Source: Piromyces finnis finn
Taxonomy: Eukaryota; Fungi; Neocallimastigomycota
DNA: 64,000 bases
Assembly: GCA_002104945.1 (NCBI GenBank)
Contig: MCFH01000008.1
Span: forward strand, 682,001 to 746,000
Reading direction: 5' to 3'
Shown here: one piece after another, positions 1 to 64,000 of the stretch
How positions within the stretch are numbered: the first letter of the stretch is position 1
How the letters are laid out: each line of letters starts with the position of its first letter
Made by a program: the position numbers and the translations under genes
The notes under the pieces: generated by a model
The model's input: only the letters and a program-made list of their open reading frames with translations
Told to the model about the DNA's origin: nothing
Databases searched by the model: none

Positions 1-441
1 TTTCCCACTGGGTTTGCCATGGGTTGGGTTATGATATTCAGGTAAGTATAAATGAACTTTCTAATTTACTACTATGATAATAACACTCGTCTAGCCGGCC
101 TGAGAGGGTCTAGTGTACATGGTACATTCCAAATTAGAACTTAATAAGTGGTGACTTAGGCTATGCCAAAAACACATAATATTCCTTAATCAATTTAAGT
201 GTAAACATTAGGGGGCGGTTGACACGTGATCAAATTGACTATAAGAGGCTTAGCATTGTAGTTGTGAAATATCGTACAACGACATGCATCTAATGTACAT
301 GGATTAAGTGAGCGTCGAAGCTGAAGAAACAGTATGACAGACCAGGAGGGTCACAACCACCTAGCAATAGGAATGAGCCAACGTTTCTCTAAGAACCACC
401 ATTGGAGCTAACTCTGATCGATGGGAGAAATGCACTCGGAA

Positions 442-489
<48 letters not shown>
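1..489 (+). mobile_element. SINE-like poly(A) retroposon, copy 1 (5' end outside the window)
   Basis: Positions 1-444 match 29367-29810 with no difference found by eye. Followed by A45 (445-489). Far more GC-rich than the flanks. No ORF. Confidence 0.85.
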
Positions 490-494
<5 letters not shown>

Positions 495-635
495 AAGCAC
501 TAATTTTTCTACTTTTTTTTTTTTGTACAATTTAAAATTTAATTTTTTTAATTTATAAAAGTTTGAAATAATATCAAAGTTAATACTAAATATAAAAGAA
601 GAAAAAGTTATAAATAGTTATTAAATAAGTGAATA

Positions 636-2151
<1,516 letters not shown>

Positions 2152-2797
2152 ATAAAAATATATTAAAATTATAATATCATAATATCTATTAATCAACAGA
2201 ATTTGATATAACATAGTTGAACTATCACATAGCTACACATTATTTAGTCACTATTATATAAATTTGTAATATTGAATATTCATAATATAATTCTTGTTTC
2301 AAAAGTTTATAGAAATAAGTTATTGTGTATTTTTTTGTTAATATATAAAAATTTAATACAAAAATCTTTATTTACATACATACATTTATTATAAAAATAT
2401 ATTTAACCGTATATTACTTTATTGTTATAATTAATTAATTTAATACTTTTTTTTTTATAATGGCGTTTTTCATTGAAAATATAATATTGAAATAAAAGTC
2501 ATAAAATATTTAATTAATAATTTTTACATTTTATATATATCCATTTATTTATATTTCTTCATCCTCATTAATTATATTAATTTTATAAGTATATTTTATT
2601 TTAATCAAAATAATAATTTAAATATTAATACATAATTAAAATAATTTTTGAATTAAATTGAATTTTTTTTGTAAATAACTTAACCCTAAATTTTATAATG
2701 TTAAGGGTTAGAAAATTATTATTTAAATAAATTATAAAAGGTTTATTTTAAAGAGTAAATACATATTTATACATATTTATTATTATTATTATTATTA

Positions 2798-2835
<38 letters not shown>

Positions 2836-3663
2836 GTTATTATTGTTATTGTTATTATTATTACACTAAATATATATATTTTAAGTACTTATTTTATTAA
2901 TTAGTATTAAAATAAATGTTTTCTTTTTTAATACACCAAATGTTTAATTACACTTGTTCAATTTTATTTATAATTAAATATATTTAATTATAAATTAGAA
3001 AAAAAAAAATTAATAAAAGCATTTTTAAATTCATTATAGTAAAAAAAAAAGAAAAGAAAAAAAAAGAAAAATCATTACAATTATATTTAATCGTTTTATA
3101 AAAATATAGAAAATATATATATATTAGATAATAAATTTAAATGTCATTGTTTTTATTTATTAATATTAATATTTAATATAATTTTTAGAGTATTTTTTAT
3201 TTTCTTTTTCGTTTTTTTATTATAATTACTTTATTATGTAAAATTAAATTTAAATATAGCTTTTTAAATATTCTATATATATCTATTTTAACTTTCGAAT
3301 AAGATAAAGAAAATAAAAAATAAAATGTAGCAAAGATAAAGATAATTAATATTTTCTATAACATTATAAAAAGAAAAGATATAAATTGTTTGTTATATCT
3401 TATTATTTTTTTTTTTTATAAAATTATCATTTCTTTTTATTTTTTTTTTATAAAGTTTATATATAACTACTTTATTTTCTTTTTTAGAAGCTTTAAATTG
3501 TTTATATTATTATTATTATTATTTTTTCTTTATTAGTATTACTTAAACTTAATTTAGGTAAAATATTTGCTTTCCTTTTTTTCACTATCATAAATATAGA
3601 GGACAATTAATGAAAATTACATATTTCTAAAATATAGAAAAAAGGAAATGATACTTGATAATA

Positions 3664-5422
3664 TCAAAAAGATGGATGATAAGATGAAGACTCAACAGAC
3701 ACAATAACTTCTGGTGTATTGCTGTGATTATTATTAACATTATTATTATGACGAATACGAAGAACAGTTTCAGGTTCTCTGAAAGCTCTTCCTCCTTCTG
3801 ATATTAAAATAATTTGACTTAGTGTTCTCAATAATATTTGAATATCATGATCGTTAAAAGATGATGATTCAATAATTTCACGAATTTGTCTGAAAAAGAA
3901 ATAATAATAAAGAAATAAAATGTATTAATTGTATTAATATTATTTATCTATTTTAAATATTTAAAAAGATATAATATATTAGGCATTTTCGTTGCTATAA
4001 TACCTTAATACTTCAGAATTCCACCATTCCTCACTTTGACTGATATAATAAATATTTGTATTTTGGGAATTTCTATATTCCAATTGTATATGTGGTGGTC
4101 CAAGAAGAGCTCTTTCTCCATTTGGTAATATATGTCCATAAAAACCTTTATATGAAAAGTATATTATAAAAAATTAGTATTCTATTTATAATTTATATAA
4201 CTTCTATTATTAGCTGTTTATTATAATCATTATCATCACTAATATTATTATATATTTTTTTAAAACATTATAAAAATTTACATTCATCGCCGAATGGACA
4301 AAATTGCTGTTCAGGATATTTGTAATATTTACATGGAATTTTTATTCTTGATTTTCTATACTCAGATATAATTAAGTTTTTTTCTTCTTCATTTTTTGGA
4401 AATATACTTGATGGTATTATATAAAATGAAATCTTTTTTTTTTTTTTTATAAAAAATTTACCAATATATTAATAATAAATATTAATATTTATTTATTTAT
4501 TTTATTTTTATTTTCTATAATTATTATTAATTATCATGTTACTTTTCTACATAATGGACATGATTTTGCAGCCAAAGAGTTTAAAGAAGTTGATCTCCAT
4601 TTTTTAATACAGTTATAACAAAAAATATGATTACAATTGGCTTGATATTTATTAATTATCATATAATAAAAAAATATATAATAAGTTTTTATATTTTTTA
4701 AGTATTATTTATTATGATATTTAAGTTATTATATACCTAATAAACCAAAAATATTATCAGTAAATGGTATTTTATTATAACAAATTCCACATTCAACTAC
4801 TTGAAACTGACTATTGGGTAGATTTTCAAAATTTTTTGAATCCTCTAAGTTTGATACTAAAGATGAATTTTTAAGTACATTATTTATTATTCCTTTTTTA
4901 TTTTCATTAAAAATAATAGTATCTTTACAATATTCACATAGTTTATTATGTTCTAATTATTAAAAATTATATAATTGTTAATTATAAATTTTACATATTA
5001 TTTAAATCATTAAATAAAAATAAAATATGTTAAATATATATAAAGGCATTGTCACTATTTTTTTTTTTAATAAATATACTACTAATTTAAACACTTTAAA
5101 CTTGTTATATAAATTACTAAATCTCATTAATATATTATTGTTTGAAACTATTATTATTATTATTTTATTATTATTATAATTATTTTTATAACTTATATAT
5201 TAAATAATTTATTACTATTATAATTAAAATACATTCCAATGTTAATATATTACCAGTAATTTGACTCTTAATGGGCATTAAGGGACTAAAAACATTTTTG
5301 TTGCATTTTTCACATTTTATACCATGAGTAAACTGGCATTCTTTACCATATTTACATTTATTAAATATATTGAAATAACATAGTTTATATTTCTTGGCAT
5401 ATAAATATACTTTGTTTTCCAT
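3664..5422 (-). CDS. Makorin-like CCCH / RING / CCCH E3 ligase, multi-exon; 5' end unresolved
   Basis: Minus-strand exons encode LCYFNIFNKCKYGKECQFTHG (CCCH), VECGICYNKIP..FGLL|NCNHIFCYNCIKKWRS..SCPLCRK (RING) and IPCKYYKYPEQQFCPFGDECKF (CCCH). This is the makorin domain order. Stop at 3664-3666. Confidence 0.75.
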
Positions 5423-5763
5423 CTCTATATTCCACTTGATATATTATGGCTTATATATTAAAAAAAAATATTCTTATTATTGTAATGTCAGTATCTATTT
5501 CTACAATATATTTGATTTTGTTCTTTTTGAGACGCAGATTAAGAAGATAAAGATTCCGTATATATCTTGTAAACTATTGTTTTAGGTGATGAATAATAGT
5601 TTCTATGAATAAGAATATATATATTATATTTTATTAACAACAATAATAAAAATACCTTTTTTAATATTTACTTTTATTTTTTATCAAGATATCTCTCAAA
5701 TTGATATATTTTAATTTTAATACTATATTTTTTTATTCATTTTTTTATTATATATAATATGAT

Positions 5764-5805
<42 letters not shown>

Positions 5806-8750
5806 AAAAAATTAAAAAGTTTTTCTTTTTTTTCGTTTTTAATTTTTATTTTATTTTATTTTTTTTTTAAATAATAATAAAAGATAAAATAAATAATTTT
5901 TATATTAAAGCCCTTTATTTAATTGTAACTATTTTTTCATTATTATTATATTGGTATTAATATTATTCAATATTAAAATATTTTATAGTTTATTAATATT
6001 ATATTTTACTTAATAGAAATTTAATATGTTTATATGTCATAAGTCAGTACAACATTTTACATATAATAAAAACAAAATAAACTTAATTATAGTAGTTACA
6101 ATGTTTTTACTATTAATAAAATATATAATAATAATTTTTATTATTTCTTAATTTTTAATGGTATGCCAACATAGATTATTCTAAATTCAATTAATTTTTT
6201 AAACAGTTTCATTTTTCGAGTATAAACTTTATATGATATATTTTTTATTATTAACGAACTTTAAAATTAATTATTTTATTATCATGATATAGATTAAATT
6301 AAATTTAATATATTTTTATTAATTAACAGAAAAGGGATTTTATTATTTATTTAAATTTGTAGTAAATGAAAAAATGTCATTCTATATTTTTTTTAATAAT
6401 ATATATTAATAAAATATAAAATAAAGTAAAAAAAAAAATTATAATAAAAAAAATATTAATAAATTATACCAATGTTAAACTCTATATGCGTATATAGAAT
6501 ATTGAAATAAAGAAATAAATATTAACTTTTATTTTATATAATAAAATTAAATATTATTTACTATAAATTAAATAAATCCTGTTTTTATGATTCATTTAAA
6601 GATATATTCGCTATTTAATATATATTATAAATATTTTTATTAAATTAAAAAAATTTAATAAGCAGAATCCAATATATATGGTATTGAAGAAATTTAGTAT
6701 TTTATATTTTTAACCAAATAATATATATACATATATACATATATACATATAGAATAAAAATTGTCATACAAACATAGTATATGAATGATTGAATTTTTCC
6801 TTTTAATTAAATATAATAATATAGATATTATATACGATAGTAATAACAATAATTTAAATGAAAAGCAAAACAAAACAATATATAATGTAGGTCAGGTCAG
6901 AAAAATTCATCTATATTACAAAATTATTTTAGTAATTACACAATATTCATTTTTTACTTAATATTTAATATAATTAATAAAAATTTTATTGCACAGTGAC
7001 TTTTTTTTTTAATTTAAATTGTATGAAATATCAATGATTTTATTCTGTGTAAAGAAATTTTAATATGCATATATCTACTATCAATAAGTTATTATATGAA
7101 TTATATTGAATTATAAAAATATATGCCATCTCTTGTATATTCTTTATATTGAAAAAAAAAACATTACATATCTTTTAAATAAATCAGTGTTATGGTAGTA
7201 ATGATTTGGAGCCATTTGCTTGTTATAGTATCTTCAGTTTAATTATTGAAAATTGAAACAGTTTTTTATTTATTTTCATACTTTTTTTCTTTGTCAATAA
7301 TATTAATATTTTATGATAGTGGAAGATTAGTATAAACGATCTAAAGGATATATGAAGTTTTAAGGCTTTCAAAGATATGGTTTATTAAAATAAATTTATA
7401 AGTAAATATTAATGAGTATTATTATTTTTATTAATTAATTTTATACTGATCCTGATTATACTTAACAATTAAAATATTTCATAGGTATTTTTACTGAAAT
7501 TTATTGAATTCATAGTTGTTACTGATATTAGCACTTAACAAAATTATATTTCTTGATTTTATTAAGAAGTTATAACTTTATTTTTTCTAGAATCCTAGTC
7601 AACTTGAAGATAACGTTTTATAGCTTTATATTAATTCCCAGACATATAATAAGTTTTTACGACTTGAAGGAATTATAAAATTTTTGAATATTTTATCTAA
7701 ATGTTTGTATATATATAATAATCTTTCAATAAGATTTAAATAATGCTTAATCCAATAATACAGGTGATTGTGTTTTAGTAATAACATAAACTATCATTAA
7801 TAAAAAGAAAATACTCAGAAAATAATAAATAATTATTAGTTTCATTTTTATATTTTGAAAATTCTCAATTACAATAACAAATAATAAATAAATAATATAA
7901 ATTATTTCATTATTAAATTAATACTATTTTTATTATTAATTATAAGATTGATTAATTTATTATATGTAAAGATTTTTAGTGTTATATATTCAAATTTTGG
8001 TATTAGAATTTAGTTTTAATTTTACAGTTAAATAATATATTTTTTAGTGAAATTTTGTGGTTAATTTGATAATGTTTATAAAGGTTTTTTTTATACCAAA
8101 ATTGTTAAGAAAAAAAAAAGGTATAGATATTTTTAATTTAATTTAACCATACATACAAAAAAAAGATAAATTAAATATTAAATTTAAATTAATAGTTTTC
8201 TTTAAAAAATTTTATATATTATTATTGCATTTTTATTTTATTTTATTTTTTTGAAGAATTGATATCATTAATAAGAAATTTGAATTAAAGTAAGTAAATA
8301 CAATAAAATAAATTAAGAAAGAAATAAAATCATAAATAAACAATGTTTTATTTGAATTTATTATTTTCAATATTTTTACTATGGAAAGTTTTATATATAT
8401 TTATTTCATAGGTAAAATTATAAAACATATATAATGATTAAAAATATATTTTTTTAAAGGGTTAATAATAATAAAGTATACTTATAATTTAATATTTCAT
8501 CAATAAAGTGCAATAATGTATAGATTTTATTATTACAATAATTTGTGATAAAATATAAAATAAATTTATTTTTGTAATTAATAAATGAATTGGTTTTTAT
8601 ATTTATTTTATCTAATTTTAAAATAGATATAACATATCAACATTAAAAATATAATAATAAATGAATTGAAAATACCTTGAATTTTAGATTTTTAAAATTA
8701 AAATAATTTTATGTAATTTCAATTATTATAAATATATATATTTCCCTAAC

Positions 8751-8751
8751 G

Positions 8752-8811
<60 letters not shown>
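8751..8811. repeat. (TAA)n microsatellite just upstream of the Elongin A-like start
   Basis: About 19 tandem TAA units, seen directly. Confidence 0.9.
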
Positions 8812-8829
8812 TTAATTTCAATAAGGAAA

Positions 8830-9437
8830 ATGAGCTTATTTACCAAGAAGAAGGTCCAATCTTTATACAGACTTTGTTTAAGGAAATTAGAAAATAATCC
8901 AAATTTAATTATTAAACCTTTAAATGAAAAAGTGCCTTATTATTTAGTAGAAAGTGTTGTTAAGCGTTGCACACCTGAACAACTTTTAAAACTTGAAAAG
9001 TTTAATGAAGTATAACATTTTTTCTTTTTTTATCTTAAAAATGAATATAAAATATATATTAAAACAATTTAAATTTATATTATAATCATTAATTATTATA
9101 AAAACAAAAGTCTTATAGAGAAGATACACAAGGTATATTGTTAAAAAACATTCAATGCATATAGTAATTATTTCTTTTCAAATTTTATAATGCTTATATA
9201 TTTATATTTATATTTATTTTTATAAATCCAAAACTTAAAATTTAAACATTAACAAATAAAATAAAAACAATTGAAAAAAAAAACTAAAACTAAAACTAAA
9301 ACTATAATTAAAATTAAAAAAAAAAGAATTATGGAAATTTCATTGTAAAGGAAAATTCACTGATATTAGAAACGAATGTGAAGAAGGGAAATTAGATGAT
9401 GTAGAGGATTGGAGAGATTTATATTGGGTAATTAGAA

Positions 9438-9514
<77 letters not shown>

Positions 9515-10637
9515 ATATATAGAAAGAAGAAAGGAATTTTATTTATTTATTTATTTGTATGTTGAAATCTAATTATTATTATTATTATTATTATTATTAT
9601 TGAATGAAATTTAATTATAATATATTATTTTTATAATAAGAAACGTCAACAAACAGAAAATGCTAGACTTGAAAGAATAAAAGAAAAAATGAAATCATCT
9701 TATAATAAACTTGAAAAAACAAAACAAAGAAAATCTATTAAATTGAATGAAAATCTTAGACCAAAAATGCGTTCCTTTTCTTCACCATGTAAGATTTTAT
9801 AGATATACATATTTATTTTAAAATATATTATTTATTACTGTATTACTTATTAAATATGAAAGTATTTGATATTTAATTGATAAAAAATTTTTAATTATTA
9901 ATTTTAAAATATTATTATATAATATTATTCAATGATAGCATATTCTTCTAATAGTAGTGGAAGTTCATTAAAAGTTAAAAGAAATGCTTCATTGATGCAA
10001 AGAGCAAGAGCTGCAGCTAAAAGATCGTAAATATACATATATTAATTTATTATTATTATTCTATTTTCAATATATGTGTTTCATTGTATTAATTCCTATG
10101 TTGTATAAAAGGAGTATGAAATTTGATTTTCCACCTATTCAAAATCACAGTGTTTCATCTTCATCTGAAAGAGTAAGATCAAGATCACCTCCAAACTCAA
10201 CTGTAATATTTTAAACTTTTTTTTATTTATAGTATCTTTAAAGAAGTTTTGACATCTACATACTTTTTATTAATACTTTTTATTATTAAATTATTATCAT
10301 AATCAGGTTTCAGTATCAGCATCATCATCAGCACGTCATGGAAAATCACTTAACTCATTAAAATCAAGGTTTAATTCTAAAACAGCATCTTCAAGTGATT
10401 ATCTACAAAAACGAAAACAGCAACAAGAATCTTTATCTGATAATAAAAGACAAAGAACTGAAAAGGTATATTTAAATAATTATATAATAACTATAACAAT
10501 ATATAACAATATTTCTTTTTAATATGTTACTAAATTTATTTTTATTATTTTTATTTATTTTTCTATTTCAATAGAAGGTTAGTTCATCATCATGGGATGC
10601 AAGCTCTTCCTTTTTCTCAAATTGTATGTTAAATTAA
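8830..10637 (+). CDS. ELA1: Elongin A-like (RNA pol II SIII subunit A), about 8 exons; 3' end approximate
   Basis: VQSLYRLCLRKL (BC-box-like), VPYYLVESVVKRCTPEQLLKLEKFN, ELWKFHC, DWRDLY and RLERIKEKMKSSYNKLEKTKQRKSI match the Elongin A conserved region. Confidence 0.8.
9443..9516. repeat. (AAAT)n microsatellite in an intron
   Basis: Tandem AAAT units, seen directly. A similar array lies at ~39847-39910 in an intron of the second SLC10-like gene. Confidence 0.9.
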
Positions 10638-11062
10638 AATATTTATTAAATAACACCTTTATAAAATATTTATTATTATTTTTGTATATACTTATGAAAT
10701 ATTATATTACTTTAAATTATATACTATTTATATTTTAGTTTAATTTGAAAACAAATGTTTAAAAACAAACATGTATCATGTATAAATATAATTCTATTGT
10801 AATAATGTTTAAGCATCAAATATCAAACATTATTTTTTTTTTTATTATTAAAAACTTTTCAAAAATAAGAACAAATAATATGGTATGAATAATCTCTAAT
10901 AATGCATGATTGTAATTCATTAGTTAATATTTAAATAAATTACTTAAAAATTGATATAATGGTAAAATATATTATTAAATCAACAAAAATTAAAGTGAAT
11001 AAGGTATAATAATTATTAATAATTAAATATAAATTTTAATATACTTTATTTTTTTCTTTTTA

Positions 11063-11100
<38 letters not shown>

Positions 11101-11319
11101 TACTATTTTTTTTTTTTTTAAGTTTTAAATAGTATTTATTTTATAATACTATTTATTTTAAGTTGTAAATGAATTATTCTTAGTTTAGTTAAGGAAATAA
11201 TATTGATAGTTATAATGCATAATAAAATAGTATTATATAAATATGATTTACTATGATGAATGTTATTTATTAATTATTAAATGGATTGTATAGAATTATT
11301 ATTTATTAAGAGGGTTATT

Positions 11320-14300
11320 TCATTTTTTTTGCTCATTTTCAACACAATCATGATATTCAGATATTTCAGTTTGACAACTTTTAAAGGTAGTATAACTCAT
11401 TGCAGACATAACTGACACACGCTGTGGATTGAAATTATAATCTTTAATTATTGTAATACATTATTTTTATTGTAAAAAAGAAAATAAATAAAATATAAAA
11501 TGAAAAATAATTATTTTTTAGTATATAATTACTGAAAACAAACAAATAATCAAAACAAAGATTAAAAAAAAAAAAAAAAAAATTACCTATATCATTATTA
11601 TCTACATTCATTTCAGGACGTTGAGGAATGATATATTCATCGGGTTCAACTGTACTTTGTATATTCAAATTAATAAATGGATTTGTTAATGCGGATGCAA
11701 ATGATGAATGTTTATTTGAAGTAGCTATTGATGAAACATCTTGGGTTTTATTATTATTTATACCAGAATGAGAAATATTGGTTAAATCAACAATTTCCAT
11801 GCCATCCATTGAATCAGTATAAGATTGGAAATCAACCGAATCATCCAATGAATTAAAAAAGGATGTAGTAGATGATTTATAACGATGATGATTTACTTTA
11901 TTAAGAGAATTATTCTCTTTATAATTTAATGAATCACCTGTTAAAGATTTTTGTGGTGTCTGATATGGTGAAATATATGATTTTTGAGTATCAATAGAGT
12001 TATGAATTAATGGAGGTGACAAGAATCCTTCACTTTGCTTCAATTTTGAACCTGCATCTTTTATTAAATGTTCATTATTAGAACTACTAGGCGATGAGAA
12101 ATTTGTTTTAGTTGTACAAAATGTATTTGCTGAGTTTATTTCATTAGAATCCTTTGTAGAGTATGGTTTTTTTGGTATATCAACACTAAGTACGTTATTT
12201 ATTGATGAATGATCATGCATATTATGCTTATTGATAAATGATGACTTCAATAAATTAGATTTTGTTGGTAATTTACCTTTATTTTCATTATCTTGTTCCT
12301 TATTTAATTCATCTAAAATATGTTCTAAACGACTTGGTGTTAATGGTGGATTATCTATATTATTAGTAGTTATTGAATTACTATCGAAAGAGAATTTACT
12401 ATTAATAGAAACAGGTGAAAGTATTGAGTTATCGTTTTTTATTTCTTCTTTCTCCTTATTTTTTAAATCTATTTTAATAGGTTCAGGGAAACATGATACT
12501 GCTTGAGAAACAGGCATATTAAATACCATCGAAGCCAATGAAATATTATTATTAGTAGTATTTGATTCAATATTTATATCTTTATCCTTTTTTAGATAAC
12601 TATTTCCTGTATCAGAGAGAAGCAGTGAATTGTTATTTAAATTATTTAGATTAATTGTAGTATTAGCAAATGAAGAACTTGATATAGAATTATTACTGGT
12701 AGCACTTTCTACTGCAGAATATAATGAATCTGATTTTGATATAATTGATTCTAATGAGGGTTTTGTCATTTTTGGTGTATTGTCTTTATTACCTTGAATT
12801 ACTGTTGAATTTTGGGTAGATTCTGAAACCATTGAAAGATTCATTGCATCATTTACATTAAAGTTTGGACTCATATTATTATTTGTTTCTTCTTCTGGGG
12901 TCTTCACTTTTACTGATTTATTTGGACGAAGAGTTGTAGTATTACTAATATATGTATTTGCAATTGATTTGGTTTTACATTTTTTCGTTGCTTTAGTGCC
13001 CATAGAAGTAATACTTGGAGTACCAGAAACTGGTGAACCACCTGGACTGAAACGGTTCTCAAATGTATTTATGTCATTTACTTTTAATAGTTCTGGACTT
13101 CCTGTAGGACTATCTTCTGTGTTTTCATTTTCTTTATTTTTTGCTTCGTAAAAGTTAACTTGATAAGAGTAACTACGTTTGTGATATTGTATATCAATAT
13201 CTGATTTTTTAATATTATCAAGTACAGTAGAGTCATTGGCTTTATGTTTTATATATTTAGGTTTATCCAGATTTGAAGTTATATTTATATTATTATTATT
13301 ATTATTATTATTATGAGATATTGGAACTAAAACTTCAGAAGTAACAATTGAGTTTGGTGAGAGATAGTTATTATCAGTAATGATATTAGTATTCGAATTT
13401 TTTGAAATAGTATAATTGTCTTTTGAAAAAGTTGTTGGAATAACTAAATTTCCGATATTCGTATCTGATGTTATTGAATCTTCATCACCAATGCTTGTAA
13501 CTTCATCTAAATATTCAATATTTGGATCATTTTCATCTTTTCCAATTAAACCTACTGTAGAATTAGAAATCTTCTTTTTATGATATGATTCATGCTTTTG
13601 TTTTTGTTTATTATTACTATTAATAATATTATTTATTTTGGTTTCAGTCTTATCGTCATTGTCTTTATCATCATTGAATCCTGGTTTTGGTGTAATTATA
13701 GTAAGACCTGCATTATTATTATTATTATTATTAATATTATTATTAAATGTTGATAAATTACTAAGTTCTTGTTCTGAAGTTTCGTTGATCGTTTCAATTA
13801 CTGGGAAAGATAAATGCATTATTGCTCCTATTATAATGGCTTCAATTAGCATCCAAAAAGTGTGAAATAATGGAAATGCAGATAATACTTGTGCACAACA
13901 TGGCGTCAAATATACTTGAATAATTGTAATAGCTAATGGTATATTTGGTAAAATAGTATTCATACAAACAGCTATTGTTTTTTTATCATCTAAGTTAAAT
14001 ATTTTTGTCATAATTAGAGATATTATAAAACTTATTGAAGATAAAACAATTGAAACACAATATATTTCCCAATTTTTATAAAAAATTACACTAAAATCTT
14101 TTAATGACATTACTAATGATGTAATAATAATAATTGCACCCCAGAAAGTGGTACTTTTCTTTATCCAGTTTGCCCATAATGGTTTAAAGTGAAGAAGTAA
14201 ACTACCCAATAAAAAAGGTACTAAACAATAAATGATAATGAATGCCATATATTTATACTTATAGTAATTTATATAATAAACATATATTATTAAAAAAAAT

Positions 14301-15792
14301 TAATTATTTGATAGATTAAATCTTAATTGTAATAGAAATCAAGATATTATTTAAATATAAAAAACTGAAAATTATGATAAATTGAAATCACTAAAAATAA
14401 TTTTTTTATATATTTACAGGAAATTCATTAATTTGAAGATCACTACTGAAAATAAAAGTATATAACCATATATATAAAACATAAATTCCAGAGCCTATAT
14501 CCATATTATTATTATTTGAAAATTTGTTAATATTTCTTTATTTTTTTTTCTTTTATTAGTAATTTAAATTTTCTTATAAGATGACACTATTTTTATTACC
14601 TAATATTGTTGAAAGCAAACAAAGGCTTACAGCTAATGCTCGATCACCACCTAAATAATATGTAAATATTGGTGCAATTACAGAACTCGGTGATATTCCA
14701 ACCATAAATACACTAAATGCTTGATAATTTCTTTGTTTAAAAATTTTTGGAATGAAAAAACCTGTTTTTTATTAAATTTTTATATTTATGTTCAAATTAC
14801 AATTAAAAGGTATATATATATTTAATAATAAACTAATATAAAGAATTTACTTACTTATTACTGGAACTAAAATGAATTGACAAAAGAGACCACAAAACAT
14901 TGATGGCAATCTATCTTTATGAAATGTACCTCTTAAAGTATCTAAATATATAAATAAATATATGAAATAAAAGTTAAAAGAAAGTAATTAATTATTAAAC
15001 TATTTTTATTACTTTAGTAATTAACTATTTAACTATTAGTATCTACATACTCCCTGATAAGGATAAACCAATTGAAAATAAAAACATGGCTGTTGCAATT
15101 ATAATAATTATATTTGATATTGAAAAAGTATTTACTGTAATATCCAATTTATTACCTAAAAATTCATCTAATTTAATATTATCACCAGACTGTATATCAA
15201 AAGAAAGTGTGGATCTTCCATTATGCTTATTTTTTAATGTAAATGTTTTTGATAAAGTTAAATTATCATTTTGTATAGGTAGTATTGTATTATTATCTAA
15301 TTCTATTGTATCAATGCCTTTATCAAAGTATATAAACTTTGGGGATACATCGAAGTTTTGAAAATTATTTTCTGAAACAAACGTTATATTTATAGGTGAC
15401 TTCGGTGCTTGATCTAATTTAATTGTAAATGGCACATCTCTCATTCCAAGTAATACTTTATTTGATTCTAGACAATTTGCTGAAAGCACAATATTAATAT
15501 CTATTTACAATAATTTTATTCGCAAAACAATATATATATAATTTTATTATTAAACTATTAATTATTATATATTAATTATATCAATATATTGAGTTTTTTT
15601 TTTTTTTTTTTTTTTTCATATGCATACAATTGCCATTTTCGTCTCTAATAACAAATGCTTTTGCTACATATAGTAGCAAATTTAGAAATATTATAAATAC
15701 TGTATTTATTAATTAAATAAAAAAAAATAATTTTTTTAATTATGTTATCATTATTATTTTGTTATTGTAAATATAAATTTTATACATACCAT
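11320..15792 (-). CDS. SLC10/SBF (bile acid:sodium symporter)-like membrane protein with signal peptide, N-terminal extracellular domain and a ~740-aa S/N/T-rich C-terminal tail; ~7 exons, 3' end approximate
   Basis: Signal MVFIIFLNLLLYVAKA, then FLFSIGLSL, CGLFCQFILVPV, SPSSVIAPIFTYYLGGDRALAVSLCLLSTI, FLLGSLLLHFKP and ICMNTILPNIPLA. These are SBF-like TM motifs. ORF 11444-14248 is the large penultimate exon. Confidence 0.75.
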
Positions 15793-18519
15793 AATTAGTA
15801 TATATATATTTTCTCATTTTATATTATTATTATTATTATTATTTTCGATATTTATTTATTTATCAATTTTTAATATAATAGAATATATCAAGAATTGATT
15901 CTGTATTTTATTAATGATAAATCTTAAAATTAAAGATTATGTATTAATTTTTATTATTTACTTTTTCTTCCTTCTTAATGTTATAAAACTTTAATACTAA
16001 TTTTTACAAAAAAAAAAAAAAAAATTAATATATATATGTATCCTTTTTTTACTTCATAGAATTAAATAATTTAGAGTATGAAATGATAAAAAAAGATAAT
16101 ATTTGATTAGTTAAAAAAAAAATAGAATAATTAAATTAGATATAATTATTATATTTCAAAAAAAAAAAAAAAAATAAAAATATATATATATACCTTTGTA
16201 TTATATTAATATTAATATTATGAAGTATTTATTATTATAATAATAAATAATTTGATGTTCTATTGAAATGTGATTTTAAATATTTTAATTTTAATATTGT
16301 CTACCTTGATAAATTTATTTTTTTTTTATCTTTGTAAAAAATAATCAAAAGTAAAATGTTATGTATTGAAATTACATTATATTGATAGCTTTCGAATTCC
16401 TATAAATATACATTTATTTATTTATTTTTTTTTAAAAAAGATGCTTCCCAAGAATTAAAACAAGAAAAAAAGTTAAATTTTATATTAAGAATTTCTAAAT
16501 TCCTAATTATTATGATTTTATAAATAATAGAAAAAAAAAGTTAATTTTTCCTTTCCTTTCTTTTCTTTTTTTATTTATCAAAATAAGAAAAATTTCATTT
16601 TATTATTTTTAAAATTTAATTTAAATTTATATGAAAATATTACTATATATGATTAATTATACTAATGTGATTTTATTTTCAATGCATATGAAATATATTA
16701 TATATATTATATATATATGTTAAATTTTAAAGAGTATTTAAAATAAAATATTTTTATTTTATAATGTGTATACTGATTTTCTTTTTTTTTTCTTTTTTTT
16801 TTTAAGTTTTTTGATAGCATTAATTTTGTCTTTTATTGATATCTTCTTTCAAATATTTATTATTTATATTTATAATATTTATAATATTTTATTATTTGTA
16901 TAAAAAAAATATTCTTACCAAAAAAAAAAAAGAAAAAAGGAAAAAAAAAGGAAAAAATAACTACAAAGTAAAATTCTTAATATATTTTTTCTTTTTAAAT
17001 TGCTTTATTTGTTTTTATTTATATTATATTTTATTATTAATATATGATTTTAACACCTTTAAAATTAATAATTATAATTATCATATTTTTTAGTGTTTTT
17101 TGTGTATTTTCCTCTTCTTTTATTTTATTATACCATTTTTATTTATTATTTTTTTTTCTAGACTTTTTTTTTCTTCTAAATCAAAACTACAATAATTCCA
17201 ATTTAGTCATTTAAGAATAGAAAAAAAGAGAACTGGTAAAAAAGAAGTAAATTAAGTTTAGATTTTATGAAATTTAATTTTCATAATAGACCTTATAAAA
17301 CATTAATATATATAAATAATATATATCATATATTAATATATATAAAAATCTTATTACTTAATTAATTACAGTAAGAAAATAATATATTAAAATTTAATTT
17401 TCTTTTAATCATTTATAATGTTAAAAAATTATTATTTCTTCTATACAATTATATAGAAAAATTTCAATTAGTTAATATATACTCCAATAAAAAATAATAT
17501 ATTTAAAAAATATTTGTAATACATTATTTTATTTCAAAACATAATACAAATTTTAAATTATAATAAAATGTGAAAATTTTTATAAATAGAAACAGAAATA
17601 ATACCACTACAATTATAATGAAAATATATATTAAAAAGCATTTCTTAACACATATGACATTTTGAAATATAATGTTCCAGTTATATATATATATATATAA
17701 ACCAGAACCATAAAAAAGAAATATATAAAATATATGAAATAGAAGAAATAATAAAAGTATAAATGATAAAGCTAAAGTCAGATACTATGCTCGATATATT
17801 AATTAAGTAATCATAAAATGAAAATATAAAAGTTTATTTTTTTTTTATTTTTTTTTTTAAATGAATATATTAAACATTTTTAGAATAAACTAAACTATTT
17901 TAATTTAAAAATGAATATATAAAATAAAAATGATTTTTTTTTATTATGAATTTAATAATAAAAAATTCATTTGAACTATCAAGAAATAACTCATAAAATA
18001 TTCACATTTCCTAATAATGATATGTAGTTCGTTAAAAGTTCTATTTTCATTAAAAAAAGATATTATAAATATTATTTATTAATTAAGGTGTATTATAGTT
18101 GATATAATTTTACAGTCAAAATGTTAAATAAATTATTAATAAAAGTAAAGAGAGATTGGACTTATTTCCATTAAACATATGACAATATAGAATACAATAA
18201 TTAAAATTCGTTTGTCTTGAAAGCAACAAAGGAAAGTCTCAGAGTATTTAAAGGCAACAATATCAATAACTAAGATACTATAGAATCAAATATGAAATCT
18301 TAAAAGAAATATTAGGATTCAGTTAAAACCAAAAATAAATTAAAAATATTTACAATAAGATTAAATTTATTAAGACATCTACCATTGTGGAAATTTTTAG
18401 AAATATAAAATTAATTCATAATGTATTTTATGAATAAATTTAATAGAATAATGTCATTTAAAAACAGCTTACAACATTATTTTCTGTTCTAAATACTAAT
18501 TATTGAATTTTAAAGCTAT

Positions 18520-18873
18520 TTTTTTTATTATTAAAAAAATAACTGTTCAGATCTAATAAAATTATTCTTAAGACCATATTTTGAAATTCTAGTAATGACA
18601 AATTTTGAAATCAGCTTAATACCATTATTGATAAGTGATATACCTTGGTAGTTATTACAATCTGTCAAATTTCCCTTCTTAGGAATAGAAACAATACTGG
18701 GTTCATTCCATGAACTGGGGAAGTCTCCATCCCAAATACAATTGAATAATTTAAGAATAAAATTTAAGCCATGTGCATACTTGAAGGAATTAATGTTTTG
18801 TAAAATTCAATTGAAATATCATCCGGACCTGATGCTTTATAGTTTGGAGTATAGAGGATATCTGACTTGACTT
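18520..18873 (-). pseudogene. Old LINE 'E1', RT fragment to the left of the E2 insertion (left limit approximate)
   Basis: Translates SIDEVKSDILYTPNYKASGPDDI..LFNCIWDGDFPSSWNEPSIVSIPKKGNLTDCNNYQGISLINNGIKLISKFVITRISKYGLKNNFIRSEQ. This is homologous to the E3 RT region (KAPGPDGIP..WNGSFPLKWNSASIVSIPKKGDLSNCNNYRGISLIN) and decays after EQ. Confidence 0.85.
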
Positions 18874-19141
18874 CATCAATACTTTTTTTTTTTTTTTTTT
18901 AACTGCATCAAATATTTTAAACTTTATTATTAATTTGATTAAAATTATAATACATGTAATAAAAAAATTAAAAATAAAAATAAAAATAAAAAAAAATATG
19001 TTTAAATAAACACAAATGAATAAAAACTGGGTATAATGTATTCTAGTAATTTTAATTAAAGTAAGAAAGCCACTATTATACTAAAGTATAATAATTGTAT
19101 TTGATTTCCAATGGGACACCGAGCCAAAGATCAAAATTTTA

Positions 19142-20404
19142 TCATGGGACAAAATTATGATCTCCATTGGTTGCGCTGGCCCTCCTGGCCTGTCTTACTG
19201 TTTCTTCAGCATTGACGCTCTTGGATGTTGCTTCAAACCTTATGAACATTGACCATTGCTGGCCAATAGCAAAAGACATGATTTTGGTTAGAAGTTCCGC
19301 GGTTACCGTCAAGAATGGTGTTCCTTCGTTAGTGCCAGATTGAATCTGACACTTGCAAAGTTCTTTCCATTCCCTTGAATTGTAATTGATATTGTTAAAA
19401 CTTCTTCCCCCAAGAAGGAATTTAAATATTTTACTGCACACACTAGAATAATCATACACATTAATATTCACCGGATTATTAGAACTATTACTATCATTAA
19501 CTAAATTACTATCTAAATTAGAATTATTATCTTCACTATTGCTATCATTACTAATATTATTATTTCTATTACTACTATTGTTATTATTACTATTGTTACT
19601 ATTACTATTGTAATTATTATTACTACTATTGTTACTATCTCTCTTTTCGTGATTCCACCCATTGGTGTTCCAACTAAGACAAAAAGAAAAGTTATCAGGC
19701 TTGTTGAATGAGGAAGAATCGTTGCTATTATTATTATTATTATTATTAAAGTCATCATTATTAATGGATGATGCATCAGAGGAATAAGTAGAACTATTAC
19801 TAGATGGCTGTGAAACTGAAGAACTATCAACTATTGAACTGTTATCAGAGTTGATAGAACTATTAGAATTAATTGTTGAATGTTGAGATTGAAATTGTGT
19901 TTGCTGTAGATCTGGAATATTTTCATGATGGGAAACTTGTTGAAGGTCTTGTTGAAGATCTTGTTGAAGATCGGATTGTAGATGAGATTGTTGAACTGAT
20001 TGTTGAATTGATTGTTGAATAGAATGTTGATGTTTATTAGAAACAAAAATTTTACGTTTGAGTGTGGAAAAAGTGTATTTGTGATTCCTTCTACTACGAG
20101 CTGAAAAGGAAATTGAGGTAACTGAAAGTTTCTTTTTTAACATGTGTAAAATTTTAATACAATCTTTCGATGAACCATGAACCTTGACTAAGAAAAAGTG
20201 ATCATTGAGAGTCTGGAAATATTTAACACTAATAACTGAATTAAATTTATCTTCTAGAATAACCTCGAGTTTTTCCCATAGCATATTTACTGACCATGAT
20301 CGAATACTACGGATAAAGAAGGAGCGAATATCATCTAAGGGTATACCATAAGACCGGGTACCACGTCTGATATAATTCTTATCTTTAATATAAAGGACTG
20401 ACAT
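19142..20404 (-). CDS. 420-aa E2 protein: RRM-like domain, Q/S/N linker, first APE motif, fused in frame to the ORF C-terminal domain (APE core and RT deleted)
   Basis: N-terminus aligns with the E3 N-terminus (IRRGTRSYG vs LRRGLRFFG; RSWS vs SSWS; FFLVKV vs YFILKV). CLSWNTNGWNHEKRD matches CTCWNINGWNPEKKD. KIFKFLLGG..LLTKIM..FIRF matches YIFTFLLGG..FLTKTI..FDRF of E3. Confidence 0.75.
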   Translation of the reverse strand: MSVLYIKDKNYIRRGTRSYGIPLDDIRSFFIRSIRSWSVNMLWEKLEVILEDKFNSVISVKYFQTLNDHFFLVKVHGSSKDCIKILHMLKKKLSVTSISFSARSRRNHKYTFSTLKRKIFVSNKHQHSIQQSIQQSVQQSHLQSDLQQDLQQDLQQVSHHENIPDLQQTQFQSQHSTINSNSSINSDNSSIVDSSSVSQPSSNSSTYSSDASSINNDDFNNNNNNNSNDSSSFNKPDNFSFCLSWNTNGWNHEKRDSNNSSNNNYNSNSNNSNNNNSSNRNNNISNDSNSEDNNSNLDSNLVNDSNSSNNPVNINVYDYSSVCSKIFKFLLGGRSFNNINYNSREWKELCKCQIQSGTNEGTPFLTVTAELLTKIMSFAIGQQWSMFIRFEATSKSVNAEETVRQARRASATNGDHNFVP

Positions 20405-21005
20405 GATAATTAATTCTAATTAAAAAATATTGAATATAAAATAAATACTAATAAAAATTATAAATATAACGTATATGGAAAAAAATCTGTCTCTCTCTCT
20501 CTTCTTAAAAGTACTGGATAGTACAAAAATTGTTACGATGCTTTGTTTAAAGTTTCTTTTTTTTTTTTTTGAATTCTAGTTGTAAATTTTCTTTAAAAAT
20601 TCTAGTTTTGGTTTGTTGTTAGTAAATTCGATTCGCTTTTTAACACTAAAATTGTTTGACTTTACTTTTCATTAAATATTTAAATTGGTAAAAAATTTGA
20701 ATCAAGAATGTCGACACTAGAGAGCTTGTGAATAGTATTTTTACATGATGTAGAGTGAATCAGTCTCTTACAAGAAACAATACAACAATAGCTACATGAA
20801 TATAAAAATACAATGCAAATGCTAAAGTTGACTACATTGGATTCTTACAAGAGAAGAGTAGTACTACATGAATACATGAATAAAAGAAAAAATACAGCAA
20901 CAAAATGTATTACTCTTCTAATTAAATACTATACAAACCTACCTGAATATCAAACATTCAACTTATTCATCAAATACTTAAATTCGATGGATAAATGTTT
21001 TTTAA

Positions 21006-21181
21006 TCGCTCAGTACCATGAGCTTAGTCCTAATAATATTTCCAAATAAAGACTAACCAAGCATCTATTGCGCAATACTTGGATTTAATTCTTTCTACTC
21101 TCTCAGTACCATGAGCGTGAGTAGAGCCCCTTGGGAAACTCCATTTATTAAATAAGTGAAGGCACGTTCCTAAGGGGGTTC
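21006..21181 (-). ncRNA. Structured 5'-terminal motif, copy A (E2)
   Basis: Five hairpins plus a pseudoknot, starting at the E2 5' TSD boundary. 9 substitutions and no indels versus copy C over ~175 nt. Confidence 0.6.
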
Positions 21182-21191
21182 CATCAATACT

Positions 21192-21387
21192 AATATCTTG
21201 GTTGATATCCCATTCATCAAGCATAGGAAGTGAAAAACACTTATTCGATTTTATAGTAAAGACTGACCAAATATCCATTGCGCAATGCTTTGATTTATTT
21301 CTACTCGTTCAGCACTATGAGCATGAGTAGAGCTCCTTGAGAAACTTCATTTATTAAAATATATAAAAGTACGTTCCCAAGGGGATT
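21192..21387 (-). mobile_element. Old LINE 'E1' 5' part: motif copy B (21257-21387) joined directly to an RT-region fragment (21192-~21256)
   Basis: Diverged motif copy followed by NKCFSLPMLDEWDINQDISID (compare E3 AWDINGPISIEE). This implies deletion of the rest of the 5'UTR, the RRM-like domain and APE. Confidence 0.75.
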
Positions 21388-21502
21388 AAAGAATTAGAAT
21401 AGATAATCAAAATCTTAAATTTAAGTGGTGTTTAGTAGGACAAATAAGTATAATACTATTTGAATTAGAAAGTTTGAAATTGGAGGTTTGCGAATTAAAT
21501 AA

Positions 21503-21508
<6 letters not shown>

Positions 21509-21564
<56 letters not shown>

Positions 21565-24500
21565 CTAGGAAGAGAATACACATCTTTTATTTATTTATTT
21601 AATTTGAGATATTACATAACATTAGGTGATAATACATATTGATATTGATATAATAAATAATAAATAAAAATAATAAAATATATATAAATAAAATTATAAA
21701 TATAAAATAATATAAAATAATTATTTAAGTTGCATAAAAGTTCAATGAACTCTGCAATTTGTACTGTGTGGGATTGGTCCCTACCTAATAAATTAAATGA
21801 AATAAAAAAAAGAAGTAACATCAGGTATGATAGTGTGGTGTCCACTAAACTCTCCCATGAGTTCATAATGTTTTCATTCGAATTTGAGGAAATACTAACA
21901 TTGAACCCTGTGTACGGAACATTGGAAATGTTCCTTTGCCATATCGGTACGACGTCGGCGTTCTTGATTACGTTAGGTGTCTTACTAAACCTATCAAAAA
22001 GTAGCTTCATAGAGCTACTAATGATAGGGATTGTTTTAGTAAGAAAAGCCGCGAGACCCTCTACATATGGAACATGAGACCCCGATGAACTGTAAAGCTG
22101 TTCATTCAAATGTCTTTGTTCCGCCTTATCGATTTGTAGCTCATCATAAGCTAAAGTTCCACCAAGAAGGAACGTAAAAATATAGTTATAAATTATTTTT
22201 CTTACTTCCGTTTCGGGGAGTAAGTATGTGATGAATTGATTCTTATATTTATTGTAAAAAAGGGTAAAAAGATCGTCAAGAAAGCTAAGTGAAGAAGCTC
22301 TGTATTCAGAGAATGCAGAACATTCTAATATCCAATGGTAAAAAGATTGTTCGTCATATCCGCAACATGGACAGACACGAGGGCAGTCAGGAGTAACTCT
22401 ATTACTAGCAATAGCAATTCGGGTAGTATTTTCATAACCGCATCGAATACGAATAATCCAGGTAATTCCTAAATTTAAGTGAGGTTTGTTGAGACCGATA
22501 TGCATTAGGCGATTTGAATTAAGGAATTTGTTGTTAGTATATCTGAGGGCTTTACTTCCATTATTTAGGCTACTATTATTCCAATAATATTCTCTAATAT
22601 CTTTAGTACTTTTAATATTTATTTTCATAAGCTTCTTATGTAGTGAACAAGATTCTTTGGCCCAAGAGTAATGAGACATGGGAGGAATAGATCGGACGAG
22701 ATTTTTAATTATACAATTTGATTTTCTCCATTTAACAAAGCATTTCACTTGTTGCGCAGCACAAATACCTGAAAGGGTAGGGATCTTCATATCTCTTGTA
22801 AGAGCATACAGACTAATAAATGAATTTCGTTCAAAAACAAAATCTTTGTTATTAAAACTTTTATTGTGAAAGCTATTGGCACTCCATAAAACAGCAGTAT
22901 TGATAAGAGATTGGACTCTTCTAGTTCTATTTTTGTTGGAACCAAGCAAAGGAGCATAATAAGAGACTTTGCTTAAAATATAAGAATGAATTACTATGTT
23001 TTTTAAGCCAATAGGAACACAATTGTTGGTGAGGAAGTTCTTAAAAGAGAATAAAGATTTCTGAACTTTTTTGTACATATTAGACAGAATAGGAGTCAGA
23101 GAAAGATCTTCGTCGAATGGGATTCCAAGATAAGTATAGCAAGAAACCTTTGGAATCGAGTACATACTGATGTAAAATGTTGGGTCGACATAACTAGGGG
23201 ATCTATTAAAGTTGATAGGTTTAACAACAATAGTTGCACATTTATTTATTCCAAAAGACATTTCATTTAGATTAGCCCAATCAAGGACTAGATTGAGCAT
23301 CTTTTGAAGGTTCTTCTTACTAGGAGCAATCAAAACAATGTCATCAGCGAAAAGGCCACCACAACAACGTTTATTACCTAAGCTAACTCCAAGCCTTTCA
23401 CATTTATTTAAAATATCATTGATAAAGAGGTTAAACAGTATAGGAGAAAGAGGACATCCTTGTCTTACACCACGGTTTATAGGGAATTCATTGGAAAGCA
23501 TATCCAAGAAACGTGCACGAGCTTTAGAGGTAGAGTAGAGATTATTGAGAAAATCAAAACATTTACCACGTATACCTAATTTATATAACTTTGTAAGGAT
23601 ATTAAAAATAGGAACTGAGTCGTATGCTTTTTTAAGGTCTAGAAAGGCGACATAAGTGGCTTTTCCTTTAAATTTTCTTCTTTGACAGATTTCTCTAATG
23701 GAAACAAATAAGCTAATACATTCTTCTTTATTGCGAAAACCAAATTGCTCAGGTCTTATAAAATTATGAGAAAGAGCATACTTTGAAATTCTATTAGTTA
23801 CAATTTTTGAAATGATTTTAAGACCTACATTGATGAGAGAAATACCACGATAATTATTACAGTTTGAAAGATCGCCTTTCTTTGGAATAGAAACAATGGA
23901 AGCAGAGTTCCATTTCAAAGGAAAGGAACCATTCCAGATTTTATTAAAAATTAATTTAAGACAATTTCCAGCAGACTTATGTTCTTTTTCCAGTTCTTCG
24001 TTACAAAAGAAAGCTTTGAAAAATTCAATTGGGATACCATCGGGACCTGGAGCCTTGTTATTCTTCATTGACAGAACAACATTTCTAATTTCCTCAATAG
24101 AAATGGGACCATTTATATCCCATGCTATTTGATTGATATGGTTGAATTGGAAGGCTCTTTCCCAGTAACCACGATTTAAGCTGTGATTTGTAACATCAGA
24201 TGCAAGATTTTCATAATGTTCAGCCCAACGTTTTAATTGTTCTTGAGGAGTAAATAAATCCTTGCCATTCTTGTCCTTAATAGTTGAAACATGGGAGGAC
24301 GAATAACTTGGTTTGGCAAGTTTTTTAAGGCCTTTCCAACCTTGTCTAAAGCTTTTATCAATAAAATGTTTACCGATAGAAACAATATTAGCTTTATAGA
24401 GATTGGATCTGAATTTACTCTTAACCTTTTTGATGGTATTACATAGATTTTGGTATATGGAGAACTGGTTAAGATAATTTTCCATGTCAGCGCAATCTGA

Positions 24501-27317
24501 AAGGGGCTTAATATTTTTGTAAGCCAGGTGTTTTTCATGTGATAAGTTTTTGATGTATTGAGGGCAATGAAATGCTGGACCTTTTAAATCTGCAGGCACA
24601 ATGGCTTTTATTTCTTTACCTATAGTTTTGGAAGTATCTAAAAATCTTGAAACCATATCATCAGCCGAAAGGCTATCGCAATTAGCTTCAAGCTCGGAAG
24701 CTAGAACAGCAAAGCGATTACTAGTAAGAATGTCAGAACACTTTGTGTTACAGATATGACTTGACCACTTAAAGGTCTTCTTAGGCTTTTTGAAACCATC
24801 CGAAGAGTCTTTTTTACAAGACACAAGGATCGGTTTGTGATCAGAAACATCGTGGAAAACTTCACAAACTGAAGATTTGTTTATGTGTTCTGTTATAGCT
24901 TTGTTGTATATAATATGATCAATGCATGAAGATTTAGATCCTTTTTCCCAGGTAAAATTATTATCAGTTAACTCAGCCATAGTCCAATCCGGGAAGTGTT
25001 GTGATATATAAGATTTGATTTTAATAGCTAACATATTAAAGTCTCCTACAAGGATAGCTGGGTGGTTGAATTTGTTATGCGTTGTTAACCACTTATCAAG
25101 TTCATCAAAGGCAATTAATCTAGCATCCGGCCATCTAGTTTGCGGGAAGTAAATATTACCGATGGTACATCTCTGGTTCCAAAATGACAATCAATATTGT
25201 AACTGAAATGATGTACTTATATAGAAGAGGTTCAGGAGTAAAGGAACAAGAGTTATGAACACCAATGTAAAGCCCTCTCATGCCTGGAACTTTAGGATTA
25301 GCACGTCTGTGTACTGGTTTATAGTTCGGTAGGCATGGGGAGGAAATTGCATTACCACAGAGGAATTGGCTGTTACCTACTTCTTGAAGACAGACACATA
25401 CAGGTTTGAAAACAGAGATTGAGTATAAAACACCGTCCTTTTTCTCCGGGTTCCAACCATTGATGTTCCAACAAGTACATAAGTTGAAAAAGGAAGCATT
25501 AGAGCTTAGATGACTAAAATAGAAATCGTCAGAGAGTGGACCAGTAGTAGATTTGATAGATCGTTTGTTTTTGTATGATCTATTGTTTTTGAGCTTATCA
25601 ATGAATTTCCAAGATATTTTACTAGAGATTGGGAGTTTTTTAGAAAGTGAGTGTATAAGTAACATGGCTTTAAGCGGGCATTTTCCATTGACTTTTAGAA
25701 TGAAATAGGTACCGAGTGATTGTGAATATTTTTTGGTGAGGGATTGAAGAATATCATTGAAAGGTTGAATGTCCTTTAAAAGAAATTCCATTAGTCGTTG
25801 TTTGGACCATGAACTAAGATCATGGATAAAAATTAGATATGATTTATTGGAGTTAGATCCGAAGAAACGAAGACCACGTCGTAAGGTAGGTACAGTACAA
25901 TTGGTATTGTTCATTTTGAAAGAACTTCTTATGACAATAGATATTAATAATTTGAAGTATTGATATAATGATATAAATAAGATAATGAATAAAATATATT
26001 GTAAAATAAAAATAATATTAGTAAAGACGGATATATTATATAGCTAGTGGATTATTTGTCAAACAATATTTTAAATTTTATAACTGGAAAAGTGGCTAAG
26101 TTGTTGACAAACTTAGTTCTAACTCTACTGAAGACTTTAAACGGGAAAATAAATTTTGAATATCTATCACTTTGGATTTCTGTATTATAACTGTATTTTG
26201 AAAGCTCTTTATATTTATAAGAATTGTATAATTTATTGGATGATTATTGTATTGTGTTGATTCTGATTGTTGAAATTGAACATTCATTTAGGTTGTTTAT
26301 GTTGTAAGGTAGAGAGATAATAAGAGTGAAAAGTTGTTATATCAAAAATAATGGAAAAAGTTGAAGAATTTTGGGTAAACATAATAAAATTTTTTTTTTT
26401 TTTTTAAAGATAAAATTGAAACAAGAGTAGTATTTACAATATAAAAATAGAATACTCGATTTTCCAGGATAGAAGCTTTGATAATAAAAGTATTAAAAAA
26501 AGGTGTTAATACTTACCATAATAGTCCATAATAAACCTAATTAAGTTATACAAATATATAAATATGCATATAATATAAAGTATAAGAAATATATATATAT
26601 ATATAGAAAAGAGATAGAAAAAGTATACAAAGGAATGTTAGTAGAAAAGAGATTCCTTGGAAAATCTAGAGTTACAAAAAATAAGAAATAAAAAAGATAT
26701 TACTAGAATCATATAAAATCATAAAGGAAAAATAAAAAAGCCGCGCCCCTCGAAAATAATAAAAATAGAAAAAAAAAATAAAAGATTAAATATGATTATA
26801 GTAATGAAAGCCGCACCCCACACGAAACTCAAGAATAAATGAAAGGAATAACAAACTAACTGAAAAAACAAAACTATCTGACTAATCAACATATAAAGAA
26901 TAAAAAAGGAATAAAAGAACAAAGAGAATAAGTAGTAAACTGGGATAACAAATTATCGATGAAAGCTAAAATAAAAAATGAAATCAAGAAATATTCAAAA
27001 TCAGTATTTAATACTACCGAATCAAACAATTTTAAGTTTAAAATAATATGTTATAAAGGTTGTTAAAGCAACTACTATCTAAAATAAGTTGAAGGTGTAA
27101 GGGATATATGATATAACAACTAACACTCAAATTATCGACTCTGTTCGCTCAGTACCATGAGCTTAGTCCTAATAATATTTCCAAATAAAGACTAACCAAG
27201 CATCCATTGCGCAATACTTGGATTTAATTCTTTCTACTCTCTCAGTACCATGAGCATGAGTAGACCCCCTTGAGAAACTACATTTATTAAATAAATGAAG
27301 GCACGTACCCAAGAGGG
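21509..27317 (-). mobile_element. Full-length APE-RT non-LTR retrotransposon (LINE) 'E3', ~5.8 kb
   Basis: Poly(A) tail (T-run 21508-21561). 14-bp TSD TTAAATAATAAAAT at 21495-21508 and 27318-27331. About 1.4 kb of 5'UTR beginning with motif copy C. APE-RT coding region. Confidence 0.9.
21612..25914 (-). CDS. E3 polyprotein (RRM-like, APE endonuclease, reverse transcriptase, CX2CX8HX4C knuckle), broken by one frameshift near 25190-25200
   Basis: APE motifs WNING, CLQEV, GNIYFP, LVGDFN, IDHI and SDHKP. RT motifs KAPGPDG, YRGISL, FLDLKKAYDSV, GVRQGCPLSPILF, LFADD and YTYLGI. Knuckle CPCCGYDEQSFYHWILEC. ORFs 25156-25914 and 21612-25190 overlap, and APE is split between them. Confidence 0.9.
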
Positions 27318-27319
27318 TT
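27145..27319 (-). ncRNA. Structured 5'-terminal motif, copy C (E3)
   Basis: Starts at the E3 5' TSD boundary. Stem ACCCUCUUGGG/CUCAAGGGGGU (~27264-27318), hairpin 27234-27263, palindrome 27205-27216, hairpin UUAGUC/GACUAA, and a second GCUCA-UGGUAC-UGAGC at 27147-27162. Confidence 0.6.
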
Positions 27320-27813
27320 AAATAATAAAATGATTTAAATAATAATATTAAATTATGTGTTATAATTACACTGCATATTCAAACATTAATGATAATAATA
27401 ATATATAAATAATAAAATAATGTTTTTATTTTTTAATTATAAAAATACTTTATTATTAAAATATAATCTATAAGTAGATTTATAATATATCTTTGATAAA
27501 TTGATATTTTTTTATTAAAACAATTATTTCTATTTTAATTTTACAATAATAAATTTTAATATTTAATTTTTTTTTTTTTATATTTTATTATTTATTTTTT
27601 ATTTTATTTTTTTTTTTTTTAATTTTATTTTTAATGTTTTTTATTTTTTATTTACTTTTTTTTTTATTTTCATTATTCTATTTTAATTATTATTACTTTT
27701 TTATTTTCTAATTACAAATATTTAATATTACTATTGATAAATAGTATTATTAAAAATTTTATATAAAATAAAAAAATTAAAAAAATTGCATTTTAAAAAG
27801 ATGATTTATTAAT

Positions 27814-28803
27814 TTAGAATAAGAGGGTGAGAGCCATAGCTGAGGCAGCAAGAGTAATTTTAGAAACAGTAGTAGTAGTAGAATCAGAAGAGAATATTCC
27901 AGTAACACCATCCTTAGCCTTATCAATAAAATTCTTTTCTGGCTTTTCAGCAGATTTAACCATGTCGGCGTTTTCATTCTTACCGTCACAAATTAAGTTT
28001 TCTTTATTAACGAAAAGACCTTTAGCGATTTTACATACAGATTCATCATAATTTTCATTGTCCTTAAGGTTAATAGCGTAAGCATAGCATGCGCAAGCAG
28101 CCTTAGAGTCAATGGTTTGTTCACCTTCAATTTTAGTAGTAGTAGTTTGGAATTTCATCATATGAACACCACAATATTGATTATCAACATACTTTGAACA
28201 TTGGAAACTAGTAGCGTATTCTAAAGAATTGAGCATTAATTCAATAATAGAAATAGCTTTTTTATCATCATCAGAAGAAAGACAATCATTTTTAGCATTA
28301 CTTGGAAGAACGTTTCCATAACATTCTGGTTTATCACAGAATTTAGTGACATCAAATGGTTCAGCAATAAAGCTGTTAATACAATCATTAGCACCCTTGA
28401 ATTCTTTAGTTTCCATGTAAGCATCAATGGCCTTAGCACATTTTTCACTAACATTTAATCCACTTAAGCTGTTGGTAAAAGAATCAACAACATCTTCAAA
28501 ACTGGTGAATTTAGCTTGAGTAGAAGATTCCTTGTCAACAGCAATCCACATAGAATTTATAACAGGTGTAGTAAGACCACTTAAGGTACTATCATTACCA
28601 CCAAAAACCTTGTCAATTAAACCCTTAGTACTATCGTAAGCATCAGTAGCTTTATTGTAGGCATCCTTAATACCGTTAAAAGCATCTTTAATATCATCAG
28701 CACCAATTAAATTTTTGATTCCGCTTAATAAATCATCTTTAGCATTAACTTTATTGATAGCAGCTAAAGAAGCGATACTTAAAATGCAATTAATAAATTT
28801 CAT
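27814..28803 (-). CDS. Secreted Cys-rich protein with probable GPI-anchor signal (329 aa, intronless)
   Basis: Signal MKFINCILSIASLAAINKVNA. C-terminus SSDSTTTTVSKITLAASAMALTLLF. Ten Cys are shared with the 30055 paralog. Confidence 0.85.
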   Translation of the reverse strand: MKFINCILSIASLAAINKVNAKDDLLSGIKNLIGADDIKDAFNGIKDAYNKATDAYDSTKGLIDKVFGGNDSTLSGLTTPVINSMWIAVDKESSTQAKFTSFEDVVDSFTNSLSGLNVSEKCAKAIDAYMETKEFKGANDCINSFIAEPFDVTKFCDKPECYGNVLPSNAKNDCLSSDDDKKAISIIELMLNSLEYATSFQCSKYVDNQYCGVHMMKFQTTTTKIEGEQTIDSKAACACYAYAINLKDNENYDESVCKIAKGLFVNKENLICDGKNENADMVKSAEKPEKNFIDKAKDGVTGIFSSDSTTTTVSKITLAASAMALTLLF

Positions 28804-29275
28804 TTTCTTTTTATTTTTAATTATTTTTTCTTTAAATTATATATGTTTACTATTATTATTATTATTATTTTTTTTTTTTGATGAATAAGTAAGAAAAAAG
28901 TTTAAGTATTTATATTAAAAAAAATTTTTTTTAATATATTGAATCTAAATTATTATAAATTAACTCATTAAACTTTAAATTATAGAAATATTTAAATGAT
29001 TAAAATATAATACATAGTATAAGTAAAATATAATACATTGTATAAATGAAGTAATTATTAGATATAATAATTATTTTAATGAAGTATAATATATTTTGAT
29101 ATATTTTATTAATAAATTCAAATTTTGGTTTCTAATAATAATAATAATAATTTTTAATATGACAAAATAAAAAAATATAAATACTATAAAAAACTGTAGT
29201 TAAATGTTCTTTTTTTTTTTTTTAATAATAAAAATATGTTATAATATACCTATTCCATTTATTCCAATTTATATA

Positions 29276-29820
29276 GTCGTTCCAGTTTTTATCCTGGTTG
29301 TTAAGGCGTTTCCTTAGCATACATAAGGCTTCTGGTTCGTCCCCGCAGATGTCAGTGCCTGTGGATTTTCCCACTGGGTTTGCCATGGGTTGGGTTATGA
29401 TATTCAGGTAAGTATAAATGAACTTTCTAATTTACTACTATGATAATAACACTCGTCTAGCCGGCCTGAGAGGGTCTAGTGTACATGGTACATTCCAAAT
29501 TAGAACTTAATAAGTGGTGACTTAGGCTATGCCAAAAACACATAATATTCCTTAATCAATTTAAGTGTAAACATTAGGGGGCGGTTGACACGTGATCAAA
29601 TTGACTATAAGAGGCTTAGCATTGTAGTTGTGAAATATCGTACAACGACATGCATCTAATGTACATGGATTAAGTGAGCGTCGAAGCTGAAGAAACAGTA
29701 TGACAGACCAGGAGGGTCACAACCACCTAGCAATAGGAATGAGCCAACGTTTCTCTAAGAACCACCATTGGAGCTAACTCTGATCGATGGGAGAAATGCA
29801 CTCGGAAGTTAAAAAAAAAA
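29276..29820 (+). mobile_element. SINE-like poly(A) retroposon, copy 2 (535 bp + A10)
   Basis: 13-bp TSD TCCAATTTATATA at 29263-29275 and 29821-29833. A10 tail at 29811-29820. Matches copy 1 over the 444 bp visible. Confidence 0.9.
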
Positions 29821-30054
29821 TCCAATTTATATATTTTCTATTGATGAAGTAAAAAAAATGTTTTAAAATAAATTAATTTAATATAGTCACCCATTATTAA
29901 ATAATTTGTGAATATTGTGAATAAAAAAACATGTATTACTAATATTTTAATGGAAAAATAAAAAAAGTATATAAAATAGTAGAATATCCTTTTTTTTATA
30001 AAAAAAAAAATAATTAAATAAAAGTTCTTTATAATTAAATTAAAAAAAAAAAAA

Positions 30055-31014
30055 ATGAAATTCTCAAATCTTGGTTTTGTTTTAGGTTCATTAATTGCCA
30101 CTGAAGCTGTTTCAGCTGGTTTTCTTGGTATTCTTACTAAGCAAATTGAATCTGCTACTGATATAATTAAGGATGTTGCTGATGTTACTAAAGCTCTTAC
30201 TACTACAATTGACCAACTTACTCCAAATAGTAAGAAATTAAGTGGTATTGTCACTCCACTTATTAATAATATGTGGGTTTCTCTTGATTCTCAATCTTCA
30301 GAACAATCTTACACTTCTGCCAAATTTGAAGATGTTGTAAAGTCATTAAGTAATGGTCTTAGTGGATTAAAACTCAGCGATGTTTGTTCTGAATCATTTA
30401 AGTCTTATATGGATACTGATGATTATAAGAATGCAAGAACTTGTATTGATAGTTTTTCCTCTAGTTCTTTCAATGTTACTGATACTTGTGATGAAAGTAA
30501 GTGTTTCGACATTGTTGTTCCTACAAAAATTATTAACGACTGTTCTTCTGCTGAAGATGACAAGAATGCTGTTGAAATTATAAAGTTACTTATAGGTGAT
30601 TTAGATTATACTCAAAGCTTCCAATGTTCCAAATATTTTGATGGTGAATATTGTGGTTCTTACATGATGAGATATAATAAACAAGAAACTCTTGTTGAAG
30701 GTGAACAAACTGCTTATGCTAAGGCTGCCTGTTCTTGTTACTCATACATCAACAAACTTGAAGGCAATGAAAGTTACAATAGAGAAATTGTAAAGCTTTC
30801 TAATGGTATTATCAATAACAAGAAGGATTTAATTTGTAATGGCCAATTTCCAGCCAATGATGATGTTACTGCTGCTGTTAAACCAAAGGAAAAGAATATT
30901 ATTGAAAAAGCAAAGGATGGTGTTACTGGTATTTTCTCTTCTGATTCTACTACTGTTACCGTTTCCAAAATTACTGTTGCTATTTTTGCAATGGTTCTTT
31001 CATTTTTATACTAA
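30055..31014 (+). CDS. Secreted Cys-rich protein with probable GPI-anchor signal (319 aa, intronless), paralog of 27814-28803
   Basis: Signal MKFSNLGFVLGSLIATEAVSA. Shared blocks TP.IN.MW, FQCSKY.D..YCG, EGEQT..KAAC.CY.Y and KAKDGVTGIFSSDSTT.TVSKIT. Confidence 0.85.
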   Translation: MKFSNLGFVLGSLIATEAVSAGFLGILTKQIESATDIIKDVADVTKALTTTIDQLTPNSKKLSGIVTPLINNMWVSLDSQSSEQSYTSAKFEDVVKSLSNGLSGLKLSDVCSESFKSYMDTDDYKNARTCIDSFSSSSFNVTDTCDESKCFDIVVPTKIINDCSSAEDDKNAVEIIKLLIGDLDYTQSFQCSKYFDGEYCGSYMMRYNKQETLVEGEQTAYAKAACSCYSYINKLEGNESYNREIVKLSNGIINNKKDLICNGQFPANDDVTAAVKPKEKNIIEKAKDGVTGIFSSDSTTVTVSKITVAIFAMVLSFLY

Positions 31015-34000
31015 ATAGATTAATATTTTTGTAAAATAATATGTTTTCTCAAAGAATTTCAATTGTGATTTATATAAATATAAAGGAATAATTTATAGAA
31101 TTATAATTTTATAAATTAATGCTTTTTAATATTAGTCTTATTAAAATATTTTTATTGATAAGTAAAACATAAAATATTTTAATATAAAGAAGTATTAATA
31201 GTTTATTTATCATACATATAATAAATAACTATTAATTATTAGCATAGAAAAAATAAATAAATAACTAAATAAATAATAAATTAAAAAAAAAATAGCTATA
31301 ATAATAAATAAAATAATTATTAATACTATAATTATAATAACAAAAGACTAATAAAATATATTAACATACTTAAATGAAATTAATAATTATAATTATTAAA
31401 TATTTAGTGTATATATAATATATGTGAAAAGAAAAAACAATATAGGTAAAATAGAATAATTGTAGTTAAAAAAATTATAAATAGTATATTATTAATTTAA
31501 TTAATTGAGATTTATATATATTCTTTTAAGAAGAAATATATTATCAAATTTTTTTATAAACGGTATTCAATAAAATATATATGAAACACAAAACGGGAAA
31601 CTTTTTTTTTTAACAATTAAAAAAAATCTAGACTTTTTTTTTAAATAATACGATAATTAAATATTGAATAAAAATGCAATATGTAACAAACGTAATTTTC
31701 TATATAGAACTAAAAATCTTTTTTTTTTTTTTTTTTTTAAATTACATATTATTAAAAATCTTATTAATTAATCTTATTTATTATTAATTTCATTTATGTA
31801 TCATCAACAAATCAAAACTAAGATTTATAGGTCATTTTTATTTTTTTTATTTAAATGAAAAAACTTGATTATAATAATTGAAAGATTTCTCTTTTTTTTT
31901 TTTAAGTTATTTTATAATTTAATTTATTAATTTCATTTATATGTATCATCAATAAATTAAAAATATCTTAATTTTTAGGACTTTTTTCTTTTAAGCATTA
32001 CATTATTATAATAAATAAAGTTTAAAATATAAATTAAATTATTGTATGATTAAAGATAAACAATTTATTCATGATGTGAAATAAGTAAAAACTTAAATTA
32101 TTATTAAAATCACTTTATTAATAATTACATATAATAAATTAAAATAGTTATGGAATAATGTGACTATAATCAATCAAGGAGTAAATAAATTTAAGTGAAA
32201 ACATAAGTTTAATTTATTAATTTAAATAATAAAAACATAAAAGTATAACATAATTTTATGTTATGAAATTAGTTTCTTTTATTTATAATATCTATATTTT
32301 ATATTTATATTTTATTATATTTTATTATGCTTTAATAAGTATTTTTATACTTTTTTTTCAACTTGAATTACTAATTAAACAAACAAAATATAATTATTAA
32401 AAGATATATGAATTATTATTTCATTTCATGTATTTTAATTAATAGCTATTTATTATATTAATAAAAATTTATTTTAAAAATACTAATATATAAAGTTTCC
32501 CTTTAAAAAGGAAATAGAACTGAGTAATATCATTCGTTTAGATAATTATTAATTTTTAATTAAAAAAAGAGAAATTTTAATTTCTTTTTTAATTATTGGT
32601 GGAAAACTTTATTGGAAATAAAGTTTAAAAAAGGAAATTAAATATTGGTTTGATGATAAATGTTGGAAATAAAGTTCATATTAAAATCATTATATTAGAA
32701 ATTAAATATAAGCTAACTATATGTGGTTTATAATGACATTTATGAAATAAATTTCATGTAGTAAATAATGTACTTATATAAATGTATTAAAATATAGTGT
32801 AATTAATTAATATAATTAATTAGTATATTTAAAATTATATAGTAACATAGTTAATAATAATTAATTAATAAGATTAATAAAACTATAGCAAATTATGAAG
32901 TTGATCATAATTATTTAAATAATATATTTAACAACTTTAATTTTTTTATATAAACCATTTTTTCTTTTTGTATAGAAAGCAAATAATTTGTTAAAAATTA
33001 TTAATATAAAAAAGTTTAATAGTAAATATTATTTAATTAATTAATTATTTTATTATGGGCTACAAAATTAATTAAATATAGATGTTACATTTATCAAATT
33101 AATATATACAAATATATTCTAATACTTTATTTTTTATTGCATTTTTTTTTAAATAAAAATAAAGTAGATAATCTTTTTATTTTATTAATCTTGATTCGTT
33201 CTGTATTTAATTTTAAAATTAAAATAATATTTATTCAAAATTTTTTAAATTAACATATTATTAGTAATTGATTATTATTGTTTTAAAATTTATTGTTAAA
33301 CACCATATAATATTATTATAACATATATTATTATATTTCTATAGTATTAAATATTAATTAATTTTTACAATTATTTTTGTTTTTTATAGGTATATTTCAT
33401 ATATAATAATATTAATTTTTATCTTGTAGGTAAAATTGTTACTCATATAATATAATCATGGTTTCTATAGTAATGACTTTTTGAAGTTCTTCTCTCTTCT
33501 CACTAGAATAAGTACATAGATTTTGAATATATGATGTTTTTAATATTTGATAATAAAAATTTATTTTTTTCTAATACTCTTTTAATATCAATTATTTTTT
33601 AATTTTATTTCACAATGAGTATTAACATTTATTTTTTTAAGATATATATAAAAAATGATTGTAATAATTTAAGTTGTATTGTTTCCTAGTAAAATTTATA
33701 ATTTTTATTTTTGCTATTAAATTTTAAATTATAATTCAAAGTATTAGAAAAAAATAATTGAAAAAAGAAAGCATTAATATATAATGGAAAGTCAAATATA
33801 AATAATATATATTATTAAACTTTATGAAAAAGATATTTTAATTTAAAATTTATAAAATAGTAATAATTAAAGATGTCGATAATAAATAAGAGTTTCTTTT
33901 TTTTTTTTTTTTTTTATTTATATATTAATAATGCTCCTTTTCCATTTTATTTATAATAAACTAAATATTTATTATAACATAACTATTAAAAATATTAGTA

Positions 34001-34859
34001 ATACTATAATTTAAATCATTAATTTCGTAATTATTAAAGTTTGATATAAGAATAAATACTAGAAATATCGCCAAAATCTAAATTAAATATTTATATATAC
34101 TACAAAATAATAAGTTTCTATCAGTTCAAAATATATATATATATAAATATTCAGTAATTTGGTGGGTATTTTAATTATTGAACATACAACTATTTTTGCC
34201 ATAAATTCAGTATATGAATATGTAATTTATAGCAAATTTAAAATATTTTTTATTAGATTATTTTAGGAATCTAACTATTCTGTTATAATAAAGTATCAAG
34301 TTATAGAGAAAAATTTTTATTAATTGAATGTAAACTTCGTAATATAACAAAGTTTGGAGTAAAGAACCAATAGAAATGATGATCTAATCAGATATATTCT
34401 TATAAACTATTAAACTTTTTATTGTAGTATTATTAATATCTAGCTCATTTATTTATGGTTAACTATATTTTGATATTTAGAAAAAATATTAGCAAATTAG
34501 TTATAAATGTAAATTTATTTTATGTAAAATGAAATCATATTAGTTAAGTTATATAGAAAGGAAACCCTCATTTTTAAAAGTTTTGTAGCAATAATTATTA
34601 TATTAATGTTTTTTTCTAATTATTCAATAATTAACAAAATGAACTATTGTATTAATAAATTTAGTGAAGAAGTTGCATGGTAGATAATATAGTATTCACT
34701 ACTAAACTTTCCACAAATCATTAATGATTAAATTCTTTGAATTACATACATTAGATCTTATATTATACAGAACATTTGGGATGATTCTCTAATATATTTT
34801 TTTTTCGGCACTTATAATTAAATAACTTTATAGAGCAACTAATAATAGGAATTGTTTTA

Positions 34860-35210
34860 GTATGAAAAGTTAAAAGATCATCTATATATGACTCTGATGA
34901 AATTGAGTGAAATAAAAAGCTTTACTAAGAATGAAAGAATGAATAACTATATTCTTTAAACTAATGGAAATACAACTATTGATGAAAAAAAATTTTAAAA
35001 AAGAATAATGATTTCTAAACTTTTTAGTATATGTTTGATAAAATTATAAAGTTGGAATATGAAAATGCATAGCATGTAATACTTAAATTGACTACATAGG
35101 AAAAAGATATCCTGAGATAAATTTAACAAAAATAGCTACATATTTATTAATATCAAATATCACTTTATTTTCATTTACTAAATTAAGAACTCAACTGACT
35201 AAATTAAAAT
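34860..35210 (+). pseudogene. Possible degenerate hAT transposase C-terminal (dimerisation) remnant
   Basis: 35102-35209 reads KRYPEINLTKIATYLLISNITLFSFTKLRTQLTKLK, resembling YP.L..IA..LL..P...ER.FS..TKLR..L. The surrounding frames are riddled with stops. No TIRs found. Confidence 0.3.
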
Positions 35211-35339
35211 TTAAATTTTTTATCGTTATAATTAATCCATTTGAAATATTTATTTTGAATACATAGAATAAATTAAATAAGAGAGGAAAAATTGATATTT
35301 TAAAATTTAAAAGGTATAATATTAATATTATGTTATTAT

Positions 35340-35376
<37 letters not shown>

Positions 35377-35744
35377 TATATATATATATCTTTTTTATTT
35401 TAATGTTCTTATTTATTTAATATTAAAGTTATAATTTATGATACTTTTAATTCTATATTATTATAAATAATAATTTTAGATTTATTTTAATTAGAAACTA
35501 TTAAATCTACTATTTAATAAATTTTAAATACAAGTTGATTTTGATATTAACAGATATTGTAATGTAATTATTGTAATTATATATAATAGATAAAAAATAT
35601 TAAATATATAAGCAATATATTTTATGTTTAATTTATGTTGATAGCATTTAGATTTTGGTTTGCTATTGTTGTAATAATATAACAACAAACAAACAAACAA
35701 ATAAACAAGAGAGTTATTTATACTGATAAAATTGTATTTTTTTT

Positions 35745-37820
35745 TTAAAGTTCTTCTTTCTCATGAGCATATCCTCTTGCGTTACCCTTCTTTCCCATTT
35801 GAATACCTTTAACTTCTGTTTCACCAATATGTTGTTCCAAACCCTGGAATGAACGTTGAGCTAAAAATTCACCAGCAGCACTACCCATATAATTGGCAAT
35901 TTCTTTAGTGGAATTAAGAAGAGTTAATTCTTTGATTTGATTGGCAACATCTTCTTCATTATCTTGATTATCATTCATATGTATATCAACAGCATTATAA
36001 TCGTAAGGTCTACTAGCTTTTAAGGTACCAGTAAGCATAGAGAAGTGTGGTGCTTCATCTTCAAAATCTATCTCTTCTTTATTCTTGTCGGCTTCTACTT
36101 TTTGAGCTAATATATTTATTCTTTCTTTTTGTTTGATCTTTTCCTTTTCAACTAATTCACAAATACATGGAAGAATTAATCCAAATTTTGTTATGTATTC
36201 TCCTGTCCATGGTAATTCCTCTTCACAGAGACCCATCATTAATTCATATGGTGTGACAATTGGTTTAAAGAACTCCTTTGAATCTATTAAAGTATTTTCT
36301 GGACAAGCAATATATACATAGGAATCAATTTCCATAAAATTTGCCATTTTTGCGACATTTATTTTACCCATAACAAATAAATAGTACTTTTTACCACAAG
36401 CTTTAATTAATGATTTAATTTGTTCTATCATAGTTTGGTAATATTCTATATATTCAGTGATAAAGATGATATATTATATTTATTATTATAAAATAAATTT
36501 TTTATATATTAATAGTGATAATATTATAAATTTTACTAAAAATCAATTTTTGTTGTACTTATATTTTTATAATTTATATGGAATAATATTATTTACTACT
36601 TAAAAAAATTACATACCAACACCTAATGTACCAACAACAATACCAATTATACTCGAATCTTTAACTTTTTGTACCATTACATAACGTTTCATTAATGCTC
36701 CTTGAGCACGATAAGTGTCATCACGACAACGCATAGTGCATGGTTCATAGGTGATAATTGAAGAGCATTGACTATAGGTAATTAAAATATTTGTTAAGGC
36801 TGCATTTTCATCACCTCCATTATTGTATGGACTTTTTGTCGAAGTTCCACCAATGTAGAAAAGGCAGTAATCTTGTAATTTTTTATCTTTTGGTAATTCT
36901 ATAGTATCCAATTTCATAATATTAGAGTTTTCTATTGAAAGATCTTCATTTTTATAGTCTAAAGAAGAGGTTAGAATGTTGGTATATTCATATTCTTCTT
37001 TTAATTTCTTGATAATTTCTCCTATTATATATGGAATTTTATATTTTAAATTCTTAATTAATATTAATCCTGATAATGTATATTTTAATTTTAAATAATT
37101 CAATTCAATAAATAAAATAAAATAAAACAAAGTAAAAAGTATCTTCATTTATATTTTAAAAATGAATTTTGGATTTATCATTTTTGCATTATGTTATCTA
37201 AATGAAAGAAAAAAATTTAATAACTTCAAAATTACCTATTTTGTAATGATATATAACATCAAATAAAAGTATAATGTCTTTGTTTTTATCATAATTAAAT
37301 TTATTATTGAAAGCATTACAACAATGGTCAACATCTATTGGGAAATTACCAAAAACATATTTTACTGGGGTTCTTGTTGTGCTAGGTAAAAAATTTTCAA
37401 TAATGAATGTAATTTAAAATATATATATAATTGAAAATAATATATTTACATATTATTAAATATAATTCTTTATTAAATCCAATAGGATTATAAGAGTATT
37501 TTTCAAAAAAAAATTGTTTAAAATTAAATTCATACCGACTCAAACAAGAGTGACCATAATGAATAATTAAATTTGAATCAACATGCTCAGCAGCAACTTC
37601 ATCAACACAACAACTACCATATGAAGTATCAGCTAATACATATAAATGAATATCATTTTCTTGAATTTTTTCATTTATTTTTTCTTTCAACACTTTTACT
37701 ATGGTACTAGATAAGAATAAAAGTTCATCCGGAAATTGAAGTGATACCTTTTTTTTTTTTAATTTTCATATATATTTATGCATTTAGAATGACAATAAAT
37801 AGACTATTTAAGGAAAATCA

Positions 37821-37851
<31 letters not shown>

Positions 37852-38068
37852 ATTATACTTGTTAGAATGAAATTACCCTTTTATAAATATTCTTATTTTT
37901 AATAATTATATTTGCTGTATTTTCAATGTCAAAGGTTATTGATAATTGATTCAAATCTTCTTTTAATGAATATAATTGACTAATTAATTCATCATTAAGT
38001 TCAATTGTTTTTTCCAAAACATCTTTGCCATCATTAGAAAAATTTGTTGGACCATTTAAAGTAGCCAT
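35745..38068 (-). CDS. DPH2: Diphthamide biosynthesis protein 2, multi-exon
   Basis: [79 protein letters not shown] and [21 protein letters not shown]. The last motif is Dph2-specific rather than Dph1. Confidence 0.9.
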
Positions 38069-38563
38069 TTATAAATATTGAATTATATAATTTTTTAATT
38101 TTTTTTTCTTTTATTGCACCTTTGTTTAAAATTATTATTTTTTTTTTAAAATAATTTAATAAACATCAATTTATAAATTAAGAAATCTGATATTAGCCAA
38201 TCATATTACAAAACCTCGTAAATATAAATATTTTTTAAAAATTTTATTACTACATTTATTATATTTTTGAAATGAAGAAATTTGTTTTTAAATGAAAAAC
38301 AATGATATGTAAATAATTTTATTATATAATAGTTTCTGTTTAAAGATATTATTTTATTAACTATATTTATAAACTTTCTAAATGGATATAATATTAAAAA
38401 TTTTTTAAATATTTTCAATATCTAATATAGTTAAAAAAAAATATATTTAAATAATTTGATTATTGGAAATTGAAAATTAAATAGAATAGATATTAAAAAA
38501 AACAAAAAACAAAAAAACAATTTTAATGTTAACAAGTTTATTAAATTTATTTGTTTTATAAAG

Positions 38564-39227
38564 CTATACAATATTTGTAGATGATACAATTTCTGATGAT
38601 ATTAATTTTTTTTCATGTATTTGAACATTATTATTTAATATTGGTTTTTCGGAAGTTTCATTAATATTTTCAATTAATGGAAAGAAATAATAAATGATGA
38701 CACAAATAATAACACATTCTATTATCATCCAAAATAAATGAAATAATGGATACGCCTGTAAGACCTGTGCACATGTTGGCGTTAATAAGCTTTGCATAAT
38801 TGTCAAAGCTAATGGAACATTAGGTAAAGCCGTATTTAAACAAATAGCTCTGGTTTTTTGAGAATCTATGCCAAATATTTTTGATACCAATGCAGATACG
38901 CCTAGACTAAAAGAAGTTAATATTACTGAAATTAGATATATTGTCCAATTACTAATAAATATATCTGTGTAATCCTTAATAGCCACAACAAATGAAGTAA
39001 CAATTGTTACTGCACCCCATAATGGTATTCCCTTTCTTAATCTAGAAGCCCACAAAGGCTTGAAATGTTGAATAGTTAGGCCTAAACTTAGTGGTAATAA
39101 TAAGTATGCCACAATACAAAATAAAAATAAATACTGATGTTATAGAAAAATATTAAAATATGTTTAATATTATTACTATTATTACTGTTTATAATATAAC
39201 AATAGATAATGAAAATGACAAATTTAA

Positions 39228-39261
<34 letters not shown>

Positions 39262-39846
39262 TAAAATAATTTTATTTTAATTTTATACAAAAATAAAATA
39301 TTTACCGAAAATCTAAACATTTCTGTTCCCATATTAAGGGACATAAAATAAACCCACATGAAATATGGATAGAGTATAGAACCTTTAAATGTTATTTTTT
39401 GGAATATATTTATTAATAATAAATAATAAAAATATATAACTATATTACATATTTAACTTTATTTACCAATTACTGTTGATATTATACATAGACTTACAGC
39501 TAATGCTCTATCACCACCTATGTAATAGGTAAATGTTGGTGATAAAATCGATCCTGGTGTTACTGCAACAAGAAAAATACTAAAGGATTGATAACTGTTT
39601 TGTTTAAATATAACTGAAATTATGTTTCCTTATAAATAGTATATAAATGTATTAGGATATAATATATAATTTTTCTATATTATTTAATATATTTAGAATA
39701 TAATTAAGTATATAGAATTTGTTATAAAAACCTATAATTGGAACAATAACAAATTGACATATTAATCCACAAATAATTGGTATTGCAGTTTCTTTACTTG
39801 TAAATGTTTTTTTCAAAGTATCTATGATGTATTGAAAATTATCATA

Positions 39847-39909
<63 letters not shown>

Positions 39910-40636
39910 ATAGATAAATAATCAAATAATCCAGTTGTTACATTACATAATGAAAGATTTAATCCCGAAGAAAATATGAAAATAAATGTTGCAATTATGA
40001 TTATATAAATTGGAGTACTAAGAACTGAGTCCAATACATTTATATTTAATGAATTCTTAATGTATTTATCATATGAAATACTAGTACTATTTGTATAAAC
40101 TTCAAAACTTAATTTGGATTCACCTTTAGATTTTCTTTTTAGTATAATATTTCGTGATAATTCATAGTTTTCAGTTTGAATTTGATATACAGTACTATTA
40201 TCTAATATGATAGTTTGATATCCACTTGGAAAATAAGCATAATAATGACTAATGTCGAAATGTGTAAAATTATTTTCAGATATTAATGTTACATTAATAG
40301 GATAAACAGGTATTTTGCTTAGAGTAATTTTTAAGTTTATATCAATTAAATCCAACAATAGTTTAGAAGACTCTAAACAACAAGAGTGTAATGAAATATA
40401 AATATCTATTTTTTTATTAATGTAAAATTAACAATTAAACTATTTAAACGAGAGTATATATTAATTAATAGTAATTTACTAGGTTCTTGGTCATTTTGAG
40501 AATGTATGGATGATGCATATATAAAAATTATAAATGAAAAAATATATAATATTAAAGTGTCTTTATAATACAAAAATATAATTAGTAAACATATTAATAC
40601 AATGTATTATATATAATGTTACTTACAATACTTCAT
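38564..40636 (-). CDS. Second SLC10/SBF-like transporter paralog (short C-terminus); 3' end approximate
   Basis: Same exon order and motifs as 11320-15792: FIFSSGLNL, ICGLICQFVIVPI, TPGSILSPTFTYYIGGDRALAVSLC, LSLGLTIQHFKP and AICLNTALPNVPLA. Confidence 0.75.
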
Positions 40637-41407
40637 TAAAGAATTTTTTAATTACAAAAATAAGAACAAATTCTAATTTTATCTTTTTTCAATATATTTT
40701 TATTTCATAAATTGATATATATTTTATTTCGCTAAATTTTACAATAAACAAATATTAATATTGTTATAATATATTATTGAATTGATGAAATAATAACAAG
40801 ATATAATTTTCCATTTCACTAAGTATTTTATTAATTATTATCTTTTTTACTATCTTCAATATTGCATTTTAAATTAAGTATTTTTTATTTTTATTTTTTA
40901 TGTATTATGTCTATTTTGTGTTTTAGATATTATTTTAAAAAATACAATACCAATATTAACACATAAATTATAATCATATAAAATTATTTTCTATTAATAC
41001 GAATTACTTTGTAATTTTAATTTATAATTTATTTATATGAAGAAAAATGTATTTAGGAATATTTTAAATAATTTTAAAAGGTACAAAAAATATTTGTTGT
41101 ATTAATCATTATATGTACATTTTAGGATTAATTCGTAACATTATTTTATAACCAATGATCATTAAGTTCTTAAAATATAATTTATTATTATTTTTTTCTT
41201 TCTTTTTTTTTTTTTTATAAGTAAAAAGTAATAATAATTGTAAAGGTAAAGATAAAGGCAAAGATTAAATTTAAGATTGCAAATAATATAGTATATGAAA
41301 AAATAAGTAAATACAATTAATAATAAGAACAATTGTTCCCATTATTATTTTTATTAATGTAAATAATAAATAAATAAATATTAATTAACTAAATATTTCT
41401 AGAAATA

Positions 41408-43292
41408 ATGGGACAACAAACTATTGAACTTCCAATCATTGATGATTTTCATACTCATCTTCGTCAAGGAGCTATAACTAAGCTTATTGCTAAACAAGTT
41501 TCTGATGGTGGTGTTGGTTTAGCTTATGTTATGGTATTTATTTATTGAAAAAAGCACACATACACAAACACATTAATAAATGTAATTTCAATTAATAGTA
41601 AGATTATTTTTATTATTAAATTTATTTTAATAAAAGCCAAATCTTCAACCTCCAATTAAGACTACTGAAGAAGCTTTAGAATACAAAAAAATTCTCCAAT
41701 CATATAATCCAGATGTTGAATATTTAATGACTTTATATTTAACTCCAGATTTAACTCCAGAAGAAATTTACAAAGCCGCTGAAGCTGGAATCGTTGGTAA
41801 GTTTTATTATATTTTTATTATATATTAAATTAATTTATAAATTTAACTATATAAATATATTAATTTGTTATCAATTATTTTAATAATTTATCATTATTAT
41901 TACTAATATAAAAATAATTACATTTTATAAATATACTCTAGGTGTAAAATCCTATCCAAGAGGTGTAACCACTAATAGCGATAGTGGTGTTGAAAGTTAT
42001 ACCATTTATTATGATGTTTTTAGAGCTATGGAAAAAGTTAACATGGTTCTTAATATTCATGGTGAAGTTCCAAGTAGTCCAGATAGTGTAAATTATATTT
42101 GTTTTTTATTATCATTTTTCGGTTTTTTTGAATAACTTTTTTAAATGTGAAATTTAAATTTCTTACTTTTTTTTTTATTTCTTATTGTAAATATATATAT
42201 AAAATATATATCAATATATTATATAATAATTAGAATATATGTGTTATGAATGCGGAAATTGAATTTTTAAAGAATTTAGAAGAATTACACAGAGATTTCC
42301 CAAATTTAAAAATAGTTTTAGAACATGCTACTACAAAAGAGTCTATTAAATTAGTAAGTATTTAATTAATTAGAAATATTCGTATAATAGGGTGAAAAAA
42401 TACATTAATTATAATAACATTATTATTTTATAGATTAAACAAATCAATTCACCAAATGTTGCTTGCTCAATTACTGTTCACCATCTTCAATTAATTATGG
42501 ATGATTGGGCTGGTCAATGTCACAATTTCTGTAAACCAGTTGCTAAGTATCCAACTGATCGTGAAGCCCTTCGTAGTGTTATTAAGGAAGGTTAGTATCG
42601 TTAATAATAAATTCAGTAATCATATTAATTATAGTAGTATATTTTAAGAAATAGGGATATATGATGTTAATAATGAAAAACTTCTAATGAAATAAAGATA
42701 ATAGTAATGATTAAAGATTATTAATACTGATATCCATGCTTTTTGATACAATATAGTATATTAACATTAAAATATTGAAATTAATTATTATGAATTTAAT
42801 AGTAATAATTATAAATTTAAATTGTCTTCTATTTCCAATTATAATAACAATAATAATTTAAGGTCACCCACAATTTTTCCTTGGATCTGACTCAGCTCCA
42901 CACCCACGTGCAAAAAAAGAAAGTGTTAAAGCTCCAGCAGGTGTTTTCACTACACCAAATATTTTACCATATTTAGCTGATATTTTCGAAGGTTTTGGCT
43001 GTTTAGATAAATTACATGACTTCTGCTGTGTTAATGGTATACATAAATACAATTAATTTAATATTTAATATATATATATAAATAATTATATATATAATAT
43101 TTATTATATATAAATACAATAGGAAGAAAATTTTATGGTTTACCACTTAATTTAGATACACGTAAAAAAGTAACTTTAGTTAGAACTCCAAATTGTATAC
43201 CTGATGAATATCCATATGAAGATGAAAATGGTGAAAAACAAGCCGTTGTTCCATATTTAGCTAATAAAACTATTAACTGGAAGTTACAATAA
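41408..43292 (+). CDS. URA4: Dihydroorotase, stand-alone type II (URA4/PyrC-like), multi-exon
   Basis: DDFHTHLRQG, YVMPNLQPP, GVKSYPRGVTTNS, LNIHGEVP, IVLEHATT, HNFCKPVAK and FFLGSDSAPH. Confidence 0.95.
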
Positions 43293-43798
43293 ATTCATTC
43301 ATTCAGAAAAAAATTGAAGAAATCAAAAACGTAAATACAAGATACAAAATAAAAAAAAAAAAAGATCAAAGAGAAGTTATATTTATAAATATATATTAAA
43401 AAAGATATTTATTATAATATCAAATCACATTAATAATTGGACAATACTGATGCAAAAAACAATATATAAATTCACTATATTTAATGGGTAATATCATTTT
43501 GAATAAATAAAAATTAAATAATATTAAAAGAAATAGAAATAATATTAAAAGATTAAAAAATTATAATAACTATTATAAATATTATTTCAAATATATATTA
43601 TTGTATTATATATTACAAAAATGCAAATAATTCAAAATATGAATATATTAAATAAATGATTAAAGTATTAAGAGTAATAATATATAAAAACATTGAGGAA
43701 TCAAGGTATTATATTTTCCTCTTTATTAATTTACTGAATACTATAAAATATATGGTATATGTTAAAAATTATATATTTTTGGATTGTTATTTATAATA

Positions 43799-44796
43799 TT
43801 ATTGTTCATCATCCATGCTAAAGGAAAGAAGTGTTTTCTGTTTTCTAGCTTTATTATGTCTTTTACTCTTTAGCTTTTTATTGCTATCAGGATTATTTTT
43901 AACATCAATTTCATGTTTTTCTTCATTAAGCTTTCTTTTAATACCTTTTGAAGAAGAAATTAAATCATTATCTTCTTTGTGAGAAACTGGCTTTCTAAAA
44001 ATAACTTTTTTAGGTTGTAATGAATCTCTTTTTAATTCATTTCCAAATGTATATTCATTATAATCAATATCATTATTTTTATTTATTTCTTTTTTAATTG
44101 AATCTCTTCCCGTTTCTTTATAATTTTTGTCATATATTATTTTTTTCTTTTGAAATATTTTATTAAACCTTGACTCTTCAAATTCCTTTTCTTTTGAATT
44201 TTCAATTTGTATTTCTTCTGAGATTTCTTTTTTTATTTTTATTTTATTTTTAATATTGAAAATATATAAAACTATATTAACAATAATAACTTGCTATGGA
44301 ATTTATTAATTAGATTAATATTAAAATATTATAAAACATTACTTTTATTAGGATTATTAATAAGATATTGTTCCATTTCTTCTTTAGAAAAATCTTTTTC
44401 CTCGTTTAATACTACAATTTGAGGTTGTTCATCGTCAATGTCATCTTTATTTTTTTCTTTTTTTAATTTTTCAATTTCTTCTTCACTTCGGTCTATATGA
44501 GAAGGCTTTAAAAAATTCTGCAGAAATTTTGGTTTTTGATCTTATATTTATGAAAATGTAATAATTTAAACAATAAATTAGTATTACTAATAATAAAAAT
44601 ATTTCAAATTTAAAGTATTATTTAAATATAAAGAAAAAATAATAGTATAAAAAATTGTCATTTCCAATTACTTGTAATAAACTATATAATTATTAAATTA
44701 TTAAAATTTAAATAAATTTATTTTGCTAATATTAAATAATATACCAATAAAAGATAGAGATTGTCTATATTGATATGAAGATTTCTTTTCATTCAT
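43799..44796 (-). CDS. DUF4604/KIAA1143-like charged protein, 3 exons
   Basis: N-terminal LSFIEDQKPKFLQNF, EQPQIVVL and C-terminal KTLLSFSMDDEQ* fit this family pattern. Confidence 0.6.
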
Positions 44797-45058
44797 TTTT
44801 AATTATGTTAGGTATTATAAATTAAAGTGATATATAATTAAATGAATTATACACATCTATATTTTTACTTTAAGTTGATTTAAAATTGATTGGTGGAAAT
44901 AATAAAATTTGTTTATTTAGTTTAAAAAATTATAGAAAGAAAGTTTAAAATTTAATTGATAATATAAAGAATAACTTTAAAATAGAAAAAAGAGAATATA
45001 TTATAGTAAAATTATATTTAACAAAGTAATATTCATTATACAAACATATTAATAAGTA

Positions 45059-45161
45059 ATGGTTTTACCAGATATACCAGGTATATTATTAAATCCTGCA
45101 ATTGAGAGAGTGAAAATACGACATGTTGCGGATTTAATGAAAGTAAAACATAATAGGTATA

Positions 45162-45200
<39 letters not shown>

Positions 45201-46163
45201 AAAAAAACTAAATATACAATAGAAGCATTATAAATTTAAATACAATTATTAATTCTATTTTTTGATTTCAAAATAATATAATATAATTCGTTATAAAATA
45301 AAGATTTCCAGGCGCACAACCAGTTAGTTTTAGCAATGAACATTTTTCTGAGTTAGAAAATGAAAATTACTTTGTGAGTGAAAAAGCAGATGGTGTTCGT
45401 TGCTTATTGTTTGTTTGTAAAAATATTGAACAAAACAAAATGGAAGCATTTTTAGTAAGCATTATAGTTTGATAATTTAAATTTATTTAAATAAATTTTG
45501 AATTAATAATTGAAGTGTAATTTTAACCAATACTCTATGTAATTTATGCAATACTAATATGAAAGATCGATAGAAAGAATAAATATAAGTATGTTGAAAA
45601 TTTATGGTTTCCTGTACCTAATGATAACACATTTACTCATTTTCATAATGATACAATAATTGATGGCGAATTGGTTTTGGATGAACTTGAAAATGGAAAG
45701 GTATTTTAATATAATATTTCATGTTGACTATTTTATTTATATAATATAAATATTTTTAATTTAATACTCTTTAATAACAATTCTATTAAAATAAAATTAT
45801 TTTAAATTATTTTAATTTTAAATATAAATTTATAAGGAAAATTAAGATTTTTAATTTTTGATCTTGTTGTATACGATGGAGAATATTTAGCAGGAAGAGA
45901 ATATAGTAAACGTTTGGGTGTAAATATTTTAGAATTATTTTTTGTTTTATTATTAAGATTAATAAAGAAGATATTTAATTTTATTAATATTGTGAATTTA
46001 TATTTCATCGTATACAAGTATTTACAAAATTACATTTTGAGTCCATATAAAAAATACTTACAATATAATAAAGAATATGCTGAAAATGTTCCGTTTACGT
46101 TAGTATTAACTACTAATATTAATATTTATATATATTTTAGTACTAAATCCTTAACATATGTTT

Positions 46164-46198
<35 letters not shown>

Positions 46199-47223
46199 TT
46201 AAAAGAGTTGAATTGAAAAAACTTCATTTATCTTATAGAATGAATGATGTTTTTGAAGAACAAAAGTTATTAAAACATAAAAGTGATGGTTTAATATTTA
46301 CTTCTGAATCATCACCATATATATCAGGAAATTGCAACAAAATGTAAAGTATAGTTTACTTTAAAAATAATTAGAAAATGTAAGTTTAAATGATATTTAT
46401 TTTTCTTATATTATTTAAATAATTTATTATAGGCTTAAATGGAAACCAATAAAAGAAAATTCAATTGATTTTAAGGTTCATTATATTGAGGAGGAACATA
46501 AATTTACTTTAAATATTTGGGGTAATGGAAAAACTCATTTCTATTTTGCAGATTTGAATATAGATGACCCAAATATGCAAAAAGAGTAATTATTGATACT
46601 TTTGTATTGATGTATGTAAAATTTTGTTATTAAAAATTAAGTTTAATAATATTTTTTTATATTATAGATGGGAAGAAAACCCACCAGAAGGAAAAATTAT
46701 AGAATGTTATTTTGAAAATGAATGCTGGCATTTCATGAGATTTAGAGATGATAAAGAAAATGCGAATCATGAAACCACAGTAAAAAAAATCATAAAGAGT
46801 ATCAGAGATAATGTAGAAAGAGATGAGGTAATTTTTATTTAATATATAAAGTATTATTTTAAAATGATTCCTATATTAAAATTAATATATAAATATTATT
46901 ATTAGCTTTTACAACATACACAAATAATAAGAAATAACTGGAAACAAAGAGAAATAGATAAAAGACATGGTGTTCATCAACCACAAGCTAGAACTCAACC
47001 ACAACAGAGTAGATCACAACAATATAACCATTATTATCAAAATCAACAAACAAATAAAACCAATATAAATAATAATCGTCAAAATAATGAAATAAATAAA
47101 AATAATATTTATAGTGAAATGCTTGAAAATGAAATTAATAAAGATGAAGGAAATTCCAGGAAGAGAAATATTAATAATCCGAAAGTTGAAAATGAAAGAA
47201 ATATTAAGAAATCAAGATATTAA
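45059..47223 (+). CDS. CEG1: mRNA capping enzyme, guanylyltransferase subunit, multi-exon
   Basis: FPGAQPVSF, motif I SEKADGVR, TIIDGELVLD, HKSDGLIFT, LKWKP and WHFMRFRDDKENAN. Confidence 0.95.
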
Positions 47224-48424
47224 TAGAAATATAAAATATTTTTTTTATTTATACTATTAATACTTATATACCCTTAACATTTATCCATTATTTCATAAAT
47301 ATAATATCAAATGTTGTAATTCAAAAGTAACAATATTTTAAATTTAAGTTAAAATAAAAAATAATTAATAATTAGAAGATGTTATAAATAAATTTTAATA
47401 TATATCAATAAATATTAAAATTTAATAATTTTAATATAAATCAATAAATATTAAATTTTAATATTTATTAATTATGATTATTTATTAAAGGTGATTGGTT
47501 TGAAATAGATTTTATTTTTATTGTTACTTTTTTTTTTTTTCATCTTTTTTTTTTTTTTTATTTTATTTTATAATTTTATTATAAAATATTTGAAATTTAA
47601 ATTTGGTAAATTAAAAATTTATATTTTTAGTTTTCTAATTATATAAACAAAAATCATAGAAATAAATAATAATAATAATATTTAAAAAAAGTAAATATAT
47701 TTAAAAATGAATAATAATTTATTATTCATTTAATATCAATTTTAATTCTTTGGAAAAGATATTTATTAGGGAAAAAATAATTAAATTTCATTGCAATTGT
47801 TTTTTTAAATTAATTTACATTTAATTATATATTCATCAAATAAATTTTTCAATTAAAAATATAAAACAAAGAAGAATTAGAAAATATTAAATATATAAGC
47901 AATTTTTCCTTTTTTAATTAATAAAATCGGTAATAATAACACAAATACTTATAGACAAATAAATTTTATTAATTCAACAATTTATATTCAAAATTTTATA
48001 ATTTTGAAAATAATAATAAAAGAAGTTCATTCCATTTGTTTGTATTGAATAAGCTAAACAATATGTAATGCAATGTATTTTTATTAAATACTCAAATAAA
48101 TTTATCAATTACTATTTGAAAAATATTATATATGAGATATTAATATATATTCCAAAATATATAGTTACGAAGAATATATTTACTTATTATATAAATTAAA
48201 CCACTATATATACTTTTTTTTATTAATATTTCAATTCAGCAATTTTATTTTATATATGAAATCAAAATTATTTATTATTATATTTATTATTATTTTTTTA
48301 AAAATCATTAAATGAAATTATTTTTTTCTAGAAAGATTATTATGCTATATTATTAATATAAATTATTAACAAAATATTTTGGTATATTAATTACTTAATC
48401 AAACAATTAATTTAGGAATATAAA

Positions 48425-51210
48425 ATGGTTAAAAAAAGCAAAAAAGAAGATATTAATAGTAAGGACATTAGTCCTGAAATTTTAAAGAAAATGAACAAAT
48501 ACAATAGAGGTCAGAGCGCCGAAATAAGGTCCATAAATGATAAAAAGGTTAAAGGTAATATGAAGAAATTTGAAAGAAAAAATAAAGAAGCAGCTTTTAA
48601 ATCAGTTCAATCTGAATTGCTTTTAACTGAAGAGGCTGGGTAATTATTTAGTAATAAAATAATTAAATGAACAATAATATTTATATGCTTTAAATAGTAT
48701 AATATTTTTATTTCATTTTATATTTATATATGTTTGGTGTATTGATTTTTTATATTTTTATTTAATTTTAATATAAAAATATAATTTTTTTCATTAATAA
48801 TATTTAAAATAAAATTATATTTTTAAAACAATGAAATTAAAATTAATATTTGTTATTAAACATTAAAATGCGATTTATATATACATGCACAGTTATTTAG
48901 AAGCAGAAGGAATGGAAAAAACTTATAAATTTACTCAGGACCAAATTAGAGAAAATGTTGATCTTAGTACACAAGCAAGAGTAAATATTATATAAAAATA
49001 ATATTATTGATATTAATATTATTATAAAAGCATTTGCTTATATTTTATGTAAACTTATATAATATAATATAATAGATGTTTAATTTAGATCTTAATACTT
49101 TTGGACCATATACTTTTGATTATACAAGAAATGGAAGGTAATATTAACGTATTGGTATAAAAATCATTAAAGTTATATTTATTTTAACAATATAAAATAA
49201 TAAATTAGAGATATGCTTATTGCAGGTAAAAAAGGTCATATTTCTACTTTTAATTGGAAAAATGGAAAATTAGGTTGTGAGTTATTTTTAAATGAAACAG
49301 TTAGAGATGCTAAGTAAGTATTTAATATTAATAATAGGAAAAGCAACCCTAATAAGCATAATTCTTTATTTTTATTGAAATATATCATATATATTAATAT
49401 TTTTTTTATATTAAATAAAAACCATATTATCTAATAAAAAATAATAATGTTAAGATGGCTTCACAATGAAACAATGTTTGCAGTAGCACAAAAAAAATAT
49501 ACATATATTTATGATTCTACTGGTATGGAACTTCATTGCCTTCGTAAACATACTGAAGTTAATAAGCTTGAATTTCTACCATACCATTTTCTTTTAGTTA
49601 CTATTGGTAATGCTGGTTGGTTAAAATACCAAGATACATCAACTGGTAATAGAGTTGCTGAATTTAATACTAAACTTGGAAGATGTGATTGTATGGTACA
49701 AAATCCATATAACGGTATTATTAATCTTGGTCATAGCAATGGTAAGAATACTATTATTTTATATTAATATATTATTATTAACTCCCCTCAAAAAAAAAAA
49801 ATAATAATAATAATAATAAAAAAAAAAGCTAAAAAGGATATTAAAAACTTCATTATTCATTTCTAAGGTACTGTAACTTTATGGTCACCATCAATGTCAT
49901 CACCTTTAGTTAAAATGTTTTGTCATAAATCTCCAGTACAATCCATTGCTATTGATAATGGAGGATAGTAAGTATTAATTTATTATTATTTCAATTATAT
50001 TTATTTATGTTGGTATTTTTATTTATGAAAATATAAAAATCAAAATAAATAATCTAAATAGCTATATGGCTACAGCTGGTTTAGACTCAAGAGTAAAAAT
50101 ATGGGATTTAAGAACTTACAAAGAACTTCAAAATTATTTATCACCAACCCCAGCTGCATCATTATCTATATCTCAAAAAGGTCTATTAGCTGTTGGTTTT
50201 GGTCCTCATGTTAATGTAATAATAGATTAAATATTGAAGTATTAAAACTATGTTTAATATTATTTAGAAATAACAAAAAATGCTAAATTTATATGTATAT
50301 ATATTTTTTACAAATATTGATATTAATTTATTAGATATGGAAAGACGCTTTTAAAGAAAAACAGAAATCGCCTTATATGTCACATTTACAACCATCTTGC
50401 TCTATTAAAACTATAAAATTCTGTCCTTTTGAAGATATTCTTGGTCTTGGTCATGATAAAGGATTTTCAAGTATAGTTATACCAGGTTCTGGTGAACCAA
50501 ACTTTGATAGTTTGGAAGCTAATCCTTATGAAACTGTTAAGCAACGTAGAGAAAAAGAAGTTCACGATCTTCTCGAAAAGGTATATATTAAATTAAATAA
50601 AACATTTACAGTTGAATAGATAATTATTAATGTATTAAATTTTTAAAACTTAATATTTTATAGCTTCAACCAGAAACTATCGCTCTTAATCCTAACTTTA
50701 TTGGTAGTGTTGATCGTGCATCTAAAGATATAATTAGAGAAGAGAAGAAACTAGAATGGGAGGTAAGAAATAGAAAATTTTAATATTATTTAATAAAAAA
50801 TATAATAAAATAAAATATTAAGACCAAAATGTTTTTTTTTTTTTTTTTTTTTTACATAAAATTAAATATCCTTATAAAGGCTGCTCATCCAAATGAAAAA
50901 TTTGAACCAAGAAAAAGAAGTCGTGGTAAATCATCTTCTCTTCGTCGTTATCTTCGTAAACAAACACATGTTATTGATGAAAAGAAGGTAGTTTCAAATT
51001 AACTTTAACTAAAAATAATGTGTTTAATAATATTTTTATTATTATAATGATATTCTAAATAATACAAAAATTTTTAAAATCGTTTTATAGGAAAAATTAA
51101 AGAAAGAATTACAAAGATTAGAAACTGAAAAGAAAAGAAAAGCAATGGGTATTACTGAAGATCATAAACCTTCTGCCCTAGATAGATTTTCAAAAAAACC
51201 AAGAACATAA
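48425..51210 (+). CDS. UTP7: U3 snoRNP WD40 protein Utp7/WDR46 (BING4), multi-exon
   Basis: [70 protein letters not shown] and [18 protein letters not shown]. Confidence 0.95.
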
Positions 51211-51694
51211 ATAATCTTTTAGATTAACAATGAAAATTAAATAATGAAAATAATTTTAATATATTTTACTTTTTCTTGACAATGTAATTTGAAGTAATAA
51301 TATATTTTTTTAATTATTTTAACATAAATATATTCAAAAATTTAAAATATAATTTATAGAATTTTTATTTTTTTTTATAATAATTAATTTATTTATTTTT
51401 TTTGAAAATATAATAACAATTACATTAATAAAACATAGAATATTTTTTTTATACAAGTCTATATTTATTATTTTGTTATTCTGTTCTATTTTGTTTTATG
51501 GCTATTGCTAATTATTATTAATATATTATTTGTTTTATGTTTTATATTTATAACTTTTTTTTAATATTTTATTTATGATGAATTTAATAATTACAAATTT
51601 TTAAATTGAAAGTATATATATGATAAATATATAAATATATAATTGAAATGAAATGAATAAGATTGTAATATATTGATATTATATTTTAATTAAT

Positions 51695-51853
51695 TTATAG
51701 GTATTGAGGTGCTGATGATAAGTCAACATAGATATTTGGAAATTCAAATTTTTTAATATCTTTTTCATATTGTTTTAGTTGTTTTTCCATATTTGTTTTT
51801 CTTAAATATTAAACAATGATATTAATGTTTAATTAAATTAAATTAAATAAAAT

Positions 51854-51884
<31 letters not shown>

Positions 51885-53171
51885 TAAAATAAAATAAATA
51901 ATATAATATTATATTATTATTATGTCTTTATTATAAAAATAATATATACTTTATAATCTTTGGTACTGTATCCGAAATTAAACTCATTTTTTGATATTGG
52001 TTATTTAATGTTTGATAATTATCTTTTAAACCTTGAAGAATAATTTCTTTTTGAGCACTTGGAATACAAACTAAGTGTCGAGTTCCTTTTTGTGTACGTT
52101 CGAATTCATTTATTATTTCTTCTTTTTCTTTCTTAAGTTTTTGTTGCTCTAATTCAAACATACGTTTATCCAAATATTTTGGTTTTTTACCGTAATCCTT
52201 TTTGTTAACATAATATCGTGGTGGTGGTTTCACATTCTTTGGAGCTACAAATTAAATAATAAAAAAATTTATTAATAATTGTATATTATTATATCAATAA
52301 TAATTTTGATTAAAGTATACTTGAATGAATGGCATCGAGTGCATTTATTGTAATATAATCTTTGTTATTTGGTTTCGAAATAATTGGTGATTCTGTAGGA
52401 AGTGGTGGCTTAATAAATAACCTTGAGGATTCTTTTTAAAAAATATATAAGTATGAAAATATTTTAAAATATGTTATATAGAGCTAAATAAAATTTTATA
52501 TTATTGTTTACCCTGTGATTTAACATGGTACTTAATTTTTTCTCCATCATTTTTTTTTAAATAATTACTTGGATTTGTTTTTTTAGCTTTACCAAATGGA
52601 AGTCCATAAATACCATTTGATATTGGATTATGACTTTTATGTTCTTCTAATTTCACTTTGTCAGAATAAATTGATCTATATATATCTTTTCTTATCTTTC
52701 CTTTATTTTTAAGTATTGCCTCATGATTAATTCCTTTATCAGAATCATTAAATGGGTAATTTAAAAAGGCACATCCACTTGTACTATAATAAAAAAAGAA
52801 ATTATTGATAAATACATTGTTGTAAAATTTTATTTGGATACAGTTTAATCAATAAACATAAAAAATACCTTATATCTGATAGCCTTTTAATTTAATATAT
52901 AATATATTATATAAGATTGAAATAATATATATAAGTAATTAATGTTTATTATATAATTTTCAATAATATTATATTTACAAAGCAAAATAAATCTATATAA
53001 TCATTTTTACTTATAAACGGATTCATTATTTGAATTTAATGGAGGAATTATCGTTTTTTGCCCTTGTACATAAACATATTTTTTGTCCTTTCCAGCCTTA
53101 ACTTCTGAAATAATTGGATCACGAAGAAAAGGTCCTCTTGTTGGAAATGTAGCAACACTAATAGCTACCAT
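51695..53171 (-). CDS. ENKUR: Enkurin (axonemal/calmodulin-binding protein), multi-exon
   Basis: YYVNKKDYGKKPKYL, KEIILQGLKDNYQTLNNQYQKMSLISDTVPKI and MEKQLKQYEKDIKKFE match the enkurin domain. Consistent with flagellated zoospores. Confidence 0.75.
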
Positions 53172-53827
53172 TTTATTTAATTTTATATGATAATTATTTT
53201 TTAATTATAGTTTTCCAATTATATTTTGAATTTATAATAATTGTGATAATGATTGTTATCTTCTTTTTTTTTTTTTTTTAATAATATTAAAGAAATATTT
53301 TTTTTTCCTCAAATTTCGAAATAATTTCCTATTTTTTAAAAATTATTAAAGTTTAAATAAATAATAAAATTTACTTTTATATATATTTATATATTTTACT
53401 TTTAATATCTTCTTTTTCGTAAAAAATATATATTTATATTTTAAATTGAAAATATAATCAAATGTTTAAAAATCTATATTAATTTATCGTAATCATTAAA
53501 TAAAAACATTATCCTTTACCAAAAACTCTCAAAGTATATTTTTAAAAATAAATTAATATTATATATATATATCATTAAAAACTAAATTTTATAATATAAT
53601 TTAGTTATAAAATTTGAAATAAAAAATAAGGTTATTTATCTTATTACTTTAATATATATATTTTTCGATAAATATATTTTATTAAAACAAAGTTTGAATA
53701 TATTATATTAAAACTGATCAAGTTATTAAATCATATATATTTTAATTAATATATGTTTTTACATATTAAAATAAAAAGTGAAATTATCTCCCATAAAAAA
53801 TAAAAGTTAATTTACTATTATATATTT

Positions 53828-53862
<35 letters not shown>

Positions 53863-54061
53863 TTATATTTAATATAAATTAATAATTAAATAAAGTTTAC
53901 TATAAATATACACTAAAAATTGAATATCATATATAATAAAAGAATTTTTTTATTGTATGAATAATAGATGTATTTCTATTTTATTATATTATGTATAAAA
54001 AACTAAATAGTAAAAAGAAGCGTTTGTATATTATGTAAAAAGCAAAAATAAATAAATAAAT

Positions 54062-54093
<32 letters not shown>

Positions 54094-54366
54094 AAAAATA
54101 CTTTATAATTTAATAATAGAATAAATAATATTTTTATAAAATATTTTTATTTTCTATTTAATTTACTCTAAAAATTAACAAATAAAACTGATTGCTTGTA
54201 AATTTATTAATTTACTATTTATTATGGAAAAAAAAATATTAAATTGTAATATTTCATATAAATAACTAATAATTAATAAATATATTTATATGAGATAGGG
54301 TATTAATATTAATTATTTTTTATATATAAATTATTGATTGTTATTTGATGAATTAACAATATTTAC

Positions 54367-54962
54367 TTATGTTGTTGCATTTGTAGGCTTATCTGATATG
54401 GTATTGTTTGGTATGGAATTATCCCGATTACTATCTCTTATTCTATCTCTATCATTATTTCTTTGTCTGTCATGATTTATCCCTGACCAACGATGATCCC
54501 GTCTATTAAAATCTGAACTATAGTATGATGAATTATTATTTCTATTATTATTCCAATTATTGTGATTGCTATAAGTTGAATCATAATCTATATCCCTTCT
54601 CCTTTCCCGGTCTCTAAAATAATCTCTGTCCTTATTTGAATTACGATCTCTATCATTTCTTGAATCTCTTATATCATTAATTCTGTTGTATGAATTATTC
54701 GTTCCCAATATTGAAGAATCTGTTAATTCATTCTTCTTTAGGATAGTTGAGTTATTTGTTGAAAATGACTCTGATAGTAAACTTGAATTAGTTTTACTAT
54801 CTATTAAATTTTTTTGAATATTATTATTTATTGAATTTGTTATAACTTTCATGTTATCTGAAAAAGAACTTATATTATTATTTATTGTTGTGGCTTGAGA
54901 TATTATTGATTTGTTTAAATTTGGGTTGTCTAATGGCATATTACTATTATTATTACTACTAC

Positions 54963-54993
<31 letters not shown>

Positions 54994-55230
54994 TGAATTA
55001 TCTTTATTTAATGAATTTGACATAGAGTTTTGATTATTAGAAATTTCGTTTTTATTATCCATATTATCTATAGAAGAAGGTATACTTATTTTATTATTGT
55101 TTCCCTCAAAACTGTGCGTTATTCTTTTTTGATCTCTTCCAAGACTATTTTTTCTTAAATGTACAGAAGATTCTCTTTCTTGATATGGTCTAATATTTAT
55201 TCTTGATCTATCTCTACTGTGGTATAAATA

Positions 55231-55294
<64 letters not shown>

Positions 55295-58200
55295 TCTCTT
55301 TCTCTCTCTCTTCCTCTGTCCCTGTCTCTATCTCTATCTCTGTCTCTATCTCTATCCCTGTCTCTATCTCTGTCTTTATCCCTATCTCTATCTTTATCTC
55401 TATCCCTGTCTCTATCATGATAATCATAGTTATTTCCTCTATCTCTTTCAGCCCTTTCATGTTCTCTGTCTCTAGATGAATAATTGCTAGAATCTATATG
55501 ACTCATCATCAATGGTCTATTATAACGGTAATCTCTTTCAAATCTATTATACATTTTATCTCTGTCACGTTCGCGTTCACGTTCGCGTTCACGGTCATGA
55601 TCATGCTCACGATCACGTTCACGATCATAATTCCTTTCCCAATTTCTGTTATAATATCTTGTTCTATCATGTTCTGATATATCTCGGCTTCTTCTGTCAG
55701 AATTTAATTCCCATCTATCATGATTTCTATTATTTCTGTCAAAAACTGATGATCTTGAATTAGAATAATAATAATTATTAGAATACCAATTATGATCTCT
55801 ATCTCTACCTCCTCTATCGCGTTCACGATCTCTATCACGATAGTTATAATCACGATCATAATTCCGTGTAATAGATATACTTCTTCTACTATGTGTTCTA
55901 CTTCTTGTTTGACTTCTACTACGGTGACCACCAGAAGAATGTGAACTATGACTTCTAGACAATGAACTTGGGGATCTTGATGATGATCTGCTGCGACTAG
56001 AAAGGCGACTTAAGCTCCTACTTCTATCACGACTTCTACTTCTACTCTCAGATCTACTACATGATCTGGTACGACTTCTCATTCTACTACGACTTCTACT
56101 AGAATAACTTGAAGTTAAACTATCGCTTCTTGATAAACTTCTTGTTGATCTACTTCTTATTGGGGAAGTTGAACGAGATATTTCTCTTGATGCTTTTTTA
56201 GAATAATGCAATGATGATTTTGATTTTGAATATGTACCATTATATGATTTATCTGTCAATCTATTATAATTTGATAGATTATTGTTCATACTCGATATAT
56301 TCGATGTTGGTATAATTTCAATATTAATAGGATTTTCCTTTTTTGTTTCTATTTCTTCATTACTTTTGTTATTATAATCAATACTAGTATCTTTTCTATC
56401 GGGATTTGCAGGATCATATGGCACCGAATCTAATTTACTATCATTATCAATACTCATTGGTATTGAATCATTGTTTTGAAGCTTTGTTTCTTTTATAGAT
56501 TGTAAATTACTATTATTCTTTCCACTTATTTTAAGTTCTGTATTTAATATTGGTTTGTTTTCATTTGTTATATTTATTTCATTTGTCTGCTTCTTATTTA
56601 TTAGATTTGAATTATTTATTCTTGTTTCGATGTTTTTATTAGATATAATTGTAAATTCTGGACTTTTTTGTTTATTACTATTTTCATTATTGTCTTTTCC
56701 TGAAGGCTGTGAATTTAACAAATTATCTTTATTAACAGAGTATAATAAATTTGAATTTATATTTAAATTTTGAATTGATTTACTTTCATATTTTGAATTT
56801 GAGAGAATATTCTTATTACTTCTTATTGAAAATTTTGCTTGATTATTATCATTGTTATTACCACTGATATTATTATTATTATTATTATCATTTTTAATTA
56901 CATTAAATTTCTTTTTTTCATTGAATAAGTTTTCTTTATTAAATAAAATATTTTTGTGGTAATTAATTTCTTTTTTATTAATTTCACTATTACTCTTTAT
57001 GTTATTATCTTCAGAATTTAAAGTATTATCAGATATTGGTTTTGAAATGATTTGTTTATTATTTTTAACATCATTATCATATATTATTGGTTCTTTATAT
57101 AATGAATGTTCTTTTATATAACTCTTATTTTCGATTGGTGATAATTTTTTATTTTTTAAGCTATCTGAATCCGTATTTCTTTGATTAATATGATTTTCAT
57201 CTTGTATTTTATTAATATTATTTAATTTTTCAGGAATAATTTCTTTGAATGCTGCGGGCTTAATATTCATACTCTTATCTAATTCTTCCGACTTTTGTAT
57301 ACCATTTTGATTATTTAGTATTGATAAATAAGAATCAGATTTAGTGTTTTTATTATTACTATTATTATTAATTTTTTCATTAATATTATCATTAATATTG
57401 CCATTATTAATAATTATCTTATTACTACTACCATCATTATTGTTATTAACATTTTCACCATAGTTATTATATGTTTTATTATTTTCACTAAACTTCTTTT
57501 TATACACTTCATATTTATTATCATCCAATGTATCTTTCGGACTATTATATATTTTCTTCTCTTCACTCAAAACTTTATTAAATACAATGTTACTTTTATC
57601 AATATTATCTTCTTTTCTTAATTCAGCAAAATTTTTATTTATTGTATCTTCTTTATAATGAATTATTTTATTATTATTTGCAATGCCCAATTTTTCTTGA
57701 TATCTTTCGAATAAACCTTTTGTTTCTTTTTGTCTTTCATTTTGTTGTTTATTTAAATTATATTGACTATTTTCTTTTTTTATTATACTACTAGTTATAT
57801 CAGTATCACTTTTATTTTCTTCTTTGTTTCTAATTTGAATTGAATTTATATCTTTGATATCTTTAATATTATTGTTAGCTTCTTTTTTATTATCTATCGT
57901 TGGATAAAATTTATTATCAGTTTCATTTTGGATATTTATTTTTGATTCATTCTTCGGTTCTTTATCTTCTGCAATAATTTTTTTATATTTTTCTATGTAT
58001 TTAGAATCGGAAATGAATAATGAATACTCTCTTTCATTTTTTTTATCATCTTCAACATCTTTATTTAATGAATTTAATAAAGATTCATCCTTCATTAGAG
58101 TTTCTTTATATGTTAAATCATTGAATTTTTTCATTTTACTTTGTGATAATTCTAATTCTCTTTTTCTTTCAAGTTCACGTTCTTTCTCTCTTTCACGTAA

Positions 58201-61200
58201 TTCTCTATCAACCACTTCTTTTTCTTTATTTTCACTAAAGTCAAAGCTAAAATCAAATCCCATCAACATTAAAGGGTCATTTAATGGGAAATGTGCTGCA
58301 TTAGAAGTTGATGATAAGGTTGGTGGAAAAGATGTTAATGAAGAAGATAATTCATTTTTATTTGATAATTCAGATATTGAGTTATTGATTGGACTATTTA
58401 ATTTTGGTGATAATTTTATGGATGAAAGAATTGATGAACTTGATATATCATTTAACTTTTTATCTAACGGTAATACATGATTAAGTTCATTGTGCATTTT
58501 ATCTGCTTCTTTATTTTGATTTTCTACTGTTAAAATATTCTTAGAATTGATATCTAATGATGATGATAGTGGTGGTATTATATCAGTTAATAATTGTGAA
58601 TTTTCTATTGATTTTATATTTGAATTAGGCTGTAAACTAGCAGGTTTATTAAATAAGGAAAATGATGACGTTTTTTTATTTGAATTTGAAGCTAATGAAT
58701 GAATAGATGTTCCCCTTTTTAATTTATAATCACGAAGACTAACTTTTCTAACACTTGAATGGATATTATTTGATGAAGTTTGACGATCAGATATTTCGGA
58801 ATCATCCATATTGTGAATTAATTCTTTACTATTATTGTTCTCAGAAGCTTCACTTTGAGACATTGTTGATTCTTCAACATCTTTAATTCCATCCTTTTCT
58901 TTATTAGTTTGTGGTATCTCTATTGTATCTATTTTTTCTTCTGTTTTAATTCTTTTTGTAGCATCAATTTCTTGGTCATTGTCTGAAACTATATCATTAT
59001 CACGTTTTCTTTTTATTAGACTTTCGTTATCACTATTACTAGCTTCTTTTTTCAATTTTTCCTTATTATTGGTATTACTATATTTTTCACTTTTTATACT
59101 ATCTGATTTACTTGATGACTTTCTAATTTTTTTAGATGACTTTGTTTTATTATCTTTTTTACTACTATTCTCTTCTATATCTTCTGATTTTATTATATTA
59201 TCTATATTCATATAATCGCCATCATCATTTTCTATTATCTTATTTTCTTCAGTTTCATCAAATAATTGTTTTAAAATTTCTGTATTTTTTTCATTTTCAA
59301 GTTCAATTTTACTTTTTTCTTTTTTAATTTTAATATTTTTTTTTGTTTTATCATCATTTATTTCTTCTGAAAACAATTGTTCTTTCAATTTATTTATTTC
59401 ATCCTGTTTTATTTTCTCCTTATTAGTTTTTTTATTTAATTTCGAATTTTGTTCTTCTTGTTTTTTCATTTTTAATTCCTTACGCCTTTTCTCTTCCTCT
59501 TTCATTTGTTGTTCTTTGTAATATCTTTTTATCCATACTTTTTTCCCACCCATTGGCATATGATTTTGCAAAGCTAAAAATTAATTTATATTATATGATT
59601 AATAGAAAACTCTAATTGTTAATAAATAATCATTATACTCACCATTTTTCGATTCATCCTTATTGTTAATATATTTTAAATTACTATTGCTAGTATTTTT
59701 TGTTTTTAATATGCTTTTAGAATTTGAGTTTTTTATTGCTTTACTGTTCTTTTGTTTGTTTGATGTGTGTTTTATCCATTCACTTAATGTTTCGTTAATT
59801 ATAAAACTTTTATTATTATAATCACCAAAATAGTTTGCTTTCTTTACGTTTTTTAAATTATCATTTAATAAATTTTCTAAAATACAACTTGAATTACAAT
59901 GAATTGTTGAGGATGATATTTCAGAATCGTTTATATTTTCTTTTATATCTCCACAAATACAAGGATATCCAAACCATCTTCCATTATCATTACCTACTGC
60001 ATTTGATAATACAATCTCTTCACCTTTTCTTATGTCTTGTGATGAAATAATAGCTAAAATTAATTTATATTTTTTTTCTTTTTCTATGTTATTTGGGTTT
60101 CTACTTTTTTCGTTATACTCTGGATAAATAATACTTTGTAATCGAGCATTTGCATTTTGGGATATATTACTTCCTTCACAATAAAATCGTATAAATCTTC
60201 CTTCATTTCCATATTCTCTGCTATCAATAACAAGTGAATCTAATTCTTGTGATGGGAAAACAAATATAAATGGGTCTATTATATAACACGATTTTTTATG
60301 TGCTTTATTGTTTTCATTTAAATGATTTATATTTATATTTTTAATTGCTTCATTTCCATGTTGGACAATTGTTTCTAAAGTGTTATTACTAGTAGTATTT
60401 GTGAGATTATTATTTATTTCATTATTGTCATTATGATAAAAAGAATATACATTATTGATATTTGATTTATATTTAATTGTTCCTTTAATATCGCAAAGAT
60501 ATGTATTTTTTGGAATATCAGCAGCTGCAAATAAACCATAATGATTAAAATTACCATCATATATAGATATTCTTTCTGGAATTGGACGCACTGTTATTGA
60601 CGCTTTTTGTAGTTTTTTTGGTACATAAATTAAAGTGTTACTAGTATTATCAATATCAAATATATAATCATCGCCATTTATATTATTATTTTTTAGTTTA
60701 CAACTATTAATTTTTGATGAAATAAAATTTTGAATTTCCTTATTTTCAAACATATTACTTTTTATTATTGAATAACTTTGAGCATTATATTCATATGACT
60801 TTTGAAAATTTAAAGATTTAATCATGTTTCTATCTAAGTTCTCTGGACTTATTTGTCGAGAATTTCTATTGTTTTTCCCTTCGTTTTTAGCTTGTGATTT
60901 CGAGCGTCCATGTCCTAACTCACGAGATTTTCTTCCTGATTGTGAAGGATATACTGATCTTACTTCTTTTTTTGAATTATGTACTTTCGGAGGTCTTCCA
61001 ACATTATGAGGCATTGAAATAGGTGTATCCCTTTTACTTTTATTTTGTTTTTTTATTGGTATAACCTTATTTTTCTTTAAAATTAAATTATTGATTTAAA
61101 ATATATTATATTACATATAAACATTAATTACTGAGTAAGAAAAATATTATAGTATATATATATTTAAAAGATAAAAGAATACTTTTTGATCATTTTGTTT

Positions 61201-61371
61201 TGGTTCACATTTTTGGCAATAATAGAATTCAGGTAATGGTATTCCTTCTTCTTGTACACATTTTACATGTTGCCAAACGAAACATTTTTCACATTGAACT
61301 GTATATCCATCATCGTCTGAATTTCCACAAATACAGCGAATCACTCCATCATCTATATTAACCGCATCCAT
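54367..61371 (-). CDS. Set3/Set4/MLL5-like PHD-SET protein with very long low-complexity RS/RD/RE C-terminus, 3 exons (~61183-61371, ~59620-61045, 54367-~59575)
   Basis: PHD IRCICGNSDDDGYTVQCEKCFVWQHVKC..YYCQKC. SET GLFAAADIPKNT..IDSREYGNEGRFIRFYC..DIRKGEEI. Post-SET CICG. The ORF track segments join by GT-AG. Confidence 0.85.
55234..55410. repeat. Coding (AG)n and 6-mer microsatellite encoding (RE)n and (RD)n
   Basis: (CT)n followed by CTCTAT/CTCTGT-type units on the + strand, in frame with the 1734-aa ORF. Confidence 0.85.
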
Positions 61372-62227
61372 TTATTAAAAAATTCTTTAAATTCCTTTTT
61401 ATATATAAATAAATAAATTATGAATTTAATAAATTATTTTTTATCAAAAAATTAAATATATTATAAAAATATTTTTTTATAAAATAATAAATCTTTTAAT
61501 TATATATAGTAATTTTTCATTTTATATCAATTTAATTTTATCTCATACAATTTCCACCTTTTTATACTCCTATTTTATTTTTTATTTATATATAATAATA
61601 ATTTAAATATAATAATTATTTATATTAATATAATTTATTTTTACTATATCATTATTTTAAGATCTTATGTTAATAATGGCAAAATAATTTTTTTTTTTTT
61701 TTATAAATATAACCAAATCAAAAAATTAAAAATCACATCATTGATTATGCTTTAAACATAAAATATTTTCTATAATTATTCTGTAGTATTTGTTGTTTAT
61801 ATCAAATTGATTGAAAATGTTTATAAAAGAATAATCCTCTACAATTTTTCATAATAATTTTAGATTTTGATATTAAAATTTTATATTATACTCTAAATTA
61901 TGATATTCTTTATCTTTTTATATTGCTACTTTTACTCTTTTATTTATTTGTTATTAAAAATAAAATTATTTCAGTATGTAAACAGAGTATTTAGATTTAC
62001 CTGATTACTTAATTGATAAATTATAGGAAATTTCTAAGCAAATCAATATATATCATTAATTAATAAAATTATTATTTAATTTTTGGTATCATTAAAAAAA
62101 ATATTCAAACATTTAATTTAATATTAATCTTTTAATAATATTATTATAATCTCTTAAGAGTTCAAATTATATAATTTGAATCTTGCAATATATAAATAAT
62201 TTGTTAATTTTTTTTTTTTTTATTATA

Positions 62228-62281
<54 letters not shown>

Positions 62282-62509
62282 TAATAAATTTATTATTTTG
62301 TTTATTATTATATATTATTACATATTTAATATTAATATTATAATTTATTATACTATATTTATAATAAATATAATTATAGTTGATGATTTTTTAAATTTTT
62401 CTTTAACTTTATTTTTATATTTTTTTTCTACAGTTTATTCAATATAATAATTTTATTCATCTTTTTTATTCTTTTTTTTATTTTAGTTTAGCATATAACT
62501 TCAGTAATT

Positions 62510-64000
62510 ATGAAAAAAAATATATTATATATTATATTTTTATTAATAAAAGCAAAAAAGATTTTTCCAAAATGCTGGTCAGAAAAATTAGGTTTCAAGT
62601 GTTGTAGAATTGATATACAACCGATATTCTCTGATTATGAAGGGATTTGGGGAGTTGAAGATGATCAATGGTGTGGTATAATAAATAGCCCATCTAAGAC
62701 TGATAATTGTTTAAATAATAATTGTTGTACAAAGACAGATACTCATGTTTCATTTATTGATGATGAAAAATCTTTATGGGGTATTGAATCAGGATCATGG
62801 TGTAAAATAAATATCAATAACAATAATAATTCTGATAATTGTTGGAGTTCAAAATACGGCTATGGATGCTGTTTCAATGATAATGATGATGTTATATATA
62901 GAGATGAAAAAGGATCTTGGGGAATTGAAAATAATCAATGGTGTGGTTTAACAAGTTATAAAAGTACAATCAACGTTGAAAATCTTCCAAATTTTCCTAA
63001 AAAAATTTTAGATCCAGAGACATATAAAGATCCAGCAAAAGATTGTAATATCACAGACTCAATTACAGGTGATTCATTAAAACAATATACTCCATTTAGA
63101 ATTGGGGTAGGCATTAATGGTGTGTCCAAAGAGACATCTGGAATTCTTTCAAAAAAAATGGATGATATAATTTTATACCAATTTAATAGTATTACATTAA
63201 CAAATTTATTAAAACCACAATATATATTAAGTCAAAGTATAACCCAAGGAAATCTTCAAAGAGGATCTGATGAACCAGGATTAGATTTTAGTGCTGCAAT
63301 TGATACATTAGAATTTTGTAAAAAGCATAATTTAAAAATGAGAGGTCATACATTAGTTTGGCATACTCAAACCCCATTATGGTTTTTTAAAGAAAAATAT
63401 AATGCTAACAATAAATATGTTACAAAAGAAGTGATGGAATTTCGAATGGAAAGTTATATACGACAAGTTATGCAATTTATACAATATTATTATCCAGGTA
63501 TTGTTGATGTTTGGGATGTTGTTAATGAAGCTGTTGAAATTGACGAAGGAAAATATGATATAAATTCAACATGGAAAACTCGTACCAAGTACGGTAATAA
63601 TGAACCTAATCCATGGTATGATACCATGGGACAGGATTATGTTATAACTGCGTTTAGAATTGCACGTAAATATGCAATGCCAGGAGTTAAATTAGTTTAT
63701 AACGATTATAATACTTTTATGAGTGAAAAAGCCAAAGCTATTTATACTTTATTAGAAATCTTAAAAAAGGAAGATTTAATAGATGGTATTGGATTGCAAT
63801 CTTATCTTGGCCCAAGTTGGCCCAACCGTACAGGTTATTCTGACGCAATAAAAAAATTTTCAGCTTTAAATTTAGAAATTCAAATTACAGAATTAACAAT
63901 TTCTATTAATACAGAAGTAGAAGAAGAAGATATGCTTATACAACAAGCTGATCAATATAAAGAAGTATTTAATATATATTTAAATTTATATCACACTGGT
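62510..64000 (+). CDS. Cellulosomal GH10 endo-xylanase with three N-terminal fungal dockerins (CBM10-like); intronless, truncated by the window end
   Basis: Frame is open from ATG 62510 to the end of the window. Signal MKKNILYIIFLLIKA. Three C..CC..WG(V/I)E...WC repeats. GH10 motifs MRGHTLVWHTQTP, WDVVNEA (acid/base), YNDYN, IDGIGLQS and IQITEL (nucleophile). Absent from the ORF track because there is no stop inside the window. Confidence 0.92.
   Translation, partial: MKKNILYIIFLLIKAKKIFPKCWSEKLGFKCCRIDIQPIFSDYEGIWGVEDDQWCGIINSPSKTDNCLNNNCCTKTDTHVSFIDDEKSLWGIESGSWCKININNNNNSDNCWSSKYGYGCCFNDNDDVIYRDEKGSWGIENNQWCGLTSYKSTINVENLPNFPKKILDPETYKDPAKDCNITDSITGDSLKQYTPFRIGVGINGVSKETSGILSKKMDDIILYQFNSITLTNLLKPQYILSQSITQGNLQRGSDEPGLDFSAAIDTLEFCKKHNLKMRGHTLVWHTQTPLWFFKEKYNANNKYVTKEVMEFRMESYIRQVMQFIQYYYPGIVDVWDVVNEAVEIDEGKYDINSTWKTRTKYGNNEPNPWYDTMGQDYVITAFRIARKYAMPGVKLVYNDYNTFMSEKAKAIYTLLEILKKEDLIDGIGLQSYLGPSWPNRTGYSDAIKKFSALNLEIQITELTISINTEVEEEDMLIQQADQYKEVFNIYLNLYHTG

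Follow-up and report, generated by a model that had tools for sequence, protein, structure and literature searches.

A 175-nt module whose RNA folds into a pseudoknotted structure starting at its first base forms the 5′ end of at least three LINE families in the genome of Piromyces finnis, in which the sequences downstream of the module are unrelated. The LINEs concerned have a single APE+RT ORF and a poly(A) and belong to one clade in anaerobic gut fungi. We propose, with a probability of roughly 45%, that the module is a portable, non-catalytic 5′ leader “monomer”, in which an internal promoter would be combined with an RNA fold that clamps the 5′ end.

The window, i.e., the whole stretch of 64,000 nucleotides of contig MCFH01000008.1 that was analyzed, contains all three copies of the motif that had been noticed earlier, here designated C, A, and B, with slightly revised bounds (Table 1). 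The sense strand of the motif is the minus strand, and the unit numbering is that of the earlier reader. The original prediction placed the start of the motif at the boundary of the target-site duplication (TSD), beginning with two A's; these two A's fall within the 14-bp TSD of element E3, and the element begins at the C at position 27317. The first base of both E3 and E2, as placed by their TSDs, is the C of CCCTC/CCCCC, and element 5′ ends are uniform at (N)CCCTC, with the TSDs abutting the first C. Despite its decay, copy B retains complementarity between its bulge (GUACU) and its H2 loop (AGUGC).

Table 1. Positions in the window of the motif copies, their host elements, and the parts of the RNA fold in copy C.
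Feature	Position	Strand	Remarks
Copy C, complete 175-nt 5′ leader module of LINE E3 (family 1)	27145-27317	-	unit positions 3-175
P1 5′ strand CCCUCUUGGG	27308-27317	-	pairs with 27265-27274
Bulge GUGCC, 5′ half of the pseudoknot	27300-27304	-	pairs with GGUAC of the H2 loop, 27245-27249
Inner A/U hairpin inside P1	27281-27297	-	sequence and loop differ between lineages
P1 3′ strand CUCAAGGGGG	27265-27274	-	
H2	27234-27263	-	outer stem CUACUC/GAGUAG, inner stem CUCA/UGAG, 6-nt loop UGGUAC, 3′ bulged A
H3	27196-27221	-	stem CCAAGUAUU/GAUGCUUGG, loop GCGCAAUG
H4 and H5	27147-27195	-	H4 UUAGUCUU/AGGACUAA with variable loop; H5 GCUCA-UGGUAC-UGAGC
Remainder of LINE E3	21509-27144	-	family-specific 5′ UTR, ORF, 3′ UTR, poly(A)
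E3 APE+RT ORF	25914-25156 and 25190-21612	-	frameshifted
E3 poly(A)	~21509-21562	-	
E3 target-site duplication	27318-27331, partner 21495-21508		14 bp, ATTTTATTATTTAA
Copy B, old, decayed partial module	21257-21385	-	82% identity; unit positions 3 to ~134
Copy A, module heading element E2	21006-21179	-	95% identity over 175 nt to copy C
Element E2 (family 2), internally deleted	18901-21179	-	2.3 kb; flanked by TSD GTATTGATG

Minimum free energy (MFE) folding reproduced the helices previously drawn on the sense strand, with an MFE of −53 kcal/mol (z = −3.3; equaled or bettered by 0 of 200 shuffles), and gave −37.4 (z = −2.1) for the antisense strand. The core of the fold comprises ~85 nt, in which five base pairs between the bulge inside P1 and the loop of H2, the hairpin that follows, form a pseudoknot; the sequence of this loop reappears in H5. 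The terminal CCC:GGG pairs of P1 are present in every tabulated P1 row except one, a family variant in which C replaces the last G. The palindrome formerly drawn within a stem is better represented by the H3 stem and loop of Table 1, the form that is kept in relatives; at the DNA level, the core of H3 is the palindrome ATTGCGCAAT. Only three G-U wobbles had been claimed, whereas the sense fold contains six G-U pairs.

The relatives used for comparison were LINEs from Piromyces sp. E2, two NCBI assemblies, and gut metagenomes; homologues in other species were located by eye and regex, since the covariance model was too narrow to detect the related loci of other species. Independent MFE folds of eight lineage sequences gave the same P1/H2/H3 layout, and 217 of 223 cells are canonical in a register-by-helix table across lineages. 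No stem has kept one sequence throughout the lineages, and both partners have changed in three of the five pairs of the pseudoknot. The pairs were tabulated helix by helix because MAFFT/RNAalifold, applied to the cross-lineage sequences, recovered P1, the inner hairpin, and H2 with one H2 stem misregistered. In all nine comparisons between the strands, the more stable fold is that of the sense strand. When the lineages are taken singly, the pseudoknot is not significant against shuffles (P = 0.04–0.39); what supports it is the comparison of homologous columns between lineages. Among the copies in the genome, pairing is seen in 97% of cells, versus 37–46% in slid controls, and indels are confined to the linker and the H4 loop; covariation is weak at this level, with one pair only changed on both sides, because the copies are young or decaying.

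Some loops are also conserved, namely GCGCAAUG in three lineages and 6-nt loops containing GGU, and pattern scans of the metagenomes for the H2 loop plus palindrome and for the H3 hairpin returned 0 matches each. The palindrome ATTGCGCAAT is replaced in relatives by UAUGCGCAAUGA and AUCGCGCAAUGG, while the stems covary. Dimerization through palindromic loops (GUAC/GCGC) was rejected for H2, as the palindrome is lost in three lineages in which complementarity to the bulge is kept. The compensatory changes in the LINEs of other fungi, together with the sense-strand advantage, show that the fold is real, and the proposal of a structured RNA with a bulge-loop pseudoknot at LINE 5′ ends is borne out.

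The occurrence of the motif is far above chance. Genome-wide pattern counts yielded at least 572 unit starts, compared with 338 complete modules in families 1 and 2 together, 28 of them followed by family-1 sequence and 310 by family-2 sequence (reversed-pattern control 0 for each count). Between families, the module is 95–97% identical, similarity downstream of it is undetectable, and its 3′ boundary is the identical base (..CUGAGCGA) in three LINE families. The same 5′ signature is carried by different families, as in the Pr77 type: three here and two, L092 and L095, in two other assemblies, where the homologous module measures ~95 nt. Many copies adjoin the poly(A) of another copy or form head-to-tail arrays 5.65–5.8 kb apart. 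The idea that the 175-nt RNA is also retro-copied on its own, with a poly(A) added, was rejected, as a search for such copies gave 0 matches.

The sharing of one module bears on the reading that it is a protein-binding or RNP-assembly signal, to which a host factor or the protein of the element would be recruited to serve in packaging, in second-strand steps, or in recognizing the end of the template, in the manner of the protein-binding RNA and pseudoknot at the 5′ end of R2. The conserved loops described above, a conserved fold at the end of the template, and frequent template switching exactly at the module are consistent with such a role. However, the families served by the module have ORFs only 42–67% identical to that of the window, a finding that a protein-independent or host-directed function would explain more readily, and we regard this reading as unlikely.

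The first 123–135 nt of the module are reiterated head-to-tail, and the resulting arrays are inherited. The junction GGATGCTTGGT-G-CCCTCTTRGG, in which unit positions 3–125 and a G are followed head-to-tail by the next unit, occurs 241 times in the genome (control 0), often at a spacing of 123–124 nt. One locus contains five 137-nt units with a different junction, and further array periods are 69, 32, and 129 nt. As in monomeric LINE promoter repeats, the number of upstream units varies, with 0, 1, 2, and 4 per copy seen, and H4 and H5 are found within arrays solely in the last, complete unit. The internal unit of the dominant dimer carries G10A (CCCTCTTAGG), which weakens its P1; in some other arrays, the internal units have an intact P1. 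Additionally, short first units of 69 or 32 nt start at CCCTC and contain no pseudoknot.

[quoted passage not shown] The module would act without cutting itself. At the DNA level, it may contain an internal promoter from which transcription begins at the first base of the module, an activity proposed by analogy with mouse L1 monomers and Pr77. At the RNA level, the paired, pseudoknotted 5′ tip would stay on the transcript, where it could mark the 5′ end and shield it, for instance from 5′→3′ decay. The internal promoter, which the original prediction had listed as an alternative, appears to fit the monomer arrays best. A DNA promoter alone, however, leaves the covarying RNA fold unexplained. 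The first base is, moreover, a pyrimidine (C), with which primary transcripts do not usually begin, a hint that the 5′ end may be processed.

A pure DNA element, composed of transcription-factor palindromes with no role for the RNA, or an IRES for the downstream ORF, is most improbable. ATTGCGCAAT is a perfect bZIP/C-EBP-type palindrome; however, it is the stems that covary while the palindrome itself is lost in relatives, and the G-U pairs favor the sense strand. The ORF begins 0.6–1.4 kb downstream of the module, too distant for an IGR-type IRES. In favor of a DNA element, the monomer arrays are like those of mouse L1 (PMC9022269).

A search of Rfam upheld the uncatalogued status of the module, as the whole window has no match at the gathering score and no ribozyme family (HDV-like, hammerhead, twister, twister-sister, pistol, and hatchet models were considered) matches even at E ≤ 10, a threshold at which positions 26900–27500 give the noise matches SNORD124 and ylbH only. 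A tRNA-like fold, as a substrate for RNase P, was likewise sought with ARAGORN, which finds 0 genes in 20900–27340. The twister fold is not matched by the module, and the hammerhead was rejected since the motif has CUGAGAG and CUGAGCG, never CUGANGA, so that the CUGANGA/GAAA core is absent. As originally stated, the module is also not HDV-like: in the nested double pseudoknot of HDV, P1-P2-P3-P3′-P1′-P4-P4′-P2′, P2′ is expected after P4, whereas the pseudoknot partner lies here in the H2 loop, between both strands of a hairpin that itself covaries. Where an HDV-like ribozyme has a short P3 whose conserved L3 makes P1.1, the inner hairpin here has 3–8 bp and varies freely, with unrelated loops between lineages (UUA, GAAA, UUAU, and one of 9 nt). 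There is no P1.1, and the 0–4 variable nt between P1′ and H2 include no invariant junction nucleotides and no conserved junction C across lineages that would stand for the catalytic C of J4/2.

A new self-cleaving ribozyme, cutting read-through transcripts just 5′ of P1 to generate the LINE 5′ end, is nevertheless suggested by several features. The first base of the element is the start of P1 in every lineage, and TSDs and 40+ copies place it there; P1 and the pseudoknot are interleaved as P1 and P2 are in HDV; the first base is C; and co-transcripts are likely, since copies adjoin another's poly(A) or lie in head-to-tail arrays. However, an efficient cut at the 5′ end of each unit would prevent the inheritance of tandem units, while the 241 identical junctions mean that internal unit starts pass through RNA uncut; arrays whose internal units have an intact P1 are inherited as well. 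The P1-weakening G10A in the internal units of the commonest dimer is in favor of the ribozyme, and array inheritance could on this account, strictly speaking, go together with cleavage by the terminal unit. Arrays could, in principle, also be rebuilt at each insertion via template jumps onto cleaved-off monomer RNAs. Given these junctions, the lack of any known ribozyme core, and the variation of the junction nucleotides between lineages, the earlier suggestion of self-cleavage is unsupported, and a ribozyme is very unlikely.

A structure that blocks exonucleases, resembling xrRNA or narnavirus ends and having no promoter of its own, is also unlikely. In this scheme, 5′→3′ trimming of longer or decapped transcripts would stall at P1, setting the exact 5′ end and stabilizing the RNA. 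The CCC:GGG clamp at the first base, which is kept across lineages (one P1 row excepted) in an AT-rich genome, would suit this role, as would the pyrimidine first base and the pseudoknot between the inside of P1 and sequence 3′ of this helix, comparable to flavivirus xrRNA. A stall at the first unit would, moreover, spare the downstream units, in agreement with arrays that begin exactly at a unit start. However, xrRNA gives no Rfam match and is only loosely similar in topology, the short first units devoid of a pseudoknot likewise begin with CCCTC, and randomly inserting LINEs would still require a promoter. Taken together as the single claim that the fold itself makes the LINE 5′ end from longer transcripts, either as a new ribozyme class or as an exonuclease-stalling structure, with no promoter there, the two schemes are doubtful. 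The ribozyme version would cut before the first C of P1, its internal units being disabled by G10A; the stalling version would be the first xrRNA-like structure in a cellular retrotransposon, and a literature search found no paper connecting an xrRNA- or narnavirus-type element to such a retrotransposon.

No part of LINEs is less well understood than their 5′ ends, in particular how full-length copies regain a promoter and an exact 5′ terminus. [quoted passage not shown] For Rfam, the module is a new RNA family, and in the genomes of anaerobic fungi, it marks full-length LINEs; if it were catalytic or Xrn1-resistant, it would represent a new class of either.

HDV-like ribozymes form the 5′ ends of R2, RTE, and L1Tc elements, and in the module, as in those of R2 and RTE, P1 begins with the first base of the element and is interleaved with a second long-range pairing. 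Unlike in those ribozymes, the 3′ strand of the second pairing is part of the loop of a hairpin, a long, variable hairpin stands in the place of P3, and the module is devoid of P1.1, a conserved catalytic C, and a covariance-model match. In flavivirus xrRNA, a pseudoknot extends from inside the 5′-closing helix to the 3′ side, and yeast narnaviruses have 5′-terminal stems. The module is similar to both in that a helix closes the 5′ end, a pseudoknot reaches to the 3′ side, and a G/C clamp is located at the first bases; however, it has no sequence or covariance-model similarity to them, and the roles of strand and loop are swapped.

The closest parallels to the proposed promoter-bearing leader are found in two other groups of retroposons. 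Pr77 marks the 5′ ends of several retroposon families in trypanosomatids and has internal promoter activity (PMC3383444, PMC4748587), and in L1Tc-ingi, as Pr77/L1TcRz, it is an HDV-like ribozyme that cleaves at +1 (PMC3383444, PMC3185411, PMC4035085, PMC4748587). Like Pr77, the module is a short, RNA-structured 5′ hallmark that starts at the first base of several retroposon families and for which a promoter is proposed; unlike Pr77, which has 77 nt, it has 175 nt (core ~85), shows no HDV features, and is tandemly reiterated. The promoters of mouse L1 consist of tandem monomers, whose duplication can offset 5′ truncation (PMC9022269, PMC6454616). The module resembles the 5′ UTR of mouse L1 (L1Md) in its tandem units of ~125–200 nt, their variable copy number, and the exchange of modules between LINE lineages. 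No covarying pseudoknotted RNA fold is known for mouse L1 monomers. Furthermore, in contrast to mouse L1, the 5′-most unit of the gut-fungus LINEs begins exactly at the unit start, and their upstream units are cut on the 3′ side, which is the signature of a template switch.

All three predicted copies of the approximately 175-nt 5' leader (the module) are present in the window; its start abuts the TSD as had been claimed, but the two initial A's belong to the target site. The reading frame of E3, the family-1 LINE headed by copy C, is broken by a frameshift at 25156-25190, and the 252-aa "ORF1" closes on the first endonuclease motifs, the piece 25914-25156 already containing the endonuclease start within its C-terminus. 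Intact relatives encode one protein of ~1376 aa in a single ORF, whose APE domain spans residues 148-359 and whose RT domain spans 675-931. E2, the family-2 element headed by copy A, retains the 5' module and the family 3' end; its ORF at 19142-20404 (420 aa) has no Pfam match, and an RT remnant lies at 18534-18883. Other long ORFs in the window without a Pfam match are 11444-14248 (minus, 934 aa) and 27814-28803 (minus, 329 aa).

Module copies, host elements and related loci
Feature	Location	Strand	Remarks
LINE E3	27317 (copy C) to poly(A) at ~21509-21562	minus	14-bp TSD on both sides
TSD of E3	27318-27331 and 21495-21508		14 bp
E3 coding part	25914-25156, then 25190-21612	minus	one APE+RT reading frame, frameshift-broken
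Module in E3	27317->27145	minus	element's first 173 bases
Second module copy	21179->21006	minus	95% identical; at head of E2
Third module copy	21385->21257	minus	82%; partial, older
E2	18901-21179		family-2 element, 2.3 kb, internal deletion; own TSD GTATTGATG
Homologous 5' head	L101		Piromyces sp. E2
Homologous 5' heads	L092, L095		two NCBI assemblies
Homologous 5' heads	L097, L100, L103		gut metagenome contigs
Head-to-tail family-2 LINEs	G000 C156:447751/453548/459325; C151:643874/649678; C124:139028/144693

The module folds more stably in the sense orientation (-53 kcal/mol, z = -3.3) than in the antisense (-37.4). Across the copies in this genome, 97% of 1924 pair cells are canonical, compared with 37-46% when partners are slid, and no indel lies outside the H4 loop and the linker (87-94). 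Since its copies are either young or dead, this genome offers almost no two-sided pair changes. The decisive support for the fold comes from relatives, on contigs coding for ORFs 42-67% identical to the window's; the relatives with a named source are Piromyces sp. E2 and Orpinomyces. Folded singly, each relative's head gives the same layout of a terminal helix P1 (CCC at the start, GGG at the close), an inner hairpin and hairpin H2, which is in two parts and has a 6-nt loop; three lineages continue with H3, whose loop (GCGCAAUG) is identical on very different stems. A tally per helix gives 217 of 223 canonical cells despite differing stem sequences, and the three terminal G:C pairs are kept in every lineage compared, being lost only in one within-genome variant. 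The pseudoknot between the P1-interior bulge and the H2 loop, GUGCC:GGUAC here, reads GUACC:GGUAC, GUACC:GGUGC, ACACC:GGUGU, GUACU:AGUAC or CCGUA:UACGG elsewhere (44/45 cells paired; two-sided changes at three of five pairs), and against shuffles of single lineages it is not significant (P = 0.04-0.39). The sense strand is the stabler in 9/9 comparisons, by 2-16 kcal/mol. From this shared layout, the canonical cells and the sense-strand stability, we conclude that selection maintains an RNA structure on the sense strand of the module. The original prediction of an unrecognised structured RNA at LINE 5' ends is thereby upheld; an Rfam search of the module matched no family, known ribozymes included, and no tRNA-like identity was found in it. 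A more distant LINE lineage (ORF 43% identical) carries a different 5' head (L098:83-200, L099:1-190), which likewise begins with CCCC and is closed by a long terminal helix (CCCCGAUGAAG..CUUCAUCAGGGG); its 5' region, too, is partly duplicated head-to-tail.

Many module copies carry head-to-tail partial repeats, in which CCCTC is always the start of the downstream unit, whereas the upstream unit breaks off at 68, 82, 122, 125, 137 or past the module, sometimes with one added base. The junction of unit 3-125 (original numbering), an extra G and the next unit occurs 241 times in the genome (control, 0), often at 123-124-nt spacing, on many contigs and with differing flanks. Another junction joins five 137-nt units at one locus; further recurring periods are 69, 32 and 129 nt. 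That the 3-125 junction is identical across hundreds of dispersed copies implies passage of the array through the RNA intermediate; a reverse transcriptase switching template at the RNA 5' end would yield the layout [1..x][1..end]. In one copy (L034:1500-1760), a ~95-nt-period repeat originated by recombination between the identical 14-nt H2/H5 hairpins (CUCAUGGUACUGAG).

The proposal that the module is a self-cleaving ribozyme would fit these arrays insofar as cleaved-off monomers could act as jump acceptors, regenerating identical junctions, and the internal unit of the dominant dimer carries G10A, which weakens P1. However, units starting within arrays are inherited uncut, and positive evidence for a ribozyme was sought and not found. 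Most small ribozymes have conserved catalytic cores, unlike the module, whose helix-joining nucleotides are unconserved across lineages. The HDV features originally noted as missing are indeed so: the second pseudoknot strand sits in the loop of a covarying hairpin, neither the P3-like hairpin nor its loop is constrained in sequence, and P1.1 and the conserved junction C are absent, which rules out an HDV-like ribozyme; a hammerhead is excluded by the lack of its core. The module RNA is thus structured and new but probably not a ribozyme, self-cleavage being very unlikely.

A census of the whole genome (56.46 Mb in 232 contigs) counted at least 572 unit starts. Complete modules share one exact last base (..CUGAGCGA), beyond which any of three mutually unrelated sequences continues: family 1 (E3 type) at 28 places, family 2 (E2 type) at 310, and family 3 in rare, old copies. 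The modules of families 1 and 2 are 95-97% identical, whereas outside them the two are unalignable as DNA and only a 72-aa RT piece aligns (67%). The family-3 sequence opens again with CCCUCUUUU behind the module and closes on AAAAGAGGG, and one copy apparently lacks the module. Given the shared module, the unrelated downstream sequences and family 3's own start, the module behaves as a cassette set before already existing 5' ends. An ~80-nt stretch of the family-3 5' UTR (L037:1880-1960 = L061) is a separate short repeat, found at >30 other genome places (89-95%). Head-to-tail family-2 LINEs spaced 5.65-5.8 kb apart are frequent, and many 5' ends directly adjoin an upstream copy's poly(A) (..GATGCCGTT(A)n, then CCCTC; L018, L091:1500-1570), which suggests either that poly(A) tails are preferred insertion sites or that the elements were amplified in tandem.

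Every LINE that inserts at random has to carry its own promoter internally, at the 5' end, and the module cassette is the sole conserved, transferable 5' part of these elements. By analogy, its most likely function would be that of an internal promoter, a role that would explain why it is portable and forms arrays yet leaves the covarying fold unexplained; we therefore propose a second, RNA-level role, and infer both functions. The three terminal G:C pairs and the pseudoknot would bury the first base of the RNA, which may protect or mark the 5' end. A version in which a 5'->3' exonuclease halts at the fold, which alone would then set this end, agrees with the pyrimidine first base and the unit arrays, although we consider it unlikely. 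We place the module among the leader or monomer modules of LINE 5' ends, a type already described. It multiplies as monomers in the same manner as mouse L1 promoters (PMC9022269, PMC6454616), and it is comparable to Pr77, a 5' hallmark that trypanosomatid retroposons share and that is active as a promoter (PMC3383444, PMC4748587).
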